Positions 1 through 64,000 of a DNA stretch of 64,000 nt are shown one piece after another; position 1 is the first letter of the stretch; every line of letters begins with the position of its first letter. The DNA is from Rhina ancylostomus (taxonomy: Eukaryota), in NCBI GenBank assembly GCA_030265395.1, contig JARFYF010000002.1, positions 47,690,252 to 47,754,251 on the forward strand. Direction: 5' to 3'. The translations under genes were made by a program, and so were the position numbers. The notes under the pieces were generated by a model that was not told the origin of the DNA, did not search any database, and saw only the letters and a list, made by a program, of their open reading frames with translations.

Positions 1-470
1 GGTGATCTTCACCATATGTTAATTCCAAGATATATTCAGGGAGAGGCATCAATGGCCTCTGCTGAGGTCATTCAGCCCTTTGTCTCCATAAACGTGGACA
101 GACTGTGAAGGATCCTCCTCAAAAATGGTTGTGCACAGAAAAATGGTCCATTTTACATTTGCTTCATAATGATATGCAAGTGATGATCTTACCCAATGGG
201 TCCACAGCAGAGCCAATCTTAGTGAAAACTATTCTCAAACAAGGCATTTTTTTTTGCCCTGACACATTTTTCAATCTTCTTCACTGCAGTACAGCACCTC
301 AGCTCCAACAAAGTTCTCACACATCTGGAGCTAATCTTCAAAACTAAAGGAAAAACAATTCACTCTATATTGTTTCCACTCCCAAGGACATCCCAACTTT
401 GGCAATGGAGCTGCAATATGCAGGCAGCACCTGTGTTACGGACTAGGACTATTAGTGAGTGTCCCTTTTA

Positions 471-505
<35 letters not shown>

Positions 506-1595
506 NNNNNNNNNNNNNNNNNNNNNNNNNNNNNNNNNNNNNNNNNNNNNNNNNNNNNNNNNNNNNNNNNNNNNNNNNNNNNNNNNNNNNNNNNNNNNNN
601 NNNNNTAAAGTCGTTTTTACCACTTATACATGTCTTGGTGTGTTTCTTTTGTTGCTGGTTTGTAACACCTGCATTTGCAGGCACTTAGAGGCCAAGCTCC
701 AAAGCATTATAGACTTATTCACCAAAACACAAAAGGTTGGGCTTTACATTCAATATGTGCAACACAAAGATCCTCTACCAAACTGTCCTTATGTGCAACT
801 CTGCCCTTCGACTCGAGAGGTTCAAGGTGAAACCCCGGAAAGTGTGAATCACTTTCATGTCTTTTGAACTATCTCTCAGCAAAGGCAGACAATGTTGAGG
901 AAATACACAATCGTTTCAATGCACAAGCAAAACTTTTCGTCAATTGAGGAAAAAGGTGTTTGAAGACCAAAATCTCAAAAGTAGCAGAAAACTCATAGTC
1001 TCCTAGGTAGCAATGATCACTGCCTTTCTACATGCTGCCAAAATCTGGGCTATTTACAGCTATTTACACTTCAAAGTACTGGAAAGATAATCAATAATGT
1101 TGTTTCGTAAAATCCTTCAAATCCACTGGAAGGATAAGCAAACCAACATCAATGTCTTCTTCCAGGCCAATATCTCAGCACTGAGGCCCTAACTGCACTA
1201 AGCTGGGCAGGCCACATTGTTTGCATGCCAAATACCAGATTATAAAAACAGAAATCTTAAAACTCTGTCACAAAAAGAGATTACTGGTAGACAGAGAAAA
1301 AGATTCAAAGATGTGTTCAACACTCCATTGAAAAATTGTAACATCCCCACTGACTTGTTGGAATCTCCAACCCATGATCACTCAAAGTGGAGAAGGTGCT
1401 TTCTGAATGGTATTGAGAACCTTGAGTCCGTGCATCAGGTACACACAGATGCCCTGCACACCACCTCACAAACTACCTAAACTGCCACCCACTTAAGCAT
1501 CTCCTGCATTGTGGGAGTCTCCAGTTTCTACATCAGTCACCTCAAACCAGAGTGAAAGCAAGTCATTACTGGTCCTGAGGGACTGCCTAAAATAG
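1..1595 (+). mobile_element. Decayed RTE-clade LINE (RT and 3' end), begins before the window
   Basis: RT remnants such as LLHNDMQVMILPNGSTAEPILVKTILKQG and ITGRQRKRFKDVF; 3' end gagggactgcctaa, shared with the copy at 4.9-7.2 kb. Confidence 0.8.
474..505. repeat. (TG)n microsatellite running into a gap
   Basis: Direct reading. Confidence 0.95.
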
Positions 1596-3326
1596 AAAAC
1601 ATTCAGTACAGTGACTGCAATCTGCATTTTATTTCCCCTTGAGGACAATGCTGTGAATACTGCAGGCTTGTAGAATTCCACTCAAATTGCTGTGACACAC
1701 ATTGATACTCATTTTCCTTTGATACTATTTCCAATCAGAACATGAATTCCCAGTTGTTCAAATAGTAAGACAGCAGGTTTAATTAGAAAAGTTTAAATCC
1801 AGAAAAATTGTCAAAGATCTTAACTTGTATTTAATAATGCTATTTTCTTACATGTTCTCCCAAGCTGGAAGCAACTGGCAGATTTTATTTTCTTGGACAG
1901 TTGGTTGCCCGGCAAGCATAAATAACTTATCAATGTTGTACAAGTCTCCAAGTACAGTTACTAAGAAATCCACCCAAATCCTGATTACTCAATATAGACT
2001 ACAGATTTTCCCCAGAGGCTGGCACCTGACTTCTTGTAATCCAACAAACCTTGATTGAACATGATAACTTGCAGACCCTAACATCTCACAGAGTAATACT
2101 GGAGGTTATGGGAGCAGCCATAAAAATTTGATGTGAACCCTATTGATAATTATTTCCTGTTAAGGTTTTATATTTTTCTCTTTGAAAATATGATTACAAA
2201 CATGTGAGTACATTCAGTTACCTGTTAAAATCAAAGATAAGTAATTCTGTAGATTATTTTGGTTCATGCTTGCATTCCCCATAGCACAGAGAACTGCAAT
2301 TTTAATATCTTCCAGCTGTAGCCAGTTTCTCTGGCTTGTTTCACTAAAATGCAAGACTTTTGACTGTGACTAATAAGATGAAAAGAATTTACAATTTGTG
2401 CTGTTCAACTTTTAATGAAATCAAGTAAAATAAAGAGCAGCATAAACAATTTCTTTAAATATTATTACTCAAAGTGTATTTGATTCTATGCAAACCTCTC
2501 TTCAGAACATTTGTAATTATCATAATCAAAATGTCCCCAAACATGCATTACTTGCACTTAAAAACTTGTTCTTTATTCAATGAATGAGCTTGCAATATAA
2601 CCTACATGCAAAATCTCTATTTGTAGGACACAATATGCAAAGCTTATAAATGATTAATTGCAACTAAAATAAATATGATCAGATTTCTAATGGTCAATGG
2701 AGAATAACACATAAATTTTAAGGGTGTTAGGGCACCACCAAACACCCCATCATGGTCATATTTGAGCTTCACAAAATACAAGACATCCTATGGATTACCA
2801 ACCATTTTCTCTGAGCTTAATAAATGACAATCCCTTACTCCATGGCAAAATTTATATAAAAATTCTGTACATCTAATTTATGCACAATAGAAAACAATAA
2901 CTACAACATTAAAAAAAGTCGAACTTTATAGTCCTTCCAAATAAAAATTAGAGGAGTTAATTTAAACAAAAATAGTTACTTTAGAATGTATTTTCTTCTG
3001 GTTTTGCTATTATTGCCCTGGGGTTCAAGTGTTTAGGGCATGGAAAGTACCATTAATTCCTTGCATTTATAGCATTAATGTATAAACAATTTTCAGTGTA
3101 TGCCTAATACCTTTAAGTATTTATGCACTGATGGAATCACACAAAAAGTTGTTTGGAACATTGCACAGAAAATAGAAAAGCAGGAAAACTTAATCAGGTG
3201 TGTTAGAGAGCAGGAACATCTTCATATAAAAAGAGAATCGCCACATGTGAGTTACCACTGCACAACATTAAGTATGCTGTGGAGTTCATCCAAAACACTC
3301 CAGATAGATAATTTTGTATTTTATGT

Positions 3327-3380
3327 CAACAGCATGAAATAATGGAAAGCTGACAACAGCATGAAATAATGGAAAGCTGA
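3327..3380. repeat. Perfect 27-bp tandem duplication
   Basis: caacagcatgaaataatggaaagctga twice. Confidence 0.95.
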
Positions 3381-5491
3381 CAGCACCATGTACAGACTGG
3401 TTTGTGAAAGTAAACCAAATTGCCATGGTGAATAGGCTCCACAAGTTGTTGTTCAGCAGGGCAGAATTGTTGCAGAAAGGATGCTTGTGGCAAACCTGCA
3501 TTATCAACAATAGGCAAAGATATTCATAGTCTCTCCTTTCATCATTACCCAACAGTACTCTGGGAGTACTTTGTACACATGGGGCACACAGACTGAAGGC
3601 CACATCTGACCACCTCCTTGTCAATAACAATAAAAGTTGAGCAATAAACATTGGCATTGCTACTGATGTCCAAATCTTGTAAATGAATTTTATAGAAGTC
3701 AGTGAATATCCCAGTAAAATGTGTGAAGTTGTGACTTTGATTAATTATAGATTCAACATACTTAAAAGAAACTTTACATTTGTAAAACATCAATTTTGCA
3801 GGAAATTGGATTTTGAGTACTAAATTCTCTAAGAAGTCAATGCCAACTTTGCTGTGCATTTGTGGATGAAATTTCTGACATCTTAATAGCATAGCATTAA
3901 ATATTATAACCTTTAGGGAGTCTTAACACATGAAATTCATCCTGCTTGATAACTCCATATTTTCTTAAAATTTTGAGGGCAGAATCTAAGAAATTCATAG
4001 ATCTTTTAGTACCTTCAGTTATAACATTAATGTAAATGTAGGCTGGTGAATTCTAAATGATATGCCATTAAGGGCATCTTATGAATTTTAAAATGTATCT
4101 AAAATAATTCATTTTTAGTTATAATTAAAATATCATGGCTATAGACAAGAAGTAAGCTTTCTTTTAAAAGAAGCTTATCCTGAACATAATGATTCTTATT
4201 TTCTAGTTTGCTTGTAGAAAGCAGTTCAAACTATACCCAGTCAAACAACTAGGAAATGGGGAAAAAGTTAAGAAAATAAATCATGACTGATGAAAATCTG
4301 TAATGGAAATAAATGTATTTTTAATGCACAGGAAGTCTGTCAGAATTTCTTTCTGAAAATCTTCATTTATAGATCAACAGGAAATATGAGAGCAGCATTG
4401 CACTTCCATGATTTTTATATCTTTTCTAGTCTATTCATTTATTTCTCTACCCAAAAACAACCATGCCTGAGAGAGCAGGAGCTAATTAACAGTAAATGGT
4501 ATGTGTTCTTTGCTTAGAAACTCACCACCATCTCGAAATAAAACAAAACATCTCTCAGGTACCTGAAGGCAGAGGTCCAAGAAGAAACCAGCAACGGGAC
4601 AGATGATGGGTGGAAAGGATTTAGGAGGTCCAGCAACTTGCTGATTCTTCAGGGCTGTCAAGATCAACTATGGCCCAAACATCCAAGAGCAAAACCCACT
4701 GAGAGCCAAGGATAGTGAGGCAGCCAGTACCTACAGGGAGGGGAACTTCAGAGGATCCCTCAATTGTAACTCTGCCTCTTGACATGAGTAACTTTGACTT
4801 CATCCTAGAGTAAATGTTATTATTTAGCACCACCATCACCACAATGTCAAAAGGATGAGCACCACCTGAAAAACAAGGTCTTGGAAGCCAATGGTTTTGC
4901 TCCTGCTAAGAGTCAAAGAGAAGAATTTTATTTGCAAATTCACAATCTCATTTCCATATGTGGAAAGGAGGATATGACAGGGGACTTCAGAGATGCTGTA
5001 ATGGTGACAATTTCCAAGAAAGGAGACAACATTGACAAAGGTAGCTCCAGAGGATTCTCCCTGCTGCCTACCACAGGGAAAGTCACTGCCATGGTCTTCC
5101 TTAATTTTCTCTTCCCTAGTTGTCACAGAGCTGCAGTCCAAATCACAGTGTGGATCCTGTCCATCCAGAGGCTTAATGGATAGGAAAGGCTTAGCAGGAT
5201 ATAGGCCAAACACCAGCAAGTAGGACTCGCTTAGATGGATAGCTTGGTTGGCATGGACAAGTTGGGCCAAAGGGCTTGTTTCTGTGCTATATGAGACTAT
5301 GACATAATCTTCAACATGTGAGAAATGTGACAACTCTAGGGGAAATGCAGAAAGGAACATTAACCAGTTTGATCTCACAAAAGTCTTTGCCTTCATCAAT
5401 AGAGACACTATGGAGAAATTCATCTCCATATATCTGCTATACAGTGACACAGAAGCCATGATCTTAGCCAACACATCCAGAACAGATCTAA

Positions 5492-5729
5492 GGACACAAG
5501 TGACTGCTGATTCTGGAATCTGGAACAAACAAAATACTGGAAGAATTCAGCAGGTTGAGCAGCATCTGCAGGGGGAGAGGAACTGTCAACATTTTAGGTA
5601 CAAAGAGGAGATACCACTATCTTCCCTCTCCACTCTCAGTCGTGATGCAGGGTTTCGACCTGAAACATCAACAATTCCTCTCCCTACAAAGATACTGCTC
5701 GACCTGTTAAGTTCCTCCAGCAGTTTTTT
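5492..5729. mobile_element. Palindromic Penelope-derived short element inserted in an RTE LINE
   Basis: Arms ctggaagaattcagcaggttgagcagcatct and gatactgctcgacctgttaagttcctccag; decayed hammerhead GTGATGC...GAAACATC at about 5642-5669; imperfect TSD tccagaacagatctaa (5476-5491) / tccagagcagacccaa (5730-5745). Confidence 0.75.
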
Positions 5730-6235
5730 TCCAGAGCAGACCCAATCTCAAAGGAGACTGGTGTAAGCAAGGCTGCATCATTGCCCCAGTACTTGTCTCA
5801 ATTTTCCTCACTGCAATGCTGTACCTCATCACCAACAAGCTCCATTCGAGTGGTAAACTTAACTGTACAAATGGGAAACTGCTGAACCTATACTGCCTCC
5901 ACTCCAGAACCAAGGTTAATCAAATTTCAGTCATCAAGCTGCATAACATTTCTTGCCTCCAAGTGCGCTCAGAAGCCAAGATGCATGTTATCATCACAGA
6001 TGATGTACACTGGAGTTTACAAAAGAAGAGGCCTTGTGCTTCTTATTCACAAAACAAGTTCTCTACGTAACTTCTCAGGCTGTGTAATGCCACTTTTTGA
6101 CAAATAAGGCCCTCAGGGAATCCTGGAAAACATAGCCCACTTCCCCTTTGATCAATATAGTGAATGAAATTCACTACTGCCTTTAGCGTGCCAGCACACC
6201 CTTTGGCCATCTGCAGAAAAAGTATCTGAAGATCA

Positions 6236-6613
6236 CGACACAAGAGAGACTGCGGATGCTGGAAATCTGAAGCAACGCACACAGAATGCTGGAGGAACTC
6301 AGCAGGCCAGACAGCATCTAGAAAGGGAAATGAACAGTCAATGCTTCAGCCTGAGACCCTTCATCAGGTCCTGATGAAGGGTCTCGGCCTGAAACGTCGA
6401 CTGTTTATTTCCCTCCCTAGATGCTGCCTGACCCACTGAGTTTCTCCNNNNNNNNNNNNNNNNNNNNNNNNNNNNNNNNNNNNNNNNNNNNNNNNNNNNN
6501 NNNNNNNNNNNNNNNNNNNNNNNNNNNNNNNNNNNNNNNNNNNNNNNTGTTTATTTCCCTCCCTAGATGCTGCCTGACCCACTGAGTTTCTCCAGCATTT
6601 TGTGTGTGTTACT
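6236..6613. mobile_element. Palindromic Penelope-derived short element (inverted pLTR pair) inserted in an RTE LINE
   Basis: Long inverted repeat centred on T6369, with perfect inner arms 6353-6368/6370-6385. Flanked by a 9-bp target-site duplication TGAAGATCA (6227-6235, 6614-6622). Contains a 100-N gap. Confidence 0.8.
6367..6402 (+). ncRNA. Minimal type I hammerhead ribozyme motif, intact core
   Basis: GGTC-CTGATGA-AGG-GTCTCGG-CCT-GAAA-CGTC-GACT. Core boxes CUGAUGA (6371-6377) and GAAA (6391-6394); stem II AGG/CCT; loopless palindromic stem III (ACGT); GUC cleavage triplet 6396-6398; stem I GGTC/GACT. Confidence 0.75.
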
Positions 6614-9149
6614 TGAAGATCAAGATTGGTGCAAGGCTTATTGCCCATTGGGCAGCAGTAATCCCTTCCCTTATATGCTTCTGAGATCTGGGCTATCTAC
6701 AGCAGGCACCTGAAAGCAATGGAGATGTACCATCAATGCTGTCTCCATAAAATCTTCCAAATCCAACAGCAGAATAAACAAACCATATGTCTCCTCTTCC
6801 AGGCCAACATCACGAGATTTGAGTCTCCTATTGTGTTCAATCATTTCTGAAGGGCATAACTTGCATGCCTAACACCACACCAGATTCCTGAAACAGTCTA
6901 TTCTGAGCTCTGGCATGGCAAGAGATTATAAAGTTAATTTAAGGATGATCTCAAGGCTGCCTTACAACCCTAACATCCTTGCTGACTTGTGGGAATCCTT
7001 GTTCAAAATGGTGGGCCATCTTTTGGGATGAAATTAAAATCGTGGATCTCTGTGTTAGGAGAATACAGAATCATAGCATAAAACAGAAAAGGAAAGCACT
7101 GTGTTGCAAAATACCTGTCTGCCCTGGCAGAGTCTGTGATTCCCACATTGTTTGCATCAGTGACCTCAGAGCCCATAGAACTGGAGTAGAATCAAATTAT
7201 TCGCAATCCAAAGGGACTGCCTAAGATTATGATCAATCACAGTATCTAAAATTGGAATGGGAAATATATTAAATGTCAATTATCACTGATAAGTTGCAAC
7301 ATGGCTTATTAATGTTAGATCAATATGGGCTAAATAATGTTTTACAATAACAAACTTCTCTGAATAGAATTTTTGCTACCATATCTACTGGTGCTTTCCA
7401 TTTCATTGATACTATTCAGTGTTGATGGTCACTTATTGAGACCTACTTTATGAGCAATCCAATTATAGAGTTAAAGCCTGAAAAAAATATCCAAGGCTTA
7501 GAAACCACTTGAATGTGAAGACTGATTTATGATTGAAGCTCTCCAAAATCAAAACAAAATTCCACAAATTGTGTGCCAGAAGCAAACAAGCTCATCCAAC
7601 TCACTGAGATAAAGGGCAAGTCATGATGCTCTTTTATGTTCCAGTTGATTCAGTGAAGTAGTACTGATACTGTGCTCTTCTATATTGATTTCTGTCTTAC
7701 AAGATGATGCATCAGCCAAGAAAATGAAGTCATTGCACAGCCGTTGAGTGATAAAGCAAAAGATGGGTGTTTGTGCCAGTTCTTTAGCAGAGCTATCCTA
7801 TTAATCCCCCTCCCCTATTCTTTCTCCAATGACACCTCAATTTTCTTCCCTTAAAGTATTTATCCAGTTTTTCTTGAAATGTAGTTAGATGTCTTCAGCA
7901 AATGTATATAACTCATGATGATTGAAAAATTGACTGCAATTCCTAACCAAGGCATTGTGAGGAATTTAATGTCAGTGCTGAACTTCTCAGACAGGCTGTA
8001 AACCAGAAAGAATTCCTTCAGTATTTGTTTATGCAAAGATAAGCTTTTCTTCTGGACCCCTGCTATGTGACAATGCCACAAATCATCATTAAATAACAGG
8101 ATGACTTTGGTGTGTCTGGTTCCATCTTCAACTGCAAATATCAGGAGAAATACTCATTAGTGAGGTTTGGACTGCCGATAAACTCAAACTTTTCTCCATC
8201 AAAGCACCTTTGTTGTATTAATAGTTGAAAATCAAACCTTGTTGTATTGGACAAACAGGAATGAATGTTTGAGACAAAGGTAAGCACTGTGAAATTCTCA
8301 CTGGTGTGATTTTTAGATTACAAGAGGGACAGAGAATGGGGGGGGGTCAATAACATGCAAGGAGTCATCGGCAGAACATTCTGAGTGGTCACAGTGGTCA
8401 GTTCTGTCTAAAATCATCAATAGTTAATAGAATGATAGAGTTCAAGGTTAGCTCGCAGAGACTGCACCCAACTTTGACCACGTGTAGTAAGAGATAGAGA
8501 GTGAGAGATCCTAGGAAACAGTCTAAAATAATGAGTACAGAGGTCATACTAGAATATGAACATTTGTAATACTTGAACCAGATATTCAATAATGTCACAT
8601 AACATCACATGCCATTTTATTTGTAGTGTTTGCATTTATATGAGTTTATTCATGGTGTTTGATCAGGTTTTAATAAATCTTTTAAAAAGAGTTCCTAGCT
8701 GTTCTACTCTGTAAACTCTAACTGGCTTTCCCAATCCTGACAGGTTCAGACAAAACTCAAGAAAATAGCTGTAGGAAAAACTACCTACAAAAGTTAGGAT
8801 TGTATTTACTTTCCCAAGTTTTCAGTCTGTGCATTTGAAACTGCAGCAACATGTAAGAAAACTGTTGGCTCCCTATTTTGCTTCTCAAGAATGCATCCCT
8901 AGCTACTAAGCCTTCAGTCTTTCATTTCAACTTCTCTACACCATCAATACTATTCTTAATTTGATAGATTCTCTATCAAATCGTCCCTCAACTTTTTCAG
9001 GCTCAGAAAAATAAAGCCAGCTTCACCAGTCTCTTCACATAATCTCCTTAAACTGGAGGTCATCTGTATCCATAATTCATTCATCCCTTGCAGAATAACA
9101 GTGGTTTCCAGATAAGCAATGCATCAATTTTAAGATTCTTACAAACTCT

Positions 9150-9462
9150 GGTCTCACCCCTATGTACCAGCACTATAACCACTCCCTCCACTTCTGGCTA
9201 CTAATCACTTGTTATTTGACCATTGGTGGCTGTGCCATCAAATGCCAAGGTCCCAAGTTCTGTAACTCAAAAGCTCTCTGCCTCTCCACCATTCTTTATT
9301 CCTTTAAGATACACTCCAATCTCATCTTTGATCAACATTTTAATTGTTGTTCTTTCCATCTCTTCATGCTGCTGCCAAGTTTTTCATTTGATGAAGCTCC
9401 TGAGAAACCACTTGGATATTTACATGAGGTTACAAGGTATTATATATAGATGCAACTTGATG
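9150..9462 (+). mobile_element. L2-type LINE/SINE 3' tail relic
   Basis: ccattggtggctgtgcc...ctctctgcctctccacc...cctttaaga...ctttgatcaa...gctcctgagaaaccacttgga...aaggtattatatatagatgcaacttg. Confidence 0.6.
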
Positions 9463-10122
9463 TATTTATTTCTTTTGAAGTATAAGACTATTAATATAGA
9501 AAAACTTTAAAAAAAAGAAATGATCAACCAGCTGACTGCCCAAAGCTTGTCCCCCTCTCCCCAGCCCGTTTAGTAAAATTCTTTCTAATGAAAAGGGGCA
9601 GGAACACAAACAATCTCTCAGCAGCTCCGCAACAAAATACATTTGGAAACATTTAATTGGGGGAATAGGGTGAGGAAATGAATGTATGAATTCATAAAAG
9701 AAGTTCTGTTTCGAAAAAATTTTCTGTCAAAAATAGATCAATCAAGATCTGTGAAGGAAGACTGAAATGTGGCTTCATTAAAGGTCAGCACTCGATCTAA
9801 CTTTCAATCCAATATCCACAAGTAGGATGTATAAAACAATTGTAGATTTGCAGATCTATGAACGTGTAAACTAACTCAAAGCAATACATTCCGTAATCTA
9901 AAAAGATGAAAAAAGTTAATTCAATTAAATTCAGACAGCCAAGTCTGACTACTGCAATTTTAAAAGTAGTTAAACCTGTTGCAATGCTTCAGATGATGTT
10001 TAAATTACCATATTTTTATTTGCATGAAATAGTGAAATTAGCTGGGTGAGCTGTACTGTACATTATTCAATGGGGATCTGATATCTCTGAGACAAGCCAT
10101 GAGCTAAGTTGCACCAACAACC

Positions 10123-10660
10123 AAAAGATGGCGAAAGCTGGAAATCTGAAAAAAAAACGGAAACTGGAACTACTCAAGGAATTCAGGCAGCATCTGTGGA
10201 GAGAGAATGACTTTTCATTAGGATTGTACCAAATCGATTTTCTGCTAATTGCTAAACAATGGCAGAATCTTTTATTAAATTAAAAAATTGATTTAATTTT
10301 GGTCATTGACAGTTAAATTAGATTTCATATTAAATTCTAATAACAGTAGATGAATTGTAATTTATTTTGCATATTATTTACAGATCCCAAACAGCTTGCT
10401 GAGAAAGACCACAACCTTGCTTGCCTTCCTTGTCAGTCATCCACTTTAAATGTTATTCCCCCCTCCCCATCCCATCCCTGAATATATTTTGCTATAAAAA
10501 GATGAAATGCTGGAATCACTCAGCAGGTCACAAACATTTGTGGAGGGTTCAACCTGAAACATTAACTCAGTTTCTTTATTCACAGAACCTGCCTGCTGAG
10601 TGTTTCTACCAGTTTCTCTTTATTTTCCAGATTTCCAGCAAGTGCAGTTTTATTTTATTT
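10123..10660. mobile_element. Two Penelope pLTR relics (half copy about 10123-10223; internally deleted palindrome about 10497-10655)
   Basis: Same arm motifs: gctggaaatctgaaa, caggcagcatctgtggagagagaa, acctgaaacattaactc, ccagatttccagca. Confidence 0.65.
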
Positions 10661-10736
10661 CTAACAACATATTTTGCGATCTTGCTCTTCCTACATGCTA
10701 CACATGAATTCCACTTTCTAATTTCTACTCAATTCT

Positions 10737-12063
10737 CAGGTCACAGATTCCCATTTGCTTTCCCCCAACATTGCCTGCTCAAACTATCAGCAACTGACAT
10801 TAAAATATAGCTGGAGAGTGTAAAAATCAAGTCTAATAAATGGTTCGGTGCTCTGCCACAGCACAATCTAGCTCAGTATGTAATGATGGGTGGCACAGTG
10901 GTGCACCAATTAGAGGTACTGCTGCACAGCTGCAGGGGCCTGGGTTTGATCGTGGTAAACCAGCACCTATAATTACCCCAAGTACAGGTAGGTAGCAGGC
11001 TGGGGTGGGGGGGAGGGGTGGGTTGGCTGGACATGTGAGAGAGAAAACACAAGGAAATTAGACTAATGGGAATGTTCTAAAAGGTGGCATAGATTTAATG
11101 GGCTGAAGGGTCTCCTATGTTGTAAGAATACATATGAAATTATGCCTTCTATTTAGTTTTAGTTTCTGGCACATAAAGACCGGTTTTCTCCATGTGCAAC
11201 TTAGAAAACCCTTTCACAACTTTAAAAAGCTAAACAAAGTTTTTTTGTGGAGTCGGTTCAACCTTGCTTGTTGAATATTTCTTTGCTCTTGTATTATCCA
11301 AGTATTCTTGCATCATCTCAGTCCCATAATATCCTTCCTATGACACCAGAACTATTTGTAGCAGTCCAAATATAACCTAACTAAAATACTGTATGTTTAA
11401 CATAAATTGTGTTTTCAATCTTTTAAAATGGCCTTAATAAATCATATCATTTCTTTTAACTTTAAGCTGCATCTCCAGATTGCTGTCCAATTACTCCATT
11501 TAGACAAACCTTACTTTCCAAGGAGTGCGTGGTGTCATTATTCTTTTTAAACAAATCGATATCCAACTCATATAATTAGTAAAGCAACTTCACTAAGTAT
11601 TTCTGTTATGGAATCTTTTCATCCTGCTTTTTGGCAGAATATATGTATTCCAGAAATCTGAAATTGTGTTTTAGATCAAGTCCCAATCATTTATGCAACT
11701 TATAAATAATGGTCTTCTCAGCCACAATCTTTGTGTAGCAACGCTTCATAGCTTTTGCCTGTTTGATTAATATGCCTTTAATACCAAAGCCAACACCACC
11801 TCTCCAACTCAGACTAGAACTGGCCACCCTCTCACCCCTATGCAAACATTCTCCTAGCTGTAACCAACTAACTACCCATTCTGAAACTTATCCTCAGATG
11901 CGAGTTGTTCACCCAGGTCTCAGATCCCCACTTGCTTTGTTCCAATACTGCCTGCTCAAACCATCAGCAAACTACAAGCAAAAATAAACTGAGCTGAAGA
12001 ATGCAAAATCAAGTCCAATGAATGGTTATAGATGCTCTGCAGCAGCAAAATCTGGCTCAGTAT
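10737..12063. repeat. Diverged direct repeat pair of about 145 bp (10737-10879 and 11914-12063)
   Basis: Shared colinear blocks caggtc.caga, tgcctgctcaaac.atcagcaa, aaaatcaagtc.aat.aatggtt, tgctctgc..cagca.aatct.gctcagtat. Confidence 0.8.
10887..11130 (+). mobile_element. Older V-SINE, internally deleted
   Basis: gggtggcacagtggtgca head, gggtttgatc B-box relic, CR1-like tail. Confidence 0.65.
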
Positions 12064-15000
12064 ATTTTATTTCACAGCAACTGAAGATTACACAACAGAT
12101 AACGTCAACAGGAGTTTTAGTTTTATAAGCTTAATCTTTCAGTAGGATAAACACTGCTTACACTTCAGTTTCCAATTCACTGGAGGTTTTCAGCCTACAA
12201 CTTGTCAATTTTCATTCCCATGTACTAGTACAAGTGATACATCAATTTGTCACATCCAAGGGCTTTAGAACAGAGCTTTTCTGACAATTTTAGCAGAGTT
12301 TAACATGCATCATTTTTTTCATTAACTTGCACAAAGGAATTGCTATCTCTTAAATAAGCAGAAGTGGAATATCTATGTTGTGCACTGCGCTTTTGGGCTT
12401 GAATTATTACATCAAATTTTGTTAGAATTGGGGTGATGTTCAAAACATACATATATTATTGAAAAAAAATCACAGAGGAACACTTATAAATCTCCTGTTT
12501 CTATTTCAGTTTCATACTACAATTATTTTAATAATTATGCACAATCAAAGGCAAAACGAGAAAAGTTTTTTCATGTATACATCAAAAAGCTCAGCTGCAA
12601 TAGAACATTTCGCTGGTAAAAATCCACCTATTTTTCAAACATGTTTTTGTAAAATTAGGCTTTTTCTTTGAGGTTTTCAATGCCAACAAAAGGTAAAACT
12701 AGGACTTAGATTGGCAGTCTTAAATAGCAGAAAGAGCATACACCTAGCTTGATTATGCTTTAGATTTTTTACTCTCACTCTGAAGGAAAGATAAACTTAA
12801 TTTATAAAGTATCTCTTATGACCTTACAACGTCTAGAAGTTTTTGTTACATGCAAAAACTAAGAACACAAAAAAAAAGAAGCAGCAATAGGCCAGATTAC
12901 TCTTCATACTTGCTCCACCATCTGATAAGATCATGGCTGATTCAATCGGCCTCAACAATACTTCCCCAGTCCTTCGCTTGTTCCCCTTGACTCTCGTTGT
13001 TGAAAGGTTTGTCAGTATTCACTTTGAATATATTCAGTAATTCAGCCACCACAGTTTTCTGGGAAAGAGAATTCCCAAGATCTAGAACCCACTGAGAGAA
13101 GAAATTATCTCCATTTTGCACTGTGTTTGCATTTAGGCCTCCAATTGCTTGAATTTAACTTTCAGTGAGAAATAAGCATTTAATCACTGCGCTTCATTGA
13201 AGAAGAATATGACTATGGCTAATCAAGTTCTTCAAGATAACTAGTACCTGATAAATCAGTATCTTTTGAAGAAAAGGTTCACACTAATCCAATACACTTC
13301 TTAAAACAATGTTCAAAGCTTATCCATGATAAACATCTGTTGCTGAAGTTGCGTTGACATGAACAAACCATTTTCTGAATCCAGTTTCTGAGGCAGATAT
13401 CTAAGCAGCCTGGATTTTGTGGGGAAATCACTCAGATTCAGGATTTCTGTATGTGCACACACAAATACAGAATGGAAGCTCTGAATTTGCTGCTGCGTTA
13501 CCTCATCCTTTTCCTGACTATGCTCCAACAACAGTCTGCTGGCAGATCACAAAGTCATAGCAATTGCTCAACATTTGTTCGACAGANNNNNNNNNNNNNN
13601 NNNNNNNNNNNNNNNNNNNNNNNNNNNNNNNNNNNATTAGTTTGAGTGGAAAGCAAAGGCTTATATATTTTGCATTTTTAATGCATTTAGAATTTTTTTT
13701 AACTTATTTAAAAATGTTCTTTAGTGCTAAGTGTTCGAGATTTAATTGTTAAACTTTATTTTAGCAAAAATTACTGACTGATTTTTAAATAGTATTAATA
13801 TTCCTGAATACCAAGGGCTTTCAAGTACCTTTAACGTTTTTGACAGATGGCTACACCAAAAGGAGGACCTAAGCCAGTGTTTCTGCCCTGCTCCTACCAC
13901 CTAGAGTCATAGTCATAGAGTCACAGAGCACAGAAACAGGCCCTCCAGCCCAATTTGTCCAGGCCTACCAAATGCTCATCCAAGGTGACAGGATATATTT
14001 AAACAATACCCTGCTTTGCCAGTGGGAACTGGAACAGCTTTTGGCTGACACAAGCAGATTTACAAAAGTTAAGGTTGTATTTATCACACAAGTCAGCAAC
14101 AAGTGCAACATTTTGCTGTTGGCAGGAAGCTCTGCACCTTAATATTTTGTGAATGGTTCAATATTGTACAAGATAGATGCACCGAAGCAGGCATAAAGTC
14201 AATGAACATCCCAATGAAGGCTTGCACAGCCATGGTAGATGAATGCATCAATGACTTGTGCACTAAATGCTCTNNNNNNNNNNGGGAATTTATATCTGCA
14301 ATGCTGATGTTCCTACTGTCCAGTGCACCCAGCAAAGAGACAACAATGAACAAATGGAAAGCCTGGATTTAAAAATAATGGGCACAAGGCCATTTCCCTC
14401 AGTTACCTATTCCAGTGTCAACAGAAACCCAGCATAAATTGGACAAAAACATTTAAAGATTGTAACACATAGGGCATTTAACTATTGTACAATAACATGA
14501 TTAACTAAAAGCTTATCTTTTATGTATGAGTACTTAATTAATATTTTACTTGAGGGCTTCCAAGCACACCCTTAGCCTTGATATTTTTGTTCTAAACTAT
14601 CATTTTGTTAACTGAAGGCAAGAGAGATGGAATTAGGCTTTCAAAATGTTGCCTTGCTTATTTATTCTGTTCAAGGGTTGAAGCCATTTAATCAATTGTA
14701 TCTGAAGAAATACACCTGAATTGCATTAAAAATAGACCAAAAGGGATCAACAAAGGGGGGGGGGGGGGGGGGGGAATNNNNNNNNNNCCCCCCCCCCGAA
14801 GTCTAGAAATGCTGTTTTTTTTTCCAAATGCAATGTAAACAAGGGTTGCAGAGTAACACTAAATTCTGTTGCAGTGCTATGTGGGGAAGATTGAAAGCTG
14901 CAAATTTGTTTCATACTATTATTCTCAACATACAATCATACCCATTAGAATAACAGTGCAATTTGTTCTTTTAGTAATTGTAAATAAGATGTCGATTTCT

Positions 15001-16804
15001 TTCTATATTATTACTCCATGTTCTTCATAACATGCCACTCATAAATCAAACAGGAATGCTGAAACATTTCTTTGCATCTTTGAGAAAATATCTATTTTCC
15101 AATCGTTTGTTGATTTGGTGTTTAGAGATTTAATAATTAATTGACAAATTGAAGCTGTTATAATAAAATATTAAAGGCAATTTTATTCGACTCTTCATAG
15201 ATAATTAATTTCCCAAACTACCAGTAAATAGCCAAACCTCTCACTATAAAACTGGACTTACTCGATCACTATAAATCACTGTAATATAATTATGCATTAT
15301 ACAGCACATGCTGTAACAACCAGGTCACAATAAAACAAAGCTTCAATTCACTCTTAAGTGTTGGCAAGGGAAATTCAATTTCTTTTGAAAAACTGCAATT
15401 TGTTTAGCCAAACAAATTGTAAAGATAAATTTAAATTGTATATGCCACACCAATTTGAAAAACTACTTATTTCAGCCTTTTCTGACAGATCTATTCCACT
15501 GACATTTTTTCTCCATGAGATAAATGTTAGATACTGTCTGCTGAACCTCAATAAATATCAGTGTGTGCACTGATAGTGGTGCAACAAGGATAAAATTAAA
15601 TCTAAAAGACAATTAACTTCTATTTTGTTTTACAGGAGATACCATGATGCATCCAGAAAATGTACCAATAAATCAACCATCCTTATTGCTTATATTTTCC
15701 CTTGTGCAGCAAACTTACAAGATACAATCTCATTTTTTTCTGTGATAAACCAGATCAAGTTTATTGTGTCATACTTTCAAATAATAGAATGCACTTGTAT
15801 TAGAAATGCCTTATTATTTACCACTTCTAAATATTAAAGCTAATCAATCTCAAAAAGACCAGATTCCACCTGTGAACAGAACCTGCGTGTACCAGCAATG
15901 AAATTTCATTACAGTGTCACTGTTACCATTCTTCAGCACAGAAGGAGCACAGCATGCAGCTTCCACAGCTGGCACAAAGCATTCAGCTCTCAGTTTTGAA
16001 ATTCAAATTAAACAGCATGTGGAGAAGCTGATAACAGTGTAGTAAAGTAGAAAAAAAAATCAGCGTACACCCTATTAACTGGCACAGGTGGATTTTGTGT
16101 AATGAAGCAAATAGCACAAGTAATAACAGGATGTACAAATGTATCAAAGCACACTGGGAAGAAAACAATGCCATGCATAAGCAGGTTTTAGTGTGAATCA
16201 AAAATAAAAGGGTACAGATTGAAGCAAGTACCTTTCAGGTGAATTCTGCTGGCAATAGGCTGGAATTAATGCACTATTCAATTTCAGTTATGAATGCAAA
16301 ACACTTGTAATTATCTGCTGTCTTTTTTTTACCATCGTAAGCCAGAGAATTAAAAGGTAATTTAAACAACACATTATTTGGCAAATAAATAAGGATACTT
16401 TTCCAGAAACAGGGAAACAGTCACTCTGACAAAAAATTCAATCATTTAATTGAGGATCAAAGAATTTCACCCCAAATTTTGAATAATCCAAGTTCATGCC
16501 AATCTCAAACTCAGCAATTTCCATTAGCCAAATGAAAATCATAGTTTTCAATGGTCTCCTATTTTGTAATAATATGGATTCTGTTAAATCTAAAATCTAT
16601 TTGGAATATCATAAGCTTACACATCATTGATCATCAAACAATAGCTAAAAATATCAGAATACTTAGTAAACTGACACAATGTATTTATCAACACTAATGC
16701 TTATAATGAATGGAAAATTTGGATAAAATAAAAACTAAGAGACAAGAGTAATATAGTTTGTAGGGGCTGGTATTAAATGTCAATATTTTCCACTTTTCAC
16801 ATCG

Positions 16805-17135
16805 ACATAGGGTGCTGTCATTAGGCCCATCAAGTCTATGGTGGGCAAGAGAGCAATCAACCTCATTTACTGACTCATTTCCTGACTCATTTCCCTGTCA
16901 CCTATTCCCTCTCATATGTCCGTTAACACCTGCCCGATTCTTCTACTAGCCACCCTGCACGAGGAGTAATTTACAGCAGCCAATTAACCTAACAACTAGT
17001 ACATCTTTGGGATGTGGGAGGAAACTGGAGCTTCCACATGATCACAGACAGTGTGTGCAAACATCATACTCTCAGCATTGAACCTGGGTTGCTGGAGTTG
17101 TGATTCAGCTGCACTACCTGCAGCAACACTGCAAC
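16805..17135 (-). mobile_element. Older V-SINE
   Basis: Reverse V-domain tctttgggatgtgggaggaaactggagc and reverse B box ttgaacctggg. Confidence 0.75.
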
Positions 17136-17728
17136 ACTCTAAACATGCATGGCATAAGTTTTTTACCTTCCACCATAATATATGACACACCATGGTGGAG
17201 AGTATAGTCAAATGAAGAGAAAATGTCAAATGCCGTTGGGTTATCAGAGGGCTGCAACATTTCAGGACTTCCGTTTAAGGTACACGAGAACAATTACAAT
17301 AAGGAATCACTCAGAGTTCTCAGTTCTACAGAGCAATTCTGTAGCAGCTTTGGACTTTGGGTGGGTGATGGTGAAAGGAAATCTGACAGTTCAGAATACC
17401 TTTCCAACTCCAGAAAACTTTTAAAAAATCTTAAGAAAATAGACAGCTTACAATGTCCTGCTTAAACCAATTTAGGTGGACAAAACAAAAATGTTGTCCC
17501 TTCCATCACATTTCACAATGGGGCGAAATTCAACTTCAATAGGGATGAACATGGAAAGTAGTAGATTGGCCACCCATACTATGTGTCCAATTTCACTCCC
17601 TCTCACCCTCCAGTCATTGACTACCATAAAAACTAAATTAAGTAGCTTAACAAATTGATTCAGTACCCTAATACTTGACTTGGTTCAAATAACTTTACCA
17701 TGTTTTCTTGGTGTCTCTCTCTCCGCAT

Positions 17729-17729
<1 letters not shown>

Positions 17730-17759
<30 letters not shown>
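17730..17759. repeat. (CA)n microsatellite
   Basis: Direct reading. Confidence 0.95.
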
Positions 17760-17761
<2 letters not shown>

Positions 17762-18539
17762 TAATTACCCAAGTAGGTATATTCACCCCAGTGAATTTGT
17801 GTTTTTCAGTACCTTCAGAAATATTTTTTGATATATTTGCCTTTCCCAAGAATGTGGACTTCAGATGGAAATAACTGTTCCACAATAACTCCAAGGTTGA
17901 ATTATTGATTTTTTTAAACCTCTCTTGATCAAATTGTCTTTAAATATATACTGAGTTTCAGGCACTCAACATTAGAGAAACCAATTTCTATCATAAAACT
18001 GACTCTCAACCAAAAGAAGCATGTGAAAATTCAATAACCAAGTTAATTCCTTTGCAAAGTTTTAAAATACATTAAAATAGTCATGGGTACTTGACCCCAT
18101 TATTGCTAAAGTGTTGGTGGTGAATTTTTCATAAACCCGTAACTTATTTTTGTATCTGTATTTAGTCAGACACAAAACTCACACTGGTATTTTCTCAAAT
18201 AATACAGCTGTTGATGCACCAGTATTAATAAATGGAATTCATAAAATCTTTCCTCCAGGGTCAACTTTTTTGGGGAAAACTAAAGAAAATGTGTTTCCAG
18301 GACACTACCAATCCCACTCTGGAAATGTTTTTCATTCAGAAGATTGACCCAGGGCAATTTCCTTAAAATTTTCATTCTAGACAGGGCACTGGAGTTCATT
18401 CTGTGTTTGCAGAAGAAAATTGGTGACTGCTTTGTTTGCAGCTCAATGTTGAAGCTACAACATTGCACAACTCAACATGATGAATTTTATCCTACATATC
18501 TCCCTGACTGCCTATGTACACAGATAACTAAGTTATTGT

Positions 18540-19100
18540 AGTGTACAAAGAGTAATTGAAAAGGCTAATGGAATGTTGTCCTTTATCTTAAAAACTGAAA
18601 TACAAAAGTAAGGAAGTCAGCTATCAGTTGTAGAGAGCATTGTTCAGAGATCACCTGGAGTACTTGTTTAGTCTGGATCCTGAACCCAAGGATAAATTGG
18701 CTTGCAGGTGATGCATAATTTACTAGAATGCTACCAATCTTAAAAGGGTTGAATTAGGTTACATGAACTTGGATTTTGTAACTAGGCGGTAATTTAGTAG
18801 AGATCTTTAAAATAACAATTTGATAGACACATACAGATAAACTATTTCTCATCTACAAATCCAGCCAAAATCATCATCTTAAAATTAGGTTAGTTTTTAA
18901 ATGGAATTTGGAAGCACCCCATCACATAATAGATAGTAGAAATCAGGAATTTAAACCCCAAAAATGCTGAGAATGTTGTCTTAAAGAATTCCTTAGAAAG
19001 AAATAGCTTGTTAGGTAAGGGCATCAGATAGTAAGTGCAAAGGTAGGAAAATGGAGTTCTGGTGCAAATGTTCTAATTTATAGGCAGGAGTTTTGACAGG
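18540..19100 (+). mobile_element. Old CR1 LINE 3' relic
   Basis: aaggctaatggaatgttgtcctttat (KANGMLSF), cacctggagtac (HLEY), tttactagaatgctacca. Confidence 0.65.
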
Positions 19101-20429
19101 ATTACAAAATTAATTTCACATTGCCTAAAGTCTGCACTATTTGAAGGCTGTTGAGACTTTAATGACCAAAATGTTAATTTTTCTTGTAATTGTTTTTTAA
19201 TAATAAAACAAAAACGGCATTTCTATTTCAGAGTCACCATATATCCACGAAAACAAGTGATTTTTAAATACTGATAATCCCATAAATTTCAATAACCATG
19301 TCTCCAGAAACTTTAGTAAATGCAGTGTAAATTTCACCTCATGCCACTGAATTTTGCATTATACCTTGATCTTTTTATCTGTAATAGCATTGAGTATTGA
19401 AGCATTCCACAACAGATGTGAAAATGAATTTATTGTACTATTTTATTACAAGACAAATACCAAGAAGAATTAAGAAAACAAGCTCTGAAAAAATGCTGCA
19501 AGGGATAACAAATGGGAAAGGACTGCTGTAAAACTTCACTCCTGCAAACTGCAGTGCTAATAACTTATAAATCATTTATATTGTTTCCATACAGGAGCAT
19601 TGAAAAGCACTGAAGGAAAAAAAAGTCAAATTCAAAATCTGTCTAGCAAGATTTACTAAGTAATGAATGCAGTAATGAATTTTGAAGCAATACACTTTTT
19701 TTACACCATCTAGAAATTGTTTTCAGTTTAAAATACTCTATTTAATACATTTCCCTTAAAGGGTTGTTACCAAGATAAAATTACTTGATGGCATACCTGA
19801 AATGGGGTGGGTTCTCTGACTATCAACAACATTTTCACCTCACCAATCATAAGCCAGTACTCCAAATGCAGAGCATTTTTCTTTTATGTTTAAAGCCAAA
19901 TAAATCAAAGTGAAGACTTAAAGCAGATGAAGCAGTAACTTATTGGTCCAAGCTTTAGAAAATGTATAGGTTGTATAAACCTTGGCACTTCACAGCAAAT
20001 TTGAACCAAATCCAGTCCATGAAGAAGGAAGATTTTCACTGGTATCTCAAAATACAGTGAACCTAGTCCAATCCAATTACTAAAATTAACCTAATCATCA
20101 TGCTACAAAACAATAATGAATACAGATTCCTCATTGCTCTATTCTCTCTACAATAAACAAAGCCACAATATTTTTCTCAAATATCTTGCACTTCCTTCAG
20201 ACATCTTTCTCACCAAAAAAGTTGCATGATTTTCAAAGTAATGAAATATAAGTATGATGTTGTAACACAAGTAGATTTGTTACAGTTAGACAGTCACGCA
20301 CTATTTTACCTATTTCCAAAAAGAGCTTCAAGAGCAATGCATGTTTTGTACCGACATAGAGACATTTGTAGTAGCCAGCTTGTTTCGTGGCACAGGAATG
20401 CCCAGTAATCAAAGATGGATGAGAAGAAA

Positions 20430-20780
20430 GATGTTTCTTTATGCAGTGCCATTCTCAGGACATCAGCCAGCACTTCATGATTAATTAATTATATGTGAGA
20501 TGCAACTGCAGTAATGCAAGTGATGCAGTAGCAAATTTGCATACACAGAAAGCTCTGAAGGCTATCTAAGCATATGAACAATTAATGTTTTCTGTTGTAC
20601 AGCAGAGGAAGTACACAGGCAGACTACCTGCTCTTTCAATTATGTCACGCTATTTGTTTCTACTTTCGCCTGAACTGGAAAGCAAAGCTTTGGTTTAGCA
20701 TTACATCTGAAAGATGGACCCTTAAGTACCACTTTACCTACCCAACTCATGCAATCTATTTTTATACAAGATCAAAGCAG
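20430..20780 (+). mobile_element. Ancient DeuSINE (SacSINE1/AmnSINE-like) relic
   Basis: Deu-domain-like ctcaggacatc...gcacttca...actgcagtaatgcaagtgatgcagtagcaaatttgcatacacag, followed by cctgctctttcaa...ggtttagcattacatctgaaagatgg. A second weaker relic lies at about 45235-45740. Confidence 0.55.
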
Positions 20781-22539
20781 AATTGGTAAAATAACATGGA
20801 TTCAATTACAGCACTAAGAAGCAAACTGAAACTGGTTCTGCGGTAATCTTAAAACAATAGCATCTCAACAAAATGTCCACCTTGATGATCTCAGCATGAC
20901 AATGGGGCTGGAGTAATATTCAGCACTTGGCCTCTTAAATATACTGCGTATGAAAATTTAGCATTAATTCAATCTAAAGATTTATCAGAGCACAGGGGAT
21001 ACTATCCATTATGTTCTGAAGGTCATTAATGGATTATGTCATCCTTCCTCATACAAGAGATAAAATGCTCATAAATCTTTAACAATTGAATTCAAATTCA
21101 GTTGTGATTCTAGCAGGGATCAATAAATAATACCATCACTCATGATGAAAGCTGCACTAACAAGAAGACTTCCAACTTAGTAAGAGTGAAAATCTTATTC
21201 CTTTTATCAAAACATCACACCTTTCATCAAAGTGGGACTGAACTGAAAAGTCATTTGAAATTGCAAGTTACACGCCTGGGAAACAAAAAAAACTAACCTC
21301 ATCTCATAACTGTGCTTAGGTTAGTGCATGAAGTTTACATCAAACATTTAAACAAATGAAAATACAAAAACAGAAACAAGTAAGAGACCAGCTTGCCCAG
21401 TAAGCCTCTCATACTGCAATGGTGCAATTGCACAGTGAACTGCTACAGGCAGTAGAATAATGCAGTGGCAGTAGATCTCCATAGCAACCAGTTTAAAACA
21501 GATAGTTCAGGGAATAGCTGACTAATTCTGACCTCCATTAATGTTTTCACGTTGAATTGCATGGACACAAGTCCTGAGAAGTTTGCACCCACGAAGAGTT
21601 CAGATGCACAAGATCTGGAAGCATACAAACAGCTCAAGTATCATAATCAGAATATTAATCATATTAACTGCTTTTTGGAGGGATTCTCCTCTGATTTATT
21701 TGATATCATTGCTTTAAGGCAACAAAGTAAAAATTAAGTATACCACATCTGCAAAACCTGGCATCCAAAACACAAAAATCATGCTGATATGGTATTATAA
21801 AAGCATGACTTCAATTTTTGTGAATTACTTTGGATTCTCTCTTTATTTCACTGTAAAACTTTTTAATTCCTGACTTTCCATTCACCTTTTCCATTCTTAG
21901 GTCTCTCTAAATCTGCACCATCCTTCAACCTTCTGAGTTCCTCGTATCTCTCAAGTCTTGGGCACTTCCATATCCATCCATTGTATTGCACCCTCATGAT
22001 GTTCACTGTCTCACCACTGGTGGAGTTGGATTAAACCACATGATCTGATGCTCTGAAAGTCATCCTTTAAGTTCTCTTTCTCTTTTGAAGATTCCCTTTC
22101 TCTTTGATAAAAAGCTTTTGNNNNNNNNNNNNNNNNNNNNNNNNNNNNNNNNNNNNNNNNNNNNNNNNNNNNNNNNNNNNNNNNNNNNNNNNNNNNNNNN
22201 NNNNNNNNNNNNNNNNNNNNNNNNNNNNNNNNNNNNNNNNNNNNNNNNNNNNNNNNNNNNNNNNNNNNNNNNNNNNNNNNNNNNNNNNNNNNNNNNNNNN
22301 NNNAAAGAATTTTCTTCATGCAAAGGATTATAAATCTTTGAGGCCTGTGGATACTCAGTCATCAAGTACATTTAGGAATGAGATATACTGATTTGTGAAT
22401 CAGGGGATAAAGGGATAGGGTAGGAAAGCTGATCCAGTACAAGAGCAGTCATGATATATTTCACACCAGGTAATGAGCAAAAGGTCTCATCCTACTCTTA
22501 CTTCTCACATTAAGTAATTTGTAAATCACCATTGGAATT

Positions 22540-22790
22540 GGCGGCACAGTAGCGTAGCAGTTAGCGCAACGCTACTACAGCGCCAGTGATCGGGGTTCAA
22601 TTCCTGTCGCTGTCTGTAAGGAGTTTGTACGTTCTCCCGTATCTGCGTGGGTTTCCTCCAGGTGCTCCGGTTTCCTCCCATGTTCTAAAGACGTACGGGT
22701 AGGTTAATTTGGGGGGGCTAAAAATGGGCGGTGTGAACTCGTTGGGCTGGAAGGGCCTGCTACCACACTGTAAATAAAATTTAAATTTAA
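22540..22790 (+). mobile_element. tRNA-derived V-SINE
   Basis: tRNA-like head with Pol III B box GGTTCAATTCC (22594-22604), V-domain gtttgtacgttctccc...gggtttcctcc..gtgctccggtttcctccca, and a LINE-derived tail. Confidence 0.9.
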
Positions 22791-24835
22791 AATATATTTT
22801 GTTAATTCAATAAAGGCAATAAACTTGTACCATATATTCCCATTCCAATTTGAAGTTTCAACTGAAATTCAGTCTATTGGGCAGGTTTGACATCCAAAAT
22901 CTAAAAAGTTCAAATGTAAAGACCAGGAGTAATTTGAATTCATTGAGTGAATGTACTTCCAGACATTTCTCAATACTATCTATTATTGTTTTAAAGAAGT
23001 CTGGAAAAAGGAGGGCTAGCAAAATCTTGTATGATATTGCTTTTCTCGACCATTTGACTGAGCAACTTGCCATGCTCAAAAAACAAAATTTCCTTTCACA
23101 ATTAAAAGAAAAATGTAACATTTTAATTTTTGACATAAAGTACAAAGCTATGTCATTCTTCCTCTCTATGGAGAGGAGCTACAACCTGATGAATTCTAGA
23201 GCAAGTGTTTCAGTTTTCCACAAAATTAATGCAAATATTTGCTTTCTTCCGAAAGAGAAGCAATTTATTCAATTGCACTTAAAATGCATTTCAGAGGACG
23301 GAACAGCAAAGGCAAAAATTTCATGAGTCTTTAAAGATTCACTAATTGATGCTGATAGTAACCCTCTTTTAAGAGAGAATTTTAGAGAGTTACCTCTTGC
23401 TTTTTAAACAGATAAGCAAAGATTATCAGTCCCTGAATTGAGGGCATACTTCTTCAATCTACTCTCATACATTGGTTGAAGCAGATTTTACCTCATTATT
23501 TTCAAGTACAGAAGCCATTTCCAAGCAGTGACTGATTTGCAGTTGAAAGTCTCTGAAGTCAACGAAATTACACAAACTGTATACTGGCAACAAAAAGGCT
23601 CATATGCCACAAACATTCTCTTGAAAGTACTGTGCAGGGATTGTGTTAGTGATGCAGCTTTCAATCTGAATATATTTTGTTATCCCACAAAATCAAGTAA
23701 TCTATTCTTGTAATTAACTCTTCTTGGTGAATATAGCTGATGAGAAATATGGAAGACATGAAATTTCAAACTGGGCTCAGCAAAAATATATTTGTAAATC
23801 TAAGTTCTAGAAGATATTAGATGCTGACATGTGCTATACTTCTAGTGTTTTGTTTATGTGCGCACAATTCCACCCCAAATCTCTTTGATATTCTACCTAA
23901 TTTAGACATGCAAGCATCTGGGCTTTTCAGTATTTCTATCAAAATGTATCACACTGCTCTCAACTACATTGAAATTCATTTGCCAATTAGACATCCATTC
24001 TATAAGTTCATCAATTATCTTTGTACATTTGATGGAGCCCTTCACTGTATTAACTATAATCTTCTATTTAGTATCATCTGCAAATTTTGAGGTGGGACTT
24101 CCCATTCTGAAGTTCAAGTTATTCATGCAACTTCTAAATGGCAGTGGTCCACTCCTGGTGAAAATCCGCTTCCTGCCCTAACAGTTAGCATAGGCTTTGG
24201 CCTGGAAAATCTTACAGTCACCATATTTCAGTAAGCACCTGCTTTTAACTTGTAAATCCATATTTTTATTTAGTTTTCATTGTCTGCATGAGTTGTTTGT
24301 TTTTGTGTGCAATAACTTTACAAGAAATATCAAATCCTAGTGTACCAATGAGTTCTTTCCCTCCAATTCTTTGGACCAATTAATCATTCTGACTGTTGTA
24401 TCATGAATTGCTGCCAATTTTTAGACTGATTTCTGCCAGGGGACTGTGTTGACTGAAAATGAGTTGAGCAAACCCATTTCTACTAGGTGCCTTATTCAGC
24501 AATGCCTGAACTTGCCTACTGGTCCAAATAGTGTGAAATTAATGTGGCAGTCCACTAAACTCTGCTTGCCAAGCTTGTAGTTTTGGCCACTTCACTATTT
24601 TTAATAGACAATTAAATCAATTTTCACCATAGCGTTATCTTTCCAGGTTACTTAACAGCCACTTAAGGTTAAGGAGCTCAAAATGATATATGTGGCTGAG
24701 GAGCTTCAATGGAAAGCACAAAAAGCACTCGCATAAAATATGAAATAAAAATAGGAAATGTTGGAAATACCCAGCAGATCAGGCAGCATCTGCAGTAAGT
24801 GAAGTAGTTAATCACCCATTATAGATTCTCTTACA

Positions 24836-25362
24836 GTAACTAGGAGCAGGGGTAGGCCATTCGGCTCCTTAAGCCTTCTTCACTATTCAGAAGGATCATG
24901 GCTGATTTCATTACATTTCAACTCAATATCCAAACCTGCCCAAAAACTTGTCACCTCCCCCTCCCCACTTCACCAAGAGTTTACCTTTCCTGCCTTAACC
25001 GCATAGAAAGACTCTGCTTCCTCTGCACTTTGAGGAAGAAAGTGCCAAAGACTCATTATCCTTAGAGGCAAAACTGTCATTAATGGGCAACCCCTTATTT
25101 TTAAAACAGGGATAATTCTACTTCTAGATTCTCCCACAAGATCATTTTACCTGTCAAGACTTCTCAGATTCTTCTATGTTTCCATCAAGTTCCTTCCCCA
25201 TGAACTTCTACGGATACATGCTTAATTTGTCCAAACTTTCTTCATTAGACCACCCAGCCATTCCAAATGTTGTTCCAGTAAACATCCTCTGAATTGATTC
25301 CAACTCATTTACATCCTTCCTTAAATAAGGAGACCCAGTATTGTAACAATGTATTCCAGATG
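24836..25362 (-). mobile_element. CR1 3' fragment lying between the two arms of a Penelope palindrome (arms about 24740-24812 and 25365-25425)
   Basis: taggagcaggggtaggccattcggctcc (reverse CR1 tail) through aggagacccagtattgtaacaatgtattccag; flanked by cagatcaggcagcatctgc and gcagatgctgcct arms. Confidence 0.7.
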
Positions 25363-26829
25363 CGCTCTTTGCAGATGCTGCCTAATATGCATTTTCCAGC
25401 ATTTTTTGTTTTTGATTTCCCACAGGTGAGATTTTTGTGCTTAAATAAAACAAGTTTACAGTATCACTTCAATAAAACATGCTAAAATTTAATTAAAAAC
25501 ACAAATAATTTTGTTAGGGTCCTTCAGGAGAAGACTTCAAAAAATGCTCTAATTCAAGTAACCTGGCAAGAACCACGAATGTATGTCTGGTTGCTTTTGT
25601 ACAATTTATCTTCAGCAAATGCAGCTAGAAATACAAGACTCCAATTACACTGCAATGCATGTGCAGAGGAACAATGTCGGTTTTACCACTGGAGAAGGCT
25701 TAAAATGCCTGAGGTGAAGAAAGTAATCTACTCTTCACTGATATTCACTGCAGGAAAGTCATTTGGTTTAATGACTATTGAAAGTTACTTAGTGCAAGCC
25801 TCGGAATGGCTAGTTGCCCCTTGACAGTGGCATTGTCTTCAATTCAAATTTCAGCTGCACCAAGTTAGAAAATATGAAATCTAAATAGACCTGACAATAA
25901 TACACATTCTTAAGAGCGGGCTGGTGCAGATTCCATTATCTGAGAAGTGAAGGAAATGGCAATTTTAATTTTCACTGGTAAAGCCATGGCTTTCAATAGC
26001 TTATGCAGATGGCCTAAAGGCAACAACACACACGACTCTAATGTCACAACAGAGGGAGTGAATAAATANNNNNNNNNNNNNNNNNNNNNNNNNNNNNNNN
26101 NNNNNNNNNNNNNNNNNNNNNNNNNNNNNNNNNNNNNNNNNNNNNNNNNNNNNNNNNNNNNNNNNNNNNNNNNNNNNNNNNNNNNNNNNNNNNNNNNNNN
26201 NNNNNNNNNNNNNNNNNNNNNNNNNNNNNNNNNNNNNNNNNNNNNNNNNNNNNNNNNNNNNNNNNNNNNNNNNNNNNNNNNNNNNNNNNNNNNNNNNNNN
26301 NNNNNNNNNNNNNNNNNNNNNNNNNNNNNNNNNNNNNNNNNNNNNNNNNNNNNNNNNNNNNNNNNNNNNNNNNNNNNNNNNNNNNNNNNNNNNNNNNNNN
26401 NNNNNNNNNNNNNNNNNNNNNNNNNNNNNNNNNNNNNNNNNNNNNNNNNNNNNNNNNNNNNNNNNNNNNNNNNNNNNNNNNNNNNNNNNNNNNNNNNNNN
26501 NNNNNNNNNNNCACAACAAACTGAATCTGAGAATGAATTTGGAGAACAAGGTCAAGAACGCGTAATTTGGACTAGGTCAAATTATATTGGGCCTAAGTGC
26601 AAGACAGCAAAGAAGGAATAATCATTGTCTCATAACTCAATTTAGCCCAAGGCAACTTTATGACAGGGTGTTTAAAGGTCACATTACAGTAAATTAATGA
26701 AGTATACTTAAACATGTACATGCCAATTTAATATTAAATCATTCAGAACTACAAAGTGTGAAGAAGATTTTACAGGTTTTATTTGAAGTACAAGTCCTGT
26801 TGTTTAATTTCTTCTCTATGCAGAATCAA

Positions 26830-28605
26830 TGATTTGGGATATTAGATGCCACTGGTCTGTTAGTAGTAAACTACGTAGTTGATTCTTAGATGACTCTGAA
26901 ATGACTGACCAAATCACTCAGCTATACCATGTATTAACTTAGGCACCAAACTCAAACATGGCAAGTGGTTCTTAGGCCAGTCGACCTTGCAAAGGTACCC
27001 AAAAAAACACAGTAAGTTGCATTAAAATTAAGACAGCTGTCCCACAGACTACTTAAGCAACAGCCTGACACCATCACCATTAAACAATGAAAGCTTCCAG
27101 ACAACATTTCAAACTCCTCCACCATAAGCCGCGGGTTCTTCTGTGCCACTGACAGGACAGTCCCTCTAGACACAAGGGAATGGCTCTGGAAGTCCTTAAC
27201 ACTGACTCCAGACCCAACGAAGTCTGATGGCATCAGGTCAGACATGGGCAAAGAAACTTTTGATTACCACCTCCTGTCCTCCCTCAGCTAATGAGTCAAT
27301 GCTTCACGTGGTACAACACCTGAAATAAGCAATGACTGTAGCTTGGGAAGGTGGGATTATCATTGTCCATTACCAAGAAGGGCTTGGCAGTAACACCACT
27401 GACAATGCTGAAGGAGTGAACCAAGACAACGAGTAAACCTACTACATCTCTTCCTCATCAATTTATCCATCTATGAGAGCATTGGTAGAAATTACTACCG
27501 TATGGCCCAACCAGAAATGAAGTCCTTCCTTCACACCGAGGACACCCTCCATTATGGATCTGGGAGCTCAAAGCTGAACATTAATGCAGCATTGTGGACT
27601 ATAAGATGCAAACACCACCATAATCTGTAACCCTGCCCATTTTCACAACCATTCCCATCAAGCCTGGCTCAGAAATTGCTGACTGTGCCAATCAGTTGTA
27701 TCATGCCATTGATGTCGAAGACCAAAGGGCATAAGTTTAAGGTGACGAGTTCCAGGTTTAAAGGAGACTTGAAGAATTTTTTCACCGAGGGTAGTTGCAA
27801 TCTGGAATGCATTGCCTAAGGCGGCGGTGGAGGCAGGTACTCTCACAACATTTAAGAAGAATCTGGATAAACACTTGAATCACCAAGGCACAGAAATGCT
27901 GGTAAATGAGACTAGTACAGATGGGTACTTAATGGATGACATATCACTGATGCCAGTTTGCTTTCGCTTGGATCACTCAGGTCCAAACCACATCACAATT
28001 CTCGGTGCAACCACCTTCAGTTGCTTCATCAATGATCTTCCGTCTATCTTAAGGTCCCAAGTTGGGAATGTATGATGATGATTGCACAGAATTTGGTTCC
28101 ATGGCATATCCTCAGCAAATGAGGCAGTCCATGTCTGCATGCAGCAAGACCTGAGCAAGATTCATGCACAGGTTGATTAGTGGAAACTAAAAATCGCTCC
28201 GCAAAACCACCAGGCAATGACCATCTCCAACACGAATGTGCCAAACAATGTACTCTTATATTTAACGGCATGACCAACACCAAGTCCCCTATCATCAACA
28301 ACATCCTTGGAGTCACCAATGACCAAAAACTTAACTCGACGATCCATATAAATACAACCAACTACAAAGGCAGGGCTGATACTGTTTATCCTGTGGCAAA
28401 TGACTCACCTCCTGATGTAACAACACTCTTCTATCATCTACAAAGCCTAGCCAGGAGCATGATGGAATACTCTCTGCTTGCCTGGATGAGTGCAGCTCTG
28501 ACAACATGAAAGAAGCTCAGCATCATCCTGTCCAATTAGGGATGCACAATAAATTCTGGTTGTGCAAACTATGATTAGATTCCAATTAATGAATAAAATC
28601 AAAAA
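26830..28605 (+). mobile_element. Decayed CR1/L2-group LINE with endonuclease and RT remnants, interrupted by a CR1 3' fragment (about 27715-27945)
   Basis: LSHRLLKQQPD (APE-like), ILGATTFSCFINDLPSILRSQVG, INNILGVTNDQKL, RSMMEYSLLAWMSAA; 3' tail aattagggatgcacaataaattctgg. Confidence 0.7.
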
Positions 28606-28975
28606 AATCAAACAATCAAATGTGGCATTTAGGTGGAGTCCTCTGCACCAGCTGTATTTTAGGTGAGTGACGTTTTAGGTAGCTGGATAGTTTTATTCGT
28701 CACCAATGCATTGCTACAATTGTCAATGCTACCACTAGAAATATGCATATGGCAAAAGCTTGCTTTTTAAAGTCCCAAGGCTATGTAATGCAGCTTTCGT
28801 GCTGAACTTAGACCCAAGCATTTCCCATTTAGGCAAAGAAGAAATTGAGAATTATTTCCTCCTGGCTCAAACCAGAGTTGTGCTGAAAGAAACCTGATAA
28901 ACATAGTTACAAGAATGAGTGAAGATAACCAAATGGTAGCAAAGAAAAAAAATGCTCTTTGACATTTTGAGAACA

Positions 28976-29425
28976 AGGATGTTACCGGGACTGGAGGACT
29001 AATGAGACACTGGATAGAAAGGGGCTTTTTACCCTGTAGTGGAGGAGGCTGAAGAGTGACATTATAGAGGTATATAAAATCATGAAGGGATGAATGGTCA
29101 TGGTCTTTTTCCCAGAATAGGGGAATCTAAAACTAGAATGCATAGGTTTAAGGTGAGAGAGGAAAGACTTAATAGGGACCTGAGGGGCAACTTTTTCCGC
29201 ACAGAGGGTGGTGGATATGTGGAACAAACTGCCAGAGGAAGTGATAGAGACAGGTATAATTACAATGTTTAAAAGACATTTAGACAGGTACATGAATAGG
29301 AAAGGTTTAATGGGATATGGGCCAAATGCTGGCAATTGAGACTAGCTCAGGTAGGCGACTTGATCAGTGCAGTCAAGTTGGGCCGAAGGGCCTCTATCCG
29401 TTCTGTACACTATGACACTATGGCT
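28976..29425 (+). mobile_element. CR1 LINE 3' fragment
   Basis: RRLKSDIIEVYKIMKG, ESKTRMHRFKVREERLNRDLRGNFF; tail ctatgacactatg. Confidence 0.9.
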
Positions 29426-30034
29426 GATTCTTTGACACTGTCCCATTACAAAATTTGTCATATATAATTAACAGTTAATTTGAGTTAACAAAATAAATAC
29501 CAATGTAGATGTTATTTATGAGCAACAACTGTTTTTATGACTTAGAGTTTAATTAAGACATTAACAAATTTATGTTTTAATAACAGATGCAGTCTGACAT
29601 GCTGTATCTTCTATATTTGTTTTATATTTCCAGAATCTGCATAATTTAGCTTTTTGTTTCAAGTAAAACAATAGTACCATTTTAAGTAGCATAAACACTA
29701 TTTTTGCTCAATTATTCAGACATTGGCTGCAGATTTACCAATTAGTAGCTATTTTGTTATGACAAGGAGCAAAGAAGAGAGAATTTTAATTTATGTAGTA
29801 GCTTTTCATAAGAACATAGGAGCAGGGGTAGACCCTAGGTTACCTCGTGGCTGATATGATCTTGGCTTCAAGTCCACTTTACGTAAATGTACCTTGACCC
29901 TGGATTTATTCAATAATGTCATTAGCTTCCAAGTTATTATCATGTAAGTTTTGTATTGAACTTAAACGACACGATTTTCTACTGGGACAAAGCACAAATT
30001 GAGAACCATTCTTGTGAACACTTCCTGTCATCTC

Positions 30035-30358
30035 ATATAGTAACAGGCCGTTCAACCCACCATGTGCACCGACCATCAATCACTCATTTACACTAATCCC
30101 ATATTAATCCCATTGTTCATTCTCTCCACATTCTCATTAACTCCCCCAAGAATCTACTACTTGGCTATACACCAGGGCTAATTCATAGTGGTCAATTAAC
30201 CTATCAATCTTTGAGATTTGAAAGGGAACTTGAGCACTGGAGAAAATCCACACAGTGACAGGGAGACCATGCAAAATCCACATAGACAGTACACAAAGTC
30301 AAGATTCAACACCGGTGCTGTGAGGCAGTGGGTCTACGAGCTGTGCCGTTGTATTGCC
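30035..30358 (-). mobile_element. Older V-SINE
   Basis: Reverse tail aacaggccgttcaacccacc, V-domain relic, reverse head gctgtgaggcagtg. Confidence 0.7.
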
Positions 30359-31529
30359 AGAGCTGTACGGAAGGAAACCTGGCAATCAATCACATGCCCA
30401 TCATTACAACTGAAAGGTTAGTACAGATTGCTCCATGGAAAAGTCTCTCGTCATCCTCTTCCAAATGTTCATAGACTTGAGTGGAAAACTGCATCCTTGT
30501 TCGGCAAAGGGTGTAGGGATAAACCTAGCAACCAGAGATCAATCAGCTTAACCTTATTGGTGGGGAAGGTTCCAAAAACAATAATCAGAGACCAGTGTGG
30601 ATGGATTTGTGAAAGCTAGCATGCATTTGATTACCTTGTCCTAAAGGACCATTCACATTTTTTTGTAAAGACACTGAGATAAAAAGAAAATGTTCTATAC
30701 AATGCCCTCATGACCAATTTGAATATTTTTATTTGAATACAACTGTTAACATAAATATGCACATTCTATCTGGCAAAAAGAATTGCTTTGACTTCTAGTC
30801 GGATAACCATCAACACACATATTTACAACATTCTCTTAAAAATACTATTATTTGTACTCTAATTATGAAGTCTTCAATCCACAATGGGATATTAAATGTA
30901 ACTTGAAAATAAGCTAGAAGGGAATTTAATTTTACTCGGGAGACCTAAAGGCTGACTGCAGTTGATAAGTGAATTTGGAGATTTAGCCAAATATCAGCTG
31001 GAGATGACTTTACTGTTTCTCTCTTTGGAGTACTCAAATGAAAACAATCACATGAGGTCATAAAGAAATTCAGAAGAGCAATGTAAAGTGACAAGCTATG
31101 ATGATTTAATTGGGAGACAGCACTATCAGCACAAAACAAATATTTCATCAGGAGACTAATACAACATTCAGCACAGGACAGAGAGACTGCTGATCCAGGT
31201 GAAACCACCATTGGTGGATGACTGTATTTCAGCTTTGTACTAAATCAGGTGACAGACAATGATCACACTGTGATTAAATACAGCTGTAACAATAACTATA
31301 TCAGAATTTATCTGTAAGCTTATGTTTTATATATAAATCTGTATGTAAAAGCACACCAGGTTAATAAAACCTTCGCTTGAGTTTTTTTACATCGTCCCTC
31401 TCATCTTGGTCATTTGTCAGGTTTGTATCTTTCACTTTGCCTTTCATTCATTTTTTATCCATTTTTTACATGACATTTTACCCCCTTCTGATGGATGATA
31501 GTGAGTCACACAATTTTTGAATAAGTCAT

Positions 31530-32468
31530 GATTCTGTTACTACTTCAGACGATATCACTAAGGAACAAAAACTCAAGGGAATGCAGGAGTCACCGGAGGC
31601 CTTCAGGGATCACTCTAGAATGTAGTGCTCACCAATGAAAATTAGGAATTTCCCTTGAGGATGGAATTATTCCTTGAAGTAATTTCTGAGAGTATTAAGT
31701 TGTGGAATCTATTTTTTGGCCTAGAATTTTGATTAACCACTGGATTCCTTAAGAGATATGATAGGTGTTCATCGGTCAGTTACAGCCAACATTTCCTGCA
31801 GTTAAATGATCAAATGTTCTGGCCAATAAGCCAATATTGCAATATTCTGAGTGCCCCAAGGTTTGATTAAGATAGGAAGAAGTGGAAAAAAATTAAGATT
31901 CTGGAAAAGGAATGCCAACTTTTAATGCCACAATAACTTTATGATAAAAGGGGACAATAAGCAGCCTAACTTGTGCACAACTAAAGCGAGGCCACCTTGA
32001 TAACTGAAACACATTGGAGTCTTACTAAGACTTGCGGACCATTTGCATGGAGGTTCTCATCACCCTTGACAAGAATCTGTCACAGTGGGTTACATCACTA
32101 AAGTTGAGAGCTCCAAAGATTCACAGCCTTCAAGTAAATATATTCTGCCTCATCTCAGTCCTAAATGCTCAATCGCTTATTCTGAGATGGCTCTACTTCA
32201 AGACTCGCTTGTCAGGAGAAACAACTTAGTCTTTCGTTCTTTCCTACCCATTTGTCACATGATGTTTTACCCCTTTCTGAAAGGACGGTAGCAAGCTGTA
32301 CCATTTTTTTGAACAGGATTCTGTTACAATTTTAGGCAATGCTGTCAAGGAACATAAGCAAAGAAAGGAGAGCCACTGGAGGTCTACAGGGATAATTCTG
32401 GAAACATGGTGCTTACCAATGAAAACTTAGGGCTTCCCTGTAGGATGGAATTATGGCTTGCAATAACT
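31530..32468. repeat. Diverged direct repeat pair of about 150 bp (31530-31685 and 32318-32468)
   Basis: Shared colinear blocks gattctgttac, aaggaaca, cac.ggagg, cagggat, gtgct.accaatgaaaa, aggatggaattat. Confidence 0.8.
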
Positions 32469-33511
32469 GCTTCCTTCTTCTCAAACTCTTACAAATCTTT
32501 CGTGTTTCAGTGAGTTCATCTCATTCCTCTACAACTTATCCTACTCACTTTCTCCTCATAGCACACCCCAATTCTGCAAGATTAAATACAGAAAAACTGC
32601 ACTGGAATGCCAGTTAGACTCTTGCTTACACAGAAATCAAAAGTGTACACTGTACTTCAGGGATGGCCATGAATAATTCCACGGCCATTTCTTGCTCATA
32701 TACTCTAAACCCTCACAAGATGACTATTTTATATGCCTTCCCAATTACATGTAAATATTCTTGAATAACAAAAAAATAGTTGAGCAACATTAAAAAAAAC
32801 ATTCTGTGCTCTTGCCCTTCTACCAAAATGAATCACCTCTCATTTATATACATTGTAACTTCATTTGCTATCTTCTCGTCCAATTAATATTTCTTGGCAT
32901 GTTCTTCACTGCTCATGTAGATAGCTTTTTATAGTTAGTGAAGGATACATTACACCCAGTCCCTCTGACTTATAGGTAGCTCAAACCTAAGCAACACTAA
33001 TCTACATGGCACCCAGATAGTTAACAGTCTGCTGATTGGTCATGACCTATTTATTCTGGCTTCTGATCTTTAACCTTGCTAATGTATTACCCCCAACCCC
33101 ATGCACCCTTATTTTGTGAAAGCTCCTTCTATGTGGCACCATATCCAATGTCTCCTGAAAATACAGATATAACTAAAGCCATATTTTGCATCATGACCTA
33201 TGATCTGAGAAAAGGTTCTCTACAATTCTTTCACAACAAGAATAATTGGGCCAATGAAACATTATGCAACACAGATACTAACATCAACTGGCTGACAATC
33301 ATTCAGTATGATTTTCATCATAAATCCACAGATGGTTTGGGTTAGTCAATTAATAGAAATCAATATTTATAATCTGGTTTTGAAAAAAAGTATGCTGTAC
33401 AAGCAATACCATACATGCATGTATGTGACAAGGAAAAGATATAATGGTGCAAGAACAGAAGAAAAGATGCTGCAGGTAGTTCTCTAGCTTTGACTATAAA
33501 GATAAAAATGG

Positions 33512-33707
33512 ATCAGACTGACACTGGAAATGAAGCCACAAACAATCTGCTGGAAGAACTCAGCAGGTTGAGCAGCATCTGTGGGAAGAAAGGAATTGCC
33601 AATGTTTCGAGTCGAAACCCTTCATCAACACTGCAGTCCTTCTCGACCCACGAAGTTCCTCCAGCAGATTGTTTATGGCTCCAGATTCCAGCATCTGCCA
33701 TCTCTTG
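33512..33707. mobile_element. Palindromic Penelope-derived short element
   Basis: Inverted arms (aacaatctgctggaagaact / agttcctccagcagattgtt). Minus strand reads TTGATGA-AGGGTTTCGACTC-GAAA-CATT, a decayed hammerhead. Confidence 0.75.
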
Positions 33708-34217
33708 GAGGAAAGGAAAGTGGAGATGAGGTAGAAGGACAGAGATATCAAGGTTCAGTTTTACTGAAGAAAGTGATGTTTCTATTCAATTGCCCAATTA
33801 CATGATTACTCAAATCTACCGTAATGACCACTGAAATCCAATTTGCTACAGTCCCTTAAAAATCAAGTATATTTGTCACTAGCAGATTATAAATGTCTTT
33901 AAAAGTTTAAAGTAATTACCAGTCCGTTCAGTAAAAGTGCATGTTTTTATAACCATGGTACAATATACTTCAGAGATACTGTGATATTGAACTTGCCCAA
34001 GGATAGCAGCTTCACTGCAAGGAAAACCATTTCAAGTAAATCGTCTAGTTACAAGTAATTTTGAGATTGTCGAAAATAGCACGTTTTTCAAGACCTGTAT
34101 CATTTTGAAAATAGTCATTATTCAACTCAAAACCATCACAACGCTAACACCTTCTAGGGTTCCATGTACACCCTTTACTTACAGGGAAGCCCAGAAACTT
34201 AAGACTGAAGTCTCTTT

Positions 34218-35712
34218 AGAGTCATAGAGTTATACCGCACGGAAACAAGCCCTTTGGCCCAACTCGTCCATCCTGACGAAGTTGTATACTCGAGCTAGTT
34301 CCATTTCCCCACATTTGGCCCATATCCCTTTAAACCTTTCCTATTCCTGTACCTGTCCAAATGTCTTTTAAATTGCAATTGTACCTGCTTCAACCACTTC
34401 CTCTGGCAGGTCGTTCCATGTACCCATCACCCTTCATGTGGAAAAAGTTGCTTCTCAGATCCCTTTTAAATCTTTTTTTAAATCCATTTTTTGACTCACC
34501 AACCCTGGGAAAAAGACTGCAACCATTCACCTTATCAACACCCCTCATGACTTTCTAAACCTCTATCAGGTTCCTATGCTCCAGGGATAAAGTCCTACTT
34601 ATCCAGTCTCTCTTTATAGCTCAAGCCCTCCAATCCCTATAACATCTGTGTGAATCTTTCCTGCACCCTTTCCAATTTAACAACATCCTTCCTATACCCA
34701 GGCAACCAGAACTGCACACAGTATCCCAAGTGCAGTCTCACCAACATCTTGTACAGCTGTAATATGACATCCCAACTCTTGAACTCAGTACCCTGACCAA
34801 TGAATACAAGCATGCCAAATACCTTCGTCACCACCCTGTCTACCGTTATCTCTACTTTCAGGGAGCTAAGTACCTGNNNNNNNNNNNNNNNNNNNNNNNN
34901 NNNNNNNNNNNNNNNNNTACCATTTACTGTGCAAGTCCTGCCTTGGTTTACCTCACTGAAGTGCAATACCTCGCATTTGTCAGAGTTAAATTCCATATAC
35001 CATTCTCTGGTCTCCTTCCCAAGTTGGTCTAGACCCCCTTGTAAATGTAGATAATACTCTGCACGGTCCACTAATTTTGGTGCTGTCCGCAAACTTACCA
35101 AATATGCTTACAACATTGTCATCCAAATTGTTAATATAGATGCAAACAATAGTGGACCCAGCACTGATCCCTGCAGCACACAACTGATCACAGGCCTCCA
35201 AACTGAAAAACAACCCTCCACTACTACCCTCTGTCTCCTTCCACCAACCCAATTTTGTATCCAATTGTCCAGCTCACTCTGGATTCCACGTGATCTAACC
35301 TTCCACACCAGCGTACCATATTGGACCTTATCAAAAGCCTTGCTAAAGTCCACACAAGTCACGTCTACCACCTGGCCCTCAACAATCCTTTTGGCCATCT
35401 CTTCAAAAAACAATCAAATTCATGAGTCACTATTTCCCATGTACAAAATCATACCGACTATCCCTAATCAGACCTTGCGTTTCCAAATGCTGATAGATCC
35501 TGTCCCTCAGAATCCCCTGCAATAACTTTCCCACCACTGATGCTAGGTTCACCGGCCTGTTGTTCCCTGGCTTGTCCTGGCAACCTTTCTTGAATAAAGG
35601 CATATTAGCCACCCTCCAGTCTTCAGGTACCTCACCCATGGCTGACGAGGGTACAAACATCTCTACCAGGGTCCCTGCAATTTCTTCCTTAGCTTCCTGC
35701 AAGGCCTTGGGA
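34218..35712 (-). mobile_element. 5'-truncated CR1 LINE (RT to 3' tail)
   Basis: ORF fragments VPEDWRVAN..LFKKG, DFSKAFDKV, QGSVLGPLLF, FADSTK, LERVQERFTQML; tail ends in a TAACTCTATGACTCT-type repeat. Confidence 0.92.
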
Positions 35713-36957
35713 CTTTAAATCCTCCAGTCCCCATAACATCTTCATGAATCTTTAACATCCTCATGACTTCACATCCACCCAATTTCAACAGAATCTGGAA
35801 TCATCACCGATTTTTTCCAAAAAATTGTCTCAGGGAACCTGTTTGTCACTGATAAGTCAACACCTAATGTCAACCCATTCAAATCAGTCCATAACTAGGA
35901 AGGTACAGATTTAAGATAGGAGGTAGGAGACAGAGGGAATTTGAGGAAGAACTTTTTTTTTAACTGGAGGGTGGTTACACAGAGACTGTACCTGCCTCCA
36001 CTGCTTTTGCTGGAATCTGTTGCCAGAAGGAGCGGCGGAGGCAGCTACACTCACAACATTTTAGTATCAAAGTGAAATGCCATGGCAGTGAAGACTACAG
36101 GCCAAGTACTGGAAAATGTATAGATAGGTACCTGATGGCTGACCTGGACACAATGACCTGAACTGCCTCTTTCTATGCTATATGACTTGGAGGACATTAA
36201 TGGTAATGATATCAATGGATAATTCAGTAACAGAAGGTGAAATAAAGTGGAGGCAGATGGGATAAAGCTGTCTTTGTGACAGATCAGCTGTAGATTAAGC
36301 AAAAAACAGAAGCTGTACATAAATCGGCTCAATATAAACAAGTAGGTAGATAGGGAGACAGAGTTGGATAGCAGAACATAAAAATTTTAGCAGGCCCTGA
36401 AATAGCAATGTTCATAACCTTCCAGGAATAAGGCAAACTTGAATATATTACCCCAAGCAACCAAGAATTGAAGTAATAAATAATAAAAACATGAGATATA
36501 AAAAAAATTGTTCCTGATAAATGGCAGGAATAGCCAGCAAAGCTGAGTGGATATGCAGACCATGAACATGCAGTTGTGTGCAAAACTGGAAGAATTAAAG
36601 GACCTAAGGGATGACAATGGGGAGCTGACCAGACCTTATTCATCTGAACAATTCTGTTGTGTTATAACCAAGGTTACTTTTCAGCAAATTAATTTTGAAC
36701 AGGTTTTAAGCAACAAGGGAATGAGTAAAATTAGATCTTCTGTCACTGATCAATGAGCAAATTTATAGCACTGCACATGGATATTAAAACCACAAACTGC
36801 ATTGGTTTATAGTCAAAATAAGGTTCAACCAAAGTAGTGTTCAATTAGGATGGGCAAAAACAAACTATACTTAACAAGGCTTTGGTTAAAATATTTGCCA
36901 GCATTTTAAAGTCTTAGTCTGTGCAGTAAACCCAAACACCCTACTCATAAAGCTCCA

Positions 36958-36999
36958 TAACGTACCATGACTTTTGACTAATGTACCATGACTTTTGAA
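36958..36999. repeat. 21-bp tandem duplication
   Basis: taacgtaccatgacttttgac / taatgtaccatgacttttgaa. Confidence 0.9.
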
Positions 37000-37171
37000 G
37001 TAAGAAAGCTTTAAACAAAAAAAGTCAAAGAAATGCAACACTATTTTGACAAAATTTGAAAATCACCAGCAGCAAATTTCAACACAAAATTTTAAGCAAA
37101 ATAGAGGAAGAGGACGTGACTTTGTAAACAAATTTGGTCAAATCCTCTCAGAGCCAAGACAAAGCAACATA

Positions 37172-37757
37172 GTAAGGGTTGAGTTTGGTAGTTAGGATGT
37201 AACGTAACAGTTGTACTAGACATTAGTAAGGCCGCAGTTGGAATATTGTGCACAGTTTTAGTTACCATTTTATAGGAAAAATGTCATGAAGTTGGAAAGA
37301 GTGCAAAGAAGATTTACAAGAATGTTGCCAGGACAAGAGGGCCTAAGTTATAGGGAGAGGTTAGGCAGGCTATGACTTTACTCCTTGGAGCAAAGAAGAC
37401 TGAGGAGTGATCTTATAGAGGTGTATAAAATCATAAGGGGCATAAATGAGGTGAATGCATACAGTCTTTTTCCAAGGGAAAGGGAATCAAAAACTAGAGA
37501 GCATGGGTTTAAGGTGAGAGGGGAAAGATTTAAAAGGTACCTGACAGACAACTTCTTGACACAGAGGGTGGTGTATATGTGGAATAAGCTGCCAGGGGTA
37601 GTGGCTGAGGCAGGTACAGTAACAACAATTAAAAGCCACATGGACAGAAAAGGTTTAGAAGGATATGGGCAAAATGTGGGACTAGCACAAATAGGCAACT
37701 TAGTCAGCATGAACGTGATGGGCTGAAGGGTTTGTTTCCATGCTATACAACTCTGAC
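37172..37757 (+). mobile_element. CR1 LINE 3' fragment
   Basis: RPQLEYCAQF, EQRRLRSDLIEVYKIIRG, SKTREHGFKVRGERFK; CR1 3' UTR. Confidence 0.9.
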
Positions 37758-38960
37758 TTGAGGCAGTTGTTTGTAATGACATAACTGAGGATATTTTGGC
37801 AAAGGTAGAAATGGGTAAAGAGAAATCCAGGATTCTGAAATGTCATTCAAAGCAGCAATTTTAAAAGCAGAGATAAAGCACACTTTTGCTCAACATGACA
37901 TTTTGTTAAAGGAATAATGGCAATAATTGAATTTCTCCATCAAAAAAGTGAAGGCTGAAAAACTGAATTAAAGCTGCGATGACAAACTATTTGGATCAAG
38001 TAAATTTCAAATGGAGATAAATATTCCTCTTTACACAATTCAGGTAAATCAAAATATCAAAGTATTTCTTTTTAAAAGTTTTTTTTCATAAAAAATGTTC
38101 AGGAAAAAAAGGCACAGTTAAACCACCAAAGTAAATAGAAAAATTAATTACTTGAAGACTCTGAGTCTGGGTTTAACAGCGCTTTGTGCAGGATAGAGGA
38201 AAGGTCAGAAGAGGTGAGGAGATCATTTTTCTGACATTCAAGGAATGAATTAATTAGATGAGTATGGGTTTTGTGGAGAGGTGAGGGGAAAGAAAACTCA
38301 CAGCCTAGTTGAAAGGAACTAAAGCAAATGCATTAATAATAAAATAACAATTAGATGATCAAGGTGAAAGAGGTTGAATCTTTTAAAATGCAATACAAGT
38401 GAAAGAACAAGAAATGACTTAATTTAGGAGAATTGAGTACTGTTAACTTTGTAAAAGCAGATATGTGGATTTTTTACTAAAAAACTGTAATCCAGATCTG
38501 GCAGAAGCAAATGGATTGTGCCAAAATTTGAGAGGGTTGGGGATATGGAACTTTACATCAGTTAATGTAACTTTGTCACTAAATGCTGAGATTTTGTGAA
38601 AAAAGCTGAAGCCTAGGGTTTTCAGTATAGTAGATCTATGTCAATAAAGCAATTAGTATGCAGACTTTGAGAATATCTTTTATTGTATTAATACAAAGCA
38701 TTGTTAACTCATTTGTTTGCATATACCTCCCCAGCTTTCTTATCTTTACTTTTCATGTTTTATTAACCAGTTGCTTATTCAAGTTAGTGAGTGATATTTA
38801 TGAACATGATTAAGTAGAATTATCATTTTAACAGTACACATATTCATAACAATATAAGCATTTACCTCATTTGCAAATTGTACTCTTCATTTCTACTGCT
38901 AATTTCTGAAGAAAAGGCATAGGATTAAAGTTATGTAGCCAGAAATTGTTTTGGACTTAC

Positions 38961-39254
38961 CTGCACATTTGGTTCTAGTGATGAGTGGGGGACCTGGTAA
39001 TCCTGTTCCTCCTTCACCTGGCCGTGTGAGCAAAACCCTGATTTCATATTCCGTATCTGGGTCCAGATGCCAGAGCTTGTAAGTTGCTGCATTTACAGCA
39101 TGGATTTCTGTCCAAGATCCACTGGTCATACAATATTCCACTTCCTTCAGAATGATGGGACCATCGCCAATGATTGAATTTGCATTAAGCTGGATTAGCA
39201 GATATGTCGGACCAACACCAAGTAGCTGGGGTGGTGCAATTGGCATGGGTGGCT
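38961..39254 (-). CDS. PTPRK: Receptor-type tyrosine-protein phosphatase kappa, internal coding exon (first FN3 domain; equivalent to human exon 7)
   Basis: Translates to (E)[97 protein letters not shown], nearly identical to recalled human PTPRK and clearly closer to it than to PTPRM/T/U. Minus-strand acceptor tttcttccctgtatag precedes 39254 and donor GTAAGT follows 38961. 294 bp, phase 1-1. Confidence 0.95.
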
Positions 39255-39593
39255 CTATACAGGGAAGAAATGAGGGCCATTAATATTCAGCTTCAATTTC
39301 TAGTGCTAACTAGTATTTGTATAGTTGATGATTAGTATTTAAAAGACTGACATCTTAACTGAAAAGGACTAAACATCGGTTTTCAGATCAATGCCTATAA
39401 CATAGAAACATAGAAAAACTATGGCACAATTCAGGCCCTTCGGCCCACAAAGATGCGTTGAACATTCAAATGAATAATTAAATTTCTGGATTAAAACTGT
39501 TTAAAATATTAGCCACTCATCAAAACGTGCTCTCCTCCATACCAGAGGAACCAAATGCAAATTAGGTGAAAACTTAGCCAAACATCTCCTGTA

Positions 39594-39920
39594 GGGCAGG
39601 CACGTTAGTGTAGTCGTTAGTGTAATGCTTTACAGCACCAGTGACCCGGGTTCAATTCCAGCCACTGTCTGTAAGATGTTTGTACGTTCTCCCCGTGTGT
39701 GTGTGGGTTTCCTCCAGGTGCTCCAGTTTCCTCNNNNNNNNNNNNNNNNNNNNNNNNNNNNNNNNNNNNNNNNNNNNNNNNNNNNNNNNNNNNNNNNNNN
39801 NNNNNNNNNNNNNNNNNNNNNNNNNNNNNNNNNGAGGGATATGGGCATTCTGTAGGTAGGAGGGATTAGCTATGTTGGCACAACATTGTGGGCTGAAGGG
39901 CCTGTTCTGTACTGTTCTAT
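39594..39920 (+). mobile_element. tRNA-derived V-SINE (gapped)
   Basis: Same head (gggttcaattcc), V-domain, and CR1-like tail gggctgaagggcctgttctgtactgttctatg. Confidence 0.88.
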
Positions 39921-40059
39921 GTACCTGTACTGAGATCAGCCATGAACGTATTGAATGGTGGAGCAGGCTCGAAGGGCCATTTGGCCCAACTCCTGCTTTA
40001 CTTTCTGTTTCTAAAGATAGTTCAATATCTGCAAAGCTTGGGCTGGTCTATAAAGGATG

Positions 40060-40642
40060 TTAAAGGCTCATTCGGGGAAGACTTTCTGCTATTTGGAATA
40101 TTGTGAGCAATTTTGGGTCCCATGTCTAAGGAAAGATGTGCTAGCACTATGGATGATGCAGGAGGGGTTCACAAGTGATCCTGGCAATGAAAAGCTTGAT
40201 ATGAGGATGGTTTGATGGCTCTGGGCTTGTACTTGATGTTCAGAAGGATGGGAGTGGAAATGGTGAAATTTCATTTGAAATCTACTGGATACTGAAAGGC
40301 TTGGATAGAGTGAATATAGAGAGGATGTTTCCAGTAGTGGGAAAGTCTCAGATCCAGGACCACAGCCTCAGAATAAAGGGACGTCCCCTTAGAACTGAGA
40401 TGAGGAATTTCTTCAGCTGGAGAGTGGTGAATCTGTGGAATTCATTGCCACAGAGGGCTGTGGAGGCCAAGTCATTGTGTGTATTAAGGCAGAGATTGAA
40501 AGGTTCTTGATTGGGAAGGGGACTATGGGGAGAAGGTAGGAGAATGGGATTGGAGAGGGGGGAAAAAGAATCAGCCATGATTGAATGTTGGAGGAGACTC
40601 GATGGGCTGAATGGCCTAATTCTGCTCCTATATCTTAATCTT
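40060..40642 (+). mobile_element. CR1 LINE 3' fragment
   Basis: LEYCEQFWVPCLRKDVLAL, DRVNIERMFPVVGKSQIQDHSLRIKGRPLRTEMRNFFSWRVVNLWNSLPQ; tail gggctgaatggcctaattctgctcctatatctt. Confidence 0.9.
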
Positions 40643-40895
40643 TTGTTATCCCTGCCATTTTGGTCTAATTGTAACTGAGAGTTGAGGGCAACCTGTGGTA
40701 GATCTAACTCCATCGGGAACAGCCAGTTGCATCAAACTCACTGTCTTTTTACAGCAAGTTTGAACAGACAGTAAATGCTGAATCTGCCAGCAACCTCTTG
40801 CCCTGAGAACAACGTAAATGAGCCAGCCATACCTCTTTGCCAGTATAAGTGTGGCCCAATTGATCATCGTGTCTCCATCCGATCTGTCTCCTCAG

Positions 40896-41032
40896 CTGCC
40901 CACAAGTCGCCAGTTGCCAGGGAGGGTGAGCACGTTGTCAGTGTTACTGATCACGACAAGGAAATGGCCAAGCTGAAACTGGAGCTCGAGCAGAGCAAAC
41001 AGATCATCCAGGAGCAGCAGCAGGTTCTCCAG
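40896..41032 (+). pseudogene. SSX2IP: Isolated SSX2IP/ADIP (afadin- and alpha-actinin-binding protein)-like exon; orphan duplicate or exon of a nested gene
   Basis: Pyrimidine-rich acceptor (gtctccatccgatctgtctcctcag), 137 bp, donor CAG|gtacag. Peptide AHKSPVAREGEHVVSVTDHDKEMAKLKLELEQSKQIIQEQQQVLQ aligns without gaps to the recalled human SSX2IP segment [45 protein letters not shown]. No other SSX2IP exon was recognised in the window. It may derive from a paralogue. Confidence 0.72.
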
Positions 41033-41444
41033 GTACAGGCCCTGGGTCGAGCAAATGTGGGATGTTACAGCCGAGGAGGACTTCTGTTGTGTCTGTGCCA
41101 GCCAACTAAATCCCATCTGGACCAGTCCTGCTTCCCAGCTGATGATATGTAACCCTGTAAACTGCATCACATCAAATCCTCATCCAGGTACCTTCTCAGG
41201 CAGAGTCACAGAGCCCCAACACCCTCTGGGTGAAGACTCTTCTCTTCAATCCATCTAGCAAAGTCAATCGATGCCCCCTAGTTGTTGGTTCTTCAGGAAT
41301 GGGTCTTCCTGTTTACCCTTAAGTTGTATATCTGGATTAAATCTCCCCTCAGCTTTTTCTGTTCCAGAGAAAACCTCATTCCCACCCAACGTTCATCACA
41401 AGTAAAGATTCTCCAGTCATGCCCAGATCCTTGTAAACTTTGTT

Positions 41445-41745
41445 GGGACAGGAACGGTAGTACAACGGTTAGTGTAACGCTATATCAGCATCAGTGACCC
41501 AGGTTCAATTCCGGCCACTATCTGTAAGGAGTTTGTACGTTCTTCCTGTGTCTGCGTGGGTTTCCTCTGGGTGCTCCAGTTTCCTCCCACATTCCAAAGA
41601 TGTACAGGTTAGGTAGTTGTGGGCATGCTATGTTGGTGCTGGAAGCGTGGTGACACTTGCGGGCAGCCTCCAGGACATTACGCAAAAGATGCATATCACT
41701 GTGTGTTTCGATGTACATGTGGCTAATACAGATATCTTATCTTAT
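41445..41745 (+). mobile_element. tRNA-derived V-SINE
   Basis: Head aggttcaattccgg, V-domain, Rex-like tail gatgtacatgtggctaatacagatatcttatctta. Confidence 0.88.
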
Positions 41746-42334
41746 AATCCACAAGTTTCCAGCTGCCTCTATCCCACTCTGACCTTTTGCAATGTCCAAA
41801 GCAGCCCAACATAAGCTCAAGGAATAACACGTGCCCTTCAAAGTAGGTACATTACAGCATATGACCCTCTCATTTCACTCAGTTTTAAATACTTTAGAAT
41901 GCCACTCAAATAATAGATCATAAAATCAACATTCTGATCTGCTTTGAACTAATTATCCAAAGAATCTTGATTTCTGTGAGCTGTCTCGTCCTCCCCCATA
42001 CGCTCATGTTGAAATAACCAATTTAAAACCAGGTTTAACCAATACTTCTAATTCCATAGACCTGAATGCATTCAGTGCACATTGGATCCGCAACAGCACC
42101 ACCCCCTCCTTGGTCAAAGCCTTGATCGCTTGTCTAAGATTCTCCAGAGAACAAAAGCTAGTTTAACTATACCTCAAATGAAGTCAAGATAGGATAAACA
42201 TGGATTTTTTTTTAAAAGTAAATGAAAATTTTATGTATTGTGTCAGTTTACACCCTTCCCATTTCCCAAATTTCTCCCTCCATCATTAAATTTATCATTT
42301 CTTCTTCCTGCTCTGACCAAGCCAAAATTCAATT

Positions 42335-42445
42335 TCCACCTATTGAAGGACCTTTGACCTGAAATGTTAACTGTTTCTCCTTCCACAGATGTTCCCGAAC
42401 TTGCTGAGTGTCTCCAGAATTTTCCATTTCAGATTTCTAGCTTTT
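42335..42445 (+). mobile_element. Penelope pLTR single arm with decayed hammerhead
   Basis: ctattgaaggacctttgacctgaaatgttaactgtttctccttccacagatg...cagatttctagc. Confidence 0.65.
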
Positions 42446-42954
42446 TTATTTTCATTTAATCTACTTACAGATTACTTTTCGACTTCATTATGCATAGACA
42501 TAGGGTTTGCTTTACATGAATGCCAACAGCACTCAAGAGTACATCTTTACCAGCAATCTTGATGGAAAAATCCTGCTTATCAAACATCAATGGATGGGTG
42601 AAATTTCCTCAGCATAATATTACTGGAACTGAAATTACCCCATTTGCCCCTGAGCAAAAATTCAATACCAAATCCTGGTAATTCCTTCACCATTGTTCAT
42701 TCAGGCTTCAACTGCAATTGGAAACTTGTAGTTCTATTTAATTTTGACTGGATCTTCAAACTGAACAGTTTAGCCCTCTATCTGCACTTCCTAAATAGTG
42801 CTGTTTATATCCATATCACACCTCCAGTACTAACAAGCCCCAGAAATCATGCAAATCAATTGAATAAAGAAATGAAAATTGGAATTTGAGCAAAAAGCAG
42901 GAATATGACCTGCTCTCCAGCTGCTATAAAAACCATTTGTAAAAAGGTCACCAT

Positions 42955-43260
42955 GGCTGCGGAATAGCAGATGCTGTCTGTGGAGTTTGAACGTTATCCC
43001 CAAGGCTGGATGGGTTTCCCCTTGTGTTCCAATTTCCTCCCACATCCCAAACAGGTGCAGGCTGGAATGTTCATTTGCTGCTTTTTTCTGCCTCTAGTGT
43101 GTAGGAGAGTGACTGAATCAGGGAAGAGTTCATGAGAATGTTTTGATAACAAAATCATTTACAAAAATAAGATCAATGAAGGATTAGTGTCAATGGATGG
43201 CTGATGATTAGCTAAGACCCTGGACTGAAGGGTCTGTTTCCATGCTGTATGCCTCTGTGA
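42955..43260 (+). mobile_element. Older V-SINE
   Basis: gctgtctgtggagtttgaacgtt...tttcctcccacatcccaaa; tail gactgaagggtctgtttccatgctgtatgcctctgtga. Confidence 0.75.
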
Positions 43261-43767
43261 CACTTTTCAGCACTTTTTAAATGGCAAGAGTGTATTTAGT
43301 TGTGCACCTACAGTGAAGCAAACACTATGTATGTAAGTTGTACATTCACATGAATGCATATGCAGTCCAACGTGCAACCTTTTCTCATTACAGCATTGCT
43401 CTGGAATATGACAATACTTTAGTGGTAAACCTAACACTTTATTCAGTATTTTTTTACTAATAGACTCATTTAAATATTTCTGCTCATATTTATGTTCTCA
43501 GAGTTAAGGTACTCTAAGTAAATAAGCAGCAAGAGTAATAATTTACATTCATATGGCACATTTACCCAAAGTAAACATGTCCTTAGTGCTTCATAGACTG
43601 TAGAAACAAAACTGTGCTGAGCTAAAGTTGAATGCATCAAAGAGGAAAATGAAGGTCAAATATTACCAATTTCACTGGTTTATTGGGTACAACGCCTTGA
43701 TGATAAAGTTTGTTATTCAGAAAGGTTGGCTTTAATGAAAAATTTAAAGGACTGAATTCAAATTAAA

Positions 43768-43867
43768 ACACAAGATGTTGTTGGAAGTACTCAGCAGGTT
43801 AGGCAGCACTTGTAAAGAGAAAAACAGAATTAACATTTCAGGTCCACGATCTTTCATCAAAATGGGA
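43768..43867 (-). mobile_element. Penelope pLTR single arm with decayed hammerhead
   Basis: Minus strand reads TTGATGA-AAGATCGTGGACCT-GAAA-TGTT-AATT followed by the family arm. Confidence 0.65.
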
Positions 43868-45879
43868 GACAAATTTGTTTGGGGGAAGGTAATTCCAGAG
43901 AGCTAAAAGCACCATTACCAGGTAATGAGAACACGTAATTGATTTTGGATTCAGAGAAGGGACGGACTGATATAGCTGTAGGTCTTGGCAAAGACTGCAA
44001 ATATAGAAAGGAGGAAAGCTAAGTAAAGACTTGAATACAAGTAATAGAATTTTAACTCAGAGAAACTGACGGACCAAGAACTAATGCATCCCAGCATCCA
44101 TGAATGCAGTGGGCAGGCATGACTTGGTGTGCAAGAGAATATGGCAAAGTTTCAGTGGGAAGCTGCCATTTACTCAGCATTGAAGACAAATCAACAAATT
44201 ATTTGAAGATAGTCCAAAGTGAAGCAAACACTACAATATGCAGGGGGATTAATTAGGTGCTCTTTTAGAGCAACTGTTAAATGTCATGTAATACATTTAA
44301 TCCAGGTAAATTTAATCAATGAGCAAAAACAAAAAGACATTTACATAAGACATTCAAATAACCTTTTTTGACAGTTGCTCTATTGCAGTTGACAGTTGTG
44401 TGAAACCTTTCTTGTTTTACCAGTTTCGCTGGTTTATTAAAGGCACAATGTTTTGTCATGATGTTTCTGCCATCCATGACTTTTAATGAACTTCTAAAGA
44501 TGCAAATAAAGTACTGGTAATCCATAACACTAAATATAAAAGGCTTTACCAGTACTTACTGGGCACTCTACTAACTTTGCATGAGATAACCCACAGCCTT
44601 CTCTGAATTCTTAAAAATTACCACTTTCAATAGATTTTAACAGACCACTTGAATCCAAACGAGCCAGAAAAGCAGTATTCAACTGCTCAAGTGAAATGTA
44701 ATACTAGGAACAGGCTCAGAATTTTAAGAGATTACTTATTAAGCATATAGTCAACTCATCACATGACCCAAATACAAGTACAATTTAATGAAGTTCCACT
44801 GTAAATTTAAGCTGTGCATTCAAAATAAGCGATTATGAGATGTGGACCACAGCCCTCAATTAACTTTGCTGTGCTAGATCATCTAACAATCACATGACTT
44901 CCTTGCTCAAACCACCATTTAAATAGCTCTGCTATTTGCATGAGTGATGCAACAACGGTAAAATATTGAAGCATGGGTGTACAAAATATCAATCGATTGG
45001 AGGCAGGAGCTGCAGCCAGCCCCTTGGCTGCTCACTGCTTTTTGTAAAGTCTAGATGTTGATGGGTTATACTCCTTCACATTAACTACATTGCCAACCTT
45101 AAGTTGGCTCCTGGGAAGAGCAACAATGAAGGCCAGCAAATTTTTAAACTGGTGAAAGAGAGATGGAATTAAATAATTATTCAAATGACATTCATATAGC
45201 TCCCAGCACCTGCTTCAGAGTCATATATGACTGAAAGAAAAAGCTTCTCTTTATATAGAACCTTTCCAAGTCTTAAAGATGTTCTAAATTACTTCCCAGT
45301 GAATTATATTTAAAACTTTACAATTTACCAGATAGGAATCTTTACAACTAATTTGAATACAACACGATTCCATTAAAAACAATTAAATATATTTTAGAAA
45401 ATGGTTTATGAACATTACTGGCAAGACCAACATTTGTTTACAATCCCTAGCTAACACCAAGAAGTTGGTATTGGTCCTTCTTGAACTGCTGCTGTTCCAG
45501 AAGTGAAAGATGAAGATACTCCCACAATATAAGGAATTCCACAACTTTATTGCAACAACAAAGAAACAGAATGAATAATGGATCAGCTGAGCCCACTTGG
45601 GTGATTTTGACTGCAGGATAAATGTCAGCCAGGAAGTTGCAATAAACTTCTCTACTATTTCAACTACAATTACTGTTTCTGTTCATATTGGCCCTGGGAT
45701 GTTTTGTATCTGCTGTTTAGACCTGGCATCTTCTATTCCAGCAAAGTGAGTAGTTAAAAATAAAACACAAAAGAAATACAAGGTCAAGAGTTGGCAGCAG
45801 CAGGGACAGGAAATCTCATTTCCAAAACTGTAAAATAAATTATGCACTATAAATGGGATAAATTATTTCCAGCTCTAAC

Positions 45880-46108
45880 ATAAATAAAATTAGAGAATGC
45901 TGGAATATTCAGCAAGTCAGGCAGCATCTGTAGAACATGAAACAGGGTTAATGTTTCAGGTCAAAAATTCTTTGTTGGAACCTGAAACACATTTTGTCTT
46001 TGACCTGAAAATTTAACTTTGCTTCTCTCTCCATGGATGTTACTTGACCTGCTAAGTATTTCTAGCATTTTCTGTTTTTATTTCAGATTTCTAGCATCTG
46101 CAGTTTTC
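45880..46108. mobile_element. Palindromic Penelope-derived short element (older subfamily)
   Basis: Left arm gaatgctggaatattcagcaagtcaggcagcatctg...gttaatgtttcaggtcaaa mirrored by tttgacctgaaaatttaac...cttgacctgctaagtatttctagcattttc. Confidence 0.75.
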
Positions 46109-47182
46109 TCAATTTTTATCCTAGTTATAACATACATCAATAAAAGAGATGCAGAAGAATTTTAAAATGGAGTAATCCCTTAGAATGCTGATCATTCAGC
46201 TTTAAATTCAAATACATTTGCAGGTTGATTATATCTCCCGGTTCACAATATTCTTCTGATTCAAGTCTGAGACCACATTTTGTTCTCTCAGTCACACATA
46301 TCTAAATACTTACACTTATGAATGGCTGAATGAACCAGTCAGTACCAATATTAATTCAAGACTAGAAGTATTGCAACTATTATTTTTGGACAACATTGCT
46401 GGCATGATTGTTGCCCGGCTGAACAGTGGAACACTTAACAACATCTTTTAATTGCTGTGAACTAGATGAATTCCAATTTATACCAACAAATAGCACTCTT
46501 TTGAAAACTCCTCTGACTCTGACCTTGAGAACTGCAAAGGAGCAGACCAACAATATTTTTCTTTTAATAAAAAAACCAGCATATTTATACGTTAGATTTT
46601 TATCTAAACAAAGTGGACAGCTGGAAAATTAATTATCATTATTAATGGAAATATTGTTGTAGATTCAATGATCCCTTTCAATGTATATTAAATTGTATCA
46701 ATAATGTTGCAGCTTTAACTGTGACCTGCATTTCCTTTGANNNNNNNNNNNNNNNNNNNNNNNNNNNNNNNNNNNNNNNNNNNNNNNNNNNNNNNNNNNN
46801 NNNNNNNNNNNNNNNNNNNNNNNNNNNNNNNNNNNNNNNNTTTGAGGGCATCTTTCGCACTGACAGTAACTCATTTATTCACTTTAGGTTGTGGTACATC
46901 TCAAGAGTAGATTCAAATGTAACTCTGAATCTTTGTTTGTACCAATGGTACTTCACTTCAGCAGCACGTTCAGACTGTACAGAGCTCACAGCAGACAGTA
47001 ATTTACATTCAGATAGCAAATTCACAAGTAATATATCTTAACACTTATTTTCATGGTCGCATCCTCTGAGTATTCCAAATCTCTTTTGTGAACGGACAAA
47101 CAGGAATTGTCCAAAGCACATAAACATACTGGGCCATAATTGGCTGATAGCCGGCCAGTGGTTCCACAAAAAACATACAACT

Positions 47183-48300
47183 TAAAAATTAGGAGCAGGC
47201 ATTAACCACTTAGCTTGGGAAAATGCTCCACTACTTGATTAAGATCATGGATGATCTGATTCTAATCTTAACTTCACATTCCCATGGAACCTCTTACTCC
47301 TTTGCTTGTCAAAAATTTATTATAAAAAGAAGTGGCAGCAGATTTTTTGCATATTTATACACAGAATTGGAATAGAGTTTCAAAGACTGAATACTCAGAG
47401 GAAAAAAACTCATCTCTACCTCAAATGAGTGATCCCTTGTGTTTAAGCAGTGATCCCTAGTTTTAGTTTGTCCCACAACAGCAATCATCCTCCTCACATC
47501 CACTGCCAATGCCTCTCAGTACTGTATTACAATCGTCCCCTCTCACTCTTCAAAACTCTAGCATATATACATCTAGTCTGTCCAACCTTTCCTCAATGAA
47601 TAATCTCCCCATTCCAAATATTAATCTAGCAAGCCTTCCCCAAATTTATTTCAATCCATATACATACTTTTTGAAGGATATTAAGTGTACAGTATATCAC
47701 ACTTCTGATGTGTTCTCCCCAATGCCCTTTCTAACAGAAGTATAACTTCTATACCCGGCAATAAATGATAATACTGTTAGTTTCCCTAATTACTTGTTGT
47801 ACTCACATACTAGTTTTTGCTAATATATTATAACACCTAGAACCCTGTGCATATCAGAGATCTGCAATCTCTCATCATTTAAATAATATGCTTCTTCATT
47901 TTTCTGCCAAAAATTTTTCAGACCTTTTCTCACTCCCTTGCCCTATTAACATCCAATTTAACCTCCTTATGTCCTCCTCACCAATAACCTAAGTATCTTT
48001 CTGGCACCAGCAAATTTAGCAACTATACTTTTGGAGTCTTCATCCAAGTCAACAGTATAAATTGTAAAAAGTTGAAACCCCAGCACCAATCCCTGCTATA
48101 CACAAGCAGAAAATGACTCATTTATGCCTGAATCCCATTTCCTATTAGCCAGCCAATTTTCTACCACTCCAATGTGTTACCTTGTACACCATGGACTTTC
48201 ATTTTCCATAATAACCTTTGACAGGATACAATTGCCAAATGCCTTTTGGAAATCCAAGAAAAGTGCATCCACTTGTTCCCCTTTACACACAGTATGTGAC
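47183..48300 (-). mobile_element. Decayed CR1 LINE
   Basis: Minus-strand VGQTKTRDHCL, a DFQKAF-like ttggatttccaaaaggcatttg, and CR1 3' UTR at about 47185-47320. Confidence 0.8.
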
Positions 48301-48359
48301 ACAGATAATCACCAGCTCACTGCAGTGCTTTCCAAGCTTCAACATTCACATTGTCTTTC

Positions 48360-48565
48360 ACATATCCAATCCTCCTGCCACTCATTTACACTAGGGGTAA
48401 TTTACAGTAGCCAAATTATCCTACCAACCAGCAAGTCTTTAGGGCTGGGAGGAAACCCACTTGATCACAGTGAGAAGCAGCAAACTCGACACAGACAGGA
48501 CCAGAGATTAGAATTCAACCCGGGTCACTGGAGCTATGGGACAGCAGCATTAACTACTGCACCAT
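48360..48565 (-). mobile_element. Older V-SINE
   Basis: ggggtaatttacagtagccaa, gggaggaaacc, reverse B box ttcaacccggg. Confidence 0.7.
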
Positions 48566-51500
48566 ACAAGCTGAGGTAAGGTTATTGTTGTATCATTCTA
48601 TATATTTACGATTTAAATTAATTAACAGCAGTTTGTTCTAAATAACTTTGTCAGTTTTTGTTTTTAACAGTTTACATTCTGATTTTTTTCATCTGATTCA
48701 AAGGTTTTTATCAACAAAGACATGTAGGAATAGTGAAAAGGCCTTCTAACAGCACAAATTATCAGAAAGATGTTAGCGTGAATCCTTCCTTTGTTCCCAT
48801 CAACTTCAACCTAGTCGCACCCTATTCTTCACTTCCTCTCCTAGGCCTGCTATGCCTTACAGAAGTGCTAGGAGTGCACTGGGAGCCAGGTGGCCACTGA
48901 ACTAGCTGGGGTTTATACGAGGTGTGGATTGAGATCCATCTGGTTTGGTCCAATAATGGTGATGTCCAACTTCGGACTTTCTTATTGAATTAGTAAATCA
49001 TAATTTGTATGATGAAGAAAACAGGAGAGACCGTTAAAGACAACAGGACATTTATCATAGTCTTGAAGGTAAACATCATTGCAAACCTGTTCAAAGAGGT
49101 CTGTTTAAAAAGATGTTTACCTCACAGCCGGACTCACTTGAAAGCTTCCCTATTAACATGCCTATAATTATTCTGCACCATGAAAGAATATAGATGATCT
49201 GAAAATATGTTTCCATGTACAATTTTCTCTTCATTTCAAAACCAGAGAAGCATTTATAGTTGGAAAATCTACTTTCTCCACTCACCCCAAAATAAATTTA
49301 TTTTTGGTCCATCAAATGAGATGCAGCACTTATTTAAGTATGGAATTTAATTGATGTGGTTCAAAAGAATTTCTTTCTTATTTCTGCATTTCTTCCTCAG
49401 TCGGCAGTCACTGATATGAAAGGCGTACAACACAATGGCCTCCCTACACCTAAGTCAGGTTTTGCTTTTGTTTCTGAACAACACAACCTAAGACCATCAA
49501 TCACGTGGTTGGGTTAAACAGAGCACAGTGATTCACATAAGGACTCTTATTTGCTCTTAAGATAATAGCACAAAACAGGCTGTTCTGTTAACTGACATGC
49601 AGCAATTCACAGAGCACATCAACTGGATTAATATAAAACAGTGATTCGAATTATAATATGAGACAGGAATGAACTTTATCACGCATTTTAATTCAGGGCT
49701 TATCACAATGCTGTTATAGCCAGTTACTATATTTAAAATCCAACTCATGGATGATTTATGCACCACAAAATGGAACAAAAATTTCCTTTATGTGCTAGAG
49801 GATAGCAAGAACCCTGGAGTCAATCTTGCAGCCTGACTGCAAAGAAACAGTCAAAAGAAAATTTCAGTGTACAGAAGACAAAAACATTAGTATTTTGATA
49901 TCGTATCATGCAGTGAAGTTCGTGCAGCAAAGTAATATTATTTGGCTCCTCAATGGACAATGAGTAAATTAAATGATTTTATCATGGGAATTATATTAAT
50001 AACCTATTAAACAAAACAGTAAGAAAACTGACTATGCATGACTATCAAGTTGTGGCAATAAACAGAGTTAATTGCTTAAATGCTAAATTAACAAGATCTA
50101 TTATAAATCCTGGAATATTTAGAATTATGTTTCAACTTTGATATCCACTTGCCATGCAACTTCCTGCATTTCTGTCCTGAAATCTGGCCACCAGATCACA
50201 TGCTATTCAGATAACTGGGATCTCAGTTGTAAATGAATTATAATCCAAACACCTCTCCAGAGGATTAATAAATCATTATTTTTCTGATTAAATCCCAACC
50301 TTTCAAGGACTTTCCAAACTGATTCTTACACTAAAGAACAAAACAACTAATAAGCTTTGCAGTTACAACAGTGTTTGTAAAACACTTGTTTTTACTTATA
50401 GAAGTTTGACTTCCTGCAGTTGTGCATCATTCACACAACTGGACAGCCATTTCAAGTGGCAAAACAACAACCACCACCATTATAGCATACCATCATTATT
50501 AAAATATATGAACATATTAGAATTATAACTTCAGTGAGGATATCACTTGTTGCCATAATTTGCCTGGATAGTATTTATGAAAATGACAGAATTAACAAAA
50601 TCTTTGATAGCCCAGAAAAAGATAAGGGAAAATATGTGGAAATGAAATTAGAGTGGAAGACTCAATTTTATTTCATAACACAGCATTTTCTCCCCATTCT
50701 TGTGACCCCTAGCCCCAAAATTGTAAGAATGACAAACATTACGTTGAATTCACCAAGTCACAAGCCTCATTTGCAGGAATACTTAATCTGGAATCAGGTC
50801 TTACACCTCCTAATTGAATTAACTTTCTATAACTAAAAAGCAAGACATTGGGCACACAACATGGATGTGCACAATGCAGCAACATGCCACTGAAAAGCAT
50901 ACCTACTAAAAAAATAAACTGTTTTATTCTGATGCAGCATAGGAAGGTGGCCATCACTGCTCTCTGATACTGGACATGTCGCGTGAAAGGAAGTTGGCCC
51001 TGTTTAGAGGAAGTCAAATTCCAATGAATCATAATACAAGCTATGTGCACAGATGTCAATTCAACTGTCTGGGTCCTTTGCACTAGCAAGCAATAGTTGC
51101 ATGATATCTGGAAGATGGCAATGCTAAGTATGCGTTTGCACACATTTCATCTGAGCCCCATCAAGCACTGCAGAAATTCATTGTCCTATCTTATACCAAA
51201 TGAAGCTTTGGTCATAATCACCACTCCATTACATACATATTTTCAACCTGCTAAATTTGTTGGCTGGAATTTTCTCTTTTGACTGGACATGAACAATAAA
51301 AAACTTAATTGATGCTGAGTGGATTGCAAAATCTGGTGATGGCCTCTCGAGAGCCAATGGTTCTTCAGATAACATGAAGTGTTACAGAAAGAGAGCATTA
51401 TTCACTTTTTTTGGATGGTCATCATTACTAAGCACAATGACATTTCCATTGTCAGATATAATTTAATCTAAAAAAGTGTGTACTTCCTCCCTGTTCATTT

Positions 51501-52454
51501 AAGTAAGTTGAGTGGTAGGAAGACTACTGATACTTGTGAGTACCGGCTGCAATACTAGAATTCAAAGGAATATACCATTGGAAACAATGGGTTGTATGAT
51601 GGAAATGTGCAGTGGTATCACTTTTATGCTCCTTTTCCAGACGTTATCTGTAGTTCATCCTGAAACAGATAGTATAATTTGATGACAATCTGCTTGATGA
51701 CGTTAATGCTCAAAGAGAAGTCAACAATAGCTGACACATCCAGGTAACTGTTGGTCCCAGTGCAGTGATGAATATGGAGTAAAGGTCCAGAGTATCACTG
51801 TACCAGCAGTTCTTCCTTCATGAAATTTCTCATGTAAATAATGAAGTGTCACTAAAACATAAAGGAATTCCATTTTTCAACACTTCATTAAATTATTTAA
51901 AGTATAGCATAAAGGAAACAAATGACAGAGCACAAAAAAACTAGAAAGGTGTGAGAGTGCCCTGCAACCCAGCACATACAAAATATCTTGGAAGTACCTT
52001 CACCAGAAGGACTCCACAGTTAAGCGTGGCTCACCACCACCTTCGCAATTGCAATTCAGATTGGGCCGTGAATGGTGGCCTTGCCAGTGACACCAACCTC
52101 CTGCAAATGAACAAATAAATCAAGTAAATTTGAGCCATTTCAGGAGTCACTAATTCCTTTACCCCCCAAGAACTGAATATTTATAAAATTCACTGATAAT
52201 TGTAATGAGCTTCACGTAACTCATTATTACTGTTTTTTCTAGCTATTAAGCAGAGTTACTCTTGATAAGGGGGCTGTCCTTAAACCAACCATCCTCAGCA
52301 TGACTCTCAAGTCACTTTTGCTTGCTTTCAAAGAAATATTCCTGAGCTTTCCCTATTTTATTCCAAGGTTATTGACAAAATGTTAATTCTGTGTCACTAT
52401 CCACAGATGTGTGCTCCCAGTATGTCCTGTTCACTTATCCTTCTAGATATATCC

Positions 52455-53676
52455 TTCTGGAGCATCTGGACAGTAAAGACACCTATGTTAGACTGTTGTT
52501 TATTGACTCCAGCTCTGTGACTTCAATACCATAATTCCAAGCAAAGTTATCTCCAAACTCCTGGACCTGAGACTCAGCACCTCTCTTTTCAACTGGACTC
52601 TTGACTTCCTGAACAACAGAAGGCAATCAGTAAGGAGAGGCAACAACACCTCCGCCACAATTATTCTCAACACTGGTGCCCCACAAGGCTCCGTCCTCAT
52701 CCCCCTACACTACTCCCTATACACTCACAACTGCATGGCCAGATTCTGCACTAACTCCATCTAAATTCCAGTTTGAAGATGATACAACCACAGTGGGTTG
52801 TATCTCAAGTAACAATAAGTCAGCATACAGGAAGGAGAAAGACAGCCTAGTAACATGGTGTCACACAACAACCTTTCCCTCAATCTCAGCAAAACAAAAA
52901 CCTGATCATTGACTTCGGGAAGCAAGGTGGTGTACATGCTCCTGTTTACATCAACAGTGCTGAGGTCAAGAGGGTGGAGAGCTTCAGGTTCCTCGGAGTG
53001 AACGTCACCAATAGCCTGTCCTGGTCAAACCATGTTGACGCCGCAGCCAGGAAAGCTCACCAGCGTCTCTACTTCCTCAGGAGGCTAAAGAAATTTGGCA
53101 TGTCCCCGTCGACCTTCACCAATTTTTATGGAAGCACCAAAAAATCGAAGCATCTAGATGCATCACAGCTTGGTATGGCAACTGCTCTGCCCATGACCTT
53201 CAGAAACTGCAGAGTTGTGGACATAGCTCAGCTCAGCACATCACAAAAACCAACCTCCCCTCCATGGACTCTGTCTATACTTCTCACTACCTCAGTAAAG
53301 CAGCCAGTATAATCAAAGTCCCCACCCACCCCAGACATTCTCTCTTCTCCCCTCTCCCATCGGGCAGAAGATATAAAAGCCTGAAAGTACGTACCACCAG
53401 GCTCAAGGACAGCCTCAATCCTGCTGTTATATGACTATTGAATGATTCCCTAGTGTGATAAGATGGACTCTTGACCTCACAATCTACCTCGTAATGACCT
53501 TGCACCTTATTGTCTACCTGCACTGCACTCTCTGTAACTGTAGCACTTTATTCTGCACTGTTATTTTTTTATCTTGTACTAACTTCAATGCACTGTTGAT
53601 CTGTATGAACTGTATACAAGACAAGTTTTTCACTGTACCTCAGTACGTGTGACAATAATAAACCAATTTACCAATT
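52455..53676 (+). mobile_element. 5'-truncated Rex1/Babar-clade LINE
   Basis: [82 protein letters not shown]; tail gacaataataaaccaatttaccaatt. Confidence 0.9.
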
Positions 53677-54634
53677 AAGAGAAAGCTAGTCACTTCTATG
53701 ACCACCTGGACTCCTTTCAGGTCCACCACAGGAGCATATATTCTTGAGTTCCCACACATACACAAAGACCAGCACTAGAGACTTACATTTATGAAGAAAT
53801 TCGATGGATGCAAGGTTTGCCTTGAGGAAAGCACATATGAAAATTAAGATTTTGTGAAAGACAGGAAGACTGTTATTCTTTCAAGTATAGAGGATAATCA
53901 ACCTAAATCCTTTGACACAATCTCAGCAGCCGAGAGATCAGTAGATTTTCGAACTCTCATGCACATCATGAAATCCAAGTGCTTGGGTGATGTGAGTAGG
54001 CAAGAGAAATCTTCAGCTTACTTCTGTAAAACATTGCAGACAGTATCCCATCACTATGTACACTTCAAACTGTGGCAGCACAGGAAGTTGTTGCAATATC
54101 AAGATACTATAAAATCTTCCTGGAGTGACAAAAATGATCTAGGAGAATTTTGGGTAAATCTTGGTTACAGTAGTGTTTTGGAAACGTTAATAATACGTGT
54201 TCAGAGTCACGGTGGTCCGATGGAACATACATTAATACAGCACATGGTTTTCTACTGTAGCTTTCTCTCATCTGCTGTATCCATTGTTCTGTTTGTTGAA
54301 GCCTACATCAAACATATAATTGTCTGTACAGATAGAGTAAGAACAATTCCACCATTTAGCCTTTTTCACTATAAGCAGAGGTTCCTCAGTTGTCAAGCCT
54401 ACTATATACTACACAGAAGCACAAGATCATTGGCACTTTGCAAGTACAGAAAGGCTATCATTGAAAATTCTGACCCTCAAACTTGCATGTTGACAGTTGG
54501 AAGGGTACAGCTATTGAACAGTACAACCATCCTGGGAAAGGAATCCTTTAAATAAGAAAATTACCCTTTTCTCATTTTATGGTCTTCACGTGGCTGAAGA
54601 AATTATTGCAAATATTAATTTCAAATGAAAAGTG

Positions 54635-54712
54635 CTTGGTCTGAAACATTAACTCAATTTCTATCTTCACAGATGCTGCTTGACCTGCGCAGTATTTCCA
54701 GCATTGTTTTTC
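54635..54712 (+). mobile_element. Penelope pLTR single arm
   Basis: ctgaaacattaactc...cacagatgctgcttgacctgcgcagtatttccagcatt. Confidence 0.65.
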
Positions 54713-57700
54713 TGACACAAGAAAGACCATTCACATGAAACAACACTGATAATGCTGCTCTCATTCATGCCCAGTTTCAAGCTAACACTTAGTTTAAGGA
54801 TGCCAGCTCCTTTCAGTACATCAGCAATCCACGTCATGAATTATCCATTTCTGATGTGGGCTTTGCTATCCCCACAGACTTTCCAACCAAGTTGCAAACC
54901 ATGCCAAAACTTCTGTGCTATCCCTTCAGCCAATAATGGCATTCACAGTATCAATGGGGGAATCATAACCATTCACAAGCAACTCAGTGTGGATCCCACC
55001 AATATCAAAATAACATCAAGAAACTAATAACCATAAGAAGGTGAGTCAGTCTGGATCACAGCTCATGGGTAAAATGTAATTGGACACAACAGAGTTAGAA
55101 ATGAAAATTCAAGCAATACTTCATTATGAGTTTTGAGGCCATAATCAAAAAGGGTGCCTGAACTGATCAAGTGATTTCCAGGCCAAATAGATCATTTGCA
55201 AACTTCAATCCAGGTGCAAATATGAAATGTTATCAAAGGAACATGTTAATTAATGCAGAATTAACTGTGATACTTGGAAAAGTACAGCAACAGACCATGA
55301 TCTCACCATCTCCATCATACACAGCAACTGATTTAACCACCTTTTCTGTCTTCCATACAGAATACATGGCTGTATATGTCCACCAAAGAAGAGGATTGCA
55401 AACGCTAATTAACAGCAATAAAGTCCTGCAGAATTATTTATAATACTTGGAAAATGACAGCGACAGACAGATCCTGTAAGTTCATAATTCAAACTAATAT
55501 TTGCTGTACCTGCATTGTGCCACGAAGAAAACAGAACTTTAAGTTTAGCATTTTGAAGTACTATTCTCTCATAAATAACATTCACCTGCCCCATGCATAA
55601 CAAAGCTCACATGGCTTCATCTAATTGTCCGCTTAGCAAATACTCAATATAGTAGTGAGACATGGAAAAGATAGAAATCTTGCTTCGCAATACTGTAGAG
55701 AGCAGTAATACTTTGCATCTTGACAATAATTCCCCAAAGTTAAATAATAATGTAACCAGTTGGTAGAAAGGAACTTTCAATGATGACTGTGGAATACTAT
55801 TAAAACCATCAGTCATATCTTAATGGAATAGATGTACATGCACAGACTTGTATAATGTGTACAAATATCTCCCAGAGATGTGCATATTCAATTGCTAGAT
55901 TAAATATCTTAAAACCTATTTTGGATAAGAAGTCAAAGATGAGCTGACAAAAATTATTTCCTTCCATAAATGCATGATAACTAGAATAAACTTGATTCAT
56001 TCATCAACAGCAGAACGCTATATTTTGTAGAGTCTAGAGCATTTAATCTTACTGACACCTCCAGTCCCATTTGGTGAAAGAATGAAAGAAGGGAATGATC
56101 TTCACAAAGGAACCGCAAACCTTGACAGAGACTGTAGCAAATTCAGCACTGCAGAATCTTATCGCTCATTCAAAACAAGCACAACTTTGAAGGACAGAAC
56201 TTAATAGAAAATTCTGCCCATACACACAAAATACTAGTTTGACAGACAAAAATCACACACATGCAGCAGGTGGAAACTGATAGCAATTATTTATCCTACA
56301 ATTTGGAAGTACTGTTGTTGATAGCAGGATAAGCCTGAACAACATCTTCTAACTGAAATCAGTTCAAACTGTGATCTATATTGCGAGGGTTGTTTTCTTG
56401 ATACATTCTATTAAGCTTCTATTTGAACCAGGAAAAGTTGGTCTTAAAATATGAATTTAATCAGTAGATAAAACATGGAAAAATTAAACTGACCCTTCTC
56501 AACAAAAAAACATACAAATTTAATGAGTCATTACTTCCCACTGCAGTACATCCAGTAAAGTCTGCTGTTTATCAGACTTGCCCTTTTACACTTAAGTCTT
56601 TAAATTTTGTGCCTGGCAAGTTATTGGAAGTGTGAGGTGATGACATTGTGGGGAATAAATAGGCATCTGGAGTTTGAGTGGATAGGGGAGATGATAACTG
56701 ATATCCTTAACGAGTCAGATTGGAGGAGTGTGAAATTATTAGTGCAAGATTGAGAGGCAATTGAAATTTAGGCAATGGAAAAGTGTTGATAAACCATGTT
56801 AAATGGTTCAGAAAGAGAAATAATTGAAAGATTAGATTAAAAAAGGGAGATTAGCCTTACACTTTCAACAGTTTGAACATTTTAAACCATAAGGGTTGAA
56901 ACACAAACACAATAATGGTTATCATGTCAACTAATGGCTAAGATTGAAATAAGTAAGATTTAACATCCTGAATGGTTAGTTTGTAATTATAGTGCTGAAC
57001 AGGGTTACTTCATGCAGCTCAGAGTTAAGGCAGGAGGCAGAAGGCAGAAAGCACTTTCTTAAAGCTAATGGGAAAGCAGCATATGGCAAATAATGTTAGT
57101 GGTGCAGAAGTGGTTCAGAGACTAGTATCTCATGGCTAGCGACTCATCTTCTGACACCCATGCTTTTCTATTTTAAACTACGTATTACAGGCTAATATTT
57201 CACTCCATCTCTGAATTTTTCTTACTCTCCTAAAAAATTGTCAGTGTTAGCACTTTTAGGTGCAAAATTTCCAAATAATAAACCTTTTTGATGACAATCC
57301 AAACTGCTATACAAATAAAACTAAGTTTCCAATGCATTTATTATGTGAACAATCACAAGGGAAGGATATTGCTCTTCTAGCTCAATGTAAAAGACTGATT
57401 TCTTAATAAAATTATCCATCACATTCTAAGGTATTAAGAAAGATCCAGAATCAACCATGTAAAACAGCATTCAACTCTCAAACTTCTCCTTCCATACATC
57501 TACTCAATCTCAAGCTAATATTATCTACTTCAATTTTTTCCTGCACCCTCAAAATAGCAAGTTAACTTAAGTCTTGCTTCAGCAGCCAAATAATACAATA
57601 AGATCCAATAGTCCATAGGATAAATTGTTTGCCAAAACACTGCAAAATAAACTCCATTAGACTCAAATTTTAAATCCATTATAGTGCTTTATTATGGATG

Positions 57701-58269
57701 AGTTCAATACAGAGACCACAAGAGTGTTTTATTACTTCCTGCTTCAGTTCAATACGTCAGTTCTACATTTACATTTCTATCTGATGTCGATTACAAATGC
57801 CACTGCAATGTCCATGGCTCCATTATTTATTGCATCAAGATACAAATGAAACAACAAACAAAACTACTGCCAGGCAAAGAAAACTTGTCAATTTATCTGA
57901 TTGACACAAGACACTGACTTATCAAGGCACTTACAATAAAATCCAATGCATCATCTGTCAAGTTTTAATAGCTTGAAAGTTGAGAATGCAGGAAGTACAA
58001 ATGATATACGTGTACTGAATATAAAGGGTCTTCATCTGTAAACCAAATTTTTAAAACACTACTGGAATTTAGTTGGAAATTTCTGATTGATCAAATGTTA
58101 AAAATCTATTTCTCAAATCAATTTTGATCAAAATATGCACAAAGGCACATGGAAATGCACATTGAACATTAAATAAATTACTTAAAAAGTTAATAATGTT
58201 GACCTAAAGCAGGTAGAAAATGTGACCAGATAATCTGAAGGTAAATCCTGGAGACTGCAGTTTCACATG

Positions 58270-59418
58270 TTAATGTGCTCATGTGCAGGTGTGGAAAGGT
58301 ACTTGCTGTGGTTTGGCAAACTGACCTCAATTCTCAGCTTCACTCCTGCTCTGACTTCTCTTTCAGAGAAACAAAGGACTGCAGATGCTGGAAACACAGT
58401 GATGCTGGAGGAACTCAGCAGGCCAGGCAGCATCCGTGGAGAAAAGCANNNNNNNNNNNNNNNNNNNNNNNNNNNNNNNNNNNNNNNNNNNNNNNNNNNN
58501 NNNNNNNNNNNNNNNNNNNNNNNNNNNNNNNNNNNNNNNNNNNNNNNNNNNNNNNNNNNNNNNNNNNNNNNNNNNNNNNNNNNNNNNNNNNNNNNNNNNN
58601 NNNNNNNNNNNNNNNNNNNNNNNNNNNNNNNNNNNNNNNNNNNNNNNNNNNNNNNNNNNNNNNNNNNNNNNNNNNNNNNNNNNNNNNNNNNNNNNNNNNN
58701 NNNNNNNNNNNNNNNNNNNNNNNNNNNNNNNNNNNNNNNNNNNNNNNNNNNNNNNNNNNNNNNNNNNNNNNNNNNNNNNNNNNNNNNNNNNNNNNNNNNN
58801 NNNNNNNNNNNNNNNNNNNNNNNNNNNNNNNNNNNNNNNNNNNNNNNNNNNNNNNNNNNNNNNNNNNNNNNNNNNNNNNNNNNNNNNNNNNNNNNNNNNT
58901 ACAGACAGAGAGCACAGATGTTCTGCGAAATGGTCACGTAGTCTGTGTTCGGTCTCACCAATGTAGAGGAGGCCTTCTCTTTCCTTGGTCTCCTACATTG
59001 CCCAAATAATGCCCTTTTCTAAGCTAAAAGAACAACACTTCTTCTAGATGCACAAGTTGTAACCTCTAATATTAAACTTAACAGTTCTGGGTAACCACTC
59101 TGCATCCGTTTCTCACTTTTGCCACAGACGCTTCTGTTTCACAGACACCTGTTTCAATTTGTTTTTCTTCTGACGCAACTGCTTGTTTTTAAAGTAATTG
59201 CTATCTTTGTCTGCATTATATCATGGATGTTCTCTGTTCTCCCCACCCTATCCCTGTCATCCACTTAACACATTTATTTCTAACGTCTCCAGTGCTGTTG
59301 ATGAAACATCTCTGTTTCTCCTCTTCGCCGTCCCAGCACACGAACATTTGTTTGACATTCTGAGTTCTTACAGCATTTTCTTGTTTGTTTTCACATTTTC
59401 AGAACCTGCAGTTTTGCT
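58270..59418 (+). mobile_element. Older Penelope 3' end interrupted by the younger copy
   Basis: Removing the insert and one TSD copy restores LNSQLHSCSDFSFLGLLHC, with KLKEQH shortly after, the C-terminal part of the endonuclease. Decayed pLTR arm at about 59290-59418. Confidence 0.65.
58365..58974 (-). mobile_element. Younger 5'-truncated Penelope element (GIY-YIG endonuclease fragment plus pLTR), mostly in a gap
   Basis: Minus strand from 58974 translates GLLYIGETEHRLRDHFAEHLCSL (YIG motif); pLTR arm at 58365-58448; 10-bp TSD CTTCTCTTTC (58355-58364, 58974-58983). Confidence 0.85.
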
Positions 59419-59467
59419 TCAATCGATCAATACTTAATATATCAGGGGCTAAAAATTTATGAAAATC

Positions 59468-61415
59468 AAAACAAACCTGCAGATACTGGAAATCTGAAAC
59501 AAAAGCAGCAACTGCTGGAAACTATCAGCAGGATCTTTGGAAAGAGAAACTGAGTTAATATTTCAGATTGAAGACCTCATTGAAACAAAGGAGAGAAAAT
59601 TTGATTCTCACCTTCCAGCCACCAGCTTTCACATTCAACAGATTATCCTTTGGAATTTCCATTACCAGACACATTCTNNNNNNNNNNNNNNNNNNNNNNN
59701 NNNNNNNNNNNNNNNNNNNNNNNNNNNNNNNNNNNNNNNNNNNNNNNNNNNNNNNNNNNNNNNNNNNNNNNNNNNNNNNNNNNNNNNNNNNNNNNNNNNN
59801 NNNNNNCTTTTATCACATCCCTTCCAGGGACCCAAACATTACTTCAAGGTGAAGCAATGATTCAGTTGCACTTCTTTGAATTTAGTGTACTGCATTTGGT
59901 GCTCACAATGTGGTCTCCTCTACACTGCAGAAAATAAACCCAGACTGGCTGACTGCTTTGTGGAGCAGCTGCACTGAGTTCACAGGTTAGCCCTGAACTT
60001 CCAGTCATTCTCCATCACACTCTGATCTGCCCATGGTCTCCTGCACTGCTGTAGCAAGGCCTAACATGAGCTTGAGAAACAGCGCCTCATCCTCAGTTTG
60101 AGCACCTTGCAGCCTTTGTCTCTCAAAATTCAGAATCAGGTTTATTATCACTGACATATGTCATGAAATTTGTTGTTTTGCAGCAGCAGGACAGTGCAAG
60201 ACATTCAGACATTTAGATCATGTTTTCACAAATGCTCACAAATCCTATCCCTGAAAATCCTCTCCAATAGCTCCCCTAACACCGACCTCAGACTCACCTG
60301 TCTATAATTTTCAGGATTATCCCTATTTCCCTTTGTGATCAAAGGAACAACGTTAGCTAGTCACCAGTCCTCCCGGACCTCACTTGGGGATAGAGAGGAC
60401 ATAAAGATCTTGGTCAAGGCCCCAGCAATCTCATCTTTTGCCTCTCTCAATAACTTGGGGTATTTCTCATCAGGTCCCAGGGACATCCACCTCAACGTTC
60501 TTCAAGAGGCCCAACACCACCTATGTCTCAAAATGTCCTAGTACATTAGCATGCTCCACAGTGCTCTCACTATACTCCACATCTTTCTCCTGAATACAAA
60601 CTCCAAGTACTAATTTAGGTCCTCATCCAAACGCATGTTCCCTCCTTTATCCTTAAGCGGTCCTACCAGAATCAGAATCAGGTTTATTATCACTGACATA
60701 TATCATCAAATTTGTTGTTGTGCGGCAGAAGTGCAGTGCAAGACATAAAGACATAAAAATTGCTATAAGTTACAAAACTAAATAGTGCAACAGAGGAATA
60801 ACAAGGTAGTGTTCATGGTTGATGGCAGAGGGGAAGAAGCTGTTCCTGAAATGTTGAATGTGGGTCTTCAGACACCTGTACCTCCTGTCCTTAATGGTGG
60901 ATGCCACCTTCCTGAGGCACTGTCTCTTGAAGATGTCCTCAATGACAGGAAGGGTCGTGCCCGTGATGGAGCTGGCTGAGTCTGCAACCCTCTGCAGAAA
61001 TAGACTCCAACTCTTTCTGCTGTAGATTAATAACTTGAAGTATTAACTCAGGTGTCTTCTCTGTCTCTCTTTGCTGTCACTGCCAGCATGTTGCTTATGA
61101 TTTCAGGTTTCAACAACAGCTCCATCCTGCATTTCACAGTTTTGTTTTCTGTGTCCCTAACTGCTCTCATTAATCCATTAACTAGATGCTTCTGTCAACA
61201 ATAGAATAACCCAGGCCTAACCCCTTCAGAGATGCTTCTTTTCATCCATCTTTCTCCGCTACTCTGCAACTTAAAACCAACTTGTTATTCTCACTTTCCC
61301 AGTTCCAACAAAGGGTCTTCAATGTGAGATGTTAACTGTTTCACTTTCCACAGATGCTATCTGACTTGGTGATTTTCTATTACCAGTACGATCCAGCATT
61401 TTCTATGTTTATATT
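59468..61415 (+). mobile_element. Penelope element: inverted pLTR arm, truncated GIY-YIG ORF, 3' pLTR; interrupted by Rex1 and CR1 fragments
   Basis: Left arm 59470-59585. FQGPKHYFKVKQ*FSCTSLNLVYCIWCSQCGLLYTAENKPRLADCFVEQL at about 59822-59975 (zinc-knuckle/GIY-YIG region). 3' arm with decayed hammerhead cagttccaacaaagggtcttcaatgtgagatgttaactg at about 61300-61338. Confidence 0.8.
60125..60996 (-). mobile_element. Nest of two Rex1-type 3' ends (about 60128-60205 and 60668-60996) around a CR1 RT fragment (about 60225-60665)
   Basis: agaatcaggtttattatcactgacata occurs twice (reverse (TTCTGA)n tail). The intervening minus strand encodes a KGNRDNPENYRQVSLRSVLGELLERIFRDRI CR1 motif. Confidence 0.75.
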
Positions 61416-61849
61416 CAACTAAGACAGAGCCCAACAACCTTAAACTTATGTTTTTCAAAATGCAGACAGTAGATGCAGATGACAGTCAACTTATTGATCT
61501 CCACCAATTCCCACTTGTTCCAACTACAACATATCACTGTCATCTCCATCAAAACATTATTTTTTATCTTCAACTTGTTAAGCCTTCTATTTGCTTGATA
61601 TCAGGTTTGGGTTTTAATTGACTTACCTATTTAAACTTAAACTGTTCAACAACTTTTATCTACCTTTCACTATTTTAAAAGCTCTAAGCCCTTGGCAAAG
61701 TTAAAAATAATTTTCCTGTCTGAAAATACTAAGCACTTAAGACACAGATTACCTCCTTCATTGATTTCCTTTGCTCACCAAAGTCCCAAATTTTGCACTC
61801 TAGTCAAGCTGAACTCAGCAACTGTTCTTACATATACTACATATATCAT

Positions 61850-63255
61850 GAATGGCAATGGGACTAACAGTAGACAAGTCACCAGGTTCTGATGGCCTGT
61901 ACCTGAGCTTTTTAAAAGAGGCTACAGAAATAGTGGATCTACTGGCTGAAGTTTTTCAAAACATACCACGTTCCAGGCAGGTACAGGCAGATTGGAAAAC
62001 TTCAGATGACACCCCATTGTTCAAGAAGGGAAGATGACAGGATGTGAGCAACTATAGGCCATAATATCTGTCAATGGCAAGATGCAAGAGTTTAGGAAGA
62101 AATAAATAGTCATTTTGAGAAGCTGAATGTAACGAAACCACAACAAAGTGGTTTTATGAACAATAAATCATGTTTGACAAATGTGCAAGAGTTCTTTGAG
62201 GCTGTAAAAGCAGTATTGATCCAGGGGAATCTGTACTTGTTGTACATTTAGATTTCCAGAAGGTATTTAACAAAGTGCCACATAAGAGGCTGATGCACAA
62301 GAAAACAGCTCATGGCATTAGAGGAAGTGTGCGAGCATGGATTTAAGAATGTCAGAATAAACAGGCCTTTTTCAGGCTGCAAAGATGAACTCATGGCTAA
62401 TTATTTATGATTTATACTGATGATCTGGAGGAAGGGGCAGAGTGCAAGTTATCTAAGTATGTCAATGACGTGAAAATAGGAGGGAGGGCATGTTGCAATG
62501 ATGACATTATGACTCTGCGACAGGATCAAGTTAGGTTGAGTGAGTAGGTAAAAACTTGCCAAATAGAATTTAGTGTGGGAAAGTGCAAGGTCTTATACTT
62601 CTGTAAAAGACTGCAGGTGAGTAAAGTACAGAGGAATCTAGATATATCACAAAAGGATCACAGGCAGGTGCAGCCAGGTGGTTGAGAAAGCAAATGACAT
62701 ATGGGCCTTAACTGTAAGAGTTGGTTTAGAAATAGAGAACTATTGTTACAATTCCACACGATACTGTTGAGGCCACACCTGGAGTATCAGTCCCCTTATT
62801 TAGTAAAGGGGAAACTGGCATTGGAGGCAATCCAAGAGGGACTCACTCGGCTAATTCCTACAATGAGAGGTTTGTCATATCATGAGTGCTAAAGAAAGTA
62901 GAGGAGTTTAGAAGAATGAGGGGTGATCTTATTGAAAAATTGCACAACAGAACAGATGTTTCCACTATTGTGAAACTTTCAAATGAAGTGACACAGTTAC
63001 AAGACTAGGGGGCAGTCAGTTAAAGTTGTGGTGCACTGGAAATTTTTCTCACAGAGGGTGATGAATCTCTGGAGCTCTCTACTCCAGAAGGTTGTGGAGG
63101 CTAGATCACTGCAGGATTTAAAAGATAAATTGTTGAAAGATCAATGAGCAGAGGCTTATGGGGAATTGGCACAGAAGATATGAGATATGGGGTATAACAG
63201 CCTTATAATATTGAAGGGCAGGGCAGGATTGCTCCTGCTCCTACTTTGTTAAATT
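61850..63255 (+). mobile_element. Decayed CR1 LINE (RT to 3' end)
   Basis: DKSPGSDGLY, DWKTSDDTPLFKKG, LDFQKVFNKVPH, LLRPHLEY. Confidence 0.88.
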
Positions 63256-63280
63256 CTTATATGCAAGACTTTCTTTCTAT

Positions 63281-63750
63281 GGAGCAAAAAACAAACTGCT
63301 GGAGGAACTCAGTGGTTCAGGGAGCAACAGTGGAGGGAAATGGACAGCCAACATTTCACTTCAAGACCCTTCACCTGGACCGAAAGACAGAGGGGACATA
63401 GCCAGTATCAAGGGGTGAAGGGAAGGGGTGGAGCACGAGTTGGCACGTGAAAGGTGGATCCAGGTGACGAGGGGTGCCAGGCAGATGGAGGAGGGANNNN
63501 NNNNNNNNNNNNNNNNNNNNNNNNNNNNNNNNNNNNNNNNNNNNNNNNNNNNNNNNNNNNNNNNNNNNNNNNNNNNNNNNNNNNNNNNNNNNNNNNGGGT
63601 GGAGCAAGAGTTGGCAAGTGAAAGGTGGATCCAGGTGAAGAGGGGTGACAGGCAGATGGAGGAGGGAAGAGTAGAAATAACGACTGAGGCTGGGAGGTGA
63701 AAGGCGGAGGCAACAAAGGGCGGCATATGATGGAATCTGATAGGAAAGGA
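63281..63750 (-). mobile_element. Penelope 3' UTR/pLTR
   Basis: Family arm aaactgctggaggaactcag..., then purine-rich 3' UTR; minus strand CAGGTGA-AGGGTCTTGAAGT-GAAA-TGTT is a decayed hammerhead. Confidence 0.7.
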
Positions 63751-64000
63751 AGGTGGGTGTTAGATCAAGTGAAGTTTTCAGAACTGATATCGACAAATGT
63801 TTGTTAGGTAAGGATTTCAATGGCTGTGGCTAAAAGGCAGATAAATGGATTTGAAGAAAAGATCAGCCTAATTTGTACTACAGAGAAAAGCAGATGCTTC
63901 AATCAATTGTACAGTGGAATGGGCTGATGGCTGTAAGTGGTTTCCTTTTCACTGTTTCTAGTGTCTACCAATTTCACCTTAATAAAATTTAAAAGGGAAA

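Follow-up and report, generated by a model that had tools for sequence, protein, structure and literature searches.

A probable dead-on-arrival Penelope-like element insertion with head-to-head hammerhead-bearing ends in Rhina ancylostomus

Results

Anatomy and genomic setting of the insertion

The 64,000-nucleotide (64-kb) stretch of Rhina ancylostomus DNA analysed here, hereafter the window, contains at 6236..6613 two arms in inverse orientation, bounded by an exact 9-bp target site duplication (TSD), TGAAGATCA, at 6227..6235 on the left and 6614..6622 on the right. This TSD had been proposed by the initial annotation and is upheld by our analysis, since an exact boundary 9-mer was obtained by chance in 3 of 200,000 random 232-bp spans. 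The left arm (6236..6368, minus strand) corresponds to the 3' end of a Penelope-like element (PLE) pseudo-LTR (pLTR) with its tail, and its sense is that of the host gene. The tail (6236..6270, minus strand) is found on this arm only; its 35 nt are the extra letters of the left arm (133 nt, against 98 nt on the right) and fit the 30-40 bp given for PLE tails (PMC8557442). The right arm is a tailless pLTR 3' end on the plus strand, present as a first part at 6370..6447 and a final 20 nt at 6594..6613 that stop at the expected start of the tail. Both arms meet head to head at 6368..6370, where G6368 can be assigned to either of them. This junction falls on the 5' edge of helix I of the hammerhead described below, at the AG of a pyrimidine run and CAG seen in the family. 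The repeat had been characterised as a near-perfect inverted repeat centred on 6369. The centre is indeed T6369, but the match between the arms is not near-perfect: besides their unequal length, they agree at 82 of 98 positions (83.7%), with perfect pairing limited to the inner 16 bp, and 15 of their 16 differences are transitions.

The two parts of the right arm are separated by 6448..6593, which holds a 100-N gap (6448-6547) followed by a second copy of 6402-6447 (6548-6593) identical in 46 of 46 letters. Such identity, set against the 16% divergence of the arms, has a p of 3e-4 if the overlap is as old as they are, and the interval is therefore likely an assembly artefact. Hence, the true length of the element is likely about 232 bp and not the 378 bp originally given, a span inflated by the gap and the 46-bp duplicated overlap. 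Overlaps of this kind flank two of the 13 gaps in the window. None of the contigs listed closes the gap (616 further joints lie outside that listing), and no empty insertion site was seen among the contigs of four runs. At the outer ends, an A at 6236 is apparent in contigs of two relatives, from which the TSD may originally have been 12 bp long (6227-6238), overlapping the end of the tail, and loose contig ends behind 6601-6607 continue into tail-like sequence. We also observed that an ATG in the left arm opens a 27-codon frame that crosses the tail without a stop (6236-6316, minus strand). In other PLEs, the start of the ORF is held in the pLTR and tail (PMC3846280); the frame seen here had no clear match among the PLE protein hits.

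A single PTPRK exon was detected in the window, at 38962..39255 on the minus strand; it encodes amino acids 282-379 of 1451 and is 100% identical over 98 amino acids to a shark PTPRK cluster representative. As this is the sole such exon found, the element likely lies in the following intron of cartilaginous-fish PTPRK. The host pre-mRNA thus carries the arm with the broken hammerhead in sense and the one with the intact motif in antisense orientation.

The hammerhead motif

The plus-strand arm bears at 6367..6402 a minimal type I hammerhead with all core letters. It comprises a CUGAUGA box (6371-6377) followed by an extra A (6378), a GAAA box (6391-6394) and a GUC site (6396-6398) with a presumptive cut after C6398, together with a 3-bp helix II (6379-6381/6388-6390) closed by a G-U pair, a helix I (6367-6370/6399-6402) and a helix III that has no loop and consists of the self-complementary ACGU at 6394-6397. 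The reading of this arm as a complete minimal type I hammerhead of the sort found in PLE pLTRs, with its boxes, ACGU stem III and GUC site, is consequently borne out. The GGUC/GACU letters proposed for stem I are likewise in place, but the junction truncates this helix, G6367 being part of the opposite arm. The mirror motif on the minus strand (6336..6368) had been described as differing by a change of GAAA to GAAG. It does retain CUGAUGA and reads GAAG at 6347-6344, but this is not its sole alteration: five ribozyme positions differ from the plus arm, including the replacement of GUC by AUU, the ACGU palindrome is lost and helix II is broken. The plus arm thus displays the traits that define minimal hammerheads (CUGANGA and GAAA boxes, a UH site, palindromic 15.2-16.2 positions and an extra base after A9), whereas the minus arm does not. 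The one departure of the plus arm is its 10.1-11.1 pair, which is G6379-U6390 in place of the G-C termed highly conserved in minimal hammerheads (PMC4209133). Position 11.1 is T in both arms and in 11 of 12 older copies, and the G-U closing pair may therefore be a family trait.

By itself, the core pattern carries little weight. It matches twice in the 64 kb against 0.53 expected, and 5 of 100 shuffles reach two matches. The covariance-model search suggested as a check returned no Rfam hammerhead match at gathering score or at E<=10; over the whole of Rfam there was no match at gathering score, and the E<=10 threshold yielded only generic miRNA-hairpin matches and one Xist match, far below their cut-offs. 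The bare pattern is hardly above chance, and it is the family context that makes the motif credible.

Preservation of the motif was assessed on the arms and on older copies of the repeat. The arms diverge as much inside the ribozyme (5 of 32 positions) as beyond it (11 of 66), and the core is intact (both boxes plus U16.1) in one of the 12 arms scored. At 8% change, the 12-nt core would survive by chance with a probability of 0.37, and core plus stems with 0.14. In the older copies, 46 of 48 aligned GAAA letters are kept, against 692 of 895 in the body; a re-anchored count gives 37/60 for the first box, which is thus not preserved, and 39/40 for GAAA, with an anchoring that biases towards the latter. 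The core as a whole is not distinguishable from the body (78/109 versus 692/895, p 0.19), in a comparison confounded by a 1-nt register shift of the older subfamily. The retention of GAAA may reflect constraint in the parent lineages together with a slower change of A, and the core of the plus arm was likely kept by chance, its hammerhead being inherited from the parent PLE. We also considered whether damage is asymmetric between the strands, as would follow if a ribozyme in host sense were selected against, and rejected the idea: damage amounts to 3 versus 2 changes in the ribozyme and 7 versus 2 in the body (Fisher p 0.58), with a polarity set by the older copies and blurred by subfamily differences.

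Predicted folding

A transcript of 6291-6447 is predicted to form a hairpin of -109.8 kcal/mol (z -16) whose stability was reached by none of 200 shuffles, and within the palindrome the ribozyme fold would cost 39.3 kcal/mol by nearest-neighbour prediction, in good agreement with the earlier proposal that the long hairpin outcompetes the ribozyme. In a plus-strand read-through the antisense arm is transcribed first and is predicted to pair the motif as this emerges, leaving CUGAUGA with an unpaired probability of at most 0.05. The predicted ribozyme fold has a probability of 4e-5 (6367-6447) or 0.015 (6367-6403) when the left arm is removed, and the swapped dimer is put at -8.1 kcal/mol versus -26.1 for the best dimer fold, 18 apart in a nearest-neighbour model; these figures ignore tertiary contacts, Mg2+ and protein. 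Folding thus predicts an inactive hammerhead, sequestered within the hairpin of any read-through RNA and therefore always off, not switched. Given that no on-state is predicted, and with the intact arm antisense to the host gene, the notion of a built-in off switch is unwarranted. Nor would the 6360-6420 RNA put forward for cleavage assays be suitable, for it includes 7 nt of the opposite arm that pair with CUGAUGA (predicted ribozyme fold 5e-7) and would therefore give a false negative.

Family copies in the window

A search of the window with the left arm (nhmmer) produced 21 matches at E<=0.5, including three to the element. Reading the alignment by eye, we recognised five head-to-head loci (5493-5730, 6236-6613, ~10480-10660, 33510-33710 and 45880-46110) plus several single arms. 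By the same reading, the junction differs in all five loci, four of them combine a tailed with an untailed arm and the fifth has two tailed arms, and about five of the ten inner arm ends are no more than 5 nt away from the edge of helix I, a count made with no null model. Random truncation does not explain this clustering. Decayed TSD candidates were scored against 2000 random flank pairs: those at 10481/10666 (score 9, reached by 23/2000) and 5476/5730 (score 8, 64/2000) are suggestive, and those at 45876/46128 (score 7, 204/2000) and 33505/33717 (score 5, 679/2000) are weaker.

The individual copies show some variety. The older head-to-head copy at 5476-5745, 500 bp from the element, includes a 48-nt spacer in which a small hairpin with imperfect pairing can be drawn, and it may be flanked by a decayed TSD of 11-16 bp (null 64/2000). 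At 10481-10680 the arms overlap by a 6-nt microhomology and are flanked by a possible 15-bp TSD with two mismatches (null 23/2000). Both arms of the older head-to-head locus at 33628-33650 are tailed and seem to begin at the CAG that precedes helix I, giving a perfect junction palindrome, and internal deletions are apparent in its right arm. The single minus-strand arm at 63281-63780 is extended on its upstream side by pyrimidine-rich sequence that is probably the PLE 3' UTR, and includes a 100-N gap flanked by a 71-nt overlap that is 94% identical. An older subfamily (42340-42440, 43770-43860, 45894-46104, 54630-54710, 59476-59577 and 61300-61400) is set apart by about one additional nucleotide in helix II and, in most copies, by GUU or AUU in place of GUC before AAC, which suggests more than one wave of this PLE.

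Link to a PLE open reading frame

The window also contains decayed remains of the C-terminal GIY-YIG endonuclease of an EN+ PLE (59813..60133, plus strand). This fragment has 368 protein matches at E<=0.001 (phmmer), and seven of the ten that were looked up are shark or ray proteins. Among matching proteins of 813-891 amino acids, a C-terminal GIY-YIG domain was found in 5/5 full-length sequences scanned and a reverse transcriptase (RT) in 4/5, several of these under the Pfam cut-off. A word-based protein search and Pfam gave nothing for the short endonuclease fragments themselves. A Cys-rich linker ahead of GIY-YIG is present in 59 of 82 scorable endonuclease homologues, its position falling in a gap in the window, and is a feature of Neptune/Nematis and not of Penelope/Poseidon (PMC8557442); judged from these sequences, the endonuclease relatives would point to the Neptune/Nematis type. 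The strongest connection between the repeat and a PLE ORF is found at 58376..58980 on the minus strand, where a second decayed GIY-YIG fragment (58906-58980) lies upstream of a tailed family copy (58376-58448) in the same sense. This link crosses a 451-N gap, with no contiguous ORF-to-pLTR sequence seen. Comparison of pLTR translations with the PLE protein hits gave one weak match (E 0.022) and no clear pLTR translation in any hit protein.

Abundance and occurrence in relatives

The right flank of the element is present in eleven runs, four of which (one per organism code) were aligned at 85%; no RNA data set was among those listed, which carries no weight either way. The family is matched by 27,446-54,324 contigs per run in all four, and in X1 the summed depth over the hammerhead bin is 358,644 versus 5.8 in unique flank, figures that are not copy numbers. 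Family patterns had no match in metagenome contigs, prokaryote genomes or viral contigs. The left junction of the element is bridged by 31-46 nt in the four runs; the right one is covered by 28-30 nt in three relatives, just short of the 31-nt threshold, and none of the contigs listed for X1 covers it. The flanks differ at 23/532 and 45/711 positions in organism C. The insertion is thus common to three relatives and predates these splits, in accordance with the 16% divergence between its arms.

The contigs are also informative about the junction. Between 382 and 692 contigs per run continue upstream of 6368 into other sequence. The majority sequence of these loose ends, at an agreement of only 0.36-0.39, extends the family helix I upstream as a pyrimidine run and CAG; the ends before 6368 finish in a pyrimidine run plus CCA, and hence the family helix I would have 5 bp with a splice-acceptor-like CAG at its edge. 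Among the 15 joints listed (616 more lie outside the listing), ten begin within the left arm, at 6276-6320, and resume at 6368-6371, a landing point partly fixed by the reference sequence. These joints are other palindromes with shorter left arms. Finally, at least five contigs with 11-14 differences traverse the centre with 0-1 gaps across the four runs. The junction of the element therefore recurs, as a copied palindrome would also produce.

Discussion

Comparison with known systems

The architecture of the element closely resembles that of EN+ PLE units (Arkhipova et al. 2013, PMC3846280; Craig et al. 2021, PMC8557442), with which it shares head-to-head pLTRs, a one-sided 35-nt tail, a 9-bp TSD, 5' truncation and trouble with short-read assembly. 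In Pen2a_Av, for instance, a pLTR is inverted, the TSD measures 9 bp and one inverted pLTR bears a tail of 31 bp, and head-to-head is reported to be the most frequent PLE arrangement, for which self-priming has been proposed (PMC3846280). Tails of PLEs are often at one end only, assembly problems have been noted, and partial tandems are typical (PMC8557442). Unlike those units, the element is without any ORF and its arms are reduced to the last 100-130 nt. The origin of PLE inverted repeats is still called unresolved (PMC8557442, PMC3846280).

As regards the ribozyme, the element shares with published minimal hammerheads the type I topology, a loopless helix III, palindromic 15.2-16.2 positions, an extra base between 9 and 10.1 and a short helix I (PMC4209133). 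Hammerhead pairs located on opposite strands, 100-700 bp apart, have likewise been noted in Schistosoma (PMC4209133). The Schistosoma families have a helix II of 7-8 bp, against the 3 bp closing with G-U seen here. Minimal hammerheads are counted in thousands per vertebrate genome, with monomers inactive and dimers of low activity, and in D. virilis an intron terminates at the 5' end of helix I (PMC4209133). Sharks and skates are absent from two of the three supplements of that study. No paper on this PLE family in cartilaginous fishes was found in our literature search; Repbase and Dfam may hold it.

The anole Poseidon element PAc (Frangieh et al. 2024, PMC11167929) provides the closest mechanistic parallel. 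In vitro, both strands are cut and extended and RT starts at two internal sites that bound the tail; its hammerhead needs protein and is dispensable for insertion in vitro (PMC11167929). Two RT starts and two-strand extension would yield one tailed and one untailed arm, as seen here, with the difference that PAc belongs to another PLE clade and host and that our element is known from sequence alone.

Animal non-LTR retrozymes (Cervera and de la Pena 2020, PMC7229834; bioRxiv 10.64898/2026.07.22.740005) are also short and non-coding, carry a type I hammerhead, are PLE-related and have TSDs longer than 4 bp, but they are head-to-tail tandems that give rise to circular RNAs. A retrozyme is expected to comprise two or more units arranged head to tail, all of them bearing a complete hammerhead; what lies at this locus is a single head-to-head pair with one complete motif. 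A tRNA-derived Pol III head was not found either, ARAGORN reporting no gene in 5000-8000 and Rfam no match at gathering score. Hence, while the initial annotation was right about the motif type and about the piece being non-coding and retro-inserted, its classification as a distinct retrozyme/SINE-like derivative is not sustained: a 35-nt tail on one side only identifies the element as having arisen directly by PLE insertion (PMC3846280, PMC8557442, PMC11167929). A MITE or DNA transposon is not favoured, because the arms are unequal and the repeat is also present as single arms.

Origin of the element and rival explanations

Taken together, our results indicate that the element is very probably an old, dead-on-arrival EN+ PLE insertion composed of two short hammerhead-bearing pLTR ends joined head to head. 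The PLE GIY-YIG endonuclease would have cut both strands 9-12 bp apart, and reverse transcription from two internal sites 35 nt apart would have generated one tailed and one untailed arm. Synthesis of both cDNAs would have halted at the hammerhead's 5' boundary before their joining at G6368, with repair giving rise to the TSD and the copy decaying thereafter. Alternatively, a single cDNA might have folded back to prime the second arm, a route indistinguishable from two-strand priming at this locus. The in vitro basis of this putative mechanism comes by analogy from another PLE clade, that of the anole Poseidon. Further points weigh against this account: the connection of the repeat to a PLE ORF spans a 451-N gap, the junction recurs in other contigs, inner arm ends cluster near helix I, GAAA is kept better than the body in older copies, and the right junction is covered by no more than 28-30 nt, with no empty site among the contigs.

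One rival explanation would be a non-autonomous palindromic family, similar to retrozymes or SINEs, that propagates itself through transcription and retro-copying of the whole unit by PLE proteins. The diverged contigs that traverse the same centre in all four runs are what such a family would leave, pLTRs are sufficient as cis signals for mobilisation in trans (PMC3846280), and animal retrozymes have been argued to be PLE derivatives (bioRxiv 10.64898/2026.07.22.740005). We nonetheless regard it as improbable, for the four other head-to-head loci each have another junction, many different joints occur in the contigs, hundreds of contigs per run leave the repeat upstream of 6368, tandem units and a tRNA head are lacking, and a hairpin of 110 kcal/mol would bury the template. 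A true partial tandem of two pLTR pieces on the right side, with the gap hiding real sequence, would make the element longer than 232 bp and still a PLE insertion. Such arrangements are typical of PLEs (PMC8557442) and no listed contig closes the gap, but the letter-for-letter identity of the overlap in a repeat whose arms have diverged, and the presence of a similar overlap at the 100-N gap of the copy at 63281-63780, render it very unlikely.

Lower still is the probability we assign to an exapted or regulated ribozyme, in which the host would maintain the plus-arm hammerhead by selection and use the hairpin as a switch. The plus arm, although about 8% diverged, has lost none of its 11 core letters nor the GUC site, and the insertion is found in four organisms, yet in a family of such size chance survival at the rates computed above is common. 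Moreover, the intact arm is antisense to PTPRK, no on-state is predicted, the swapped dimer lies well above the best dimer fold in a model free of tertiary terms, and PLE hammerheads of the minimal type show no activity as monomers and little as dimers (PMC4209133), the anole one needing protein (PMC11167929). PLE insertion followed by decay thus remains the preferred explanation for the element.

The junction and its possible significance

As an instance of PLE insertion the locus is ordinary, one of very many decayed stubs with an architecture already described. This copy itself matters little beyond being a clean illustration of an insertion that leaves one tailed and one untailed arm. The family may be of more use, for a genome with so many stubs could test inverted-repeat models in bulk. 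A more ambitious proposal would hold that the stubs owe their inner ends to a fixed RNA boundary, the splice-acceptor-like CAG bordering hammerhead helix I on its 5' side, and that in cartilaginous fishes the zero-spacer palindrome formed there is copied in its own right, as a non-autonomous hairpin retroelement. We consider this joint proposition quite improbable. Its weaker half, a junction hot spot at the ribozyme edge, is a plausible idea that we entertain only tentatively and on balance lean against, and a self-copied palindromic family is much less plausible. If the hot spot were real, tens of thousands of stubs would constitute a map of PLE cDNA ends, one that could decide between fold-back and two-strand priming.

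Neighbouring repeats and gene models

Annotated shark and ray proteins (P0122, P0125 and P0130) that bear the names mucin-2, uncharacterised or receptor-transporting protein 3-like have a PLE GIY-YIG domain at their end and are likely gene models run into PLE fragments. In the window, decayed coding-like pieces of other repeats were observed at 4836-5323, 34598-35525 and 52854-53434, which may be LINE-like.
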